From positions 928,001-992,000 of the forward strand of contig CAWCPV010000003.1 of assembly GCA_963797555.1 (NCBI GenBank): a stretch of 64,000 bases of DNA. Direction: 5' to 3'. Source of the DNA: an uncultured Gammaproteobacteria bacterium (GTDB taxonomy: Bacteria; Pseudomonadota; Gammaproteobacteria; CAWCPV01). The notes under the pieces were generated by a model. The model was not told the origin of the DNA. It searched no databases and worked only from the letters and a program-made list of their open reading frames with translations. Made by a program: the position numbers and the translations under genes. This document shows, one piece after another, positions 1-64,000 of this stretch. Numbering within the stretch: the first letter of the stretch is position 1; each line of letters opens with the position of its first letter.

Positions 1-117
1 GGGGTTGCGCAGCTCACTCGCGCCGATTTCTTCACAAGCTCTGACCGAATGAGGCTTGCGCCACGGCCTGTCGCCTTGGCACGCGTCGGGAGAGGAGATC
101 CCCTGATTCATCCTCCC

Positions 118-148
118 AAAAAAGACGCGGGCGGCTAGGCCGCCCGCG
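118..148 (-). terminator. Rho-independent terminator after the Gly/Pro/Met-rich gene
   Basis: Perfect 10-bp stem CGCGGGCGGC-TAG-GCCGCCCGCG (126-148) next to A6 on + (U-tract on the - transcript), ~35 nt past the stop at 183. Confidence 0.8.
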
Positions 149-182
149 CGCTGGATCCTTTGGGACCGCTCTCAGGCCGTCG

Positions 183-1634
183 CTAACCCATGGTCGGCGG
201 GAACGGTCCGTGCCGCAGGACCGCGGGAGGGGCTCCCCAGCCTCCAGACATGGTGCCCGGACCTGCCATGGCGGCAGGACGGATGCCCGCGAGAGGCCCG
301 ATCCCTCGATGGAAGGCGACCGACATCGGGCTAGGCCCGCCTGGCATCATTCCCTGGGGACCCTGTGGGCCGAAGCCGGCGAAGACCATCGGATTGACCG
401 GGCCATTGCTTGGACCCATCGGTCCCGCACCGGGGCCCATCATTCCCTCATGGAAAGCGACCGACATCGGGCTAGGCCCGCCCGGCATCATTCCCTGGGG
501 ACCCTGTGGGCCGAGGCCGGCGAAGACCATCGGATTGACCGGGCCATTGCCTGGACGCATCGGTCCCGCACCGGGGCCCATCATTCCCTCCATGCCGGGA
601 CCCATCATCGGAGGCGATCCGATGGAGCCGAACCCGGCAATCTGGGGGCCAGCCATCATCGGAGGACGAGCCATGGGTCCGAGTCCGCCCGCCATGATGC
701 CCGGGATGCCCACCGCACCCCGATAAGTGGCATAGCGGAATGCCGCCCGTTCCATAGCCATGGCTTGGTGGGCCGCCACCCACTGTGCGTAGGCAGCACC
801 CATGGCACCCTCACCCTCCGACATCCAGGGCCCGCCAGGACCCCCCGACATCCCGCCCATCGGACCAGCCCAGGCGCTGGTGTAAGGCATAGCAAACGGT
901 GGTACCGGACCCATCATGCCGGGCCCAGCCATCATCGGCGGCGTCGACCAAGGCGCCCCGATGGGGGAGCCCGCATTCTGCCATGCCACGCGGCTCGGCA
1001 TGAACGGCGGCATACCTCCGAAGCCACCGGGGCCGGGACGAAACGCCGCGTGCATCAACCCGATGTTGGGCCCGAAGCCTCCCATCGGCCCCCTAGCGGA
1101 AGCCGCCATAGGTGAAATGCCGCCACCCCACAGAGCTGCGTTCTGTGCTGGCGGGCCGCCCATGCCCGAACCACCGAATGGCCCGAGCCCCGCCGCGTAG
1201 GGGTTAGCCCACGGCCCTCCTGGGCCCCACGGCCCTCCTGGGCCGCCACGCGCGAACGGCGGCGGTCCCGAGAAGCCTTCTGGCCCCCCCATGCCTGGCG
1301 GTCCGTTGAACGCCACGCGGCTGATGGCCGGTGCCGCCTGCAACGGCCCCAGCCCCCTGGCCAACATGGCTGGTCCGCCGAACCGACCGATTCCGGCACG
1401 TCCCAACATCGGCCCGGCCATGGGCCCAATACCGCGCCACAGGATGGGAGACGGTCCAGCCATGGGCCCGAGGCCAGCCCTCAAGACCGCGGGGCTCGGA
1501 CCAATCATGCCCATGGGCGCCCTGGCCAGCATCGGCGGGATCATGAACTCTGGACCGGCCTGCGCCACGGTCGAAACGACCGTCGATGCAGAACAGGCCA
1601 GTGCTGTCACGGTAAGCAATGAGTACGATTTCAT
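183..1634 (-). CDS. Secreted Gly/Pro/Met-rich low-complexity protein
   Basis: AAGGAGGAG SD before ATG 1634; signal-like N-terminus MKSYSLLTVTALACSASTVVSTVAQA; terminator downstream; internal 47-aa duplication. Confidence 0.75.
   Translation of the reverse strand: MKSYSLLTVTALACSASTVVSTVAQAGPEFMIPPMLARAPMGMIGPSPAVLRAGLGPMAGPSPILWRGIGPMAGPMLGRAGIGRFGGPAMLARGLGPLQAAPAISRVAFNGPPGMGGPEGFSGPPPFARGGPGGPWGPGGPWANPYAAGLGPFGGSGMGGPPAQNAALWGGGISPMAASARGPMGGFGPNIGLMHAAFRPGPGGFGGMPPFMPSRVAWQNAGSPIGAPWSTPPMMAGPGMMGPVPPFAMPYTSAWAGPMGGMSGGPGGPWMSEGEGAMGAAYAQWVAAHQAMAMERAAFRYATYRGAVGIPGIMAGGLGPMARPPMMAGPQIAGFGSIGSPPMMGPGMEGMMGPGAGPMRPGNGPVNPMVFAGLGPQGPQGMMPGGPSPMSVAFHEGMMGPGAGPMGPSNGPVNPMVFAGFGPQGPQGMMPGGPSPMSVAFHRGIGPLAGIRPAAMAGPGTMSGGWGAPPAVLRHGPFPPTMG
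309..590. repeat. Tandem 141-bp (47-codon) duplication inside the Gly/Pro/Met-rich gene
   Basis: Units 309-449 and 450-590 near-identical (ATGGAAGGCGACCGACATCGGG... / ATGGAAAGCGACCGACATCGGG...). Confidence 0.95.
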
Positions 1635-2084
1635 CGACTCCTCCTTCTGGTTCGATCTGCGCATTTGCGCCGGCAAGCTAGGTCAGTGAAGCATCGTTCA
1701 GTCCGTTGCCGCCGGCGACTCCGCTCAGGGCACTAACCAAGTTTCCGCCGGAGCGCCCCGCGATATGTTAACCACGATGCGTGCGAAAGATAAAGTCTTT
1801 TTTGTTCCGAGTGATCCAGCCTATTCCTGCGGGGGCGTCTCATGTGCGGAAGGCCACAGGCTGACAACGGGTGGGGCATCTCGTGGCGTTTCGCCCTCAT
1901 CGCCCCGCCGAGCCGGCGTCTCGCCCCGTTGAGTCGATGCCCGATATCCGTTACCCTAGCGCAATCTGGCGCTCCCCCGCCCGATGAGCAGCAACTTGGC
2001 CCACGCGGGCACCTCGGTCCAGCGCCGCACCGGGCGCTACTCTTGTTTGCCGCGGGGCGTGTGGGCACAGAGAGTTAGCTGACA

Positions 2085-2393
2085 ATGGTCACCAAGACGA
2101 TCCGTTTAGTATCTGCAGTCACCACGCTCGCACTCCTGGGCTTGGGCACTGGCCCCGTGGCCCATGCGACGCACTATCCCGGGCATCTTCTGATCGGAAG
2201 CTCCATTTACGACAATTTTTCCCGCCTCATCAACCGACCCGTCAAGCTGCTGCTCAAGGGCGGTGGAGAGGTGCACGGAATAGTCAGAGAAGTGGGTACC
2301 AAGTTGGTGCGCCTTGATGGCCCGGATGGCGAGGACAGCCTGGTGGTCGTGGACGAGGTAGCGGTACTGATTACGGAACCGGGGCCCCAGTAG
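2085..2393 (+). CDS. Small exported hypothetical protein, possible Sm-like beta fold
   Basis: Signal peptide ending VAHA; VKLLLKGGGEVHGIVREVG beta pattern; directly upstream of prkB. Confidence 0.6.
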   Translation: MVTKTIRLVSAVTTLALLGLGTGPVAHATHYPGHLLIGSSIYDNFSRLINRPVKLLLKGGGEVHGIVREVGTKLVRLDGPDGEDSLVVVDEVAVLITEPGPQ

Positions 2394-2420
2394 GGGGTTG
2401 TTTGCGCATAGGAGGCCACC

Positions 2421-3305
2421 ATGTCCGTCAGACATCCCATCATTGCGGTCACCGGCTCCTCCGGCGCCGGCACCACCACGGTGAAGCATGCGTTCAAGGA
2501 TATCTTCCGCCGCGAAGGGATCGACAACGTCATCTTCGTTGAAGGGGACAGTTTTCACCGCTACGACAGGTACGAAATGAAGGAGAAGATCCAGGAGTGG
2601 GAAGCGGTCGACAAGAACCTCAGCCACTTCGGTCCCGACGCCAACCTGCTTGAGGAGCAGGAGGCCCTGTTCAGGGCATACGGCACGGACGGAACGGGCA
2701 AGATTCGTCATTACATCCACGACGTGGAGGAGGCCGAGACATACGACGGGGAGCCGGGACGCTTCACGGCATGGGAGCCTATTCCGGCAAACACGGATCT
2801 CTTGCTGTATGAGGGACTGCACGGCGGCGTCGTAACCGAAACGGTGGACGTCGCCCAGCACGTGGACCTACTCATCGGCGTAGTGCCCATCGTCAATCTG
2901 GAGTGGATCCAGAAGATCCATCGGGACTGTGCCACCCGCGGCTACACCGCCGAGCAAGTCACCCACACGATCCTGCGCCGCATGCCGGACTACGTCGACT
3001 ACATCACGCCGCAGTTCTCCCGGAGCCATATCAACTTCCAGCGCGTCTCCCTCGTCGATACGTCCAACCCTTTCATCGCGCGCGACATCCCGACGCCGGA
3101 TGAGAGCGTTGCGGTCATTCGATTCCGGGACGCGAGGAACCAGAACTTCCCCTATATGTTGCAGATGATTCACGGTTCCTTCATGTCCCGCCCGAACACG
3201 CTCGTGGCGCCCGGGGGCAAGATGGGCCTGGCCATGGAGGTCATCTTGACCCCCATCATCCGCGACATGATGGACAAGAAGAAACGGGTCACGCTGGGGA
3301 TGTGA
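2421..3305 (+). CDS. prkB: Phosphoribulokinase (proteobacterial type, CbbP)
   Basis: MSVRHPIIAVTGSSGAGTTT P-loop, EGDSFHRYDR, LLYEGLHG, DTSNPFIARDIPTPDES; GGAGG SD. Confidence 0.97.
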   Translation: MSVRHPIIAVTGSSGAGTTTVKHAFKDIFRREGIDNVIFVEGDSFHRYDRYEMKEKIQEWEAVDKNLSHFGPDANLLEEQEALFRAYGTDGTGKIRHYIHDVEEAETYDGEPGRFTAWEPIPANTDLLLYEGLHGGVVTETVDVAQHVDLLIGVVPIVNLEWIQKIHRDCATRGYTAEQVTHTILRRMPDYVDYITPQFSRSHINFQRVSLVDTSNPFIARDIPTPDESVAVIRFRDARNQNFPYMLQMIHGSFMSRPNTLVAPGGKMGLAMEVILTPIIRDMMDKKKRVTLGM

Positions 3306-3434
3306 CCTACCGGTGCCAAGCCGCCCGCCTGGCTTGAATCCCTCTTGCGGCCGTCCGGGCAGGCCCCGGCCTGCGCCCGATGGCGCCTCGCCATGAGTCT
3401 GGCGGAGCCGTACGCGCGCCGCGGTCGACAAGGC

Positions 3435-3983
3435 TCAGAGGAATACCGCCGGCACGCCGGTGTAGCCGTACAGCCGATCGTGGAAGATCTCGCCGTTGGC
3501 AAAGAACCCTACCAGCGGGAAGTCCCCGAGCACAGCCGTTCAGGTCCCGGATCGAGCGCGCCATGAGGTGTGCGATCTGGATCTCGGCCGGGTCACCGTG
3601 CACCACGGCGAACCGAGCGTCCCGGCGCTCGCACCAGGCGCCGTGTTGCGCGTGGAAGCTCTCCAGATCCGTGTCCGCCGGGATGGGTTCGAACACTCGA
3701 AAGGCATCGGTGGGCAGGCTCGCTATCAGGGCCGCTATGGCAGGACGTTCCAAGTGCTCCCGCCCGGTCGTGCTGATGCCGACGCCCACGGTCCCGACCC
3801 AGTGCTCGACGCCCGATCCTGTGTGCACGCGCATCAGGATCTCCGGTACGTACTCGGCCCAGAGGTCGCTCACGTACAGGAAACCGAGGCCCCTCGGGGG
3901 ACATCCCGCAGGTCCGCGATGCAATCGTAACCCGCTTGACGCCAATCGCCGGCGCTGGCGTGTGCCGCAGAGAACATCGTCAT
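3435..3983 (-). pseudogene. FIST-domain signal protein remnant (frameshift plus internal deletion)
   Basis: N-terminus MTMFSAAHAS...; after a frameshift near 3890, LGFLYVSD...WVGTVGVG...FAVVHGDP; then directly the FIST C-terminus LGDFPLVGFFANGEIFHDRLYGYTGV in another frame. Confidence 0.75.
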
Positions 3984-4100
3984 GGCGGAAAAACCTGAGA
4001 TTACATTGGCGGGCCTGCGGTTATCGGCTAAGCTGAGCGGGCTCTGCGTCGATCGCGCCTCGGTGCCGACTCCTGGCGTGGCACGACCCCATGTTATGCG

Positions 4101-5291
4101 GTGAATACCATGACCATCAAGTCCTATCACCCGCCTGTCCGCACCCTGCTGGGGCCGGGGCCTTCGGATGTCCCCGCGCGTATCCTCGAGGCAATGTCGC
4201 GCCCCACGATCGGGCACCTGGATCCGGCTTTCCTGGATATGATGGATGAGCTGAAGTCCCTGCTGCAGTACGGCTTCCAGACGCGCAACCCCGTGACCCT
4301 TCCTGTCTCCGGCCCGGGGTCGGCCGGCATGGAAGCGTGCTTCGTGAACTTGCTGGAACCCGGGGACACCGTCGTCGTCTGCATCAACGGCGTCTTCGGG
4401 TCGCGCATGAGGGAAAACGTGGAGCGTTGCGGCGCCAACGCCATCGTCTTGGACACGCCCTGGGGACAAGCAGTGGACCCGAACCGGCTCGAGGACACCC
4501 TTAAGGGTGCACCCGCGGCGACGGTCGTGGCCTTCGTCCATGCCGAGACCTCGACCGGCGCTCTATCGGATGCCAAGACTCTGGCGCAGGTCGCTCAGCG
4601 CTACGACTGCCTCACTATCATGGACGCGGTCACGTCTTTGGGCGGCTGCCCCGTCCTGGTGGACGAATGGGGCATCGATGCGACGTACTCCGGCAGCCAG
4701 AAATGCCTCTCATGTACCCCCGGTTTGGCACCCCTTACCTTTGGCGAGCGGGCGATGGAGCGCATCAAGGCACGGCGCCACAAGGTGCAGAGCTGGTTCT
4801 TGGATGTCGGTCTGCTCACGGCATACTGGGGCACGGGCGCGCAACGCGCTTATCACCATACGGCGCCGATCAACGCGCTGTATGGGCTGCACGAGGCGCT
4901 GGTGATATTGCAGGAGGAGGGCCTGGAAAACGCGTGGGAGCGGCACCGCAGCAACCATGAGTTGCTGCGCGCCGGGATCGAGGCGATGGGATTGGACTTC
5001 CTGGTGCAGGAAGGCCAGCGCCTGCCGCAGCTGAACGCGATTCAAGTTCCGTCCGGAGCGGATGAGGCGGAGGTGCGCCGCTGTCTGCTCCAGGACTATT
5101 CGATCGAGATCGGCGCGGGCCTGGGCGTACTGGCCGGCAAGATCTGGCGCATCGGACTCATGGGGCACGGAAGCAAGCCCCGAAACGTTCGCCTGGTCTT
5201 GGGGGCGCTCGAGGATGCCCTGACCGCGCTCAAGGCGCCCGTCCGCCGGGGCATGGCCCAGCAGGCCGTGCGCTACATCCTCAGAGGCTAA
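4101..5291 (+). CDS. Alanine/serine-glyoxylate aminotransferase family (class V PLP enzyme)
   Basis: LLGPGPSDV, HAETSTG, DAVTSLGG, SGSQKCLS (PLP lysine), YHHTAP, WRIGLMG. Confidence 0.92.
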   Translation: MNTMTIKSYHPPVRTLLGPGPSDVPARILEAMSRPTIGHLDPAFLDMMDELKSLLQYGFQTRNPVTLPVSGPGSAGMEACFVNLLEPGDTVVVCINGVFGSRMRENVERCGANAIVLDTPWGQAVDPNRLEDTLKGAPAATVVAFVHAETSTGALSDAKTLAQVAQRYDCLTIMDAVTSLGGCPVLVDEWGIDATYSGSQKCLSCTPGLAPLTFGERAMERIKARRHKVQSWFLDVGLLTAYWGTGAQRAYHHTAPINALYGLHEALVILQEEGLENAWERHRSNHELLRAGIEAMGLDFLVQEGQRLPQLNAIQVPSGADEAEVRRCLLQDYSIEIGAGLGVLAGKIWRIGLMGHGSKPRNVRLVLGALEDALTALKAPVRRGMAQQAVRYILRG

Positions 5292-5869
5292 GGCATGCGT
5301 GCCAGCCGGTCCAGATCGACGGCGGCGGCATAGGCCGCCAGATCGTCCGGCCCGACCTGGGTCCCCCGCACTGATATCAGGATGCGCTTGTTCAGTACCA
5401 TGGCAATCTCGCCGCTCTTGTCTTTGGCATCGTACTTCACCAGGGACCGCTCTCGACCAATCTTCTTGAAACTGCCGCCGTTGGCGGTCGCGAAAGCCGG
5501 ATCATCGAAAGCAAGCATGGCGCTCTGCAGCACCACCGAGTCCGTCACGTACCGGAGCATCACCAGTTTCTCGGCTTCGCGGTACACGCGTTGCGCCGAG
5601 ATGCCACCGCCGTAAAAGCCGGCAGCCATCACGCTGGACATCGCCTCGTCGACCTGCCAGCCCTTCAACGGCGAAGGCAGGGCCGCCTTCATGAGATCTC
5701 CTATCTCGCGGCGGATCAGCCCGGTAGCGAGTTCCAGACTATCGACGGCCGCACTCAGGCGGCCATCGCGGTAATGCACCATGCCCTCCTGTAGGGCGTC
5801 GGTCACCTCGTCGGCAAGGGCTGTAGAAACAGCCAGAGTCGCGACTGCACATATCATTCCAAGCTTCAA
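5288..5869 (-). CDS. Exported hypothetical protein
   Basis: TTG start at 5869 with GGAGG SD; signal peptide ending TALA-DEV. Confidence 0.65.
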   Translation of the reverse strand: MKLGMICAVATLAVSTALADEVTDALQEGMVHYRDGRLSAAVDSLELATGLIRREIGDLMKAALPSPLKGWQVDEAMSSVMAAGFYGGGISAQRVYREAEKLVMLRYVTDSVVLQSAMLAFDDPAFATANGGSFKKIGRERSLVKYDAKDKSGEIAMVLNKRILISVRGTQVGPDDLAAYAAAVDLDRLARMP

Positions 5870-6029
5870 GGTTCCTCCCACCCCCTCAGGTCGCACCCCG
5901 GACAACCGCGCCTCGTGCCTGAAGGGACGCCGGCACGTCGGCTGTTCATTATGACAAGCGTGCCGATAGCGTTTCAAACCATCGCACCGGTCACCACTGG
6001 GCGATAGTGCGCTAGAATATAGCGTTTCC

Positions 6030-6866
6030 ATGATACATTCCTTTCTGGTACGAACGGCGATGCAGCGGCGCGTGCGCTTGGGGTGGGGGATCGGTCTGTT
6101 CCTCGCTGTGACTCTTGGCGCCACGCGGGTCGAGGGCGCCGTGGCGGTATTGATTCCGGGTTACCTGGGCGACGCCGCTACTTGGCGAGACGCGGGGATC
6201 ACGGCGGCCCTCGTTAGCGCCGGCTGGCGAGACGGCGGGATGCTCGCTGGACAGCGCGCTGGCTCCGCCCGACCCCAGCCGGGCAATGTCTTCTACATCG
6301 CAGACGCGCCCTCGGAAGCTCCCCTTCTCTACCAAGCCCAATTGCTGCACGATTCTCTGGAGCAACTTTACCGCAATGGCGCGCAGGAGCCTCTAATCCT
6401 CATTGGCCACTCGGCCGGCGGCGTGGTGGCACGCCTGTTCATGGTTCAGTACGGCCAACCGAAGGTGCGAGCCCTTATCACCATCGCGTCCCCTCACCTC
6501 GGCACAGAGACCGCCGAACTCGGACTCATGACTAGCCTCAGCCCGCTCGGATTCTTCGCGCCCTTGGTGGGCGCCGGGACCCTCAACAAATCGCGGGCGC
6601 TCTACGCTGATCTGGCTCCGGAGCGGCCCGGCGACTTGCTTTACTGGCTCAACCGCCAGGCCCATCCGGACAGCCGCTACATCTCGGTGGTGCGGACGGA
6701 CAAGACCTTCCTCGCTAACCTCATCGTCTCCGCCCAAAGCCAGGATATGAACAACGTCTACGCCCTACGCGGCAGGGCGCAAACTGTAACGACCTCGGAC
6801 GGACATGGGCTGGACCGCAAGGACGGCCCCTTGCTGGTGGGGCTGCTGAAGAAAGTGACTCGATGA
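6030..6866 (+). CDS. Exported alpha/beta hydrolase (lipase/esterase-like)
   Basis: LIPGYLG oxyanion region, GHSAGG nucleophile elbow, ITIASPHLG; start may be 6060. Confidence 0.85.
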   Translation: MIHSFLVRTAMQRRVRLGWGIGLFLAVTLGATRVEGAVAVLIPGYLGDAATWRDAGITAALVSAGWRDGGMLAGQRAGSARPQPGNVFYIADAPSEAPLLYQAQLLHDSLEQLYRNGAQEPLILIGHSAGGVVARLFMVQYGQPKVRALITIASPHLGTETAELGLMTSLSPLGFFAPLVGAGTLNKSRALYADLAPERPGDLLYWLNRQAHPDSRYISVVRTDKTFLANLIVSAQSQDMNNVYALRGRAQTVTTSDGHGLDRKDGPLLVGLLKKVTR

Positions 6867-6995
6867 CGGCAGGGTTCTGGCGAGCGGTGCCGGCTGTGAC
6901 CATAGCCGCGGCGGCAGCCCCCGGAAACCGGCGCAGAGCGGCCCAGGCCCCTGACTTAAACTTTCACACCGCTCGTCCTATAATCTGCGCACGAC

Positions 6996-7379
6996 GTGCT
7001 GGAATGCGAAGCTGTGGGCCCCATTCCCGACTTCACCCAGGACGAGCTAGAGATCGTCCGAGAATTGACCGAGAGACGCTACCGTAAGCCGATTACGGTG
7101 GAGTTGGCCGACGCCGAGGTACAGATCGAACCGTCTTCCGGCGAGCTGACCCTTTGTCCCACCCTCTTCTGGCGGGAGCGCGACGCGAACTTCGTGGTGG
7201 TCAAGACCGGCGAGCGGCGTTATCGCTGCGAGTTCTTCTATCACCCATCGGAGCATTATGGCACCGGGGTCGCGGCATATACCGATCTCGTGGAATGCAC
7301 GACCACCTTGCTGCGCCTGCAAGCCGACCACGAGGCGCAGCGCACCGGTGAGAGCCCCCCGCCCCGGCGTTCCGAATAA
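6996..7379 (+). CDS. Hypothetical protein upstream of pfp
   Basis: Globular-looking ORF (IPDFT..EL..V...L.ERY, CPTLFW, YRCEFFY, LLRLQADH); start uncertain. Confidence 0.7.
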   Translation: MLECEAVGPIPDFTQDELEIVRELTERRYRKPITVELADAEVQIEPSSGELTLCPTLFWRERDANFVVVKTGERRYRCEFFYHPSEHYGTGVAAYTDLVECTTTLLRLQADHEAQRTGESPPPRRSE

Positions 7380-7411
7380 ACGCCATCACCGTATAGCCCA
7401 GGGAGCTGCGT

Positions 7412-8674
7412 ATGCCAAAGAACGCCTTTTATGCCCAGTCGGGCGGCGTGACCGCCGTCATCAACGCCAGCGCGTGCGGCCTCATCCAGACGGCCCGCCG
7501 GCACTCGGATCGCATCGGCAAGATCTACGCCGGCCGTAATGGCATCATCGGGGCACTGACGGAGGACCTGATCGATACCAGCCAGGAGTCCGACGAGGCT
7601 ATCGCCGCCCTCCGCCACACGCCCGCGGGTGCCTTCGGCTCTTGCCGCTACAAGCTCAAGGGGCTGGATCAGAACAGGGCGCAATACGAACGTCTGATAG
7701 AGGTATTCAAAGCCCACGACATCGGATACTTTTTTTACAACGGGGGCGGAGACTCCCAGGACACGTCCCACAAGGTCTCCCAGATTGGCGACAAGCTGGG
7801 CTACCCGATGATCTGCGTGGGCATACCCAAGACGGTGGACAACGACCTGCCCATCACCGATAACTGCCCGGGTTTTGGATCGGTGGCCAAGTATGTCGCC
7901 GTCTCCGCGCGGGAGGCCAGCTTCAACGTCGCCTCCATGGCCAAGACCTCCACCAAAGTGTTCGTCTTGGAAGTGATGGGGCGCCACGCGGGCTGGATCG
8001 CCGCGGCCGGAGGGCTCGCCTCCAGCCCTGATTGCGAGATCCCGATCGTCATCCTGTTTCCCGAGATTCCCTTCGACGAGGAGCACTTCGTCGACCAAGT
8101 ACAGCTCAAGGTAAGCAAGTACGGATACTGCACTGTGGTGGTCTCCGAGGGTGCCAAGAACCCGGACGGAACGTTCCTGGCCGAGGCCGGGGGGAAAGAC
8201 GCCTTCGGCCACGCGCAGCTCGGCGGTGTCGGACCCGTGATCGCCCAGCTCATCAAGGAGCGCCTGGGCTACAAGTACCACTGGGCGGTTGCGGACTACC
8301 TGCAACGCTCCGCTCGCCATATCGCCGCGAAGACCGACGTGGACCAGGCTTACGCCATGGGTAAGGCGGCGGTGGATCTGGCCCTGTCCGGCAAGAACGC
8401 GGTCATGCCCACCATCGTCCGTGCCTCCAGCCGCCCTTACCGCTGGGAGGTGGGCGTGGCCAACTTGGCCGAAGTGGCCAACGTGGAGAAGAAGATGCCG
8501 CGTGAGTTCATCACCAACGACGGCTTTGGCATTACAGAGGCTTGCCGCGAGTACCTATTGCCCCTCATGGAGGGGGAGGACTATCCACCCTACCAGGACG
8601 GGTTGCCGCGGTACGTGCGGCTGAAGAACGCCGGAGTTCCGAAGAAGCTCGGCCTCTTCGACCTGAAGGTGTAG
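7412..8674 (+). CDS. pfp: Pyrophosphate-dependent 6-phosphofructokinase
   Basis: QSGGVTAVIN, NGGGDS (Asp at the 104-equivalent), PKTVDND (Lys at the 124-equivalent), EVMGRHAGW; adjacent to hppA. Confidence 0.9.
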   Translation: MPKNAFYAQSGGVTAVINASACGLIQTARRHSDRIGKIYAGRNGIIGALTEDLIDTSQESDEAIAALRHTPAGAFGSCRYKLKGLDQNRAQYERLIEVFKAHDIGYFFYNGGGDSQDTSHKVSQIGDKLGYPMICVGIPKTVDNDLPITDNCPGFGSVAKYVAVSAREASFNVASMAKTSTKVFVLEVMGRHAGWIAAAGGLASSPDCEIPIVILFPEIPFDEEHFVDQVQLKVSKYGYCTVVVSEGAKNPDGTFLAEAGGKDAFGHAQLGGVGPVIAQLIKERLGYKYHWAVADYLQRSARHIAAKTDVDQAYAMGKAAVDLALSGKNAVMPTIVRASSRPYRWEVGVANLAEVANVEKKMPREFITNDGFGITEACREYLLPLMEGEDYPPYQDGLPRYVRLKNAGVPKKLGLFDLKV

Positions 8675-8770
8675 GGCGTAGGACGGCGCAGGATCGGCAA
8701 CGGCGGCCCATGCCAGAAGGCGCGTGCCGCGGATCTCTCCCGGCAGTACCTGCAGTCATGGGGCGCGCGC

Positions 8771-8965
8771 ATGACCCTCGATAAGGCTCGCGAGCTGCTT
8801 GCAGTCCAGGTCAATCTGGCCGGTGGCTACAACCGCAACTCCGCCAAGCTCATCCTGGCAGAGGTGCAGCGCGAGCATGGCCAGGCGGCGGTCGATATGC
8901 TGATCCAAGAGTTCGACTTGGAGAGGGTATTTGGCTTCAATCCGGGCAGCCAGTTCCGGCGCTAG
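8771..8965 (+). CDS. Small hypothetical protein between pfp and hppA
   Basis: 64 aa, GGYNRNSAKLILAEVQREHGQ; co-oriented, host-like codon use. Confidence 0.7.
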   Translation: MTLDKARELLAVQVNLAGGYNRNSAKLILAEVQREHGQAAVDMLIQEFDLERVFGFNPGSQFRR

Positions 8966-9106
8966 ACCCTAGTCCGCGACCGGGCCGATCCGGCAGATTC
9001 CATCAGCCGCTCCCCTAGGACCTCCCGCCGACACGGACGTCGATGACCCGCGAGGGCGACTGCCCCGCGGTAATATCACTGAAAACGATGTCGGAGGAAC
9101 TGAATC

Positions 9107-11182
9107 ATGATTGGCGCTTTGGTCTTTGCCTTGCTGTGCGCGGTCGCGGCCCTAGTCTACGGGTTCCTGTCCATCCAGTGGGTGTTGAGGCAGCCGTCCG
9201 GCAGCGAACGGATGCGCGCCATCGCCGAGTATATCCAAGAAGGGGCGTCCGCCTACCTGCGACGCCAGTACACCACCATCGGCATCGTCGGTATCGTCCT
9301 GTTCGTCATTATCGCGTTGGCGCCGGGTCTGGGCCTGCCGACGGCCACGGGCTTCGCCATCGGGGCGGTCCTGTCGGGACTGACGGGCTTCATCGGCATG
9401 AACATCTCGGTTCGGGCCAATGTGCGCACCGCCGAGGCGGCCAAGGGGGGCATCAATAACGCCCTGCAGCTCGCGTTTCGCAGCGGCTCAATCACCGGGT
9501 TACTGGTGGTGGGCCTCGGGCTCCTAGGAGTCTCGGGCTACTACGCTATCCTGGTGGCCGTCAGCGATCCCGATCAAGCGGTGACCCACTTGATAGGACT
9601 GGGCTTCGGGGCGTCGCTCATCTCCATCTTCGCCCGACTCGGAGGCGGCATTTTCACCAAGGGCGCAAACGTCGGCGCCGACCTCGTAGGTAAGGTAGAG
9701 GTCGGAATCCCCGAGGACGACCCGCGCAACCCCGCAGTGATTGCCGACAATGTCGGGGACAACGTGGGGGACTGCGCCGGAATGGCGGCGGACCTGTTCG
9801 AGACCTACGCCGTCACGATCATCGCCACCATGCTCCTCGGCGCACTCCTGCTGAAGCAGGCGGGAAACACCGTCATCGTCTATCCCCTGGTGCTGGGAGG
9901 CGTCTCCATCATCGCCTCGGTGATCGGGACCTTCTTCGTCAAGGCTTCGGCAGGGGGAAGGATAATGAGCGCCCTCTACCGGGGTGTCATCACCTCCGGC
10001 GCAATAGCCGCGGTCCTGTTCTACCCGGTCACGGTCTGGCTGATGCCGGCAACGGTCGAAGTCCAAGGGGCGGTTATCACGGGGACAGGCATCTACCTGG
10101 CGGCGCTCGTCGGGCTAGCACTCACCGCAGCCCTGATGGTCATCACCGAGTATTACACGGCTACCCAGTATGGACCGGTGCGCCACATCGCCCAAGCATC
10201 TACCACCGGCCACGCCACCAACATCATCGCAGGGCTGGGCCTATCGATGAAGGCCACCGCACTGCCGGTGCTGGCGGTATGCGCCAGTATCTGGGGGGCT
10301 CACGAGTTGGCCGGACTTTACGGCATCGCCATCGCCGCCACCTCCATGCTCTCCATGACCGGCATGATCGTCGCCTTGGATGCCTATGGTCCCGTCACGG
10401 ACAACGCCGGCGGGATCGCAGAGATGGCGGACCTCCCACCCGAGGTTCGCGGCGTCACCGACCCACTGGATGCGGTCGGCAACACCACCAAGGCCGTCAC
10501 CAAAGGCTATGCCATCGGTTCAGCGGGCCTGGCGGCGCTCGTGCTTTTCGCGGATTACACCCACGCCCTGGAGCACGCCGGCACTCACCTGGCGTTCGAT
10601 CTCTCGGATCCGGCGATCATCATCGGTCTGTTCATCGGTGGGCTCGTGCCTTACCTGTTCGCCTCCATGGCCATGGAGGCCGTCGGCCGGGCTGCGGGCT
10701 CCGTGGTCATGGAGGTCCGCCGCCAGTTCAGGGAGATCAAGGGCATCTTGGAGGGCGAAGCCAAACCGGACTACTCGCGGGCTGTCGACCTGCTCACGCG
10801 CGCCGCGATCAAGGAGATGGTGGTCCCCTCGCTGCTGCCCGTGCTGGTCCCCATCGTCGTGGTGTTCCTGATGAGCTGGATAATGGGGCCTGCTGCAGGC
10901 CCCAAGGCTCTGGGCGGCGTCCTGGTGGGGACCATCGTGACCGGACTGTTCGTGGCCATTTCCATGACCACCGGTGGCGGGGCCTGGGACAATGCCAAGA
11001 AGTACATCGAGGACGGCAACTTGGGCGGCAAGGGCTCGGACGCTCATAAGGCCGCGGTGACCGGAGACACGGTCGGCGACCCCTACAAGGACACAGCCGG
11101 GCCGGCCATCAACCCCCTCATCAAGATCATCAATATCGTCGCGCTGCTCCTAGTCCCGCTGCTCCCCGCCGTGGGGCAATGA
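9107..11182 (+). CDS. hppA: Membrane H+-translocating pyrophosphatase, K+-independent type
   Basis: [24 protein letters not shown] (Lys = K+-independent signature), [10 protein letters not shown]; first motif reads [11 protein letters not shown] rather than [11 protein letters not shown]. Confidence 0.95.
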
Positions 11183-11596
11183 GGGAAGCCCACGGGGGAC
11201 ATGGCAATGCCGGGGAGCACTGCGCAGCAGTCGTCGACGCGACGCCGACGCAGAATCGCCAGGGATCGCGGGCAACCCACCCTCACGCTCGATCGCCCGC
11301 GGCTCCCCCGCCCTCCCTAGCCCGGTCTCCCCCTCGAGTCGCTTGCAAGATGCCAAGGGCGTCACGCAGGGGCTCGATCGGGAGACGGTGGCGCATGGTG
11401 TTCACGGGTCACGAGGGGTCGCGGCAGTTGTGGCCATGCCCGGCGTGCTCGATGAAGCAGAGAGGATATGCACCGGATCCGGCATCTCGCTGCGCTCGGC
11501 GGCGACGGTCCTTGGACTACACCGTAACCGCCCAACGGCGCAGCACACCCCCCAGCCCCTAGGTGCCGGCTCTCGCCTGTGGCAATGAAATCCCCC

Positions 11597-11995
11597 TCAG
11601 AGCTTGGGCGTACCGTCGTGGGCGTAGGTCCGCTCGAACAAGCCCTGGCAGGAAACGCAGCGCTTCGCCTCCGGGTGAGCCCCCAAGCGCTGGTAACCGA
11701 TGCTCTCCCCGCAGTCGATGCAGGTGCCGTAGCTCCCCATTGCGATGCGGTTCAATGCCTGCTCGACTTCTTTGAGCTCCCGAATCTGACGATCGATGAT
11801 GGCGATGCTAAAGTCCACCAGGAGGTCGGCAACCGACTCCTCCGCTTCGTCGTGCACGCGCTCCGCCAAGTCGATGTAATGCGCTTCATCCGATCGCAAC
11901 AGCTCTTCCCGGATCTCTTCCTGGAGACGGCGACGCTTGTCTTCGAGGCGCTTCTTCAGCTCCGCGATTTGCTCCTTGGTCATTTCCTGGGTCAC
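11597..11995 (-). CDS. TraR/DksA family C4 zinc-finger protein
   Basis: Coiled coil then ALNRIAMGSYGTCIDCGESI..RL.AHPEAKRCVSCQ. Confidence 0.9.
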   Translation of the reverse strand: MTQEMTKEQIAELKKRLEDKRRRLQEEIREELLRSDEAHYIDLAERVHDEAEESVADLLVDFSIAIIDRQIRELKEVEQALNRIAMGSYGTCIDCGESIGYQRLGAHPEAKRCVSCQGLFERTYAHDGTPKL

Positions 11996-12102
11996 CGCGA
12001 GTATCCCCCGAGTTCAGTTACAGGTCGTAGCACAGTACGATGTTGCCCTGAGGGATGGACTGGAGGCCGGTGCGGACTGCAGTCACCGACCTGCCGTTTG
12101 CA

Positions 12103-12792
12103 CTACCAAGGCATAAAGCCATTCCCCCACGGCATAAAGCTGTTCATCATGCTCATCGGTCGGGCGGCTTGACCCATGCTCCCCACATCCCGCCCCATGC
12201 GGCCGATGGAGTAACTCATGGTGGACATGAACTGGCTCATGGCGATCATGTTCGCCACGATAGGCTCCATCTTTGCGGAGATGATGGTGATATTTCCCGA
12301 CAACACGTGCATGGTGACGTTGATGGCTGTAAGGTCGGAGCTGATGATATCCGTATTCCCCGCGATCTTGGTGAGGTCCGCCATCATCGTGGACATTTCG
12401 CGCTCCACCTTCGCCATATTCTCACTCAAGGACAGGGTATTACCAGACATCGAGTGCACGTCGAAACGCAGCTTATCCATGCTGTCAGACAGCCGCAGCA
12501 CGCTGGCCGAAATGTTCGCCATGTTTTGGCCCATGTTCTTGTCAATCGAGCGGGCCAAAATGGAAACGTCGTGGGTCAGGCTGTAGATCAGATAGAAACC
12601 ATAGGCAGCCAGCACGATGAAGGCGAACAGCGACGGGTACACGACCAGCTCCCACCGGCGCGCACTAGCCTCAAACGCCTTGGCGAAGCGGTCGAGGCCC
12701 GCATCCATCGAGGAAGCGGACTGACGGGGCTCTATCGCCTCAGGTCCGTGGCCGCCCGGGGCGGAATTTCCTTCGTCAGATGGGGTGGTCAT
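12103..12792 (-). CDS. Single-TM protein with Met-rich heptad-repeat coiled coil
   Basis: FEASARRWELVVYPSLFAFIVLAAYGFYLIY TM segment, then M/I/L heptads ending ARPMSMMNSFMPW. Confidence 0.8.
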   Translation of the reverse strand: MTTPSDEGNSAPGGHGPEAIEPRQSASSMDAGLDRFAKAFEASARRWELVVYPSLFAFIVLAAYGFYLIYSLTHDVSILARSIDKNMGQNMANISASVLRLSDSMDKLRFDVHSMSGNTLSLSENMAKVEREMSTMMADLTKIAGNTDIISSDLTAINVTMHVLSGNITIISAKMEPIVANMIAMSQFMSTMSYSIGRMGRDVGSMGQAARPMSMMNSFMPWGNGFMPW

Positions 12793-13037
12793 GCATCAAG
12801 TCCTTACGGGCGCGCAACGGCACGTCTACCGGGTATCCCGAAGGGAAAGTCGGATTGTGACACCCGTTATGACGGCCCGTCAACCTTGGTGCGGCGCGCC
12901 AGAATCTGGTGAGCGCAAGCGTCGCCCATCCCGCCGCCGCGCCTCCGCCGCCGAAGCTCACACGGGTGCTGGCGCCCCATGCCTGCTGTTCAGTCCGACC
13001 CCGCATTTCGACCCCTGAGCTTCAGAGCCCCTGGTCA

Positions 13038-16000
13038 TCAGCTCTCACCGAGCTGCGTCTCTATGCCATCCGCCAACTCGGTAAAGCCGGACTGCGCGTG
13101 CTCGGCCGGGGTAAGGTGGTTCATGTCGGCCAGCACATCCGTCAGGCGCGCAATGGTGGCACGGATCTCACGGTAAAGGTCCAAGGTTTCCCGCACCCCC
13201 TCCAGGTTCGATCCCTCGACCGTTTTCATTTCGGCATCCAGCTCCCCGATCTTCTGCTCCCAGAACCTGATATGGCCCACAATCCCGATCGGGTCATGGA
13301 TCCCCGCCTCATCGAGGACTATCGGGAAGCCCCGCCCGCGCAGGTCCTTCGCCTTGTCGATTTGGATCAGCTCGAACATGCAATAGCGTGAGCGCAGATA
13401 CGCCTCGCTGAGCACCACAACCGCCGCCTTGCCCCGGCCCAGCCGGTTCATGAAGTCCAGGATAGAGTCCTTGTAATGCAGCTCGTCCTTGTCCCGCGTC
13501 ACCCGAATACCGCGGCCCCGCAGCGCATCGGTGAGTGCATCGACAATGGCCGTATCCGCCCGCCACGCATACGACACGAAGACCTCCGGCGGATCGACGG
13601 GGGCATGCAGAGGGGGCGTCGCTTCCACCCGCTCGTATTCCACTATCCCTGCCTCGCGGCCTGTCCCGCGTTCGAACACCGCATCGATCAGGGCGGCGGC
13701 ATCCACCATCTCCCAACTGCGGCGACACTGGATCGGCCGGCTTTCGCGTGCCGCTCGGGTCAGGACTTCGAAGGGGAAGGACTCCGGATCCGGATGTCCG
13801 GCGCACTGGGGACAGTTGCAGGGGACCAGGGCCTGGGCATCCAGGCGCGGGAAGCTGCGATGAATGCGCGTGAGCTCGTGCAGGACTATCCCGAGCAGGA
13901 CCTTGCGCCCGGGGCCTTGGGCGCGCAGCACCAGTTGGCGCCGCTGGTTGTCCTCGACCGCTTCGCACCGTGCCTCCTCGTGCTCCAAGACCACGCCGGA
14001 GCGCCAAACCAACCGGCCCCCGCCCGTGATGTAGGGATGAGTCGCGACCGTGAGACGGGTGATGATCCCTTTGGGCATAAAGCCATAGACCCAGCGTAGA
14101 ACCAGGTCGCGGCTCTGGTCCCACGGGTAGGTGGGGCGCGACGCGGGAAGGAGCTGGGGCGCAATATAGCCCGTCCCGTCCGGCAGCTCGTAACAGAGCT
14201 GGAACTTCATCATCAGTCGCAGCAACTCGTCTCCCATGCCCGCGTGCTCGGGGGCATCCCAGATGCGTGCGAGGTCGGCCCGTGAAAAGTGGCCGTAGGC
14301 GGCCGCCACCCCGGCATCGTCCAGCACCCGGTAGACCGCATCCGTGCCCCAGGAGGGGCGCAGGATCACCGTGTGCTTGAGCACCGGATCGTCCTGGAAG
14401 TGCAGACAGATGCCGAGGTCGTGCAGGTAGTCGCTCAACTGAAGCTTGTCCTTGTCGCGGGTAAAGCCATGGCGCCCGCAGAGGTCGAGAAACTCGGTCA
14501 GGGCGATATGGTCCCGGGAGTCCGATTCCAGTGCCTCGCGCACCCGCTTCCAGGCGGCGGGCAGTGCGTCTCCGATGTGCGGAAGCCCCTCCAATTGGTG
14601 GCGGATGCGCCGGACCACCCCGTCCAGCCCCCGGTTGGTTTGCAAGTTGGTGGCCAGGATCTCCTTCACGTTGGGGAAGCGCGCCCGCAGAGTTGCCTCG
14701 TCCAGCTCCCTGCGCCGGTCCTGCTTTTCGTTCTTGACGATGATGAGCGGGGCATCCCCCGCCAGCAGTTCCACCACGCCGAGCCAGTAATGGAAGTCCG
14801 TGTCCTCCTTGCGTGCGTCCGCCACCAGCACATAGAGCGAGCGGTGGGTCAGGAAGAACTGATGGGTGGCGTGGTAGATCTCCTGTCCGCCGAAGTCCCA
14901 GATCCCCACCTCGAAGTCCCGGTCGATGGGAGCGGCGCCGTCAGCGCGGGGATGGATGCGGCTCGGGAAGCGCCAGCGCAGGATGTCTATACCTTCGGTA
15001 GAGGGCCGGTCCGGGTCGAGGGCATAGGCGGGGTCCAGGATCTTCGCCGCCAGGGTGCTTTTGCCGGCTCCGCCCTCGCCCACGATCAGGAGCTTGGCCT
15101 CGCACAGATAGTCTGTCCCGGTCTCGGCCCGCTGACGCCAGTAATCGCGGATGGCGTCCAGACCCTTGGAGACCACCTCCTCGGGCGGGGTGACGATGGG
15201 TTGGTTACTGATGTCGAGGTAACGCAGGTGGGTCAGTTTGAGGATCGCGGCGGGTATCTCTCTGATTTGACCTGGGGTGCGGTTGATGCCAACTATTTGG
15301 GATTCGCCTCGGTTGAACCAGGCATGAGAAGGTACTGTACCGTCCAACCAGAGGTTCCGGAGACGATGCAGCGAGTAAACGACGGTTGGGATCTCTTGAA
15401 GATTCGAATGGCTCAGATCGAGGTGTTCCAGCCTCTGTAGAGCCGCTAATTCATCGGGGATGAACTCCAATGGATTACTGCTGAGACCGAGCGTGACAAG
15501 GCGAACCGATTGGTGTATTGCGGGTGACAATCCAGATATTCGATTGTAGCCTACGAATACAGACCGCAGGTCGGGCAGCGCAAAGAGCCAGTCCGGAAGA
15601 CAGTCCAGGCCCGCGTCCTCGGCTTCAAGCGTCTGAAGCCGGGTAAGCTGCATTATTGACTCCGGCAACCGGGTGATCGGATTGCCGGACAAGGTCAGAT
15701 GCTGCAGATTTGCGAGGCGACCCACCCCCTCCGGAAGATCACTTAGCCCGCAATAGAAGAGGTCGAGTCTCTCCAGAAGCGGAAAACGGTCTCCGATGTC
15801 CCCGAGGACTTCCTCGATCCAGTGCGGCGGCTGCGCATCCTTCTCGTAGCGGCCCAGGTCGAGCCAGCGCAGTTTCGAGAGCGCGCGGAGTCGCTCCGGC
15901 GGGGACTCCAGCTCCCAATCGAGCGCGACGCCGCGTACCTGCTCGTCCGGCACGCCTAGCCGTTCGATCACCGACCAGTGCGCGGAAATGGGCAAGCCCG

Positions 16001-16232
16001 CGGGCACGTCTTCGATCGGATTGTCGAATACAATGACCTCCCGCAGCGCCTTCAACTCCGAGACCCAGGCCGGCAGGGAGCGGATCCGGTTACCCGAGAT
16101 GTTCAGCGACTCCAGCCAATAGATCTCGCGGACCGCCTCCGGCACTGAGTCCAGCTCCCCATAGCTAAGGTTCAGGTGCTTGTGCCGCTGTCGTCGCGCC
16201 TCTTCGAGTTTCTCCTCATTCCGGGGTTTCAC
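13038..16232 (-). CDS. Roco protein: LRR - Roc GTPase - COR - TIR
   Basis: LxxLxLSxNxL repeats; GEGGAGKST, STEGIDI, WDFGGQEIY, NEKQD; COR (LHDLGICLHF, FMPKGII); TIR VFVSYAW...SRYCMFEL. Confidence 0.93.
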   Translation of the reverse strand: MKPRNEEKLEEARRQRHKHLNLSYGELDSVPEAVREIYWLESLNISGNRIRSLPAWVSELKALREVIVFDNPIEDVPAGLPISAHWSVIERLGVPDEQVRGVALDWELESPPERLRALSKLRWLDLGRYEKDAQPPHWIEEVLGDIGDRFPLLERLDLFYCGLSDLPEGVGRLANLQHLTLSGNPITRLPESIMQLTRLQTLEAEDAGLDCLPDWLFALPDLRSVFVGYNRISGLSPAIHQSVRLVTLGLSSNPLEFIPDELAALQRLEHLDLSHSNLQEIPTVVYSLHRLRNLWLDGTVPSHAWFNRGESQIVGINRTPGQIREIPAAILKLTHLRYLDISNQPIVTPPEEVVSKGLDAIRDYWRQRAETGTDYLCEAKLLIVGEGGAGKSTLAAKILDPAYALDPDRPSTEGIDILRWRFPSRIHPRADGAAPIDRDFEVGIWDFGGQEIYHATHQFFLTHRSLYVLVADARKEDTDFHYWLGVVELLAGDAPLIIVKNEKQDRRRELDEATLRARFPNVKEILATNLQTNRGLDGVVRRIRHQLEGLPHIGDALPAAWKRVREALESDSRDHIALTEFLDLCGRHGFTRDKDKLQLSDYLHDLGICLHFQDDPVLKHTVILRPSWGTDAVYRVLDDAGVAAAYGHFSRADLARIWDAPEHAGMGDELLRLMMKFQLCYELPDGTGYIAPQLLPASRPTYPWDQSRDLVLRWVYGFMPKGIITRLTVATHPYITGGGRLVWRSGVVLEHEEARCEAVEDNQRRQLVLRAQGPGRKVLLGIVLHELTRIHRSFPRLDAQALVPCNCPQCAGHPDPESFPFEVLTRAARESRPIQCRRSWEMVDAAALIDAVFERGTGREAGIVEYERVEATPPLHAPVDPPEVFVSYAWRADTAIVDALTDALRGRGIRVTRDKDELHYKDSILDFMNRLGRGKAAVVVLSEAYLRSRYCMFELIQIDKAKDLRGRGFPIVLDEAGIHDPIGIVGHIRFWEQKIGELDAEMKTVEGSNLEGVRETLDLYREIRATIARLTDVLADMNHLTPAEHAQSGFTELADGIETQLGES

Positions 16233-16380
16233 CCCTTACTCCATACCCGATCCAAATCGATAGATTCGCGCTGCGATCCAGCGCCCAGGGGAAACCGGCC
16301 AGTGCCCGTCGGGCTCGCGACCGTCGCGCCCAATCCGAGGTGGACCCCGGCCGGAGGCGCCGGCTGCACCTCGCAGGCTA

Positions 16381-16542
16381 GGGGGCGGCAGGAGAGCGTG
16401 CTCGCCGCAAGCCTCCGTCGATGTCCCATGGGAGCTGCCCCTCGCGGGTCCCACAGACTGCCCGAGGCGGGGTGCACCGGGAACCCCCACCGCCCCCTGA
16501 GAATCCGCCAGATTGTGGTCGTTTAACCGGGACACCACCAGC
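16381..16542 (-). ncRNA. Candidate structured 5' leader RNA of the Roco-TIR gene
   Basis: On the - transcript AGGGGGCGGUGGGGG pairs with CUCUCCUGCCGCCCCCU, closing a long rod capped by CCC-GCGA-GGG; upstream GUGGU...ACCAC hairpin whose GGUGUCCC can alternatively pair with GGGACAUC. Confidence 0.4.
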
Positions 16543-16548
16543 CCCTCA

Positions 16549-16577
16549 ACGCTAGGCGCGGTGTGTCTCCGGTGCAA
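16549..16577 (-). promoter_or_regulatory. Putative sigma70 promoter for leader plus Roco gene
   Basis: TTGCAC-N17-TAGCGT on the - strand. Confidence 0.5.
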
Positions 16578-16982
16578 GTGGTCCGCGGCACGGGGCCGCC
16601 GCATCAAGGGTCGCGCAACCGCCCGAGCCATCAGACTCGCCGTAGCGATGGCGGACGCTCCCGCCCTCCCCCTGCTACAGGGCCGAGAGGGCCGTTCATT
16701 CCACACGGGCCACACGGCGCGGGCGCCGTGGCCCTCAGGCCATCCGCTCCCGGACCATCAGACGCCCGCCACTCGACTGGTACACGGTCGGCTCTCCAGG
16801 ACGGGGGCAGTAACCTGGGCCGGGCCCTGGGGACCATTGCTCAGGCGCTGGGATAGCTGCCCGCTCCTCGCCACACAGCGGGGAAGTTTACTCGGTGCGG
16901 CCGATCGGCCGTGGAACGTTCGATGGCGCAAGCCTACCACGACGGGTCGGGAATTTCGGCACAGCCTCTCAGGCGCCGGCGG

Positions 16983-17621
16983 CTAGGCCGCAAGCCCTGG
17001 ATACAGGACATCCGCCAAGCGGTCGAACTCCTGCGCCCCTTTGCCGTCCGGCTCCAATTCGAAGACGGCCAACCCCTCGCTGAAGGACCTGCGGTAGATC
17101 GTTCGTTGACAAAGACGGCTCTCGATCAGCTCCACTCCGGGCATTTGGCCAAGCGCCGCTTCGGTCTCATCGGATTCCCGCACGGCATGGTGGGTGTCGG
17201 CCCGGTTCACGAAGGCGAACACCTTGGGATGCTTTTGGGGGGAGACCACCTCCTGCACGATAAGCAGGAATCGTTGCGTCGACCAGATGTCCGCCTGACT
17301 GGGCGGCACCGGGATGAGGATACGATCAGCCACGGCAAGGGCCTCGCGCATTCCCGGAACGTTCGAAGCCCCCACGTCCACCAACACCTCCCCATCGCAC
17401 CGGAGCAACTGGGAGACGACATCCTTGTTTGCCTGCAGGATTTGGATAGCAGGCTGATAGCCTTCTTCGCGCCTGACATCGGTCACATCCGACAGCGTAG
17501 CCTGCGGATCCAGGTCGAAGGCTACGACGGACTCCCCGCGAACCGCCAACCACGCCGCAAGGTTGAAGGTCACTGTACTCTTCCCCGACCCCCCTTTCAG
17601 ATTTCCGATGACCGTGATCAC
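16983..17621 (-). CDS. Short ParA-family ATPase, no ParB nearby
   Basis: GNLKGGSGKST deviant Walker A, DLDPQ, VLVDVG, IPVPPSQAD. Confidence 0.9.
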   Translation of the reverse strand: MITVIGNLKGGSGKSTVTFNLAAWLAVRGESVVAFDLDPQATLSDVTDVRREEGYQPAIQILQANKDVVSQLLRCDGEVLVDVGASNVPGMREALAVADRILIPVPPSQADIWSTQRFLLIVQEVVSPQKHPKVFAFVNRADTHHAVRESDETEAALGQMPGVELIESRLCQRTIYRRSFSEGLAVFELEPDGKGAQEFDRLADVLYPGLAA

Positions 17622-17747
17622 AGACCGCTCCCAACCTTTGGTCGGCACTGTCCAAGGCTTCCACGATTAAGCCGCGTGGCGGCGCGCTGCGCGCTTCCTA
17701 CCTGCGACGCCAACCAGGCGCGATGATACTGCCGCAGGCAGCAACGA

Positions 17748-18965
17748 TCAACGACAGCCTCCGGGGGGATTGCTGGTCGACCCGCCCACAGCCGCAGATT
17801 CCGGACCTGCGGGAGCGAGGGTACGCTGGCGCGTCCGCGCAATAAGCTCCAGCACCGCCTCGGCCGCTTCCTTGTCCGAGTCGCGCTTAAGCTCATGGTG
17901 GACCCGGGCAAACTCGCGCGCCTGCAGCGCGAAGCCCTCGGGGTGGTCGAGGCAGGCAAGCACGGCGGCCCCCAGGTTCTCCGGCGTCGCGTCCTGCTGG
18001 AGAAACTCCGGGACCAGGGAGCAGCCCGCCAGCAGGTTCGGTAGCGCAACGCATGGCACCTTGACCAAGCGCCGCAGTATCTGAAAGGTCACCGGTGAGA
18101 GCCGATAGGCAACCACCATGGGCCGGGGGATGAGCATCGCTTCGAGGGAGGCGGTACCCGATGCAGCCAGTACCACATCGGCAGCGACCATGGCCTCGAT
18201 GGACCTGCCCTCGACCAGGGTCAACGGTAGATCGGGGGCGTACCGCACGCGCGCGGCCGCGAACAACCTCGCCGCCGCCGCATTGGCGGTCGGGCTGACA
18301 AAGTGCAACTGGGGCCGCCTCTCCAGGGACCAGCGAGCAGCGCGCAGAAACGGCTCGGCCAGATACCGGATCTCGCTGGATCGGCTGCCCGGCAGCAACG
18401 CCGCGATGGTCCCCTCCCGGGGAAGGCCCAGGGCCGAGCGAGCATCACTTTGCGAGAGCAGTGGCGGCATCACGGCGGCCAGCGGGTGCCCCACGAATCG
18501 CACGGGAATCGCATGCTGCTCGTAGAACTGCGCCTCGAAAGGGAACAAGGTCAGGACCAGATCTACGCACTCGCGCATCCTGCGCACCCGATACTGACGC
18601 CATGCCCACACCGATGGGCTCACATAGTGCGCGGTGGGCACGCCTGCACGTTTCAGCACCCGTTCGAGGGGCAGGTTGAAGTCGGGCGAGTCGATCCCTA
18701 CGAAGGCGTCCGGGGGGGCCGCCAGCCAGTGTCGTACCAGACGACGACGCAGCCGCAGCAGCCCCGGGAGGTGCCGCAGCACCTCCGCCAGGCCCATCAC
18801 CGACAGCCTGTCGGCGGGAGCCAGAACGCGGCACCCCTGAGCGGCCATCCGCGGGCCCGCGACACCCTCGAAGACTACGCCCGGCCACAACTCCTTGACG
18901 GCCGCCAGCAACCCCCCGCCCAATAGGTCGCCGGAAGACTCTCCGGCGACGACCGCGATGCGCAA
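17748..18965 (-). CDS. lpxB: Lipid-A-disaccharide synthase
   Basis: VAGESSGDLLG, GIDSPDFN, YVSPSVWAWR, LLPGSR, SGTASLE; start approximate. Confidence 0.95.
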   Translation of the reverse strand: MRIAVVAGESSGDLLGGGLLAAVKELWPGVVFEGVAGPRMAAQGCRVLAPADRLSVMGLAEVLRHLPGLLRLRRRLVRHWLAAPPDAFVGIDSPDFNLPLERVLKRAGVPTAHYVSPSVWAWRQYRVRRMRECVDLVLTLFPFEAQFYEQHAIPVRFVGHPLAAVMPPLLSQSDARSALGLPREGTIAALLPGSRSSEIRYLAEPFLRAARWSLERRPQLHFVSPTANAAAARLFAAARVRYAPDLPLTLVEGRSIEAMVAADVVLAASGTASLEAMLIPRPMVVAYRLSPVTFQILRRLVKVPCVALPNLLAGCSLVPEFLQQDATPENLGAAVLACLDHPEGFALQAREFARVHHELKRDSDKEAAEAVLELIARTRQRTLAPAGPESAAVGGSTSNPPGGCR

Positions 18966-18970
18966 GGCAG

Positions 18971-19741
18971 TCAGCGCAGGATGCCGCGCTGTGACTGCTC
19001 CAAGAAGCCCACTAGCAGGCTCACCTCTGGACACTCCTGAGCAAGGATGTGCAGGCGCTCTAGTGCCTGGGCCGCGGTGAGGCCGGAGCGATAGAGCACC
19101 CGGTAGGCACGGCGGAGTGTGGCAACGACTTCGGGGCCAAACCCCCGCCTGCGCAATCCCTCGGTGTTGATCCCCCGCGGACGAGCCAGTTGGCCAGCGA
19201 CGGTCACGAAGGGAGGGACGTCCTTGTGGATGTGACTGCCAAATGCGCACAAGCAGTGGGCGCCGAGCCTGCAGAACTGGTACACCAGCGTGAAGCCGCC
19301 CAGAAACGCGTAGTCGGCCACCTGTACATGGCCGGCCAGCGAAGCACCGTTGGCGAAGATAGTATGGCTGCCCACCTCGCAGTCGTGAGCGATGTGCACA
19401 TAAGCCATTATCCAATTGTCATCGCCGATACGGGTGACGCCTCCGCCCTGCACCGTGCCGCGGTTGATACTGCAGTACTCGCGGATGACGTTTCCCGCGC
19501 CGATCTCGAGCCAGGTACGCTCGCCTCGGTACTTCTTGTCCTGCGGGACATCCCCGATCGAGGCGAACTGGAACACCTTGTTGTCGGGGCCGATGCGCGT
19601 CGGCCCCTGGATGACTGCATGCGGTCCTACCTTCGTCCCGGAGGCGATCTCCACATCCGCGCCAATGATCGCGTACGGACCAATGGATACGTCCTCAGCG
19701 ATGCACGCAGAAGGATGGATGATCGCCCGCTCATCGATCAC
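18971..19741 (-). CDS. lpxA: UDP-N-acetylglucosamine acyltransferase
   Basis: Hexapeptide repeats, [16 protein letters not shown]. Confidence 0.96.
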
Positions 19742-20199
19742 GGCTCTATTTCCTTGATGGTGGTCATGAGTTCGGCCTGGGATACTACCGCACCCTCCAC
19801 GGTGGCCTCCGCCGAGAAGCGCCACACGCCCCTCAGGCTGCGGGTGAGGATCACCTCAATGAGCATGCGGTCTCCGGGAGTAACGGGTCGCTTGAAACGC
19901 GCCTTGTCGATCCCGACAAAGTAATACACGCATCGCGCGTCCGACCGAACCAGACCGCTCACGAAGGCGAGGACTCCGGTCGCCTGGGCCATCGCCTCCA
20001 CGATGAGCACGCCCGGCATCACGGGATGCCCCGGAAAGTGGCCCTGGAAGAACGGCTCGTTGATGGTGACGTTTTTCACGGCGGTCAGGGACTTGCCGGG
20101 CACGTAGTCCACTACCCGGTCGATCAGCAGGAAGGGATAGCGGTGAGGGAGGTACCTGAGGATCTGCCGAACGTCCAGAACGGTCTGTGTGTCAGTCAT
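19738..20199 (-). CDS. fabZ: 3-hydroxyacyl-ACP dehydratase
   Basis: [34 protein letters not shown]. Confidence 0.97.
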
Positions 20200-21244
20200 G
20201 ACGGGCCAGCTTCTTCTCGAGCGCTTGCACGCGACGTGCGAGATCCTCGATACGGCGGAAATGACCTATGGCACGGCGCCACGCCCGATTGGGTTGCGCC
20301 GGCATGCCCGAGGAGTACATGCCCGGCTCAAGGATGGACTTGGTGATCATAGACATCCCGGTGATCTGAACCCCGTCAGCGATGTGTAGATGGCCGCCGA
20401 TCCCAGTTCCCCCGCCGATGGCGCAACGCTTACCGATAGTGGTACTGCCGGCAATACCGACACAGCCTGCGATGGCGGTCTGGGCCCCGATGTGCACGTT
20501 ATGGCCTACCTGGATCTGATTGTCCAGCTTCACACCGTCATCGATCACGGTATCTTCGATGGTACCGCGGTCGACGGTGGTATTGGCGCCGATCTCCACA
20601 TCATCGCCGATCCAGACCCGACCAAGCTGCGGGACCTTGATCCAGGCTTCCCCGTCGTTCGCCATCCCGAACCCGTCGCTGCCGATGACAACCCCCGGGT
20701 GGATCAGTGCACGCTTCCCGATACATGTCCTCCGGCACAGCACGACCTGCGCCACCAACTGGCTGCCCTCTCCGATGACGCACCCCTCACCCACGTAGCA
20801 GCTTGGTCCGATTTGCACGTGGGGACCGATCTCCGCACCGCGCTCAATGACGGTGTAAGGCCCAATCCACGCACTCTGGTGGATGCGGCTCTCCGGACCC
20901 ACGCAGGCTGTCTGGTCAATTCCTCGGCGCCGCGGAGTCGGCCCATGCAGCAGTGCCGCGACCTTCGCGAACGTGACGTAAGGGTTATCCACAACCCAGG
21001 CGGCCACGGGACAACCGTCGGCCTCTTCGGAAGACAAGATCACGGCCGAGGCTGCGGTGCTCGCCAGGTACCTGCGGTAGCGCCGATTCGCGAGAAACGT
21101 GACGGTCCCCGGCAGGGCCCGCTGGATAGGCGCAACGTCAGCGATCACACAGTCGTGATCCCCGTGGATAACCCCACCCAGGCGGCGCGCCAGCTCACCC
21201 AGAGTATATCCGGAAAGCCCCGGCACCCCGCCCTCCGCGGTCAC
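20192..21244 (-). CDS. lpxD: UDP-3-O-acylglucosamine N-acyltransferase
   Basis: [28 protein letters not shown]. Confidence 0.96.
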
Positions 21245-21756
21245 TTCGTCCCCTTCTTCAAGCGCTCGAGCACCCGGTCAGTGATGTCCATGCGTTCGCC
21301 GGCATAGATCACCCCGTCGCCGAGCACCAAGTCGTACCTCTGGTCCTTGGCCAGGTCGGTGATCGCCTGAAAAACCTGCTTCTGTATCTTGTCGAATTCC
21401 TCGTTGCGCCGCAGATTGAAATCCTCGCGGAATTCCTGCTGGTCTCGGTCGAGGTCGCGACGCTTGTCACGGATCTGACGCTCTAGGTCGCGTCGCTGCA
21501 CGTCGCTCATGACGGCGCCGTCGCGGGAAAGCTTATCCTCCATGCGCTTCACATCCTTCTGTACAGCGGCCAAGGCCCGATCGCGGGGCGCGAACTCTTT
21601 CTCCAGGCGAGTGCGCGCCGCCTCCACCTGCGGCGCTTGCTCCAGGATCTTCTGGGCATTGACAACACCGATCTTGGTTTCGGCGGCCGTGGCCGACCCG
21701 GTGGGCAATAAACCGCTCACGACCAAGACAGCCAACGCAAGGCTAATGGGTTTCAA
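21241..21756 (-). CDS. skp: OmpH/Skp periplasmic chaperone
   Basis: Signal peptide, KIGVVN, coiled coil, YDLVL...DITDRVL; between bamA and lpxD. Confidence 0.93.
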   Translation of the reverse strand: MKPISLALAVLVVSGLLPTGSATAAETKIGVVNAQKILEQAPQVEAARTRLEKEFAPRDRALAAVQKDVKRMEDKLSRDGAVMSDVQRRDLERQIRDKRRDLDRDQQEFREDFNLRRNEEFDKIQKQVFQAITDLAKDQRYDLVLGDGVIYAGERMDITDRVLERLKKGTK

Positions 21757-21774
21757 GGTTAGTCTCCGGAAATC

Positions 21775-24051
21775 TCAAAATGCAGTGCCAATGGAAAACT
21801 GGAAAGGCTGACGTTGGTCACCCTTCTGTGCATTCAACGGCTCGGCCACGCTGAACTCGAGCGGACCGAGCGGCGAGAACCACTGCGCCGACAGGCCCGC
21901 AGAATAGCGCAGCCCAGCCAAGCTGGGCGTCTGCCCGGGTCCGTAGACTTGGCCTCCATCCACGAAGACGCCGAGACGGATCGCCTTGGTCTCAGTCATG
22001 AAAGGCGGGGGAAACAGCAACTCCGCACTGCCGACCACCCTGAAGTTCCCACCCAACGGATCGCCGTTCACCGAGCGGGGCCCCAAAGTATTGTCCTTGA
22101 AACCCCGCACCGAGCGTATGCCGCCGGCGTAGTAGTTCTCGAAGAATGGCAACTCCGACAAATCCCCGAATCCGTTGCCGTACCCGACCTGGCCTTGTAG
22201 GGAGCCCACCAGGATCTTGCCGATAGGGCGCCACCAATGGTCATTCAGAGCAACTTTGTAGTAATCCAGGTTTCCCAGTGGCATGCCCACCTCGAGATCT
22301 AAATTGTGAAGCAACCCACTGTTCGGGAAGATCGCCCGATCGCGCGTGTCGTGCGCCCACCCTCCGGTGAGCTTAGGCGCCTGATACTGCTCGCCATTCT
22401 GGGCAAGGAACGCAATATATTCGGGAGGCGTATCGCTGTTGGTGATTATTTTCGTATTCTGGTATCCCATCCCAAAGCGAATGGTGTCGAACTCCCCGAG
22501 CGGAATGCCATACCTCAGGTTCCCCCCCCAGTCATCGGAGGTGTATGGCCCGACATTCGCCTGCCCGGCATAAGTGGTCCGATAAAATAGGTTGACGCCG
22601 CTGCTCACACCGTTGATGGTGAAGTAGGGATTCAAGTAGTCAAGGCTATAGATCCTATTCACTTTGCTATTGCTGAACGCGGCGCTGACGCGCGTTCCCG
22701 TTCCCAGGAAGTTGTCCTGGCTCACGCTGGCGTTGAACAGGAATCCCTGGGTCTGGGAGTACCCGACCCCGGCCAGGAGGTTGCCCGAGGCCCGCTCGGT
22801 CACGGCTAAGTTGACGTCGACTTGGTCCGTAGTGCCCGGCACCGCAGGTGTCTCCACGTTGACATCCTCGAAGTACCCCAGCTTCTCCAGGCGGGTCCGC
22901 GAGAGCTTCACCTTGTCCGTAGACAGAAGTCCCGCCTCCATCTGGCGAATCTCGCGCCGCACCACCTCGTCCCGAGTCTTGAGGTTGCCCTTTATGTTGA
23001 TGCGGTTGACATAGGCGCGCCGACCCGGGTCGATGAAAAATGTCAGCGACACCTCTTTGGCCTTCTCGTCCAGATCCGGGATGGCGTTGACATTGGCGAA
23101 CGCGTAGCCATCCTTGCCCAACCGCTCGGACAGGCGCGTGGCGGTGTCGGTGACCTGTTTGCGGGAAAAGATATCCCCAGGCTTGACCTGCACCAGAGAC
23201 TGAAGCTCGCTTTGCGGGACCACCATGTCCCCCGAGAGCTTGACGTTCTTCACCTTGTATCTGTCGCCCTCAGTGATACCCAGGGCGATGTAAACGTCCT
23301 TCTTGTCGGGGGTGATAGACACCTGGGTAGAGTCGATGCTGAAGTTGACGAAGCCGCGGTCGAGATAAAAGGACCGAAGCGCCTCCAAGTCCGCAGCGAG
23401 CTTCTGCTTCGAATACTGATCGTTCTTCGTATAGAACGATAGCCAGTTGGGCGTGCTCAGCTGGAACACCTTGAGCAGCCGCTTAGTCGGGAAGGTCTTG
23501 TTGCCGACGATGTTGATCTCACGGATCTTGGCGATCCCGCCTTCGTGGATCTGGATAGCGATTGCGACCCGGTTGCGCTCGAGCGGTGTCACCGTAGTCT
23601 TGATTTGAACTCCATACCTCCCGAGGCCGAAATACTGCCGCTGCAACTCCTGCTCCACTCGGTCCAGCAGGGAACGGTTGAACACGCGTCCTCTGGCAAG
23701 GCCCACCCGTTCCAGGGCTTCCTTGAGCTGTTTGGTATCCAGGGCGTGGTTACCCGATATCTCGACGGCATCGATGGACGGACGTTCCTGCAATGATACG
23801 ACCAGCACGTCCCCGTCTCGCTCGAGGGAGACGTCCCTGAAGAACCCGGTTTTGTAAAGGGCGTGGATCGCCTGTCGTGCGCGCTTGTCGTCCAACGTCT
23901 CTCCTGCCTGGACCGGTAGGTAGTTGAACACCGTCCCGGCAGACAGCCTGCGCAGCCCCTCCACGCGGATGTCCTTGATCACGAACGGCTCGAAAGCCCA
24001 GGCATGGGTGGCGAACAACAGGGGAGCGAGCAGCACCAGGACCCGTTTCAT
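21775..24051 (-). CDS. bamA: Outer membrane protein assembly factor BamA
   Basis: POTRA repeats (DIRVEGL), YAGG..SVRGF, C-terminal FQFSIGTAF. Confidence 0.97.
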   Translation of the reverse strand: MKRVLVLLAPLLFATHAWAFEPFVIKDIRVEGLRRLSAGTVFNYLPVQAGETLDDKRARQAIHALYKTGFFRDVSLERDGDVLVVSLQERPSIDAVEISGNHALDTKQLKEALERVGLARGRVFNRSLLDRVEQELQRQYFGLGRYGVQIKTTVTPLERNRVAIAIQIHEGGIAKIREINIVGNKTFPTKRLLKVFQLSTPNWLSFYTKNDQYSKQKLAADLEALRSFYLDRGFVNFSIDSTQVSITPDKKDVYIALGITEGDRYKVKNVKLSGDMVVPQSELQSLVQVKPGDIFSRKQVTDTATRLSERLGKDGYAFANVNAIPDLDEKAKEVSLTFFIDPGRRAYVNRINIKGNLKTRDEVVRREIRQMEAGLLSTDKVKLSRTRLEKLGYFEDVNVETPAVPGTTDQVDVNLAVTERASGNLLAGVGYSQTQGFLFNASVSQDNFLGTGTRVSAAFSNSKVNRIYSLDYLNPYFTINGVSSGVNLFYRTTYAGQANVGPYTSDDWGGNLRYGIPLGEFDTIRFGMGYQNTKIITNSDTPPEYIAFLAQNGEQYQAPKLTGGWAHDTRDRAIFPNSGLLHNLDLEVGMPLGNLDYYKVALNDHWWRPIGKILVGSLQGQVGYGNGFGDLSELPFFENYYAGGIRSVRGFKDNTLGPRSVNGDPLGGNFRVVGSAELLFPPPFMTETKAIRLGVFVDGGQVYGPGQTPSLAGLRYSAGLSAQWFSPLGPLEFSVAEPLNAQKGDQRQPFQFSIGTAF

Positions 24052-24114
24052 ATCGGTCCCGGGATGAGCGCATGCCGGCGTGGGCGCGGCGGGTAATGCG
24101 CGCTCCAGCATCCA

Positions 24115-25485
24115 CTAATGAAACAGTCGGGTGAGATCATTGTAAAAAGCCACTCCCATCAACGCCAGCAACAACGCGATGCCAACCCGCTGCCCGAGCA
24201 CTTGCGCCTGTTCGGAGAGCGGGCTGCCCTTAGCAAGCTCTATAAGGTAATAGAGAAGGTGTCCGCCATCCAGCACCGGGATGGGAAGCATGTTCAGTAC
24301 TCCCAGGCTGACGCTCACCAGCCCTAGGAAAGCCAGGAACGTGGCCAGACCCACGCTGGCCGCCTGTCCCGCGTACTGGGCGATGCTGATCGGCCCACTG
24401 ATGTTCTGCCAGGAGGCCTGGCCCACGACCATCTTCCCCAGGAGCTGAACAGTGAGCGTGGCCATCTGCCAGGTCTTCTCGGCGCCGGCTAAGAAGGCGC
24501 GCGGGGGTGCATAGCGCACCGTAGCGACGTAGCCCTTTCCGACCGGGGCAGGCGAGAGCCGGACCGCCGCGCCGATGTATCCAACGACCTTGCCCGCCTC
24601 CGTCGTCATGGGCTCGGGCCTGATCTCCAGCTCCACCCGAGTGCCGTCCCGCACCGCGATCGTGTGCAGCACCTTATTGGGACGATCGCGCACGTACTGG
24701 ACCCACTCCTCCCAGTCGCGAACCGGTTGACCGTCGACGGACACGATGCGATCCCCCGCCCGGAGTTGAGCCCGGTAGGCGGCGCCTCCGGGAACCACTC
24801 GCCCGATCACCGGTGGAATGTCGGGTCGCCAAGCACGGATGCCAATCTCGTGCAGCAGGTTCCCGGCGTTGACCTGGATCGGTTCGGCGCCGAGGTCCAG
24901 GGTCGCGGTCCGGACGCGACCGCCCGGGTCACGTACGGTGAGATCCGCCACGTCGCCGTCCAACACGTCGGGCAACAGAGCCAGCACAACAGCTTCCCAC
25001 GTGCCGGTGCCCTCCCCGTCGACCTTGATGATCTCGTCTCGGGGCGCGAGGCCTGCCTCGGCGGCCGGCGACTGCGGCGTCACGGCACCCACCACTGGCC
25101 GCACTCCGGTCACCCCGACCATGAACATGACCCAGTAGGCGACTACGGCAAAGAGGAAATTGAATAGGGGGCCGGCCAACACGATGGCGGCGCGCCGCGC
25201 GATGGGCTGGCGATTGAAGGCACGATGAGCTTCCTCGGCCGGCACGCTACCTTCCGTCTCGTCCAACATCTTCACGTAACCGCCCAAGGGAAGGGCCGCG
25301 ACGACGTACTCCGTGCGATCTGAACCGCGTCGCCAGGATAGAAGCGGACGTCCAAAACCGATGGAGAAGCGCAGTACCTTGACCCCCAGGCGCCGGGCGA
25401 CCCAGAAATGCCCAAACTCGTGCACGGTGACGAGCACGCCGATGGCCAGCGCAAACCACAGCAGCGATGGCAAGACCTCACCCAC
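24115..25485 (-). CDS. rseP: RIP metalloprotease RseP
   Basis: HEFGH, two PDZ domains, NMLPIPVLDGG. Confidence 0.96.
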   Translation of the reverse strand: MGEVLPSLLWFALAIGVLVTVHEFGHFWVARRLGVKVLRFSIGFGRPLLSWRRGSDRTEYVVAALPLGGYVKMLDETEGSVPAEEAHRAFNRQPIARRAAIVLAGPLFNFLFAVVAYWVMFMVGVTGVRPVVGAVTPQSPAAEAGLAPRDEIIKVDGEGTGTWEAVVLALLPDVLDGDVADLTVRDPGGRVRTATLDLGAEPIQVNAGNLLHEIGIRAWRPDIPPVIGRVVPGGAAYRAQLRAGDRIVSVDGQPVRDWEEWVQYVRDRPNKVLHTIAVRDGTRVELEIRPEPMTTEAGKVVGYIGAAVRLSPAPVGKGYVATVRYAPPRAFLAGAEKTWQMATLTVQLLGKMVVGQASWQNISGPISIAQYAGQAASVGLATFLAFLGLVSVSLGVLNMLPIPVLDGGHLLYYLIELAKGSPLSEQAQVLGQRVGIALLLALMGVAFYNDLTRLFH

Positions 25486-26674
25486 CGGATATGCGCCTGG
25501 TCCGACGGGCGATGTGATGTGAGGCCGCGGCGCGGGCCGCGCCATCATCTGCCAGAACAACGTCCAGGCTAGTGGCTTCGTGGGCGGTCACCGCGGCGAG
25601 CGCGGCGTCAACGACCTCGGGGATGCCCATGAAACCCAAGCGGCCGTCCAGGAACGCCTGGACCGCCACTTCGTTAGCCGCATTCAGGATGGCTGGTGCA
25701 GTGCCTGCCGCCGCCATCGCCTGTGCGGCGAGGCCGAGACAGGGATAACGCCGCGACTCCGGACGCGCGAAACCGAGTTGGGCCACCTCGAACAGATCCA
25801 AGCTGGGTGCCCCCGAAACAACCCGCTCGGGCCAGGACAAGGCATACGCAATGGGGATGCGCATGTCCGGCGAGCCCAGTTGCGCCAGGAAAGAGCCGTC
25901 CGCGTACTCCACCAGCGAGTGGATGACGCTCTGAGGATGAAGGACCACCTGAACCTGCTCCGGGGTCGCTCCAAACAGCCAGCAGGCCTCGATGACTTCC
26001 AGCCCCTTGTTCATCATGGTGGCGGAATCCACCGAGATCTTCGGACCCATGACCCAGTTGGGATGTTTGCAGGCCTGCTGGGGGGTCACTCCATGCAGGT
26101 CGGCCAGCGGCCAGGTACGAAACGGCCCCCCCGATCCCGTCAGCCAGAGGCGGCGCACCCCAGCCGTTTCCAGTCCCCCTGCGGACTGGCACGGCAGGCA
26201 TTGGAACAGGGCGTTGTGCTCGCTGTCCACAGGAAGCAGTTGTGCGCCGCTGCGACGCACCTCATCCATGAAGACTTGGCCGCCCATCACCAGGGCTTCC
26301 TTGTTTGCCAGGAGCAGGCGCTTGCCGCTACGGGCCGCCGCCAAGCTCGAGCCCAGTCCCGCCGCCCCGACTATCGCGGCAACCACGGAGTGCACCTGTG
26401 GAAGGGAGGCCACGGTTTCGAGCTCCACCGCGCCCGCAAGCACGCGTACACCGGTCGCCCCACCGTTGAGCAGGCGGTGCAGCCAATCCGCCGCGTCAGC
26501 ATCCACCATCACCGCGAATTCTGGCCGATGCTCCCGGCACAGTGCGGCCATGCGCTCGGCATCGCGGTGCGCCGTCAGGGCCACGACCCGGTAACGGTCC
26601 CGGTGCCGGCGGATCACGTCCAGCGTGTTGGACCCTATGGAGCCCGTGGCCCCGAGGATCGTGACGCCAATCAT
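25478..26674 (-). CDS. dxr: 1-deoxy-D-xylulose-5-phosphate reductoisomerase
   Basis: LGATGSIG, LANKE, PVDSEH, HPNWVMGPKISVDSATMMNKGLE. Confidence 0.97.
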   Translation of the reverse strand: MIGVTILGATGSIGSNTLDVIRRHRDRYRVVALTAHRDAERMAALCREHRPEFAVMVDADAADWLHRLLNGGATGVRVLAGAVELETVASLPQVHSVVAAIVGAAGLGSSLAAARSGKRLLLANKEALVMGGQVFMDEVRRSGAQLLPVDSEHNALFQCLPCQSAGGLETAGVRRLWLTGSGGPFRTWPLADLHGVTPQQACKHPNWVMGPKISVDSATMMNKGLEVIEACWLFGATPEQVQVVLHPQSVIHSLVEYADGSFLAQLGSPDMRIPIAYALSWPERVVSGAPSLDLFEVAQLGFARPESRRYPCLGLAAQAMAAAGTAPAILNAANEVAVQAFLDGRLGFMGIPEVVDAALAAVTAHEATSLDVVLADDGAARAAASHHIARRTRRISGG

Positions 26675-27477
26675 TTCGCTGCCTCCAGCCAAAATAGGCC
26701 CAGCATAAAAAGCGGGGCGGCAGCCGTCAAACTATCGACTCGGTCCAGGACCCCGCCGTGTCCGGGCAGCAGACGGCCGCTGTCCTTCACCCCCGCCACG
26801 CGCTTACACATACTCTCCAGCAGGTCGCCGAGCATGGCGAAGACCACCGTGGCCATCCCCAAACCAATCAGACGGACCCACTGAACACCGCCCAGCCCCA
26901 GCACTGGTGCCGCAAGTACCGAGAGAGATACACCTGCGAGCAAACCCGCCCATGCACCCTCCCATGTCTTTCCCGGGCTGATGCGCGGGGCCAACCGCCG
27001 ACTGCCCCAGCGCCGCCCCACCAGAAACGCTGCACTGTCCGCGGCCCAAACCAGCCCAAGCAGAAACAGCAGATAGAGATGCCCATGTGGGGACACCTCG
27101 TGCACGGCCACCAGGGCACGCCAGGCGGGCACCAGGACCGCGACACCCACCAGCCCGCGCATCCAGACTGGGGCCAGGCCGGGCCCGCGGCCCGAGATGA
27201 GCACCCACGCGGCCGCCAGGAACCACCACACAAGAGCCGCGGTCATCAGAGACAGCAGATTGACGCGCAACGATCCCCACAGCAGCAGCGCTATTAGACC
27301 GACATAGGACGCCCGCCCTGCGGCGTGGGTGATGCCGCTCAACACGCTCCACTCCCAGGCCGCGAGTCCGGCAATAATGGAAAAAGCCAGAGCCAGCAAA
27401 GATGTGGGCAGAAGCAGCACGCCGCCGACCACGAACGGAATTAGCAGCGCGGCGGTGATCAGGCGCTGGCTAACCAC
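26671..27477 (-). CDS. cdsA: Phosphatidate cytidylyltransferase
   Basis: SPGKTWEG, GDLLES..KR..GVKDSG.LLPGHGGVLDRVDS. Confidence 0.96.
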   Translation of the reverse strand: MVSQRLITAALLIPFVVGGVLLLPTSLLALAFSIIAGLAAWEWSVLSGITHAAGRASYVGLIALLLWGSLRVNLLSLMTAALVWWFLAAAWVLISGRGPGLAPVWMRGLVGVAVLVPAWRALVAVHEVSPHGHLYLLFLLGLVWAADSAAFLVGRRWGSRRLAPRISPGKTWEGAWAGLLAGVSLSVLAAPVLGLGGVQWVRLIGLGMATVVFAMLGDLLESMCKRVAGVKDSGRLLPGHGGVLDRVDSLTAAAPLFMLGLFWLEAAK

Positions 27478-28264
27478 CCAGCGATTTCTTCCTCACCTGC
27501 TCCACTTGCTCCCCGGTATGGCCGAGTCGTCGCTGCCGCCTCGCAAAGGAGACGAGGGCGGCCTCCAGAGCCGGACGATCGAAATCGGGCCACAGGGCAT
27601 CGGTGAAGTACAGCTCCGTATAGGCGAGCTGCCAGAGCAGGAAGTTGCTGATGCGCTGCTCGCCCCCAGTGCGGATGAACAGGTCGGGCTCGGGGAGATC
27701 GTGCAGGCAGAGGAACGAAGCGAGCACTTCAGGAGTGACGTCGGCAGCACGCAGATCTCCCGCTTCCACACGCTCAGCCACCTGCTGGGCCGCCTGGCCG
27801 ATGTCCCAGCGGCCCCCGTAGTTGACCGCCACCACTAGGTTGAGCCCCCCGTTGGGCGCCGTCAGAGCCTCAGCGGCGGCTACGCGTTCCTGGAGCTTCT
27901 GGGAGAAGGCGCTACGCTCACCGATGATACGCAGCCGGACGTCGCTTTCGTGCAGGTGCTTGACCTCCCGCTGCAACGCCTTCATGAACAAATCCATGAG
28001 CATGCTCACTTCCTGTTCAGGTCGGCGCCAGTTCTCGCTGCTGAACGCGAACAGAGTGAGTACCCTGATGCCCTTTTCGCCGCACACCTTCACCACCCGA
28101 CGTACGGCCTCGATTCCCGCCTGGTGGCCGGCAATACGCGGCAGATGCCGCCGCCTGGCCCATCGGCCATTGCCATCCATAATGATGGCCACGTGTCGGG
28201 GAACCTGAAGCGTCAACACGGTGTACAGGTCGGAGTCCGCCGTATCAGGGCTAGGCTTAAGCAT
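27470..28264 (-). CDS. uppS: Undecaprenyl diphosphate synthase
   Basis: HVAIIMDGNGRWA, FSSENWRRP, IRTGGEQRISNF. Confidence 0.96.
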   Translation of the reverse strand: MLKPSPDTADSDLYTVLTLQVPRHVAIIMDGNGRWARRRHLPRIAGHQAGIEAVRRVVKVCGEKGIRVLTLFAFSSENWRRPEQEVSMLMDLFMKALQREVKHLHESDVRLRIIGERSAFSQKLQERVAAAEALTAPNGGLNLVVAVNYGGRWDIGQAAQQVAERVEAGDLRAADVTPEVLASFLCLHDLPEPDLFIRTGGEQRISNFLLWQLAYTELYFTDALWPDFDRPALEAALVSFARRQRRLGHTGEQVEQVRKKSLGG

Positions 28265-28355
28265 GGGACCTTTGCAGCACGAGGGGCCTGAGCGACAGTA
28301 CAGGGACTCGGCCCATCGCCCGGACGGGCGACGCATGCGAAGCGGAACGCACTCC

Positions 28356-28913
28356 TTAAACCGTCATGACTTCTTCTTCCTTGGCGTGCAGGACCTTGTC
28401 GACCTCAGCCACATACTTGTCCGTGAGTTTTTGGGTCTGCTCCTCGGCTCGACGTTCCTGGTCCTCGGAGATCTGTCTATCCTTGACAAGCTGTTTTAGT
28501 TCCGCAATGGCATCACGCCGGACGTTGCGGATAGCGACCCGGGCGTTTTCAGCGTCCGCACGCACGACCCGTACCAGGTCGCGCCGCCGCTCTTCAGTCA
28601 GAGGAGGAAGCGGCACACGGATCACGGTTCCGGCCGTCACCGGATTCAGCCCCAAATTCGAGTCGCGGATCGCTTTTTCCACAATCGTCACCACACTCTT
28701 GTCCCAGGGTGTAACGGTCAGCGTACGCGTATCCGAAACCGCGATGTTAGCCACTTGGTTGATGGGCATGTCGGCCCCGTAACAAAAAACCCTGATGTGC
28801 TCCAGCAGGCTGGTATGAGCCCGCCCGGTGCGCAGCTTCGCCAAGTCCTGTTTGAGGACCTCTATGCTCTTGGCCATGCGGCCCGCCGTCCGCTTCTGAA
28901 TCTCGTCAATCAT
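28356..28913 (-). CDS. frr: Ribosome recycling factor
   Basis: [27 protein letters not shown]. Confidence 0.97.
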
Positions 28914-28985
28914 CTCGTTTGCCCACCGCCGGATCTGTCGAAGCCCATCATACACTCCCCCTCGACCCCCGGCGCCTGCCAGAGA

Positions 28986-29735
28986 CTATGCGATGGTGGC
29001 CACCCCCGCCGCGGGTACGCCGCCAGATATCAGGGTCCCCTCATCCTCCCCCATCACCACCCGGCGCATCGCCCCGGGCTTGGTCATGTCGAACACCCGA
29101 ATGGGCTTGTTGTGGTCTCGGCACAAAATGACAGCCGTAGCATCCATGACTTTGAGATCGCGCTGCAGCACCTCTTCGTAGGTCAGGCGGCTATAACGCT
29201 GCGCCGTCGGGTCGCACACCGGGTCAGCCGAATACACGCCATCGACCTTGGTCGCCTTGAGCACGAGATCCGCGTCGATCTCCACGCCGCGCAGGCTCGC
29301 GGCAGAGTCGGTGGTGAAAAACGGGTTGCCGGTGCCTCCGGCGAAGATGACCACCCGTCTCTTCTCCAGGTGCCGTACCGCCCGGCGCCGGATATAGTCC
29401 TCGCACACTTGGTGCATCTGCAGCGCAGACATGACCCGTGTGAGCACACGATTCTTTTCGAGGGCACTCTGCAACGCCAGGGCGTTGATTACCGTCGCCA
29501 GCATTCCCATCTGGTCGGCCGTCACCCGGTCAACGCCGCTCGCCGCCAGCTCGGCGCCGCGCAGGATATTGCCGCCGCCGATAACCGCCGCGACTTGCAC
29601 GCCGAGCTGAACCAGATCACCGATCTCTACGGCCATGCGGTCCAGTACCGCGGGGCTGATCCCGGATCTGCCCGCACCCATGAGGGCCTCTCCGCTCAGC
29701 TTCAACAGGATGCGACGGTAGGATGGTACGGGCAA
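28986..29735 (-). CDS. pyrH: UMP kinase
   Basis: [35 protein letters not shown]. Confidence 0.97.
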
Positions 29736-29739
29736 AAGC

Positions 29740-30621
29740 TCAGCGTCCGCTCTGCACCTGCGCCATGACCTCTGCGGCGAAGTCGTCGGAGCGCTTCTCC
29801 AGCCCCTCACCCACTTCGAAGCGCTCGAAACGCCGCACCTCGGCGCCGGCCAGCAGATCCCCCACGGTGATGTCCGGATTCTTGACGAAGGGCTGCCCGA
29901 GCAGCGTCACCTCGGCGACGAACTTCTTGAGCCTGCCCTCCACCATCTTCTCGATGATATCGGCTGTCTTGCCGCTCGCCGCTGCCTGCGCGGCATAAAC
30001 GTCTCGCTCCTGGGCCAGGAGAGCTTCGGGAACCTGCGCCGGGGAAACACACACGGGCCGGCTGGCGGCGATGTGCATGGCGACATCTTTGGCCGTTTGG
30101 GGGTCCCCGCCGAGCAACTCCACCAGGACGCCGATGCGCGTCCCGTGGACATAGCTCGCCAAAATAGCGTCATCGCTGTGCATGCAGGCGCAACGTCGCA
30201 CGCTGATGTTCTCCCCGAGGCGAGCGACTAGCTCCTGACGCCGGTGCTCGATGCTCGTCCCCGCCTCGATCGGCAGCTCCATGAGGCCTGCAAGCTCGCT
30301 CGGCTGGGCCGGTGCGGCGGCTCGCGCCACGCCCTGGGTGAACGCCCGAAAATCCTCGCCCTTGGCCACAAAGTCGGTTTCGCAGTTGACCTCCACCATC
30401 GCCGCCTTGCCGCCTCGTGGATCCATCTCGATCGCGATCAGCCCCTCTGCGGCAATCCTTCCCGCCTTCTTGACCGCCTTGGCCAGACCGGACTTGCGCA
30501 GCCACTCGGCGGCCGCCTCAATGTCGCCGCCGGTCTCCACCAATGCCTTCTTGCATTCCATCATGCCCGCGCCACTGCGGTCACGCAGTTCCTTGACGAG
30601 CGCCGCTGGAATGTTGGTCAT
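29740..30621 (-). CDS. tsf: Elongation factor Ts
   Basis: [29 protein letters not shown]. Confidence 0.98.
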
Positions 30622-30655
30622 GCTGATTCTCCTGCTACCTTGCCGCCCATCGCGT

Positions 30656-31423
30656 TTACGCCGCCGAGGACCCGCGCGGCACCTCGCCGACGGCCCCCGC
30701 CTCTTCGACCTCCACGAACTCATCGGGCGCCGCCGCGAGCGCCGAAGCGCGCCCTTCCAGAACAGCGTCTGCGGCCGCACGGACAAAAAGCTGGACGGCG
30801 CTGATAGCATCGTCGTTACCGGGGATGATGTAGTCCACCCCGTCCGGGCTGTTATTGGTATCGACCACGCCGACCACAGGGATTCCCAAGCGGTTGGCCT
30901 CACGCACGCCGATCTTCTCGTAGCCCACGTCCACAACGAACAGCGCGTCGGGCAGCCGGTCCATCTGCTTGATACCGCCCAGCCCCCGCTCCAGCTTGTC
31001 CAACTCGCGTCGGCGCATCAGCGCCTCCTTTTTGGTCAGGCGCTCCAGAGAGCCGTCCTCGTTCATGCGCTCCAGCTCCATGAGCCGCCTGATCGACTGC
31101 CGGATAGTGCGGAAGTTGGTGAGCGTGCCACCCGTCCAGCGACGGCTCACGTAAGGGCAGCCGGCACGGGTCGCTTCGCTTTGGATAGTGTCCTGTGCGG
31201 CCCGCTTGGTCCCCACGAACAACACCACTCCCTTCTTGGCGGCAAGGCTGCCCAGGAAGTTCATGGCGTCGCTGAATAGGGGAAGGGTTTTCTCCAGGTT
31301 GATGATGTGGATTCGGCTACGCTCGCCAAAGATGTAAGGCGCCATCTTGGGGCTCCAGTAGCGGGTCTGGTGTCCAAAGTGCAGACCCGCTTCCAACATC
31401 TGGCGCATGGAAACATTGGGCAT
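30656..31423 (-). CDS. rpsB: 30S ribosomal protein S2
   Basis: [29 protein letters not shown]. Confidence 0.98.
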
Positions 31424-31444
31424 GTTCACGGCTCCGGGTGACCA

Positions 31445-31525
31445 GCGGTTGATCCTCTACGCGCCCCATGCATCAACTCGACAACTGCCTCGGGAACCCC
31501 AACCTATGGGACGGCGCGTGTGTGC
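31445..31525 (-). ncRNA. rpsB leader (t44-like S2 autoregulatory RNA)
   Basis: - strand CACACACGCGCC...GGGGTTCCC...GGGGCGCGTAGAGG..AACC immediately upstream of rpsB, matching the t44 layout. Confidence 0.75.
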
Positions 31526-31680
31526 GATCGGCCCGACCCACGCGGGCCTGGCGTGACTTTCCCTCTGGGGGGCGTTAGACTGCGCAAAGCAACGCGTGAT
31601 TATACGACACACCCCCGCACCCGGCCAACACCCAGCGCCGTTAGCTTTCAGCGGTAATGCGTAACCTATCCCGAGCTTCC

Positions 31681-32448
31681 ATGAACGTCTCCATCAAGAC
31701 CCCCGAGGAGATCCGGAACATGCGGGTCGCGGGTCGTCTCGCCGCCGACGTCCTGCACATGATAGGACCTTACGTACGCCCCGGGGTGACGACCGAGGAC
31801 CTGGACCGCCTCTGCCACGACTACATCGTCGATGTGCAGCGGGCCATTCCGGCGCCCCTCAACTACAAGGGCTTCCCCAAGTCCATCTGCACGTCGGTGA
31901 ACCACGTCGTGTGCCATGGGATTCCGGGCACCAAACGGCTCAAAGCGGGCGACATTCTCAACATCGACGTGACGGTGATCAAGGACGGTTACCACGGCGA
32001 CACCAGCAAGATGTTCTTCGTGGGAGACCCACCCCTCAGAGCGCGCCGCATCGCTCACGTGAGCTACGAGTGCATGCGCATCGGCATCGAAGCGGTCCGT
32101 CCCGGCGTTCGTCTGGGTGACATCGGCTACGCGATCCAACGGCATGCGGAAGCAAATGGCTGTTCCATCGTCCGGGAATATTGCGGGCACGGGATCGGTC
32201 GCGAGTTCCACGAGGACCCCCAGGTACTGCACTATGGATCACCCGGCACGGGCCTGGTGCTCGAGCCCGCGATGACATTCACCATCGAACCCATGGTCAA
32301 CGCCGGCAAGCGCCACGTCAAATTACTGCCTGACGGCTGGACGGTGGTCACCAAGGACCACAGCCTGTCGGCCCAGTGGGAGCATACGGTGTTGGTCACG
32401 GAGACCGGCCACGAAGTCCTCACGAAACGTCCAGAAGACGACATCTGA
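31681..32448 (+). CDS. map: Methionine aminopeptidase type I
   Basis: CTSVNHVVCHGIP, DGYHGDTS, GHGIG..FHE, FTIEPM, SAQWEHT. Confidence 0.97.
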   Translation: MNVSIKTPEEIRNMRVAGRLAADVLHMIGPYVRPGVTTEDLDRLCHDYIVDVQRAIPAPLNYKGFPKSICTSVNHVVCHGIPGTKRLKAGDILNIDVTVIKDGYHGDTSKMFFVGDPPLRARRIAHVSYECMRIGIEAVRPGVRLGDIGYAIQRHAEANGCSIVREYCGHGIGREFHEDPQVLHYGSPGTGLVLEPAMTFTIEPMVNAGKRHVKLLPDGWTVVTKDHSLSAQWEHTVLVTETGHEVLTKRPEDDI

Positions 32449-32482
32449 GCTTTCTGGTCCTCGCCCAAAACGCCGCAGCGCA

Positions 32483-35152
32483 GTGTCGCAGTGCTCCCCC
32501 CTGGACCCAGTGTCCCGATCGCCGCCAGACACGCGACTAGAGGCCGCTAAGGCAGGCATGGACGACACCGCGCGCCTGTGCCGCGTTCTGCAGCAGGCGC
32601 AGGCCAGCCTGCGGGCAGACTTCCTGCGTGGGACCCCGGTCGCCGATCTGGTCGCGCGGCGTGTGCAGGTCGTCGACGGGCTCCTCTTGGAAGCATGGGA
32701 GCGTCGGATTGCTTCGCAGGGGCCGGCCATCGCCTTGGTCGCCGTGGGCGGATACGGTCGCGGAGAGCTGCATCCGCACTCGGACGTCGACCTGCTAATC
32801 CTGCTTGAGCATGCGGCCGGCGAGCCTCTGCGCGCTGCCATCGAGGGCTTCCTCACCGTCCTGTGGGACATCGGACTGCAGGTCGGTCACAGCGTGCGCA
32901 CCCTGCACGAGTGCGTCCAGGCCGCGGAGCTGGACATCACCGTGGCCACGAACCTTCAGGAGTCCCGGCTGCTGAGCGGCCCGCGAGGGCTCTACCGACG
33001 CCTGCGGGCGCGTGTCGGCCCCGACTGCATCTGGCCGAGCCGGCGTTTCTTCGAGGCCAAACTGAGGGAACAGCACGCGCGCCACCGGAAGTTCCACGAT
33101 ACCGCCTACAACTTGGAGCCGAACGTCAAGGAAGGTCCGGGAGGACTGCGGGACATACAGATGATCGGGTGGGTGGCCAAGCGCCACTTCGGCGCCGAGA
33201 CGCTTCACGACTTGGTGGCCCGCGGCTTCCTGACGGAGGCGGAGCGCGACATACTGGCCGAGGGGCAGGGCTTTCTGTGGAAAATTCGCTACGGTCTGCA
33301 CGTCTTCAGTGCCCGCCGAGAGGAGCGGCTGCTGTTCGATTATCAGCGCGAGCTGGCGACACTGTTCGGGTACCGCAGCCAGGGTCACCGTCTGGGCGTC
33401 GAGATCTTCATGAAGGACTACTACCGGACGGTCATGGAGCTCAGCCGCCTGAATGAGATGCTGTTGCAGCTGTTCCGCGAAGCTATCCTGTACAGCCACG
33501 ATCCCGGGGAACCTGTCCCCATCAATCGGCGTTTCCAGATCCGGCGGGGTTTTCTGGAAGTCGCCCGCGATGACGTCTTCCGCCACTATCCCTTCGCCCT
33601 TCTCGAGGTGTTCCTGACCCTGGAGCAGCGCCCGGATATCAAAGGCGTTCGCGCGTCCACCATCCGACTTATCCGCGAGCACCGCTACCTCATCGATGAC
33701 CAGTTCCGCGCGGATCTGCGCGCACGCAGCCTATTTGTGGAGATCCTGCGTCAACCCCATGGAGTGAGTCATGAGCTGAGCCGCATGCACCGTTATGGCG
33801 TGCTGGGGGCCTACCTGCCAGTCTTCGGCGAGGTCATCGGCCTCATGCAGCACGACGTCTTCCACGTCTATGCCGTGGACGAGCACTCCCTGTTCGTGGT
33901 GCGCAACCTGCGCCGGCTCGCGCAGCCGCGGTTCTCCGGGGAGCTGCCCATGGCCAGCAGCATCATGAAGCAGCTGCCGAAGCCCGAACTGCTCTATCTC
34001 GCGGGACTGTTCCATGACATCGGCAAGGGGCGCGGGGGCGATCACTCGGAACTCGGCGCGCGCGACGCCTTGGAGTTCTGTCTCGGCCACGGCCTTCCGA
34101 GCTACGATGCACGGCTTGTGGAGTGGTTGGTCCGGTACCATCTCATCATGTCCATGACGGCCCAACGCAAGGACATCGCCGACCCCGATGTCATCATGGC
34201 GTTCGCTGCCACGGTGGGCGACATGGTGCGGCTCGACTACCTCTACTTGCTGACGGTCGCGGACATCCGTGCCACCAATCCCACGCTGTGGAACACGTGG
34301 AAGGACGCCCTGCTGAGCGAGCTGTACCTGTCGACCCGTCGCGCCCTGCGGCGGGGGTTGGAGGCACCGCTGGCGGATGCCGAGCGCGTGCGCGAAACGC
34401 AGCAGAATGCCCATGACCTACTGGTTCGTGAAGGACTGGCGCCGGGCGATATCCGCCCGCTGTGGAGTACCCTGGACGACGACTATTTCCTCCGCCATTC
34501 GGCCGAGGAGATCGCGTGGCACACACGAGGGATCCTGGACAACGAAGCTGGCAACCTCCCGCTGGTGATGGTGCGCGGACAGACCGAACGCGGTGGCACG
34601 GCCATTTGCGTGTACGCCTTGGATCACCCGCATCTGTTCGCGATTATCACGGGCGCGCTCGACCAGTTGGGTTTGAACATCGTGGATGCGCGCATCATCA
34701 CCACGCGCAACGGCCATGCCCTGGAAACTTACATGGTCCTCGAAGGGACCGGCCAGCCCGTGGAGCACGCATACCGTCTGGATGAGGTGTCGAGTACCCT
34801 GAAGGGGCAGCTCGGGCGTCCCTACAGCCCGCCCTCCACCCCAAGACGACGCATTCCTCGCACGGTCAAACACTTCCACACCGAGACGCAGGTCAACTTT
34901 AGTGAAGACCGGCGCAACCAGCGAACGGTCATGGAGGTTGTCGCGGCCGACCGTCCCGGCCTCCTGTCGCGCATCGCCCGCGCGCTGACGGAGTGCGGCG
35001 TGCGACTGCAGAATGCCAAGGTGGCGACGCTGGGGGCACGCGCGGAGGACCTGTTCTTCATCTGCGACGACCAGAGCCGGCCGTTAGTGCGCGGGGAGCA
35101 GCTGACCTGTCTGCGGGAGCGGGTGCGGCAGTACATCGATGTGGACCGCTGA
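32483..35152 (+). CDS. glnD: [Protein-PII] uridylyltransferase
   Basis: AVGGYGRGELHPHSDVDL, EPNVKEGPGGLRD, HD domain (FHDIGKG), two ACT domains. Confidence 0.96.
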   Translation: MSQCSPLDPVSRSPPDTRLEAAKAGMDDTARLCRVLQQAQASLRADFLRGTPVADLVARRVQVVDGLLLEAWERRIASQGPAIALVAVGGYGRGELHPHSDVDLLILLEHAAGEPLRAAIEGFLTVLWDIGLQVGHSVRTLHECVQAAELDITVATNLQESRLLSGPRGLYRRLRARVGPDCIWPSRRFFEAKLREQHARHRKFHDTAYNLEPNVKEGPGGLRDIQMIGWVAKRHFGAETLHDLVARGFLTEAERDILAEGQGFLWKIRYGLHVFSARREERLLFDYQRELATLFGYRSQGHRLGVEIFMKDYYRTVMELSRLNEMLLQLFREAILYSHDPGEPVPINRRFQIRRGFLEVARDDVFRHYPFALLEVFLTLEQRPDIKGVRASTIRLIREHRYLIDDQFRADLRARSLFVEILRQPHGVSHELSRMHRYGVLGAYLPVFGEVIGLMQHDVFHVYAVDEHSLFVVRNLRRLAQPRFSGELPMASSIMKQLPKPELLYLAGLFHDIGKGRGGDHSELGARDALEFCLGHGLPSYDARLVEWLVRYHLIMSMTAQRKDIADPDVIMAFAATVGDMVRLDYLYLLTVADIRATNPTLWNTWKDALLSELYLSTRRALRRGLEAPLADAERVRETQQNAHDLLVREGLAPGDIRPLWSTLDDDYFLRHSAEEIAWHTRGILDNEAGNLPLVMVRGQTERGGTAICVYALDHPHLFAIITGALDQLGLNIVDARIITTRNGHALETYMVLEGTGQPVEHAYRLDEVSSTLKGQLGRPYSPPSTPRRRIPRTVKHFHTETQVNFSEDRRNQRTVMEVVAADRPGLLSRIARALTECGVRLQNAKVATLGARAEDLFFICDDQSRPLVRGEQLTCLRERVRQYIDVDR

Positions 35153-35552
35153 CGGGAAAGCCGTAGCCGGGTTCGATGGGCGTTCTTGCCAAACGGCTAT
35201 CCGGCCAAGGGCAATACTGATCCCGGCTCAAGAACTACCGACGGGCTGGCGGGTCTTCGCTGCAACGCGGAACTCATCGCCCGCAGCTCTGGCCCGCGAG
35301 CGTGGAGCACCGGTGGCAGCCACTGCAAACGCTGCGGAAGATGCGGCGTAACGCACCCGGGGCACCCGGTCTGCGCACACCTGCGGTGTCAGCAGGCCTT
35401 CCCGACGCCGGCCGCCCGCGTCTTGGGCCACCGCACGTCGTCGCGAGCGCGACCTGCGTTACGCAACCCGTTCTCTGCGAGGGGAAGGTGCCGTTCGGGA
35501 TCCGTTACCACCGCGGCGGCGCACTATTGCACGCAGGCCGCATGTTACCGCG

Positions 35553-37316
35553 TCAGCGCACATTGACCTGCAGCATCTCGCGGCCCTCCGGGTCGACGAG
35601 ATGCACGGCGCACGCTATGCAGGGATCGAAGCTATGGATGGTGCGCAGGATCTCGATCGGCTGTTGCGGGTCCTGTAGCTTGTGTCCCTTGAGCGCGGCT
35701 TCGTACGGGCCATCCTGGCCCATGGCATCGCGGGGACCCGCATTCCACGTGCTGGGGACTACGGCCTGATAGTTGGCGATCTTGCCGTCGCCGATGACGA
35801 TCCAGTGCGCCAGGGCGCCACGGGGGGCCTCCATGTACCCCACCCCCTTCGACTCGCGCGGCCACGTGGACGGGTCCCAATAAGCGTCGTTGAACGTACG
35901 CACATCGCCCGCCTTGATGTTGGCGATAAGATTGTCATACCAGGTGCTCATCGCATCGGCGATGATCTTGGTCTCCAGGGTGCGCGCCGCAGTCCGCCCC
36001 AAGGTGGAGAACAGGGCGTCCAGCGGAAGGTCCAGCTTCTGCAGTGCCTGTGTGGCCAGCTCGCGCGTGGGCTCGTGCCCGGTAGCATAGAGCATCAAGA
36101 CGCGCGCCAGGGGGCCCACCTCCATCGGCTTGCCTTTCCAGCGGGGCGACTTCAACCAAGAGTAGTCTTTCTCCACATCCAGATACTCGTACGGCGGCTT
36201 GGGGCCCGTGTAGTCGAGGTTGGTCTCCCCGTCATAGGGGTGCAGGCCCTTATCCTTGCCCCCCGTGTACGAATACCAGGAATGGGTCACGTACTCCTGG
36301 ACCTGATCCGGTGCGGTGAGGTCGATAGAGTGCACTTGGCTGAGATCCCGGTTCAGGATGACCCCTCGCGGTATGAGGAAGCTGGCCGGGTCGTTCATGC
36401 CCTGTTCCGGAAAGTCCCCGTACGTCAGGAAATTACCGACCCCCTCGCCCTGCCTGAACCAGTCCTTGTAAAAGCCCGCGATGGCCAGCGTGTCCGGAAG
36501 ATAGACTTGGTCAACGAAGGTGCGCATCTTGTCCATGATGTCCTTCACCTTGGCCAGGCCCACAACATCGACCGCGGTGCCTCCAGTCGCGCCACTGGGG
36601 CCTCCCGCCGCCCCGCCGGCGTCCACGCTGATGGCACAGGGCGCACCACCCACCAGGAAGTTCGGGTGCGGGTTCTTGCCCCCAAAGATGGTGAGGAGCT
36701 TCGCCACCTCCCGCTGCCACGCCAGCGCATCCAGGTAGTGGGCCACCGCCATCAGGTTGGCCTCGGGCGGAAGCTTGTAGGCAGGATTGCCCCAATAGCC
36801 GTTGGCAAAGATGCCCAGTTGGCCCGAGCCTACAAAGTTCTTCAGGCGGGTCTGGACATCTGCAAAGTAGCCGGGAGAGGACCTCGGGTAATTGGGGCTC
36901 ACCTGCTGCGCCAGCTCAGAGGTGGCCTTGGGATCCGCCTTCAGCGCCGAGACCACATCCACCCAGTCCAGAGCATGCAGGTGGTAGAAGTGCATGACAT
37001 GGTCGTGCACGTACTGGGCCGCAATCATCAGGTTGCGGATGAGCTGCGCATTCGGCGGGATGGAGTAGTTCAGCGCATTCTCGACGGCACGCACCGAGGC
37101 GATGGCGTGCACCAGGGTGCAGACGCCACAGATGCGCTGCGCGAACGCCCACGCATCGCGGGGATCCCGCCCGCGCAGGATGATCTCTATGCCGCGCACC
37201 ATCGTTCCGGCGCTGGAGGCGCGGCTGATCACCCCGTTCGCGTCGGTCTCCGCCTCGATGCGCAGATGCCCTTCGATGCGGGTGATGGGGTCTACGACGA
37301 CTCTTTGGGTGCTCAT
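35553..37316 (-). CDS. hynL: [NiFe]-hydrogenase large subunit (Hyn/group 1e-like)
   Basis: DPITRIEGH, L1 QRICGVC, L2 SFDPCIACAVH plus cleavable C-terminal tail; isp genes upstream. Confidence 0.9.
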   Translation of the reverse strand: MSTQRVVVDPITRIEGHLRIEAETDANGVISRASSAGTMVRGIEIILRGRDPRDAWAFAQRICGVCTLVHAIASVRAVENALNYSIPPNAQLIRNLMIAAQYVHDHVMHFYHLHALDWVDVVSALKADPKATSELAQQVSPNYPRSSPGYFADVQTRLKNFVGSGQLGIFANGYWGNPAYKLPPEANLMAVAHYLDALAWQREVAKLLTIFGGKNPHPNFLVGGAPCAISVDAGGAAGGPSGATGGTAVDVVGLAKVKDIMDKMRTFVDQVYLPDTLAIAGFYKDWFRQGEGVGNFLTYGDFPEQGMNDPASFLIPRGVILNRDLSQVHSIDLTAPDQVQEYVTHSWYSYTGGKDKGLHPYDGETNLDYTGPKPPYEYLDVEKDYSWLKSPRWKGKPMEVGPLARVLMLYATGHEPTRELATQALQKLDLPLDALFSTLGRTAARTLETKIIADAMSTWYDNLIANIKAGDVRTFNDAYWDPSTWPRESKGVGYMEAPRGALAHWIVIGDGKIANYQAVVPSTWNAGPRDAMGQDGPYEAALKGHKLQDPQQPIEILRTIHSFDPCIACAVHLVDPEGREMLQVNVR

Positions 37317-37509
37317 GATGCCTCGACCCTATTGTCCGTGACCAGCTCCAACAGACTGCGGGGCGGTCTTGTCCCAACGATAGTGGGCTTGCCCGTCGTC
37401 AAACGTCAGGCGGCAGTCGGCACAGGAAGTCACCAACATCTCGGTCCCGGTCTTCTCCGCCTGCTCCGTCTCGATCTCAAGAGCGCGCCGCCAAACCTTG
37501 CCTGCTCAC
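37313..37509 (-). pseudogene. isp2: isp2 remnant (CCG-type Fe-S subunit), internally deleted
   Basis: GTG overlapping the isp1 stop (GTGA); C-terminal piece MLVTSCADCRLTFDDGQAHYRWDK..SLLELV ending in TGA overlapping the hynL ATG; only 197 bp, ends out of frame. Confidence 0.8.
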
Positions 37510-39218
37510 GCTCTCACCCCCTTGCGCTCGAAAGAGGCTCCTATGGCCGCGCGGGAGGGCACGAACAGCACGGCGTGCATCAGCTTCCCGAACGGGAACC
37601 AGACGAACAACAGGTCCACGCTCAGCAAGTGGATGCCGAGCATGTGCTCGTAGCGCGGCCCGAGATGGGCGTATGCCATCAGGCCGGTCACCACCGGCGT
37701 GACGGTGACGAACCAACTGAAGTAGTCATCCCAGTCCGAGATGAGCCGCAGCACCGGCGTGGACAGGCGCCGCAGCAGCATGGCCACCAGGGCGCCCACC
37801 GTGATGGCCGCGGCTAGCACCACCACATTGTTGGGCAGGCCCGGCCAGGACAGCCCGGTCAGTCCCTTGATGAACAGGATGTGTGGCACGAAGGTGAATA
37901 CCACGATGGCGAGCCCGATGTGGAACGCATAGGCCATCACCAGTTGATAGCGGGTCGCCGCGAAGAACTCCGGTCTCGGCCACATGCGCGTGAGCACGGC
38001 GCGCGAGCCTCCCCACCAGGTGTCGGTGTGCCGCGGCTTGCTGTGGTCCGTGCGGTACGCCAGCAGCAGGACCCCGAACAGCCTCCAGGCCGTGCCCAAC
38101 AGCAGGATGATGAGCGACCCCTGCAGTGCCGGGCCACGGGCGAAATCCAGCAGGCTCATGGCGACTCCTTCCTGGCCGACGTTCTGGTGTTTACGCGCGA
38201 GCACAGCGGCGCCGGCGCCAAGGGCAGCGCCCGCAACCACGGCCGCACCGAGGATCGAGGCAGGCCCGGGCTTTCCGTAGGACAGGGCCGCGTAGAAGCT
38301 GCCGCGGTCCCAGAAATCGGGCTCCGAACAGCCCAGGCATGGGTGGCCGGACTCGATAGGGAAGCTGGTGCCCTGGTTCCACTTGACGGTCGCGCAGGCG
38401 TTGTACGTGACCGGGCCCTTGCAGCCGAGCTCATACAGGCACCAGCCGTTACGGGCACCTTCGTCGTCGAAGCTCTTGGCGAACTTGCCCTGGTCGTAGA
38501 AGGGCCGCCGGTAGCACCGGTCGTGAATGGTGTCGCCGAAGAACACCTTGGGACGATTGAGCGGATCGAGTTCCGGCAGGCGCCCGTAAGTCACATAGTA
38601 GGCGACCGTCCCAGTGATGACCACCGGGATGGGCGGACAGCCCGAGACATTGACGATGGGCCTCTCCGTGATAATCTCCGACACCGGGACGGCGCCGGTC
38701 GGGTTGGGGTAGGCATAAGGAATGCCGCCGAACGAGGAGCAGGTCCCGACGCAGATGATGGCGGCTGCCCCCTTGGCTGCCTTGCGCAGGGTCTCCACGT
38801 TGCTCTCGCCCGCGTTGGTCGAATAGGCGCCGTCAGCGCCGAGGGCCACCGAGCCATCGACCATCAGGATGTACTTGCCGTAATTCTCTTCCATGGCCTT
38901 GTCGCGGGCCGCTTCCGCCGCGCTGCCGGCGGCGGCCTGCAAAGTATCGTTGTAATCCAGGGAGATCGCGTTGAAGATCAGATCCTCGATGGTCGGCGAG
39001 AACGACCGCGTGAGCGACTCGAGGCACCCGGTGCACTCCTGGAAGGAAAGGTAGATCACGGACGGCCTTCGTGCCCGCTCCAGCGACGCGGCCATGGCAG
39101 CCGCTGCCGAGGGTGGCAGCGCCATGATGGAGGCCAAGGCAGTGCAGTACTTCAAGAAACTTCGCCGGCTCAGCCCGTGTCTGCGAAGGGCAGCACCGAG
39201 CGTTTCCTGGGTGGACAT
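37506..39218 (-). CDS. hynS: Hydrogenase small subunit fused in frame to Isp1 (NarI/DsrM-like heme b membrane subunit)
   Basis: Tat motif SRRSFLK, ECTGC, GCPP, HDRCYRR, GCKGP, HPCLGC; then from ATG 38159 (own AAGGAG SD) a multi-TM domain with His ligands ending FPFGKLMH. Confidence 0.88.
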   Translation of the reverse strand: MSTQETLGAALRRHGLSRRSFLKYCTALASIMALPPSAAAAMAASLERARRPSVIYLSFQECTGCLESLTRSFSPTIEDLIFNAISLDYNDTLQAAAGSAAEAARDKAMEENYGKYILMVDGSVALGADGAYSTNAGESNVETLRKAAKGAAAIICVGTCSSFGGIPYAYPNPTGAVPVSEIITERPIVNVSGCPPIPVVITGTVAYYVTYGRLPELDPLNRPKVFFGDTIHDRCYRRPFYDQGKFAKSFDDEGARNGWCLYELGCKGPVTYNACATVKWNQGTSFPIESGHPCLGCSEPDFWDRGSFYAALSYGKPGPASILGAAVVAGAALGAGAAVLARKHQNVGQEGVAMSLLDFARGPALQGSLIILLLGTAWRLFGVLLLAYRTDHSKPRHTDTWWGGSRAVLTRMWPRPEFFAATRYQLVMAYAFHIGLAIVVFTFVPHILFIKGLTGLSWPGLPNNVVVLAAAITVGALVAMLLRRLSTPVLRLISDWDDYFSWFVTVTPVVTGLMAYAHLGPRYEHMLGIHLLSVDLLFVWFPFGKLMHAVLFVPSRAAIGASFERKGVRA

Positions 39219-39258
39219 GGGCGAGGCTCCTGTCAGGGGGCTTTAAGCGTCGCGCCGA

Positions 39259-39681
39259 TCAGGCTCCTTTGTTATCACAAGGCTCGTCCTCCTGCAAGCT
39301 TTTTCTAAGGCGCACCAGCCCATCCCCCACATCCAGGGGATGACTCTTCAATATCTCCGGCACCCAGGTGACCTCGATGCACTCCGCCGTCACCTCTCCG
39401 GCGGGATCGCAGTGAGTAACCCACCACACGCCGGGGTAGGCCGTTTCGACGACGTGACTGGGACCGAGCACCTGCAGCGTCGCGCGCACCTCGCCCTGCC
39501 CGAGCAATGCCTTCAGATGCTCGTAATCCGAGGCAGCCAGCGGCAGGCTGCGCAGGTCTATGGCGTTCTCCTCTCCCCGCGCCACCAACGCGTCCAGCAT
39601 GGAGATAAGCTCGTGCAGCAGTGCCCGAGCGTAGCCCGGCCCCGCGACCACCTTCACTGCGATGTCCTTCAGACCGCTCAT
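39259..39681 (-). CDS. Hydrogenase expression/formation protein (HupH/HyaF-like)
   Basis: IDLRSLPL, LGQGEV, ETAYPGVWWV, IEVT.VPEIL. Confidence 0.85.
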   Translation of the reverse strand: MSGLKDIAVKVVAGPGYARALLHELISMLDALVARGEENAIDLRSLPLAASDYEHLKALLGQGEVRATLQVLGPSHVVETAYPGVWWVTHCDPAGEVTAECIEVTWVPEILKSHPLDVGDGLVRLRKSLQEDEPCDNKGA

Positions 39682-40187
39682 GGCTTCCAGGCGTCGAGAA
39701 GCGCCCGCACCCTCAGGGCCACTTTCGGCAGGGCACGCTCCACGGCAGGCGTCAGCAGGTCGCTCCATCCGATGTAGGCTGGCTGCACCGCCACCAGGGC
39801 CCGACGCTCCGGCAGGTCACCTACCAGATGGCCGGCGACCAGCAGATCATAGAGGCTCACCTCGTGCACGCTGCAGCCCGTGCGCGTGGCTAGAAAGCGA
39901 TCCATCTCCTGCCCTACGAACTCGCGCACGCTGCCGGGAGTTGCATGCATCTGGGCGGCGTCGATGACTATGAGTCGGCCAGCGCCCGCCAGGACACCCG
40001 CCAGAGCGAAGCTCAGCGTCCCGCCATCCAGCAGGTCGACCTGAGTGGGGAGATCCTCGCCCCGTAGATACCGGACCGCGTGCACGCCGATCCCCTCGTC
40101 TCCCAGTAGGGTATTACCGAGCCCGAGCACCAGGGCTCGGTTCCCCTCGCCCGCGGTCAAACGGCCGCCCTCCAGCGTTCCTGGCAC
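39678..40187 (-). CDS. Hydrogenase maturation endopeptidase (HyaD/HynD family)
   Basis: LGLGNTLLGDEGIG, DGGT, VIDA, SVHEV. Confidence 0.92.
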   Translation of the reverse strand: MPGTLEGGRLTAGEGNRALVLGLGNTLLGDEGIGVHAVRYLRGEDLPTQVDLLDGGTLSFALAGVLAGAGRLIVIDAAQMHATPGSVREFVGQEMDRFLATRTGCSVHEVSLYDLLVAGHLVGDLPERRALVAVQPAYIGWSDLLTPAVERALPKVALRVRALLDAWKP

Positions 40188-40258
40188 GGGTCACCAAAAT
40201 CCTTTATGATGCTCGCGAACTGCCGCGGGCGAGTAGGCCGGATCGCGAGGAGAGCACA

Positions 40259-40948
40259 ATGGTCGATCCCATCAAGATCGTGCAGGCGCTTGTCGGGGCC
40301 GAGCTAACGGCTGAGCGAGGCGGCCGTTACGTCCCCAAGGGCAACGTGATCACCGTGTCACGTGTGTACGGCTGTGGTGGGGATGAGATCGCGCAGCGAC
40401 TCGCCGACCGACTCGGTCTCGAATACTACGACAAACAAATCCTCGAAGCCATCGTCGCGGCGGCCCCTGAGAACAAGGCGCTGATGGAGCGTTTGGATCA
40501 GCAGATGACCACGGTGCGCGAAGAGGTCATGCACATGGTGGTCACCGGTAAGAGTCCGACCGAGGAGTACAGACGCCATCTGCTCAATGTGATTCTGGGG
40601 ATCGCCCGTAACAGCGGGCTGATAGTCGGTCGCGGCGGGCACTTGGTACTCGCGAACTACCACGCCTTCCGCGTGCGCATCGTGGCCTCCGAGGAGGTCT
40701 GCGCGGCGCGGCTTGCCGAACGCCAACACCTGCCCCAGCCGGAAGCGCTGAGGTGGGTGCGCCAAGCGAACCAGGAGCAAAGCGACTTCATCAGAAAGGT
40801 GTTCAGCCGAGACATCGATGATCCGACCACCTTCGATCTCATCGTCAACACCGACCACGCCGGCATCGAGCAGACCACCAACATCATCCTGCTCGCCATG
40901 CAACAGACCGGCTACAACGTGCCCGCCAAGGCGCTGAGGCCGGCGTGA
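40259..40948 (+). CDS. Cytidylate kinase-like family protein
   Basis: VITVSRVYGCGG, IVGRGG, FDLIVNT. Confidence 0.85.
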   Translation: MVDPIKIVQALVGAELTAERGGRYVPKGNVITVSRVYGCGGDEIAQRLADRLGLEYYDKQILEAIVAAAPENKALMERLDQQMTTVREEVMHMVVTGKSPTEEYRRHLLNVILGIARNSGLIVGRGGHLVLANYHAFRVRIVASEEVCAARLAERQHLPQPEALRWVRQANQEQSDFIRKVFSRDIDDPTTFDLIVNTDHAGIEQTTNIILLAMQQTGYNVPAKALRPA

Positions 40949-41193
40949 CCACCGAGATCTCGTGAGGAGATCGTCGCGAGCGGCCCGAGAGGCAGGCACC
41001 GCGGCGAGACCTATCCGGTGCGTCAGGCCAGGAGCGGCCCAATGGCAGGATGGCCATTCGGCCCGTCCGCAGTACGCCCCGAAGGGGCGTACAGGCGGGG
41101 CGCGGCAGACTCATGCACACGCTGCGAGCGCTCCCGAGGCGGGCAAGCGTTCCCCCCTCCCCCCGAAAACCGGCGCGCGGCTGCAACAGCGGG

Positions 41194-42573
41194 CTACTTG
41201 GCGTGGCGAAGTACGCGTTTGCGCTTGCGCACCTGTCGGGGGGTCAGGACGTTCCTGCGTCCCTCGAAGGGGTTGGTGCCGGTCTTGAACTCCAGTTGGA
41301 CCGGCGTGCCCCGCAGACGCAGCTCCCGTCGAAAGACGCCTGCCAGGTACCGGCGATAGGAGTCGGGCAGTGCTGCGGTTTGATTGCCGTGGATTACGAT
41401 GAGGGGAGGATTTTGCCCGCCCTGGTGGGCGTATCGCAGTTTGATCCGCCTGCCGCGCACCGCGGGCGGGGCGTGGTTGGCCACTGCCTCCTGGAGGGTG
41501 CGGGTCAACTCGGGGGTGGACAGCTTGCGCGTAGCCGCGGCGTACGCCTCCTCCACCGAGGTCATCAGATCGCCCACGCCGCTGCCATGCAGTGCCGAGA
41601 TGAAATGGATGCGGGCGAAGTCCACGAAAACCAGTCGCCGCTCCAAGTCGCGACGTACCTGCGTGCGCTGGTCGGGCGCGAGCCCATCCCACTTGTTTAC
41701 GGCCAGCACCAGCGCCTTCCCACGTTGGACGACCCAGCCCAGTAGCGCAGCATCCTGCTCCGCGACCCCCTCTCGGGCATCCAGGACCAGGATCCCCACC
41801 TCGGCGCGCTCCAGCGCCTGCAGGGTCTTGAGTGCACTGAAGCGCTCCGCCGACTCCCGTACCCGGGCGCGTCGGCGCAACCCAGCGGTATCAATGAGCG
41901 TGTAGGGTCGGCCGAAGCGCTCGAACGGGACCTCCACGCTGTCGCGGGTGGTACCGGGCCGGTCGGCCGTGACCATGCGCTCATCGCCCAGCAGACGGTT
42001 CACCAGGGTACTCTTCCCAACGTTGGGGCGCCCGACGATGGCCACTCTGATCCCATGCTCCGGCACGGCCGACGCGACTTCCCCCGGGAGAAGGGCCAGA
42101 ATGCCCTCCATCAGGCTAGCGACACCGTGCCCGTGGGCCGCGGAGATGGGGTGGACGAAACCCAGGCCGAGGGTATAGAACTCGGCAACCGCTGCGACAG
42201 GCTCCAGTCCGTCCACCTTATTGACCGCCAGCGCCATCGGCCGACCGCTGCCGCGCAGGCGCTCGGCGAGATCCTGGTCGGCCGCGGTCAAACCCTCGCG
42301 GGCGTCCACCACCAGCACGATCACCGCAGCTTCCTCGACCGCCCGCCACATCTGCTCGGCCACCGCACCTGCCAGGCCCGCCTCCGGATGCCCCCAGCCC
42401 CCGGTGTCCACGACCCAGTATGCGAAATCGCCCAATCGACCAGCACCGTACTGGCGATCCCTCGTGATACCGGGCAGGTCCGCCACCAGGGCCGCACGCG
42501 ATCGAGTCAGGCGGTTGAAGAGAGTGGACTTGCCGACGTTGGGCCGGCCCACCAGCGCGATCAAGTTATGCAT
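41194..42573 (-). CDS. der: Ribosome biogenesis GTPase Der
   Basis: Two [10 protein letters not shown]-loops, DTGG/DTAG, NKVD/NKWD, KH-like tail. Confidence 0.97.
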
Positions 42574-42714
42574 GGGGTTTGCGTGTAAGGCTCGCCGATG
42601 GGTAGCGGCGGAGTCCGCGCCTGCGGACATGCAGCCGAGACTGGGGACGTACGCTCCCGCCGAGCACGACCAGCGACTCTGGCGTGAGCCGCTCCCGCCG
42701 CGGACATCACCCGC

Positions 42715-43887
42715 CTAATGGGCTTCCTCGCGTGGACCTACGCGCAGCGCTGCCAGGTCGCCGCTCTGACCGTAAGCATAGGCGACATCGTTCGTGACCA
42801 GCGGGGGGACCAGCACTGCGGCGGAACCGAGACGCCACCTGGCCTGCAGGTGGCCGTCGTCCTGCGAGAGCCAGTGCAGATAACCCTCGAAGTCCCCGAC
42901 CACGAGCGAACTACCTTGCAGCGCCGGCGCGGTCAGCGCTCGCCCGCGCAGGGCGGTCTGCTTCCAGACGGAGGCCCCGGTGAAACGGTCCAATGCCCAT
43001 ACCTCGCTGTGCTCGTCGGTCACGTACACGTGACGGTCGTCCGCAGCCAAGCCGGCATAGGACGAAATGTCTCGTCCCCACACCGGGTTGCCGGTGTCGC
43101 CGTCGAGCGCCGCCACCCGTCCCTGAAAGCTCGCAACGTAAACCATGCCGCGGTAGTCGACGGGATCGGCGTCGATATCCACCATGCGTTCCAGCTCCGA
43201 GCGGCCGCGCGGCAAGCCGATAGCCTGCTCCCAGAGGGGCTTGCCGTCGGGCAAGGAGAGAGCCACGAGCTTGCCGCTCTCCAAGCCGATGATCGCCCGG
43301 CCCTGCACCAGCAGCGGGGCGCTGTTCCCACGCAACGTGAGCACCGGGACGGTGCTCTGATAGACCCACAAGCGGTGACCGTCCAGCGCATCCAGGCCGT
43401 ACACGTGCCCGTCGATGCTCCGGACCACGACGACGCCGTTTCCGGCATGCGGGGTCGCGAGAATCTCGCTGGGGAGGCCCACCCGCCAACGCAGCGCACC
43501 ATCGCCCTGCCCCAGCGCCAGCACCTCCCCTTTGTCGCTGCCCAGCAGCACCAGCCGTTCATCGGCACCTACCCCTGCCGAGACCGGCACGCGGGTCTGC
43601 ATCTCCCAAAGGCGTTTGCCCTTGTCCGCGTCCAGGGCGACCACCAACCCATTGTCGTCGGCCGCAAACAGCCGACTGCCGTCCATCGCCGGTGTGAGCC
43701 GTACGTAAAGCTTTCCGGCCCCGTGCCCGACCCGCGTCGACCACAGGCTCTGCACGCTGAGTTCGGGGTGGATCTCGGTCAGCTTGGCGGGAGGCTCCAG
43801 CGGCTCGTCGCTGCCGAAGTAACCGCGTATCCACGAGCAGCCCCCCAGGCTCGACGCCAGCAGGAAAACCACGGTTGCACGCCTCAT
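42715..43887 (-). CDS. bamB: Outer membrane assembly lipoprotein BamB
   Basis: Lipobox LGGC, PQQ-like propeller repeats, GRSELERMVDID. Confidence 0.94.
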   Translation of the reverse strand: MRRATVVFLLASSLGGCSWIRGYFGSDEPLEPPAKLTEIHPELSVQSLWSTRVGHGAGKLYVRLTPAMDGSRLFAADDNGLVVALDADKGKRLWEMQTRVPVSAGVGADERLVLLGSDKGEVLALGQGDGALRWRVGLPSEILATPHAGNGVVVVRSIDGHVYGLDALDGHRLWVYQSTVPVLTLRGNSAPLLVQGRAIIGLESGKLVALSLPDGKPLWEQAIGLPRGRSELERMVDIDADPVDYRGMVYVASFQGRVAALDGDTGNPVWGRDISSYAGLAADDRHVYVTDEHSEVWALDRFTGASVWKQTALRGRALTAPALQGSSLVVGDFEGYLHWLSQDDGHLQARWRLGSAAVLVPPLVTNDVAYAYGQSGDLAALRVGPREEAH

Positions 43888-44519
43888 GGGCTGGACCCTT
43901 CCGGCACGTCGTCCAGCTTCATCTGGATACGCGATCGGTCCGCGGCATCCGCGGCGGCCAGGGCGGCCCCGTAGGCCGTGCGCGCCTCCTTTCGGTCACC
44001 CAGCGCCATTTCAATGTCCCCCTTGATCTCTTGGCGCCGCGCCGCGAAGGCGGCGGGCACAGGTCGATCCACCAGGGCCAGGGCCTTCTTGCCCTCGCCC
44101 CGCGACAGGAGGACCGCGGCCAAGCGCAACCTCACCACTGGCTCCAGACTCTTGTCGGGAAGGTGCTGCTGCGCCCACTCCAGCCGGGCTTGGGCCGCCG
44201 ACAGGTCTCCTTTATCCAGATCCAGACTCGACAGGGTGAGGGCGCTGAAGAAACCGTACGCCGTGCCGCCGTAATCATGCAGCACCCGCTCACCCAGCTC
44301 CTTGGCCTGCAAGGTTTGGTCGGACGCAGCCGCCGCGGCCATGCGCTCGAAGCCGCTGGATGCCTGGGCCGCCTGCGACTGGCGATAGCCTGCCCACTGC
44401 CTCCAGCCGAAGACGGCCGCGAGCCCGAGAGCAACTCCCACCAGCACGCTCTTGCCGTTGTCCCTGACCCACTGTCTGATCGCCTCAACTTGTTCCTCTT
44501 CCGTCTTCAGGCCTTCCAC
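43884..44519 (-). CDS. yfgM: YfgM family TPR membrane protein
   Basis: TEEEQVEAIRQW..NG, single TM, TPR helices; hisS-yfgM-bamB-der synteny. Confidence 0.92.
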   Translation of the reverse strand: MEGLKTEEEQVEAIRQWVRDNGKSVLVGVALGLAAVFGWRQWAGYRQSQAAQASSGFERMAAAAASDQTLQAKELGERVLHDYGGTAYGFFSALTLSSLDLDKGDLSAAQARLEWAQQHLPDKSLEPVVRLRLAAVLLSRGEGKKALALVDRPVPAAFAARRQEIKGDIEMALGDRKEARTAYGAALAAADAADRSRIQMKLDDVPEGSSP

Positions 44520-45874
44520 TACCGGCTCCTCTCCTCAGTCGCACCCACCTCTCGTTGGAACACGCACAAGCGGCCGGTCGGCCCGGCACCACCCGTCAGA
44601 CCGGCCGCCGCCGCGACATATTCCGCCAGCCGCTCCTGGGCGACCCGCTCCTGTGGTCGCCCCGTACGCAGGAACTTGATACCCACGTCGCCGCGGCTCA
44701 CCTCGTCCTCGCCGAGGACGAGGGCCAGCGTGGCTCCACTGCGGTCGGCCCGCTTCATCTGAGCCTTCACGCTGCCACCCGAACAGTCCACCGTCAGCCG
44801 CACGGCCGGGATTTCATCGCGCAGTCGCTCCGCCAGCGCCAATCCAGCATGCCGCGCCTGCTCGTCCATCAGCACCAAGTAGCAGTGCGGATCCCGCGTT
44901 TGGCAGAGATGCGGCGATGCCATGCGCATCAGAGTGACGACCCGCTCCAACCCAATGGCCAAACCGACGGCCGGAGTGGCGGGGCCGCCCATCTGCTCGA
45001 TCAGACCGTCGTACCGGCCTCCGGCGCACACCGTGCCCTGCGCGCCGAGACGGTCGCTGACCCACTCGAACACCGTGCGCGTGTAGTAGTCGAGCCCGCG
45101 CACCAGACGGAAGTTGATCTCGTAGCGCACCTTCCCACCATCCAAGAGTCGCCGCAGACCCTCGAAGTGCGCCTGTGATTCTGGGTCCAGGTGGTCCCAC
45201 AAGCGCGGGGCACCCTCGATCACCTCCTGCATGGCCGGATTCTTGCTGTCGAGGACGCGCAACGGGTTGCTCTGCAGGCGGCGGCGGCTGTCCTCGTCCA
45301 GGGCATCGAAATGACCGGACAGATAATGGACGAGCTGCCGACGGTAGGCGGCGCGCGCCGGTGGTGAGCCGAGGGAGTTGATCTGCAGCACCAAGTCCGC
45401 GAGTCCGAGATCGCACCACGCGCGTGCCGTCATGAGGACCAGCTCGGCGTCGATTTCTGGACCCGCCATGCCCAAGGCCTCCACCCCCACCTGGCGGAAC
45501 TGCCGGTAGCGGCCCTGTTGGGGACGCTCGTGCCGGAACATCGGTCCACCGTACCAGAGCCGCTGAATCGGCTGATGATGGAGCAGGCCGTGCTCGAGCA
45601 CCGCACGCACGCACCCGGCAGTGCCCTCGGGGCGAAGCGTCAGGCTGTCGCCGTTGCGATCGGCGAAGGTGTACATTTCTTTCTCGACAATGTCCGTGGC
45701 CTCGCCGATCGAGCGGACGAACAGCTCCGTCCGTTCCAGCAACGGCAGCCGAATTTCCTGGTAACCGTAGCGCGCGAGCAGCGCACCGAGCACCCGCTCC
45801 AACGTTTGCCAGCACGGAGCCTCCTCGGGAAGGATGTCACTCATGCCGCGAACGGCTTGTATGCTGTAGGCCAT
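44519..45874 (-). CDS. hisS: Histidine--tRNA ligase
   Basis: [36 protein letters not shown]. Confidence 0.97.
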
Positions 45875-46067
45875 AGCCGGCTAGCATAAGAGATTGGCCA
45901 GATGGGGCACAAGGCAAGGCCGTGACGAGCGCTCACTCCATACCGTCCCGGCGAGCCAGGCAGCCCTCGATAGGACAGCGTGGTTGCTGGAGCGTTTCAC
46001 GGGGGTCGCCGCCGCCCAACTCTGCGCCGGGTCACTGCCGTCAGGCACTCACGCATCTGGTCGCGCC

Positions 46068-46544
46068 GTGGTCCCCATAGTCATTTCCGGAGGACAGACA
46101 GGTGTGGACCGTGCGGCCTTGGATGCGGCGTTGCAGCGCCGCACACCGTGCGGAGGCTGGTGTCCGCGGGGCCGCCGCGCAGAGGACGGCCCGATACCCG
46201 GGCGTTACCCGCTGAAAGAGACCCCTTCCACCGACTACGCGCAACGCACATGGTGGAATGTGCGCGATGCCGATGCGACGCTCGTCCTCTACCACGGCCG
46301 CGTCGCGGGCGGCACCGCCCTCACCGCGCGCTTCGCTCGCACAATCGGCAGGCCCCTCAAGCTGGCGGACCTGTCGCGCAGCCCGTCCGTCGAAAGAACG
46401 GCCGCTTGGATGGCTGGGCATCGCATCCGCAGCCTCAACGTCGCCGGGCCGAGGGAGAGTCAGTGCCCCGGCATCTATCTAAGCACGCGGAACTTCCTGG
46501 AAGAACTACTCTCCCTGCTCGCCTCCGACAACTTCCGTGCCTGA
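46068..46544 (+). CDS. Putative molybdenum carrier (SLOG-family) protein
   Basis: ISGGQTGVDRAALD, GGWCPRGR.AEDG, RT.WNVRDAD, LNVAGPRES. Confidence 0.88.
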   Translation: MVPIVISGGQTGVDRAALDAALQRRTPCGGWCPRGRRAEDGPIPGRYPLKETPSTDYAQRTWWNVRDADATLVLYHGRVAGGTALTARFARTIGRPLKLADLSRSPSVERTAAWMAGHRIRSLNVAGPRESQCPGIYLSTRNFLEELLSLLASDNFRA

Positions 46545-46798
46545 CTTAGAGCAGGCGCCGGCGCCATCGCTGGCCACCCAGGCAGGACCTGAGCCGGCGT
46601 GAGTCGAGGTGCATATAGCCCGCCGTCTCGCCGCGAGCCACGGAAGCCCTCGGACACCTGCTGCTCCCACTGGGTCGCAGCCTGCGCCAGGGATTCTGCA
46701 AGGGCAGCAGGCGTTCGATCCGACTCACTGCGCCTGCGACCACGCTCCCGGCCCGGTGCAGCGTCAGGGAGCGGCGCCGGTCGCGCGCCGAAGGCGCA

Positions 46799-47986
46799 TC
46801 AGAGCCGCGCCTCTACAATCTCCAGGATCTCTTCGTCGTGGAGGACGATGGGGTTGGTCTTCATGCTGCTGCCCCGGCTGTTGGCGACGACCTCGTCGAG
46901 ATCGGCCCGATGCACGCCATAGACGCCCAGGCGCGGCAACCGCAAGCGCTCGGTCCATTCCGACAGGATGCGCCCCAGCGCCTCCCAGGCATCCTCCCGG
47001 CGCTCATGCTCACGCCCAGCGAGGAGGTCAGCCAACTGGGCGTATTTCGCCAGCGCCGGGTTCTCCGCCTCTCGGTCTCGCATCGCGCGGATGTTGATCG
47101 TGGTCGCCCCAGCCACGAGGGTCCCGCACACCACACCGTGGGGGATGGGAAAGAAGGCCCCCAAGGGGGAGGCCAGGCCGTGCACCGACCCGAGCCCGGT
47201 CTGGGCCAGGGCGATGCCCGAGATGAGAGCGGCGTAGGCCATCCTTTCGCGCCCCTCCGCCGCGCCATCGCTTCCCCCGAACCAGGCCAGCAAGCCGTCG
47301 CGCGCCGCCGCCAGGCCGCTCAGGGCGAGGGCGTCCGTCAAGGGATTCGCCTTGATGGACACAAAGGCCTCGATGAGCTGGGTCAGCGCATCCATGCCGT
47401 TGGCCGCGATCAACTCGGACGGGCACGTGGCGAGGAGTTGCGGGTCCACGACGGCGTACTGGGGCACCAGGAGGTCGTGACGGAAAGACTTCTTGAACCC
47501 GTTCCTGCCGGGACGGCTCAGCACGGCGTTCTTGGTCGCCTCGCTGCCGGTCCCTGCGGTAGTGGGCACGGCGATGTAAGGCAGCGCAGGTCCCTCGTAA
47601 GCCAGTTGCGGTCCCACGCCCTCCAGGTAATCCAGGACCGACCTGCCGGTCGGGAGCAGCCCGGCGATGGCCTTGGCGGCATCGAGCACACTGCCGCCGC
47701 CGATCCCCAGCACGACCTCGAGCCCGGCACCGGTAAAGGCGCGTACCGTGTCGTCCACCAGTGCGGGTGAAGGCTCCCCACGCACCTTCGCATGCTCCCG
47801 GTGGAGGCCTCGTCTCTCCAAGCCGTCAATCAGCTCGCTCCAGGCCGGGGATTCCGGAAACGACCGTTCGCCCGTCACCACGAGCACCCGACGCCCGAAA
47901 CCCTCCACCAGGCTCGGCAGCTTGGCGCAGCAGCCCGTGCCGAACTCGATGCGGGGAAGCCGCGCGATGGAGAATGGCCGGAGCAT
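46799..47986 (-). CDS. Iron-containing alcohol dehydrogenase
   Basis: GGGSVLDAAKA, PTTAGTGSEAT, DALTQLIE, HGLA..HG metal ligands. Confidence 0.92.
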   Translation of the reverse strand: MLRPFSIARLPRIEFGTGCCAKLPSLVEGFGRRVLVVTGERSFPESPAWSELIDGLERRGLHREHAKVRGEPSPALVDDTVRAFTGAGLEVVLGIGGGSVLDAAKAIAGLLPTGRSVLDYLEGVGPQLAYEGPALPYIAVPTTAGTGSEATKNAVLSRPGRNGFKKSFRHDLLVPQYAVVDPQLLATCPSELIAANGMDALTQLIEAFVSIKANPLTDALALSGLAAARDGLLAWFGGSDGAAEGRERMAYAALISGIALAQTGLGSVHGLASPLGAFFPIPHGVVCGTLVAGATTINIRAMRDREAENPALAKYAQLADLLAGREHERREDAWEALGRILSEWTERLRLPRLGVYGVHRADLDEVVANSRGSSMKTNPIVLHDEEILEIVEARL

Positions 47987-48291
47987 CACTGCTGCCCCAC
48001 CTCCATGATCAAGCCCCGATAAACAACGCCTTGGCGCGGCTCGGCCATCCAGTCGGCCACCGCCGCCCGCCATTTCAAGTAGTGGGCCGTCTCTTTGTGG
48101 CGCGCCGCTTCGGCGGGGGTCGCGTAGGCCTCGCAAAGGACGAACCGCGTCGGGTCGGCTTCCGATTGAAGGACGTTGAAACGCAGGTTGCCGGGCTCCC
48201 GGATAGAGGCCCCCTGGTTCTCCCGGGTGGCCGCGATGAACTCTGCGATGTGATCCGGCTTCACATGCACGTGTACCAGGGTGACATGCAT
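47986..48291 (-). CDS. Antibiotic biosynthesis monooxygenase / LsrG-like protein
   Basis: EPGNLRFNVLQ, F.L.EAY, HKETAHY..WR. Confidence 0.88.
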   Translation of the reverse strand: MHVTLVHVHVKPDHIAEFIAATRENQGASIREPGNLRFNVLQSEADPTRFVLCEAYATPAEAARHKETAHYLKWRAAVADWMAEPRQGVVYRGLIMEVGQQ

Positions 48292-48585
48292 GGTGGTCGC
48301 TCCTCTGTCCTCAAGTGTCTTCGGTTTCGTCGTCAGCTCGACGCGGCCGCGGACAGGGTGCCGTCCGCAGCGCTCCGCCGCCCACCGTCGGCTTGCCCAG
48401 CCCTGCCTGGGCCATTGTGGCACAGACAGCCGCACCGAACGAAGCGGGCACCACAGTCGTCCTGCCAAACGCATGCCTGGCCGGGTATGTTAGACTGCCT
48501 TGCGGTCTCTGGCGCTTACGCTGCGACCGTGGAGGGTCGCCTACCCGTCAACCGGCCCCACAGCATCTGAGCATCGAATCCTTCC

Positions 48586-50331
48586 ATGTATCTGCAACAT
48601 TTCGGGTTGCGGGAAGTTCCATTCGCGATCACCCCCGACCCACGCTACCTCTACCTCAGCGAGCGTCACCGCGAGGCCCTCGCCCACTTGCTCTATGGAA
48701 TCGGTGAAGGGGGAGGCTTCGTACAACTTACCGGTGAGGTAGGAACCGGCAAGACCACGCTGTGCCGCTGTCTTTTGGACCAGCTCCCATCCAACGTGGA
48801 CGTGGCGCTGATTCTGAACCCCCGGGTCACGCCCCACGAGCTGGTTGCCAGCGTCTGCGACGAGCTGCGCGTCGGATATCCCGCCGGCACCGCCAGCCTC
48901 AAGGTGCTGGTGGACGCCCTCAACCAGCACCTGCTGGAGGCCCACGCCCGAGGGCGCCGCACCGTAGTCATCATCGACGAGGCCCAGAACTTGGATCGCG
49001 ACGTGTTGGAACAGGTGCGCCTGCTGACCAACCTTGAAACCCCCCGCGACAAGCTGCTGCAGATTATCCTCATCGGCCAACCGGAGCTTCTCAAGCTCCT
49101 GGATCGACCAGAGCTTCGTCAGCTCGCGCAGCGCGTGACGGCCCGTTACCACCTGGCGCCGCTGTCCCGCCATGAGACCAGTGCCTATATCCGCCACCGC
49201 CTGGCGGTGAGCGGTGCGCATGAGGATGTATTCACGGGGGCGGCGGCGCGCCGGATCTACGCCCTCTCCGGCGGCATCCCGCGGCTGGTCAACGTCATCT
49301 GTGACCGGGCTCTGCTGGGTGCCTACGCTCTGAACGAGCACCAGGTGGACGCTGCAACGGTCCGCAAGGCAGCCGCTGAAGCGTTGGGTCGGCGCCTTCG
49401 GCCTTGGTACCTGTCCCCGTGGGTCTGGGCCTCTGGTCTCACTGTGGCCGTCGCGGCGGTATGGCCCGTGCTGCCCGTGGACAGGCTGCTCGGGCCGCAT
49501 GCATCTGGGCCCGCAGGCGGCGAGAAAGCCGCGCTTGCGGCATCCTCATCGCCCGCGTCGTCGTCGGACCAGAGGACCCGAGCGCCGCCGTCCCAACCAG
49601 CGCCGACACCGACCGTCGCGGCGCTCCACCCGTCCGAGCCGACGCCCGCGTCCGCCGCGGATCCCCTGGCGGCGCTCCTTTCGGACCAGCCGGCCGCGAC
49701 CGATCGGGCCTCCGCCTTCGACGCGCTGTTCGCCCAGTGGGGACTGAGCTACGCCGCGATCCCCGGCGACAGCGCCTGCGAGCGAGCACGCAGCCAGGGG
49801 CTGCAGTGCTCGTTCCGCTCCGGGGATTGGGACAGCTTGCGCAAGCTCAATCGGCCGGCCGTCATCGAGCTGGTGGCCCCCGACGGCGACGAACGCTATG
49901 CAGCCGCCACCCGACTGGAAGGGGATCGGGTCACGTTGCACATCGCGGGCCAAGAGGACGCGCTGCCGATCAGTGAGCTGAGCCCCTATTGGTCGGGCCA
50001 GTTCATCATCCTCTGGAGGCCCCCGGCCATCGGCACGCAGATCATCTCCCACGGCACTCGCGGCCGGGCCGTGCGGTGGCTTCGCGATCGGCTTCGGCGC
50101 ATCGACGGCCGACCGCTCCCTGCGGCGGATCCGGACAGCTATGACGCAGGGCTTCAGGCGCGCGTCGTCGCGTTCCAGCGCCAGCGGGGACTGACCCCCG
50201 ATGGCATCGTGGGAGAACAGACCCTGATAGAGATCACCAACGCAGCGGGAGACCCGGCCCGTCCGCTACTGTCGCCGCCTGACCGCGGAGGAGTGCATGT
50301 CCTACATCCTGGAGGCGCTGAAGAAGGCTGA
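48586..50331 (+). CDS. exeA: ExeA/GspA AAA ATPase with peptidoglycan-binding domain
   Basis: MYLQHFGL..PF.ITPDP, GEVGTGKT, IIDEAQ, FQRQRGLTPDGIVG. Confidence 0.93.
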   Translation: MYLQHFGLREVPFAITPDPRYLYLSERHREALAHLLYGIGEGGGFVQLTGEVGTGKTTLCRCLLDQLPSNVDVALILNPRVTPHELVASVCDELRVGYPAGTASLKVLVDALNQHLLEAHARGRRTVVIIDEAQNLDRDVLEQVRLLTNLETPRDKLLQIILIGQPELLKLLDRPELRQLAQRVTARYHLAPLSRHETSAYIRHRLAVSGAHEDVFTGAAARRIYALSGGIPRLVNVICDRALLGAYALNEHQVDAATVRKAAAEALGRRLRPWYLSPWVWASGLTVAVAAVWPVLPVDRLLGPHASGPAGGEKAALAASSSPASSSDQRTRAPPSQPAPTPTVAALHPSEPTPASAADPLAALLSDQPAATDRASAFDALFAQWGLSYAAIPGDSACERARSQGLQCSFRSGDWDSLRKLNRPAVIELVAPDGDERYAAATRLEGDRVTLHIAGQEDALPISELSPYWSGQFIILWRPPAIGTQIISHGTRGRAVRWLRDRLRRIDGRPLPAADPDSYDAGLQARVVAFQRQRGLTPDGIVGEQTLIEITNAAGDPARPLLSPPDRGGVHVLHPGGAEEG

Positions 50332-51115
50332 GCGGGAGCGGCAGCAGGGCCGCCCGCCCGGGCCCATGACTGTCCAAGAACCCGGCGCAGCGCCGCACCA
50401 TCCGCGTTGGGTGTGGCTGCTCACCGCAGCCCTCCTGGCCAACGCGTTACTGTTGGGGCTGTTCTGGCGCCGCCAGATCCCGGACCGGGCGTCGGCAGCC
50501 CCGACGCCGGTGGTTCAAGCCGTAGCGCCGGCCGCACACGCCGTGCGCCCGACTCAGGCGCCGCCAGCCGCCCCGCCGGCATCCGCAGCGGCGCGCGCGC
50601 CGGTGGACGAGAAAAAGCCGGAAGGAATCGGGCACCGCGCGCCCGCGACCTCCGACCGGCCAGAGCCGGCGCAAGCAGTTCTCCCGGAGCCGGAGGCAGC
50701 CGATGCTTCGGACACTCCGGAGCCGGCGGAAGAGCGAGAGCCTACCGCGCCGCCCCAAGCCCCGGCATTCGTGCCGCCTCCGCCCCCCGCACCGGCTCCC
50801 AAAGCCCCGTTCCCCGCCCCGCCTCCCAAACAGGCCGCCGCCGCGCCCCAAGTCGTGCGCGCGCCTCCGGCAGCGGCCCCGCTGCTCACCGCACCGCTCA
50901 TGGAGCAACTCCCCGAGGCCGTGCGTCAGTCGCTGCCCGCCATCCGAGTCGACGCCCTTCTCTATGCCGAGCGCCCCGCGGAGCGGATGGTGTTCATCGA
51001 TGGCCGGCGCTACCGAGAGGGAGACACCGTCTCCGAGGGGCTGCGCATCGAGGAGATCAGACGCGACGGGGTCATCCTCAGCTATAAGGGTGAGCGCTTC
51101 ATGGTGCATTCCTGA
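50297..51115 (+). CDS. exeB: ExeB/GspB
   Basis: MSYILEALKKAERER, TM, Pro/Ala linker, C-terminal RMVFIDG..YREGD domain. Confidence 0.9.
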   Translation: MSYILEALKKAERERQQGRPPGPMTVQEPGAAPHHPRWVWLLTAALLANALLLGLFWRRQIPDRASAAPTPVVQAVAPAAHAVRPTQAPPAAPPASAAARAPVDEKKPEGIGHRAPATSDRPEPAQAVLPEPEAADASDTPEPAEEREPTAPPQAPAFVPPPPPAPAPKAPFPAPPPKQAAAAPQVVRAPPAAAPLLTAPLMEQLPEAVRQSLPAIRVDALLYAERPAERMVFIDGRRYREGDTVSEGLRIEEIRRDGVILSYKGERFMVHS

Positions 51116-51117
51116 AC
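50495..51117. repeat. Left copy of the ~620 bp direct repeat (exeB 3' part); right copy 59429-60058
   Basis: Both copies run from GCAGCCCCGACGCCGG to GTGCATTCCTGAAC, with scattered substitutions, a 6-bp and a 1-bp indel. Confidence 0.95.
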
Positions 51118-51193
51118 AATGGCAAGGCTCGTCGTCCTGCCTAACGCGGATCAGGCACTACTGCGACAGGTCCCGTGTATGGCGATAGCCCTC

Positions 51194-51883
51194 TCAATCC
51201 GCCTTGCCTCGCCCGAACAGCTTGTCCAACACCAAATGCGTCGGCAGGTAAAACACCACCGGAAACAGTAGCATCAACATCCCAAGCCATACCTGCGGGT
51301 GCACCCATTTCTGCGGCCCAGCGTCGCTCGGCCCGTAGACATAATTGATATTCACCGCTGCGCTCGGGTTGCTGACCGGTGCCGGCGGCGCTGGCAGCAA
51401 AAGGTAGCAGATCAGCAGCACGGCCCACCCACACAGCACTTGCAGCGCAAACGCCTTTCGTTCATAGCGGAGCTTCCAGATCAGCCATACGAGCAGGATC
51501 GGCAGCCAGATGTGAAATGTCGAGAGTCCGCGCACGAACAGCGGGATACTCGAATCGAACATGTACGCCGTCATGCCTAGCGGCGATTTGTGCAGAATAG
51601 CCATGGAGAGGTAGTCCGCCATCCATACCGCTTGGGGCGGCAGTATGGAGACCCCCTGCATGCTCGCCAGCAATCCACTCTCGAACCACAGCGCCAGGAG
51701 CGTCGCCAGCAAAGCGATATCGCAGAAGTAAAGGAAGTTGGCCGGTCCGTAGTTGACCCAGTAGTAGGGAACGACGACCGCCACAAAGAGCGTGTAAAGA
51801 ACCTTCACAGCCGGCGGGATCTGGCTGCCGGCGCGAACGGTCGTAGCATCATCACGCATCGTCATCTTAATTTCGGGCGTCAT
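51194..51883 (-). CDS. Multi-pass membrane protein (possibly YwaF/TMEM164-like), separated from its RBS by ISL3
   Basis: ~6 TM segments, YFCDIAL, STFHIWLP, NINYVYG; ATG lies in the IS target duplication. Confidence 0.75.
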   Translation of the reverse strand: MTPEIKMTMRDDATTVRAGSQIPPAVKVLYTLFVAVVVPYYWVNYGPANFLYFCDIALLATLLALWFESGLLASMQGVSILPPQAVWMADYLSMAILHKSPLGMTAYMFDSSIPLFVRGLSTFHIWLPILLVWLIWKLRYERKAFALQVLCGWAVLLICYLLLPAPPAPVSNPSAAVNINYVYGPSDAGPQKWVHPQVWLGMLMLLFPVVFYLPTHLVLDKLFGRGKAD

Positions 51884-51888
51884 CTCGA

Positions 51889-53415
51889 GGCTCTTTCCGG
51901 AATCGTGTGGGTAGCAATGCCTATGGCGTGGGGGCGTCTGCCTGATCTCTGACACCAGGGGGTGTGTTGAACGGCGAGGCGGGCAGGTGGGCGAGATTGC
52001 CGGCGATGAGGTAGGCGATGGTGATGAGCGAGTGCGTGGTGCGGTAGCCCCGGGCGCGAGCCTTGGCGGCCTGGATGAGGGAGTTGATGCCCTCGGCGCG
52101 GCCGTTGGTGAGGCCGGAGTGGAATGCGGCGAGCACGCCGTCCCAGTGCTCTTTCAGGGTAGTGGCGAGGCGTTTCATGGGCTGCAGGCGGCTACGCCGT
52201 GCCCAGCTATACCAGCGCCCGAGGGCGCTCTCGGCCTGCTCGAGGGTGCTGGCCGTGGCGTAGATATCGCGCAGCGCCTCCTTGAGGCGCCAGGCACGGG
52301 CGGTTTTGAGGCGGCGCGGGAGAGCCAGTGGAAGTCGGTGAGCTGGTCCCAGGTCCAGTCGTGGGCGTCTTTGAGCCAGGTCCAGCGGGTGCCCCTGAGG
52401 GCGGGCTCGGTCTTGATCTCCTGGCGGCGCACCGCGTCGACCGCCTCGTTGGCGAGCTTGATCACGTGGAAGGCATCGAAGCTCACCGTAGCCTGAGGCA
52501 GATGCTTGGCCACCCCGGCGCGGTAGGCGGCGGACATGTCGATGCACACCTGCTCGATGGCCTGCGGGTCGCCGCCATGGGTACGAAGGTCGGCGGCGAA
52601 GGCCGCCACGGTGCTCTGGTCGCGGCCCTCGCAGGCGAACAGCAGGCGTTTTCCCGTGAGGTCATGGAACAGGCTGATGTAGTGCTGTCCACGCCGGGCA
52701 GCGGTCTCGTCCAGGCCCACAGCGCTCACCTGCGAGTGGTCCTCCTGAGCGCGGGCCCTGCCTACGTAGTGATCGAGCACCCCCCACAGGCGCTCATCGC
52801 CCACACCCAGGTGCCGAGCCACGGTCGCCACCGGCGGGGCCTGGCACAGCGTGACCACCAGCGCCTCCATCAGCGCCGTGAAGCCACTGTGTGCGCGCGC
52901 CCACGGCGGTTCGACCTGGGTCGTCTTGCCGCAGGCCTCGCAGCGCACTCGCGGCAGATGCGCGTGCAGGTACGCCCGTGACTTAAAGAAGCTCAGGTGC
53001 TGCCAACTGCGCTCCCGGGTGTCGTGCACCGGCTGGCCTTGCACTCCGCAGGCCGGGCAGGCAAAGCGGCTGCCCTTGGCAAACGCCACATCGAGGTCGA
53101 TGCGCCCAGCCTCGGGGTCGAACCGCACGTCGGTGACCTCCCAAGGCGCTGTCAGGCCCAGTGCCGTGGTAAACAGATGCGTGGGCTGCACGGTGCTCCC
53201 CCCCTTGGATGACGGCCTGTGGATTTGTGGACGAGCCCTGCGGAGCGGCCCGCGTCCCAAGGACCGTGTGGACAACCTCCCGGTTGCCCACACTCGCGGG
53301 CCTCTCGCCCACAACCCCACAAGCCCACAAGCCCAACCACAAGATGTTGTGATAAGCGACCGGTCAGGGCAAATGCTACTTGACTACCACGACCCACACA
53401 ATTGCCGAAAGAGCC
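51889..53415 (-). mobile_element. ISL3-family insertion sequence (1527 bp)
   Basis: 24-bp terminal IRs GGCTCTTTCCGGAATCGTGTGGGT / GGCTCTTTCGGCAATTGTGTGGGT (21/24); 8-bp target duplication CATCTCGA at 51881-51888 and 53416-53423. Confidence 0.93.
51921..53191 (-). pseudogene. ISL3 transposase, frameshifted near 52315
   Basis: CPACG zinc finger, GLDE, CIDMS, FDAFHV in one frame; LKTARAW...TNGRAEGINS..KARARGYR in another. Confidence 0.88.
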
Positions 53416-53866
53416 CATCTCGAGCCTCCTCGTCTATTGAACCACTCCGTGAACACTGAGAGTTCTGGGCAGAAGCCTGTGCCAGTCAGCTCCTACCGGC
53501 TGTCTGGCACCTTGGAACGCTCAGCCCAGTGCGCGGCCAGTTGCTGAGATCCAGATGCACACCGCTGTCCGGATCTATGAAGAAGACTGCCTACTAAGGC
53601 TTGCACCCCTGCCCTGCCCGACGCGCATAGTTGGGTGGGACCTAGCCTGCCATGCGCGCGTCGCCCGGATGGCAACGTCGCTGCGCGTCTTGTCAACTCC
53701 GCGGCCCGGCTGCGGAACCCAGTGGTACCACCTCGCGGCCACCCCCCTCCCGGTTTGGCGATACTCGAACCAGATCACGCTGGTCCCTTCGCTCCCGTTG
53801 CTGCGTCCGCCATCGAGGCCCAGGTGCCAACCCAGCGACTCGTTCAACAGGCTGTCCGGACGCTTG

Positions 53867-54691
53867 TCAGCGCACATGCGGGTACTGTCTTTTCACAATC
53901 GCGGCGAGCAGGTCGACCACCACATTTTCCAGCCATGCGTCCGTGCGCAACGGCCGGAAAAGCATCCGTTTCGCCTGTTCAAAAGGAAAATACTGCCTCA
54001 TGACCATACCGGCTGCAGAGAGAAATTGTCCGTAAGACATCGGCTCAAATGGCATCCGGCTTCTCCAGCACAAATTGAGCGGTCGAAAGGCCAGCGCGAT
54101 GTCTTCATCTCTCACCAGCTTGCTTCGACCGACGACGGTGCCCGCTTTCCGCCATAAGGAGTTGCTTGCGATCCGTTCGTGCCTGTCGAAGATGTCTCGA
54201 AAATACGCATAATGGCGCACCTCGTCGGTGCTCAGCCGCTTCATGAGAGCCTTGAGCTGCGGATCTCCGGTGTAGGAACCGATGCAGCGGTAGATCATGG
54301 TCGCCTGGGTTTCGGTAACGCATCTAGCCAATGCCTCCAATCCCGGCGAAGGGCGAAGGAGCCGGGAGTCGCAACGCGGCGCATAGTGTTCGAGAAATTC
54401 CTCGTAACCGATGACCCAGTCAAACTCCGGCCACACGCTCCTTATGTATGCCTTCGCCAGCTCCCCGTGCAAAGCCTCCTCAGGCCACCACACAGTCTCG
54501 AGCCACTCGCTGACCTGGGGATCGTCTCCGAAAAAGGGAGCCAAGTTCTCGACGTAAGTTCCTGCGGTGCTCTCCAAAAACGAAACAGCCGCTAACGCAT
54601 AGAAGGTAAAAGCGTCGGAACGTGAGCAGCAATGCTCTCCACGTCCCGCGAGCGCGACGGCACGTCGGGTTGCAGCGGCTTGTTGTGGCAT
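53867..54691 (-). CDS. Ferritin-like di-iron protein (acyl-ACP desaturase-like)
   Basis: SFLES, EEALHG, CVTE, DEVRH: E...ExxH...E...ExxH di-iron pattern. Confidence 0.8.
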   Translation of the reverse strand: MPQQAAATRRAVALAGRGEHCCSRSDAFTFYALAAVSFLESTAGTYVENLAPFFGDDPQVSEWLETVWWPEEALHGELAKAYIRSVWPEFDWVIGYEEFLEHYAPRCDSRLLRPSPGLEALARCVTETQATMIYRCIGSYTGDPQLKALMKRLSTDEVRHYAYFRDIFDRHERIASNSLWRKAGTVVGRSKLVRDEDIALAFRPLNLCWRSRMPFEPMSYGQFLSAAGMVMRQYFPFEQAKRMLFRPLRTDAWLENVVVDLLAAIVKRQYPHVR

Positions 54692-54738
54692 GGACGGTCC
54701 CTCAAGGTATGGCGGTCACTCCCGCCACAGAGCCTGAG

Positions 54739-54753
54739 TCAAAGTCGGTGCCA
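54739..54753 (-). promoter_or_regulatory. Possible sigma54 promoter for the di-iron gene
   Basis: TGGCAC-CGACT-TTGA: correct -24/-12 spacing but GA instead of GC; divergent from a sigma54 activator. Confidence 0.4.
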
Positions 54754-54952
54754 AAACGGGCGGGTGCGGCTGGACCATGGCAGGCCAACGATCTGCGTCC
54801 GGTGGTACCGTGTGGTGCTGCTGATCAATCGGCCTCGGACGGATGCAGAAAAGGGCAAACCATGCATAAAGGAGTACACTCAATGTATAGCATCTCGATG
54901 CGGTCCTTTCGGTCCGAGAGCAAATCCCCTAGCCTGCGGCAGGGTCATCGTT

Positions 54953-56503
54953 ATGGCATTCCTAAGTGATAGTGAACGTCGGCTCGCACAGACGGTTACC
55001 CGCCTCGGCTACTGCAACCCGTTTCTCCCGGAACGCATCGCATACGAACGCGAAGCACTGGGGGAGCAGTTCGTCGAGGAGGCCGCCGTGTGGAGTTTGC
55101 GTGCCGGTGTCGACGGCGAGCGGGAGAACCTGCAGCGCATTACGCAGCGGGTCGCGCCCCTCGTCGAGAAACTCTGCGGGCGGCTCAAGCGTGGGGAGCG
55201 CCCGAGCGACTCCGACCAGACGCTGTATGAAGATCTCACACTGTTTCTGCTCTACCATCGTTATCGCGAGGACTTTCAGGGTGCGATCGACCAGACGCTG
55301 AAGACGGGGTCCTCACCCCGCTTCGCGTTCTACGACCGCTTTCAGAGGGATGCGGTTGGCTACGTGGACGTTCCCGGACTGTCCATTGGGTGCAGGGACG
55401 AGCTGCCGCATCTCTTCGCGTGCTTCTACCAGCTTCGGCGGGCGTTTCATCAAATCTTCAGCTACATCGTTGGGGTATCGATGCCGGCGGCGAAGCTGCG
55501 CGCAGCGGTGTGGCAGTCGATCTTCACGCACGATATGCGCCGCCACCGCCGCATCCTTTACGATCGGATGGGCGACATCGCCACACTTATCACCGGCCAA
55601 ACCGGAACCGGTAAGGAGTTGGTGGCACGAGCCATCGGTCTGTCGCGCTATATCCCCTTTGATCCTCGCAGCTCCAGCTTCACGGACGATTTCCGTGAAT
55701 CATTCCACGCGTTGAACCTCTCGGCTCTATCGCCCACTCTCATAGAATCCGAGCTGTTCGGCCACCGCCGCGGTGCGTTTACTGGCGCCCATGCCGATCG
55801 GCTTGGGTGGTTCGAGGTTTGCCGGCCGCTGGGCACGGTGTTCCTCGACGAAATCGGGGAGCTGGATGCGTCCATCCAGGTCAAACTGCTGCGCCTGCTC
55901 CAGACGCGCACCTTTCAGCGCCTGGGCGACACCCGGACTCAACGCTTTTACGGCAAAGTGGTCGCGGCGACGAATCGGGACCTTGGTGCAGACATGGACT
56001 CGGGCCGCTTTCGCCGCGATCTCTATTATCGCCTCTGCTCGGACATGATCTTGACGCCGGCACTTGCCGAGCAGGTAAGGGATGCGCCTGATGAGCTGCG
56101 CAACCTGGTCTTATTTATCGCTCGGCGTCTGGTAGGTGATGAGGCAGAAGCGCTCACCGGGGAGGTCGTCGCCTGGATTGAGCAGCACTTGGGGCTCGAT
56201 TATGGCTGGCCAGGAAACATACGCGAGTTGGAGCAGTGCGTATGTAACATAATGATCCGCAGAGAGTATCGACCCCAGGTGAGGGTGGGCAGCGCGCCCC
56301 GCGAAGTGGATTCGCTCATGCCCCTGTTCCGCTCGATGCGGTCAGGCGAGCTGACAGCGGAGGAGGCATTGCGGAAGTATTGCACCATCGTCTATGCGCA
56401 TACGGGTAGCTATGAGGCGGCGGCGCGAAAACTTGGCCTGGACCGGCGCACGGTGAAAGCGAAGGTAGATGCAGAGTTGCTCGATGCGCTTCGATTGAAA
56501 TGA
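54953..56503 (+). CDS. Sigma54-dependent transcriptional activator with unrecognised N-terminal domain
   Basis: GQTGTGKE, ESELFGHRRGAFTGA, FLDEIGE, FRRDLYYRL, WPGNIREL, C-terminal HTH. Confidence 0.92.
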   Translation: MAFLSDSERRLAQTVTRLGYCNPFLPERIAYEREALGEQFVEEAAVWSLRAGVDGERENLQRITQRVAPLVEKLCGRLKRGERPSDSDQTLYEDLTLFLLYHRYREDFQGAIDQTLKTGSSPRFAFYDRFQRDAVGYVDVPGLSIGCRDELPHLFACFYQLRRAFHQIFSYIVGVSMPAAKLRAAVWQSIFTHDMRRHRRILYDRMGDIATLITGQTGTGKELVARAIGLSRYIPFDPRSSSFTDDFRESFHALNLSALSPTLIESELFGHRRGAFTGAHADRLGWFEVCRPLGTVFLDEIGELDASIQVKLLRLLQTRTFQRLGDTRTQRFYGKVVAATNRDLGADMDSGRFRRDLYYRLCSDMILTPALAEQVRDAPDELRNLVLFIARRLVGDEAEALTGEVVAWIEQHLGLDYGWPGNIRELEQCVCNIMIRREYRPQVRVGSAPREVDSLMPLFRSMRSGELTAEEALRKYCTIVYAHTGSYEAAARKLGLDRRTVKAKVDAELLDALRLK

Positions 56504-56782
56504 CATGCGGTTGGACGGCTCCCCCGAAGACCCTTCCGATGCCTCCACTCGGGAGCTGTTGAGGAACGAAAGTGTGGCAACGCACTGGAGCGAAACCAGG
56601 GTTATAAGACCTATCCCGGGGACCGTCTGACGATCACCGGCGCTGGGCGCAAGAATGGCTTCTGGCACTAGGACGCTCACCTGAAGGTCCGAATCCGGGC
56701 TTCCACCCCCCGTGGGCAGGAGAGAACTCCGCCTCCACCGTGCCACCGGAGTGTGGAAGCCCCTCCCGCAAGGACGTTATGA

Positions 56783-57842
56783 TCAGCGCACGAGCCTATT
56801 CCAGAGGTCCCCGATCGCCAGCCCCACCCCTGTGCCGACGGTTGGAGCCGCTCGCGCCGATTGTTCCTCCGTCGATGCGTGCTGCGTGCTCGCCGCCGTG
56901 TCGCTGATCTTTACCCACTGATCCACCTCTGCGAAGTCATCCTCGAAGATTGCAGGTGCGTGAGACTCCGTGATGAGCGACCTGTCTCGTCTGACCAGCA
57001 CCGCATCGTGAGTCGCGACATCAGTGAAACGCAGGAAGTAGCCATTATCGAGGCAGGTGGCCGATGCGGTGCCACCAGAGGTTACCCCACTCACCGTCAG
57101 GAAGATCGCCTGGGTACAACTGGAGCCGTTGATGGTCATGGTTCCGGTGGCTGAAATGTTGGGTTGCTCCGTATCCACGATGGATCCATCCGGATACTGA
57201 ACGCTCGATCTCACCAGCCGGTAGGTGCCCGTGAAGGGTCGACACGACACTGGACGGCTGAATCAGCTGAATCTCGAACCCCTGCTTGGCAGGTCGCCAT
57301 TGCAGCAGGAGGTCGCGGTTCACTCCCTCTGCCTGCATGCCCTGAAGCAGGACCGAATTGCCGTCGATGATGCTCGACTGACCCGGCAGCAGGTCTACCT
57401 CAGACGGATCTGACAAAAACGGGCTATTGAACCTCACGACCTCGAAGCTCGCCGAGGCTTCGTTGAAGTCCCCTGAAACATTGAAGGCCGTCACCGTCAT
57501 CGTGTGCTGGCCGGCTGCCAGCTCGCTGAAGTTGAAGGCCATCGAGAAGCCCGACTCTGCGGCATTGGGGAAGCCGGGAAACGCTGCAGCAACGTCAGGA
57601 CGCAGGCCGCCCACCGGAACCTTCGAGACGAAAGTGCCGTCCACCAGTAGGTCAACGTGGTCGATGATGGCAGGTGCTACCACCCAGCCTCTCACATTTG
57701 CGATGCCCGAACGCACCTCACCCGACATCGGTTCCTCGAGGTGCAGCAAGATGCCGGTGTCCAACGCCGGCCAGGCGCACAATGGCCTGACAAGCAATCC
57801 AAAGTAAAGAGCGACAATTCCATACTTCCTAGTCGTATTCAT
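56783..57842 (-). pseudogene. Secreted Ig-like plus beta-rich protein, split by a frameshift near 57245
   Basis: Signal peptide, LEEP...VRGW...RPDVAAAFP...GF domain in 57045-57842; plausible coding continues in the 56783-57250 frame (FTGTYRLVRS...). Confidence 0.55.
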
Positions 57843-58299
57843 GGGCTCGTCTCCGGGATTCCATTGGCTTCTCTTCGATTGCGCATCCGGCGTCGTATCG
57901 GGCTGTAATCACGTTCTCTCGCATGGATGGCTCCTCGGGTGTGACGGTCGTTGCCGCCGCCAGATCCAAGTCAAGTTCGATGCCAACGCCCGCGCTGAGG
58001 GCCAAGAGGGTGGCACGCGAAGGATCTGCGACGGAGCGTGCTGTTTGGCGCCGCTGATAGACCGACCTCCAACCGACGCGGAATCGGACAACCGATGCAC
58101 GACTTTGTACGCTGGATGTACAGGTTTCGATGCACTGCAAGCAAATGGACGAAGCCGCCAGCCTCACCCGCTAGGGTGGCAGCCGTGGCGTTTCTGAGTA
58201 GCGCTCGAACCCGGTTCGCGCTGACGGTCGCCCCCCAAGCGCAACCCGTTCTTCCGCGAGCGCCTCGACTACGAAGCCCCGTATGGAGCGCGCGGCTCG

Positions 58300-58820
58300 T
58301 CGAACAGACTGCCGTGTGCCTTCCGTGCCGCGTTGCCTTCAGCCTCGCCCATCCCGGTGCTTCGTCTTGCCCAGATCAAGGCTTGGCGACCGCTCGGCAG
58401 CGTGGTTTCACCGAGGCCGGAGCCGACAGTCGGGCGCGCTCCTTCACGTCAAGCTGCTGCGTCTGCTTCAGACATACCCTTTCCGCGCCTAGGCGACTGA
58501 AACCCCAGAAACCTTCGCGGCAAGCTGGCCACGGCGGAAAACCTTGTCGCGAACAGGGGCCCGCGAGGCTTGCCCCCTTGATCCCAGTTACCGACTCTGC
58601 CGAGAGATGGTCGGGACGTTGTTGCTCGCGAAACGACCGAGAGATTCGACGGACGAGCTGCTGAAGCTGGTCGTATGCGGCTACCGAGCAGGTCGCGGGC
58701 GACTAAGCCGAAGCCCTTGTTGGGAAGCTCGTCAGTTGGGTGAAGGCGTGCTTGAAGCTGGATTTAGAGCCGCGCGCGAAACTTACGCGAGCCGGACCGG
58801 CGCGCAGTACGTGTAGGGAT
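58300..58820 (+). pseudogene. Highly decayed paralogue of the sigma54 activator
   Basis: GFTEAGADSR, HVKLLRLLQTYPF..LGD, SYRLCREM, DELLKLV..D*AEAL collinear with AFTGAHADRL, QVKLLRLLQTRTF.RLGD, YYRLCSDM, DELRNLV..DEAEAL of 54953-56503. Confidence 0.7.
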
Positions 58821-59180
58821 GGACACAGAGCATGGACCGCTGATAAGCGCGAGCGGCTTACCGTCTGGAGTCTGAAATGGGTTTCGTCAAGTCCGGTGCG
58901 GTCGGGCGATTTAACAGCACAGTAGCCATGGCGTAAGTTCTGAATCATCGTCTATGCGCAGACGAGCAGCTCCGATGCGGCGGCGCGCGAGATTCGCCGG
59001 ATCCCGGCAGATCTCAGACCGAGGCAGATGCCAAGCGTTTGGACGCGTCCCAACGCGAATTGTGGGACGAACCTATCATCAGACGGACCCGGGAGGCTTT
59101 AGGCGCCAAAGGTACCTCCGGCGGACTCCGACGGTCCCAGGGTACCTGAGGCCCGCCGACCAGCGGCTCCGCAACGGTCC

Positions 59181-59336
59181 TTAGCCAATGGCCTTCACCG
59201 TACACTGTAGGATCACGATCCCGAATTCGCGGACCTTTCCGATGGCGTCCTCGTAACCGGTGGCCGATACGACAAAGTCGATGGGGAACGGTACGTGCTG
59301 TGTTCCCGCATATCCCAGACCACAGACCTGATACAT
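59181..59336 (-). CDS. 51-aa small protein not in the ORF track
   Basis: MYQVCGLGYAGTQHVPFPIDFVVSATGYEDAIGKVREFGIVILQCTVKAIG*; GGAGG SD and sigma54-type promoter upstream. Confidence 0.6.
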   Translation of the reverse strand: MYQVCGLGYAGTQHVPFPIDFVVSATGYEDAIGKVREFGIVILQCTVKAIG

Positions 59337-59374
59337 GGCGTTTCCCTCCGCGCCGTCGTCCTACCCATATTGAA

Positions 59375-59389
59375 GCAGGTTTCGTGCCA
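59375..59389 (-). promoter_or_regulatory. Sigma54 (-24/-12) promoter
   Basis: TGGCACG-AAAC-CTGC with canonical spacing, ~40 nt upstream of the 51-aa ORF. Confidence 0.65.
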
Positions 59390-59428
59390 CTCCTCGGGCG
59401 GCGACCTGCGTTGGCAAATTCTGACGGT

Positions 59429-60058
59429 GCAGCCCCGACGCCGGTGGTTCAAGCCGTGGCGCCGGCCTCACACGCCGTGCGCCCGACTCAGGCGCCGCCA
59501 GCCGCGCCGCCGGCATCCGCAGCGGCGCGCGCGCCGGTGGACGAGAAAAAGCCGGAAGGAATCGGGCACCGCGCGCCCGCGACCTCCGACCGGCCAGAGC
59601 CGGCGCAAGCAGATCTCCCGGAGCCGGAGGCAGCCGATGCTTCGGACACTCCGGAGCCCGCGGAGGAGCCAGAGCCTACCGTGCCGCCCCAAGCCCCGGC
59701 ATTCGTGCCGCCTGCGCCCCCCGCACCGGCTCCCAAGGCCGCGTTCCCCGCCAGGCCGCCCAAGGAGGCCGCCCCCGCCGCCGCGCCCCAAACCGTGCGC
59801 GCGCCTCCGGCAGCGGCCCCGCTGCTCACCGCACCGCTCATGGAGCAGCTCCCCGAGGCCGTGCGTCAGTCGCTGCCCGCCATCCGAGTCGACGCCCTTC
59901 TCTATGCCGAGCGCCCCGCGGAGCGGATGGTGTTCATCGATGGCCGGCGCTACCGAGAGGGAGACACCGTATCCGAGGGGCTGCGCATCGAGGAGATCAG
60001 ACGCGACGGGGTCATCCTCAGCTATAAAGGGTGAGCGCTTCATGGTGCATTCCTGAAC
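59429..60058 (+). pseudogene. exeB: 5'-truncated, frameshifted second copy of exeB
   Basis: Lacks N-terminus and TM; TATAAAGGGTGA versus TATAAGGGTGAG creates a premature stop at 60034. Confidence 0.9.
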
Positions 60059-60091
60059 GATGCCGCCGCGCTCCCTCCCTCAGCGGGCCGG

Positions 60092-60541
60092 TCAGGGCCG
60101 GACGATCCCCTCGCGCAGTTGCTCTCGCCTGATGACTCGGGCAAGTGCCGCCAGCTCCTCCGCCAACAGGTCGAGCAGGTCGTCCACGGTCACCAGCCCC
60201 ACCAGAGATCCGGCGTCGTCCACTACCGGCACCCGCCGCACGCCGCGCGAGCGCATGCGCGCCAGGGTGTCCCAGATGTCGTCCTCCTCGCGGGCGGTGA
60301 GCAGATCGAAGGTCATGGCATCTCCCACGGTCACCGCATCCAGCAAGACCTCTTTCGCGATGATCTCCACCACGATGTCCCGGTCGGTAACGATGCCGAC
60401 CGGTACCCGTTCCTCATCCTGCCCTTCCACGACCACGAGTGTGCCTACGTGGTGCTGGCGCAGCAGTTGTGCTGCCTCCACAATCGTGGTCCCCCGATGG
60501 CATACCACGACTTCGCGATTGCAGATGTCACCAACGGCCAT
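60092..60541 (-). CDS. CBS-domain pair protein
   Basis: VGDIC.REVV, PVGIVTDRDIV, GVRRVPVVD..G.LVGLVTVDD. Confidence 0.92.
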   Translation of the reverse strand: MAVGDICNREVVVCHRGTTIVEAAQLLRQHHVGTLVVVEGQDEERVPVGIVTDRDIVVEIIAKEVLLDAVTVGDAMTFDLLTAREEDDIWDTLARMRSRGVRRVPVVDDAGSLVGLVTVDDLLDLLAEELAALARVIRREQLREGIVRP

Positions 60542-60770
60542 GACCCCTCCGGTGTGCGCGAATACGGAATCCCGAAAAGCACCGCCCTTGCGTCCGACCG
60601 CCTGGCCTGCCGGTACGCGCAAGGGCGCCTCGCCTGGCGAAAGTGTCGAGTTTACCGCCATCCGGCATGCGCCGCACGGGCGCGGCCTCGCCCCGGCATC
60701 CTCATCCGGCGGACGTGGGACGTGCCCCACCGCCTTGCGCCTGGGTGCGCGACGTGGTATTCGTGCAGCC

Positions 60771-61328
60771 ATGTTCCAGCCCCCCGTCACTCTCTACACC
60801 GCGGGCCACGGCAGCCGCAGCGCGGATGAGCTGGTCGCCCTGCTGCGTCAGGTCGGAATCGAGACCTTGGTAGACGTGCGCGCAAACCCCAGCTCCCGTC
60901 GCCACCCGCAGTTCGAGAGCGAGGCTCTGCGCACCAGCCTGGAGGAGGCGGCAATCGTCTATCACTGGGCCGGGCGACAGCTCGGCGGGCTGCGCGCTGT
61001 GGACCCGGCCTCACGCCACCTCGCCCTGCCCGCCGCCCTGCGGGGATATGGGGACCACATGGAGACCCCGGAGTTCCGGCGCGCAGCGGACCGGCTGGTC
61101 CATCTCGCCGGGAAGTCACGCACCGTGATCCTGTGCGCCGAGCGCCTGCCCGAGCGCTGCCACCGCTGCCTGATCGCCGATTATCTGACCGTACAAGGCA
61201 CGCGGGTGGTCCATCTGATCGACCGCGAGGTGCAGGCGGTGCATCGCGTGAGCGCCAGGCTCCATGTGGAGGCTGGAACACTGATCTACGACCTTGGATC
61301 CCAGCGGGGGCTATGCCTCGACTCGTAG
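60771..61328 (+). CDS. DUF488 family protein
   Basis: LYTAGHG, LVDVRANPSSR, LGGLR, LCAE....CHR..IAD. Confidence 0.9.
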   Translation: MFQPPVTLYTAGHGSRSADELVALLRQVGIETLVDVRANPSSRRHPQFESEALRTSLEEAAIVYHWAGRQLGGLRAVDPASRHLALPAALRGYGDHMETPEFRRAADRLVHLAGKSRTVILCAERLPERCHRCLIADYLTVQGTRVVHLIDREVQAVHRVSARLHVEAGTLIYDLGSQRGLCLDS

Positions 61329-61331
61329 CGG

Positions 61332-61853
61332 CGCCTTTTTGACCGCTCTCTGCAAGGACTTCTCGTCCAAGTGATGCCGGCGCTCCTTGTGGGAACGCGG
61401 GTCCATCGAGCGCTAGAGCGGCAGCCGCACGCACTCTGTGAACCGAAGACCGGCCCCGTACAGCAGGCTCGCCATGATGCAGATCCTCCCATCCAGCCGT
61501 GCCAGGAGCGCCCGTGTCTCCGCTTGCGTCAACACCACCGGGAGCCGGGCCGGGCGCTTCGCGCGGGTGAGATCGTCCATCCACCCGAGATCCTCTCCCA
61601 ACACCTCCCGGTACAGGAACACCAACGCCGAAAGCGCCTGGTTCTGCGTCGAGGCCGCCACCTTGCCCTCCACCGCCAGATGGCTGAGAAACCGCTCCAC
61701 CTCCTGCGCCCCCATCGAGGCGGGATGTTTGAGGCCGTGGAAACGGATGAAGCGTTTGATCCACTCCAGGTACGCGCGCTCGGTGCGGATGGCATAATGC
61801 TTCACCCGCAGCTTCTCGCGAACCTGGTCGAGCAGGCGGGGCTTGTCGGCCAT
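61332..61853 (-). pseudogene. intI: Integron integrase remnant
   Basis: LLDQVRE..R.KHY..RTE.AY, ASTQNQALSAL, RLPVVLT, LLYGAGLR, stop at 61413, then the IntI-specific insertion DPRSHKERRHHLDEKSLQRAVK; HxLR and catalytic Tyr region absent. Confidence 0.92.
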
Positions 61854-61957
61854 GACGGGGTGGTGTATAAGACGGGGCACGGAGTGGTTCGTTTGGGGGA
61901 CTACATGATAAGCCTCACAATGGATTCCGACAAGGGATAGCACGCTACATGCCACCG

Positions 61958-61986
61958 TTGCACGAATTTGTGGCGCCACTTAGGGT
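61958..61986 (+). promoter_or_regulatory. Candidate cassette promoter (Pc-like)
   Basis: TTGCAC-N17-TAGGGT just upstream of the attI crossover. Confidence 0.5.
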
Positions 61987-62004
61987 GTCGACTTCATGTT
62001 AGGC
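61987..62004 (+). mobile_element. attI recombination site (core G/TTAGGC)
   Basis: GTTRRRY core at 61998-62004, upstream of divergent intI, where base composition turns AT-rich; left boundary approximate. Confidence 0.75.
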
Positions 62005-62024
62005 ACTTCAACGGAGAGGAAACA

Positions 62025-62924
62025 GTGATAGTCAAGCAACTATTTTACGAAGCGGAGACGATAATAGCTCGGGCGCAGACAAGAAGCGAAAGTCAGGACT
62101 TTCAACGACAATACGAGATTATACGTACCCGAACGTGGGCTCGCGTTACAAGTGAGCCCGATATTCTTAACAGCTTGTTTGTTCAGGCGGCGAGCTATAG
62201 CGTCGTAAGGAAGTTTTTTGATATTCTTTACCCTGAAGATATATGGCGCCTTAACGATTACTATGGCACGAATTTCTTTAAACCAAAGGAAGTTCCCGCA
62301 CTTGATTATGATGGCTGGGTCAACGCTACCATTTCTTTGGGAAATGTACTCTTAAAAGAGGAAAAAATACGTCCGGTCGCTTCTCTTGAAGATGTGGTGT
62401 CCAGTCTCAAGTCCGCAAAACAACAAGAATGGAAGTCGTACACGAAGGAACCTAGGTTGCGAATCGTACTGTCTCTCGCCACAGGTCTTCCAAAAGTAAA
62501 AAGAGAGGTTATCGCTAACCCATCTCAATTCTTGGACAGACTAGATCATTTATCGAAGAGCAGCCCCGGAAGGGCGTTTGATTACGCAACCAAGTTTTCT
62601 CAAGGAATTATAGAAATGGGCAACGCACTCGTCTGTAATTTTTTCAAAGAGCTTGGTCTTCTGTATTACGTTAAGGTAGATGTACACGTCGGCGACTTTA
62701 TTAACAAAGTGTCGTTTTGCAAAGAATTTAGCAAGAGGGATGCCTTTATAATGAGCTGGCTGCTCGCAAGAGAGGCAAGAATGGAGCCATTCTTTCTGGA
62801 TAAGATATTGTATGTTGGAGGCAAGTATTTGAAGCCTCAAATGACAGAATTATTCAAGAAGCACAGAGAAGAATATATACGAGATATCAATTCCTTAACT
62901 TCGGAAATGCAAAAATATAGATAG
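62025..62924 (+). CDS. Cassette gene 1: HhH-type DNA glycosylase-like protein (299 aa)
   Basis: GTG start with GGAGAGG SD; IIEMGNALVCNFFKELG...KVDVHV resembles helix-hairpin-helix plus catalytic Asp; C-terminal P..LDKILY. Confidence 0.6.
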   Translation: MIVKQLFYEAETIIARAQTRSESQDFQRQYEIIRTRTWARVTSEPDILNSLFVQAASYSVVRKFFDILYPEDIWRLNDYYGTNFFKPKEVPALDYDGWVNATISLGNVLLKEEKIRPVASLEDVVSSLKSAKQQEWKSYTKEPRLRIVLSLATGLPKVKREVIANPSQFLDRLDHLSKSSPGRAFDYATKFSQGIIEMGNALVCNFFKELGLLYYVKVDVHVGDFINKVSFCKEFSKRDAFIMSWLLAREARMEPFFLDKILYVGGKYLKPQMTELFKKHREEYIRDINSLTSEMQKYR

Positions 62925-63062
62925 CTCTCAAACAATCTTCAGCTAATACCAGGCCACACTCAGAATTCACGGCAGCTGCAACTCTTGCTCAGGAATCTTT
63001 TCCAAAGTAGCACCAAGCAATCCTACGCGGTTGCCGCTGGCCGTGACCAAACGGAGGATATC

Positions 63063-63290
63063 ATGGCGTGGAACTGGAGTGAAACCAAGGCCCGGAAATT
63101 GATGCGCCGCAAACCCGTCCCCCTCGGCGACGGCGAGAACAGCAAAAAGGTCCAAGAACTGGCTAATCAGCTTATGCGCCAAGGGCACACCCGGCAAAAG
63201 GCATACGCAAAAGCCCGGGCCAAGCTGAATGAAGAGTATCGGAAAAAGGATGCAAGGTTTATTTCTGGAGGAAAGTGTAGTAAGAAATAG
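63063..63290 (+). CDS. Cassette gene 2: small basic helical protein (75 aa)
   Basis: GGAGG SD; Lys/Arg-rich MAWNWSETKARKLMRRK... Confidence 0.7.
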   Translation: MAWNWSETKARKLMRRKPVPLGDGENSKKVQELANQLMRQGHTRQKAYAKARAKLNEEYRKKDARFISGGKCSKK

Positions 63291-63434
63291 TTCGGAGCAG
63301 ACATACATCCGTCTTGTCGGCTTGATGATCCGAATTGGATTTCCGATCAACCGAAGAAACGGGGATGCATAAAGATTTTGCACCACAGGAATGAGGAGTT
63401 CATTAACTTTTAGGCCGAACATTGGGGTAATCAC

Positions 63435-63797
63435 ATGAATGCAAATATACCAGTCTCTCCGAGCGTAATCGGCACGCTCTTAGAGTCGGTTGCAAAGCGT
63501 CGTAGCCAAATATACTACAGTCGCATTGTTGAGCAGTTTGGCTTCCCACCGCTGGATGGAGCATGGAGCTCACATCCCCTTGCGCAAGTCTTCGAAGTGT
63601 TAGATCAGCAGGACGCAGTGGCAAATCGACCGTTCCGCACGTCAGTAGTTGTAGCGGTCGGATCGAATCGGCCTGGCAACGGATTTTACGAAGCGCTTCA
63701 CCGTCTGAAGAACATTCCTGACCCAGGAACGCAAAATGCTTGGGATGCCATTTGGGCCGCAGAGATGCAAGCGGCTCACAGTTACAATTGGCCATGA
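63435..63797 (+). CDS. Cassette gene 3: 120-aa hypothetical protein
   Basis: L..VA.....IYYS.I, RPFRTSVVV....RPGNGFY; stop 43 nt before the attC. Confidence 0.8.
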   Translation: MNANIPVSPSVIGTLLESVAKRRSQIYYSRIVEQFGFPPLDGAWSSHPLAQVFEVLDQQDAVANRPFRTSVVVAVGSNRPGNGFYEALHRLKNIPDPGTQNAWDAIWAAEMQAAHSYNWP

Positions 63798-63839
63798 ACG
63801 AGACCCGGAGAATCAGGTGGGTCCGCGTTTCGAAGAGAC

Positions 63840-63914
63840 GCCTAACCATCACTTCCAGCCGACCGCTCCAGTCGCTGCGCTCCTTGCGCGATCGGCTGAA
63901 GTGAGCCGTTAGGA
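63840..63914 (+). mobile_element. attC site (75 bp)
   Basis: R'' GCCTAAC, L'' arm TCACTTCCAGCCGA, L' arm TCGGCTGAAGTGA (one extrahelical base), R' GTTAGGA. Confidence 0.93.
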
Positions 63915-63930
63915 TGTACGAGAGCTACAT

Positions 63931-64000
63931 ATGAGCGAATCACTACAGGCCGCCTTCATTGCCCTGGCGGGGGTTGCTCTTGGTGGCGTCTTAACAGGCT
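63931..64000 (+). CDS. Start of the next cassette ORF (N-terminal TM), cut by the window edge
   Basis: MSESLQAAFIALAGVALGGVLTG immediately after attC. Confidence 0.65.
   Translation, partial: MSESLQAAFIALAGVALGGVLTG

Follow-up and report, generated by a model that had tools for sequence, protein, structure and literature searches.

A three-gene block of a chromosomal integron that appears to consist of fused cassettes and to begin with a glycosylase-like protein

The window analysed here (the whole stretch of 64 kb of DNA) ends in a small chromosomal integron with a truncated copy of the integrase gene, and the first 1.9 kb from its attI crossover, which carry three genes, are one unit today. 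With slightly more confidence than doubt, we regard this block as fused cassettes, whose proteins probably do not cooperate and among which the product of ORF1 would most likely be a glycosylase acting alone as an anti-phage effector. ORF1, ORF2 and ORF3 would once have been genes of separate cassettes, and the intervening attC sites would have decayed or been lost, leaving a single composite unit that may now be moved only by recombination of attI with the first attC, catalysed in trans. The three proteins probably work separately.

The integrase gene of the window (61413..61853, minus strand) encodes the N-terminal SAM-like domain only, 146 aa followed by a stop codon; it matches PF13495 with E 2.5e-34 and covers positions 1-138 of the 315 of TIGR02249, scoring 185.7 bits where the cut-off is 265 bits. 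An intact integrase copy, which scores 502.5 bits with TIGR02249, is found on contig C7 of the same genome, and positions 61421-62002 of the window are 98% identical to the second integron on that contig. The two sequences diverge directly after CATGTTAG, so that the attI crossover could be placed without any reading of motifs; the box found there, GTTAGGC (61998..62004, plus strand), is the left end of the block. Cassette 3 of the window array also has a duplicate on C7, with 99.5% identity. A scan for promoters and terminators returned nothing exceeding the shuffled expectation.

Between this box and the first canonical attC of the array (R'' GCCTAAC ... R' GTTAGGA; 63840..63914, plus strand), which is the right end of the block, lie three ORFs, all on the plus strand: ORF1 (62025..62924, 299 aa), ORF2 (63063..63290, 75 aa) and ORF3 (63435..63797, 120 aa), with GC contents of 0.42, 0.52 and 0.52, respectively, vs 0.64 for the window. 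A previous interpretation of this DNA, made from the sequence only, had reported both sites, the lengths and common orientation of the AT-richer ORFs and the lack of a canonical attC between the sites, all of which are confirmed here; it had also pointed out that the attI box complements the R'' box of the first attC, which is the array-wide site consensus and adds no proof of pairing.

Covariance models of attC were built from 31 attCs; these came from six loci, which belong to five arrays, including two of this genome. Model R1, made from 10 near-uniform attCs, was too narrow and missed two of the three attCs of the window, and was therefore iterated to R2 and then to R3. The three real attCs of the array scored 23.6-33.6 bits with R2, which had none of them in its training set, and 38.6-48.7 bits with R3; the first attC received 23.6 and 38.6 bits, respectively, and its hairpin folds with z of -3.6 and -3.9 for the two strands, equalled by none of 200 shuffles. 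Inside the block (62005-63837), R2 had no match at E <= 10 in a search of 73,916 bases with filters off, and the best match of R3, run with filters off over positions 1-5200 of locus L005, had 4.8 bits (E 8.7). A strict attC regular expression matched nothing, since the R' boxes of the array end in A, and a relaxed one was used instead; an alignment of mixed-length attCs made with MAFFT (A3) was structurally inconsistent and was dropped. A permissive Rfam scan of 61300-64000 gave three chance matches only, none of them to an attC family. With a crossover on the left, one attC on the right and none inside, the block has the make-up of a single integron gene cassette, and to this extent the earlier claim that the three genes travel as one cassette stands, although they were not seen to co-occur in the other loci compared.

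The junction of ORF2 and ORF3 is an old cassette boundary. The sequence tTTAGGC (63409..63415, plus strand), a relic R' box in which the crossover base has become T instead of G, lies 19 nt ahead of the start codon of ORF3 and aligns with GTTAGGC, the R' box of the attC that precedes the ORF3 homologue in a Phycisphaerae cassette (L023). Homology between the two loci starts exactly at TTAGGC: from there through the ATG 23 of 29 columns are identical, vs 2/20, 10/40 and 21/80 further upstream; in the 64 kb window TTAGGC occurs only four times on the plus strand. Spacer 2 (63291..63408) may be what remains of an attC that belonged to the unit upstream of it. R3 finds no attC in it, with 4.8 bits at best (minus strand) and 2.7 bits at 63365-63417 (plus strand), and it folds no better than shuffled sequence (z -1.0 and -1.6). 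The junction of ORF1 and ORF2 we infer to be another old boundary. Spacer 1 (62925..63062) has a weak imperfect palindrome at 62967-63046 and no attC; its best R3 score is 2.9 bits and its DNA fold is indistinct from shuffles (z -1.9 and -1.6). Since neither the R3 search nor the fold z demonstrates an attC relic between ORF1 and ORF2, these two genes could also have been an original two-gene cassette.

The proposal of the sequence-only reading that the three genes form one defence module was not supported by the comparison with other loci. Homologues of ORF2 or ORF3 were found (tblastn, E <= 1) near the ORF1 homologue in 0/14 metagenome loci, 10 of which have at least 700 bp downstream, and ORF1 or ORF2 near the ORF3 homologue in 0/8 genome loci, so that the co-occurrence in unrelated genomes that marks a conserved multi-gene system is not seen; both counts leave out the closest homologues of ORF1 (P0001-P0003, 64-68% identity), those of ORF2 and ORF3 (on short contigs) and the contexts of ORF2 homologues, and the trio possibly recurs among near relatives. 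The search of the order of this organism covered this genome only. ORF3, which has 22 homologues with 52-80% identity, is a recurrent single-gene integron cassette in other arrays: its homologue stands between two attCs in L026 (3916-3979 / 4001-4357 / 4451-4513) and L029 (1028-1091 / 1151-1483 / 1530-1602) and directly after an attC (3888-3982) in L023; in L025, L027 and L028 the R2 search detected no attC near it. The ORF3 model (pLDDT 90) is small, mostly helical and winged-helix-like, with a best structural Z of only 4.6; VIA-align gave Z 4.0-4.6 over 82-84 residues to 4bhb, 1eh6 and 2kim, no better than to generic winged-helix proteins, and neither Pfam nor the PDB profile search returned a match. 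An MGMT/ATL-like identity of ORF3 was considered and is unsupported by hhalign (probability of 12% for the ORF3 profile A2 against 20 PF01035 domains), by the PDB profile search and by the protein atlas. ORF2 is a basic protein of no known family, with no match in Pfam, NCBIfam, PADLOC or PHROGs and only three homologous clusters besides itself (69-85% identity). Small basic ORF2 and small winged-helix-like ORF3 are best explained as independent cargo.

A single co-adapted defence module, in which a glycosylase and two partners, one small and basic, the other DNA-binding, are kept as one cassette, would agree with the missing internal attCs, with the common orientation of the genes and their plausible ribosome-binding sites, with the winged-helix-like model of ORF3 and with the existence of two-gene defence cassettes, examples being cassette 3 of this genome and, in V. 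cholerae, Sucellos and Toutatis (as described in the accessible part of 10.1101/2024.07.02.601686). We nevertheless hold such a module to be very improbable, given the co-occurrence counts, the ORF3 homologues that stand alone as cassettes in L026 and L029, the relic boundary ahead of ORF3 and the GC content of ORF1, unlike that of ORF2 and ORF3; moreover, the long ORF1 homologues, examined as candidate fusions with ORF2 or ORF3, carry N-terminal extensions in which BLASTP found no similarity to either. It is just as hard to believe that ORF2 and ORF3 tune or partner the ORF1 enzyme and that their fusion with ORF1 was selected for this reason. Three cassettes that are still mobile, with attCs too atypical for our models, would be easier to miss given that the models rest on only 31 attCs from six loci and that Rfam has no attC model for a cross-check, and each spacer does contain a weak attC-like pair: CTGCAAC...GTTGCCG at 62976-63036 (1.5 bits) and GCATAAA...TTTAGGC at 63367-63415 (2.7 bits), the latter with changes (AAC>AAA, GTT>TTT) that stay complementary. 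However, even diverged attCs from other phyla, 58-135 nt long, scored 14-80 bits with R2, both candidates remain below 3 bits, the one at 63367-63415 lacks the conserved crossover G and the L''/L' stem, and the two spacers fold no better than shuffled sequence, which makes continued mobility of the separate genes improbable.

Judging from its model, ORF1 is a protein of the HhH-GPD superfamily, with a fold closest to the Ogg2-type glycosylases. The resemblance to the HhH-GPD hairpin and Asp that had been suspected from the sequence is borne out by the motif at residues 198-222 (MGNALVCNFFKELGLLYYVKVDVHV), by the fold and by the alignment of D219 to the motif Asp. The AlphaFold2 model (pLDDT 93) is two-lobed and all-helical, with a helix-hairpin-helix and a conserved Asp about 20 residues after the hairpin. 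VIA-align matched it to MjOgg (3fhf/3knt), SsOgg (3fhg) and TM1821 (3n0u) with Z of 11.6, 11.5, 11.3 and 11.2 (rmsd 3.8-4.0), where Z of about 11 is, by the tool's own note, reachable by chance for helical models; 181-193 residues were aligned of the 205-214 of the Ogg2 enzymes, and HhH glycosylases were 50 of 50 among the matches listed. The structural check found the HhH-GPD fold with AlphaFold2 and VIA-align; Foldseek alone returned no match at E <= 0.001, the best having E 0.14 (range 0.14-0.8). A profile of the wider ORF1 family (A9) matched SsOgg with E 1.6e-4, aligning GxaLxCdFlKelG...vKvDvH over GIGMQEASHFLRNVG...IIDRHI; the PDB search with profile A1, made from the close homologues, gave chance matches only (E of at least 0.72) and no glycosylase. 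In the alignment to 3fhg, 3knt and 3fhf, G199 coincides with the Gly of the hairpin and D219 with the IIDRHI Asp, at what we take to be the position of the catalytic Asp of HhH-GPD glycosylases. L202, K217 and D219 are invariant in 30/30 diverse members of the A9 family, and G199, F206, K208, G211 and H221 are kept in at least 90% of the 30. In the Schiff-base column of the second HhH helix, K is found in 3fhf, Q in 3knt and A201 in ORF1, and the family consensus has no Lys there, so ORF1 does not have the residue of a bifunctional glycosylase/AP-lyase.

No match for ORF1 was found in Pfam (0 families at E <= 1), NCBIfam, PADLOC or PHROGs, and no curated Pfam HhH-GPD or Ogg-HhH model recognised it above threshold; two of 35 homologues matched PF22175 (Ogg-HhH) with 17.7 and 22.2 bits, short of the required 27 bits, and the three PF22175 matches in 41 genomes of the phylum were too few for a comparison alignment. 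Its neighbours in the protein atlas include Ogg-HhH and Adenine_glyco clusters. The ORF1 family is patchy and small: at 50% identity, 68 clusters were found among 1.84 billion representatives; viral contigs contained two distant partial matches to it and none to ORF2, and tblastn of all three ORFs against 72,556 plasmids gave no match.

With the hairpin and D219 kept and the Schiff-base lysine missing, ORF1 is predicted from its sequence to be a monofunctional DNA glycosylase. As we infer its catalysis, substrate and role in defence, it would flip a base into its own pocket, an Asp-activated water would cut the N-glycosidic bond, and the abasic sites left behind would be broken by AP endonucleases of the host. 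Homologues of ORF1 adjoin ZacA/ZacB (L013), PDC-S32/AbiJ_NTD4 (L017, L018) and, in L011, an MBL protein that matches LmuA/Avs1a models, and these defence genes together with the integron location make an anti-phage role the likeliest for ORF1; by analogy with the Dag glycosylases, it would most likely be a single-gene effector whose target is a modified base of phages. We consider it conceivable, if doubtful, that ORF1 represents an undescribed, lysine-less HhH branch that acts alone on a modified base outside the targets of Dag and Brig1, some members of which have become linked to ZacAB in an operon or extended at the N-terminus by a DNA-binding-like part. Without the lysine, ORF1 could also be a non-catalytic DNA binder. 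That the protein has nothing to do with immunity seems to us rather unlikely, whether it were a repair glycosylase that spreads horizontally and serves alkylated or oxidised bases, or an HhH DNA binder with no catalytic activity left. The nearest folds are indeed repair enzymes (Ogg2, EndoIII, AlkA, Mag1), the Schiff-base Lys is absent, the homologue in L015 sits among housekeeping genes and PADLOC has no match; against this stand the small and patchy family, the integron location with homologues beside ZacAB, PDC-S32 and MBL-effector genes, and the invariance or near-invariance of D219, K217 and H221, which argues for a working site.

If ORF1 is active, lysine-less and defensive, a family from outside Vibrio joins glycosylase immunity, a class recognised only recently, and ORF1 could reveal a new target modification. 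The trio, read as fused cassettes, would be a clean natural case of attC decay merging independent cassettes into one unit, which screens that delimit units by attC alone would misread as a multi-gene system. Neither the activity of ORF1 nor the fused trio changes current concepts; fused cassettes and lone HhH defence glycosylases are already known. In fused cassettes, loss of the upstream attC leaves two or more ORFs in one recombination unit (PMC4670013); the cases in the accessible part of that article come from class 1 resistance integrons, whereas the block described here sits in a chromosomal integron whose integrase is dead, and it joins three ORFs of no known function, with one of the two internal boundaries demonstrable. 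Sucellos and Toutatis, as far as the accessible text goes, resemble the block in having more than one gene between two recombination sites of a chromosomal integron, but their gene pairs always co-localise (Toutatis 61/61), whereas ORF1-ORF3 do so in no examined locus. The Ogg2 enzymes are the best structural matches of ORF1 (Z 11.2-11.6) and the only significant profile match of its family, with the HhH hairpin and the D-x-H motif in common; ORF1 is about 90 residues longer, 9-11% identical and without the catalytic Lys, and it falls below the PF22175 threshold and is mobile, whereas Ogg2 is core. Getz et al. (bioRxiv 10.1101/2025.10.29.685425), in the accessible part of their preprint, describe Dag1, Dag2 and 17 further families of HhH glycosylases that are carried by integrons and provide defence unaided, so that "undescribed", as the block had been called, was too strong a word. 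As far as that part of the preprint describes them, Dag1 appears to be bifunctional and uses a Lys (K118) besides D184 and W188, whereas the canonical Lys is replaced by Ala in ORF1, and the host of ORF1 is not Vibrio, the established likeness being one of fold class and integron location. Like Dag1 and Dag2 as they are presented there, ORF1 is a single small HhH-fold protein missed by ordinary annotation and carried in a chromosomal integron cassette, and both groups are often found near defence or mobile genes.

The small integron that begins in the last 2.6 kb of the window (contig C3, 928001-992000) has an internal deletion in its integrase in addition to a truncation: the N-terminal SAM-like domain (PF13495, E 2.5e-34), encoded on the minus strand at 61413-61853, spans just positions 1-138 of TIGR02249, whose full length is 315 positions. 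At 61296-61412, just past the stop of the truncated intI, a fragment of 39 residues, interrupted by a TAG, corresponds to positions 223-261 of the integrase and extends into the 3' end of a DUF488 gene (60771-61328). Another contig of the same genome, C7, carries on its minus strand a second integron (L006 13754-17971) with five attCs and an intact integrase (intI at C7:47556-48500; 502.5 bits against TIGR02249, cut-off 265). The intI'-attI segment at 61421-62002 is 98.5% identical to the C7 platform, and the two part right after CATGTTAG, reading GTTAG/GCACTT in the window and GTTAG/AGCGCA on C7; this divergence point fixes the attI crossover at 61998-62004, so that no reading of motifs is needed. 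The first cassettes of the two integrons are different, and positions 3447-4928 of L005, the DNA running past the window end, which take in a cassette with two ORFs and some of the unit after it, are 99.5% identical to the C7 array over 1,483 bp. Given these identities of platform and cassette, the integron in the window is a partly duplicated, integrase-dead sister of that on C7, and two-gene cassettes in this genome do move as units. Two more stretches, at C14:447720-447876 and C5:269629-269724, share 77-80% identity with the attI-proximal region and have no integrase N-terminus near, and an isolated attC also lies on C5 (27.9 bits, L008 6917-6977). These may be additional degraded integron remnants.

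A relaxed pattern search, continued beyond the window end on L005, places attC1 at 63840-63914, attC2 at 64375-64462 and attC3 at 65408-65500. The first array unit is the 1.9 kb block with three plus-strand ORFs, ORF1 (299 aa, 62025-62924), ORF2 (75 aa, 63063-63290) and ORF3 (120 aa, 63435-63797), and the second contains a 149-aa ORF. The third is a two-ORF cassette past the window end (L005 3463-4500, equivalent to 64463-65500), which encodes a SWIM-like protein of 114 aa (PF04434, E 0.0011; PADLOC PDC-S62, E 3.1e-9; phrog_13130) and a protein of 195 aa matching phrog_36782 (E 2.3e-30). The fourth is interrupted by an insertion sequence, the product of which (452 aa) has DDE transposase domains. 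Identity of this fourth cassette with its C7 counterpart stops at L005 4928 (region L005 4928-6530, past the window end), and the transposase gene (452 aa, PF01609/DUF772, minus strand) then follows, so that the insertion sequence probably truncates the array.

The sequence-only reading had noted no canonical attC between attI and attC1 and proposed that the three ORFs travel as one cassette; as the sequence now stands, both statements hold. Rfam offered no usable attC model, and a permissive scan gave three chance matches. Successive covariance models were therefore built from a set of 10 attCs in two arrays other than this one (R1, alignment A4), from 22 R1 matches, with the window attCs left out of training (R2, A6), and from 31 R2 matches, the window's own sites among them (R3, A7). 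In a search of 73,916 bases with filters off, R2 recovered all three array attCs (23.6, 33.6 and 33.5 bits; E 1e-3 to 2e-6) and had no match at E <= 10 in 62005-63837. R3 scored the array attCs at 38.6-48.7 bits and reached at most 4.8 bits (E 8.7) inside the block; limited to single spacers, it gave <=2.9 bits between ORF1 and ORF2 (62925-63062) and <=4.8 bits in the spacer before ORF3 (63291-63408). Shuffled sequence folds as well as either spacer (z -1.0 to -1.9), but not as well as attC1 (z -3.6 and -3.9). The three ORFs therefore form one recombination unit.

The further proposal that the three genes constitute one module is not supported by the homologous loci compared. For ORF1, a word-indexed search gave 42 homologues (E <= 0.001) and an exhaustive one 68 representative clusters; ORF2 has just three homologous clusters, and ORF3 22 homologues of 52-80% identity, including records source-named Vibrio parahaemolyticus, Methylomonas and Pseudoalteromonas. 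When the three proteins were compared by tblastn with 14 ORF1-homologue loci from a metagenome scan, of which 10 reach 700 bp or more beyond the homologue on its downstream side, two are distant (27% identity) and two (L017 and L018) near-duplicates, ORF1 was found in 14/14 and ORF2 and ORF3 each in 0/14; no attC pattern was found beside the ORF1 homologues there. Neither ORF1 nor ORF2 occurs at any of the eight loci from the ORF3 genome scan, one of which rests on a marginal match of 22 residues (strongest stray ORF1 match, E 0.22). At two of these the ORF3 homologue lies between attCs: at 4001-4357 between 3916-3979 and 4451-4513 in L026, and at 1151-1483 between 1028-1091 and 1530-1602 in L029. 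In L023 an attC (3888-3982) ends just upstream of an ORF3 homologue (4001-4360, 78% identical); in L024 the sole nearby attC pattern (4759-4830, 14.5 bits, E 0.25) is ~400 nt downstream, and no attC was found near the homologue in L025, L027 and L028. Where an attC would be expected upstream of the L024 homologue (3960-3985, Peristeroidobacter soli), the sequence shows no more than a mini-palindrome, GTCTAC-ATTATA-GTTAGAC. This may be what is left of an attC reduced to its pair of outer boxes, which would be another route to cassette fusion.

Alignment of the window with L023 locates a relic boundary before ORF3, where L023 reads GGAC-GTTAGGC-GGCAATATTGAGGAAATCATATG and the window TAACT-TTTAGGC-CGAACATTGGGGTAATCACATG. 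From TTAGGC (63410-63415), which occurs four times on the plus strand of the whole window, once at attI, to the start codon 23/29 columns agree, and 267/363 positions of the ORF3 coding DNA are identical; upstream of it, identity is random (2/20, 10/40, 21/80). The homology starts exactly at the canonical cassette start (G/TTRRRY), the crossover G being T in the window, and ORF3 was therefore formerly a cassette in its own right; an attC must then have stood before it, and has been lost or altered past recognition. Fusion of cassettes when an attC is lost, wholly or in part, has been described and is rare (PMC4670013). ORF1 is also set apart by its GC content, 0.42 versus 0.52 for ORF2 and ORF3. 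The reading that best accounts for the block is a fusion of cassettes that were once independent, with a stand-alone Dag-like candidate at its head; the old boundary before ORF3 is demonstrated and that between ORF1 and ORF2 inferred, so that ORF1 with ORF2 may instead be an original two-gene cassette. The third array unit, of which each integron of the genome has a copy, is a better candidate than the block for a true multi-gene cassette system.

ORF1 matches no Pfam, NCBIfam, PADLOC or PHROGs model. Its AlphaFold2 model, based on an alignment of 30 homologues, is confident and all-helical (pLDDT 93, pTM 0.90). Foldseek returned nothing at E <= 0.001, its top rows being 8-oxoguanine glycosylases (E 0.14-0.3, probability > 0.9). 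All 50 of the entries listed by VIA-align are HhH glycosylases, led by 3knt, 3fhf, 3fhg and 3n0u (Z 11.6, 11.5, 11.3 and 11.2; rmsd 3.8-4.0, 181-193 of 205-214 residues aligned), followed by EndoIII, OGG1, NTHL1, AlkA and Mag1 (Z ~9); since helical models can reach Z ~11 by chance, support was sought in the sequence. The A9 profile, made from the wider family, matches SsOgg 3fhg (E 1.6e-4) and MjOgg (E 0.1), with IkgvGpaLvCdFlKelG..yvKvDvHl aligned on IKGIGMQEASHFLRNVG..AIIDRHI and the invariant D219 on the motif Asp. A201 falls where MjOgg has K in one entry (3fhf) and Q in the other (3knt), a position that we take to be that of the Schiff-base lysine. Two distant homologues have sub-threshold Ogg-HhH Pfam matches, and protein atlas neighbours include Ogg-HhH and Adenine_glyco clusters. 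The suggested glycosylase-like character of ORF1 is supported as far as fold and motif go; judging from model and profile, we conclude that it has the HhH-GPD fold but not the lyase lysine, and predict a monofunctional glycosylase. ORF2 is a basic conserved protein of 75 aa with no family match. The ORF3 model is confident, small and helical (pLDDT 90) and has no convincing structural relatives (Foldseek E >= 1.3, top VIA-align Z 4.6): winged-helix proteins do no better than alkyltransferase C-domains at that level, nor worse, and profile-profile comparison with 20 PF01035 domains gave a probability of 12%. That ORF3 binds DNA is a weak guess.

The neighbours of ORF1 homologues differ between loci, and some match defence-gene models: PDC-S32/AbiJ_NTD4 precedes the homologue in L017 and L018, an MBL-fold protein in L011 matches the LmuA, RTasMBL and Avs1a models, and a PIN protein lies nearby in L014. 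In L013 (4359-8980 for homologue and pair together), ZacA (PADLOC E 4.9e-131) and ZacB (E 1.1e-178) directly follow the homologue with a 4-nt overlap, making an operon link between this glycosylase-like family and a Zac system possible. The homologue there has a long N-terminal extension. Such extensions, of 110-190 aa in some homologues, match no Pfam family and do not resemble ORF2 or ORF3. The L015 homologue lies in a housekeeping neighbourhood.

Two-gene defence cassettes exist, and the pair described by Darracq et al. (10.1101/2024.07.02.601686) was taken as one system because it is co-localised in 61/61 occurrences; the trio of ORF1, ORF2 and ORF3, unlike that pair, does not co-localise in the loci compared here. 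ORF1 itself is comparable with Dag1 and Dag2 of Vibrio parahaemolyticus, two unannotated integron proteins with an HhH glycosylase fold, which, as reported by Getz et al. (bioRxiv 10.1101/2025.10.29.685425), confer protection from phages whose bases are of the 7-deazaguanine type; of further integron-borne structural families, 17/22 were protective as well. Compared by description, ORF1 differs from Dag1 and Dag2 at the catalytic lysine position and belongs to another lineage, but resembles them in fold, size class and integron location.
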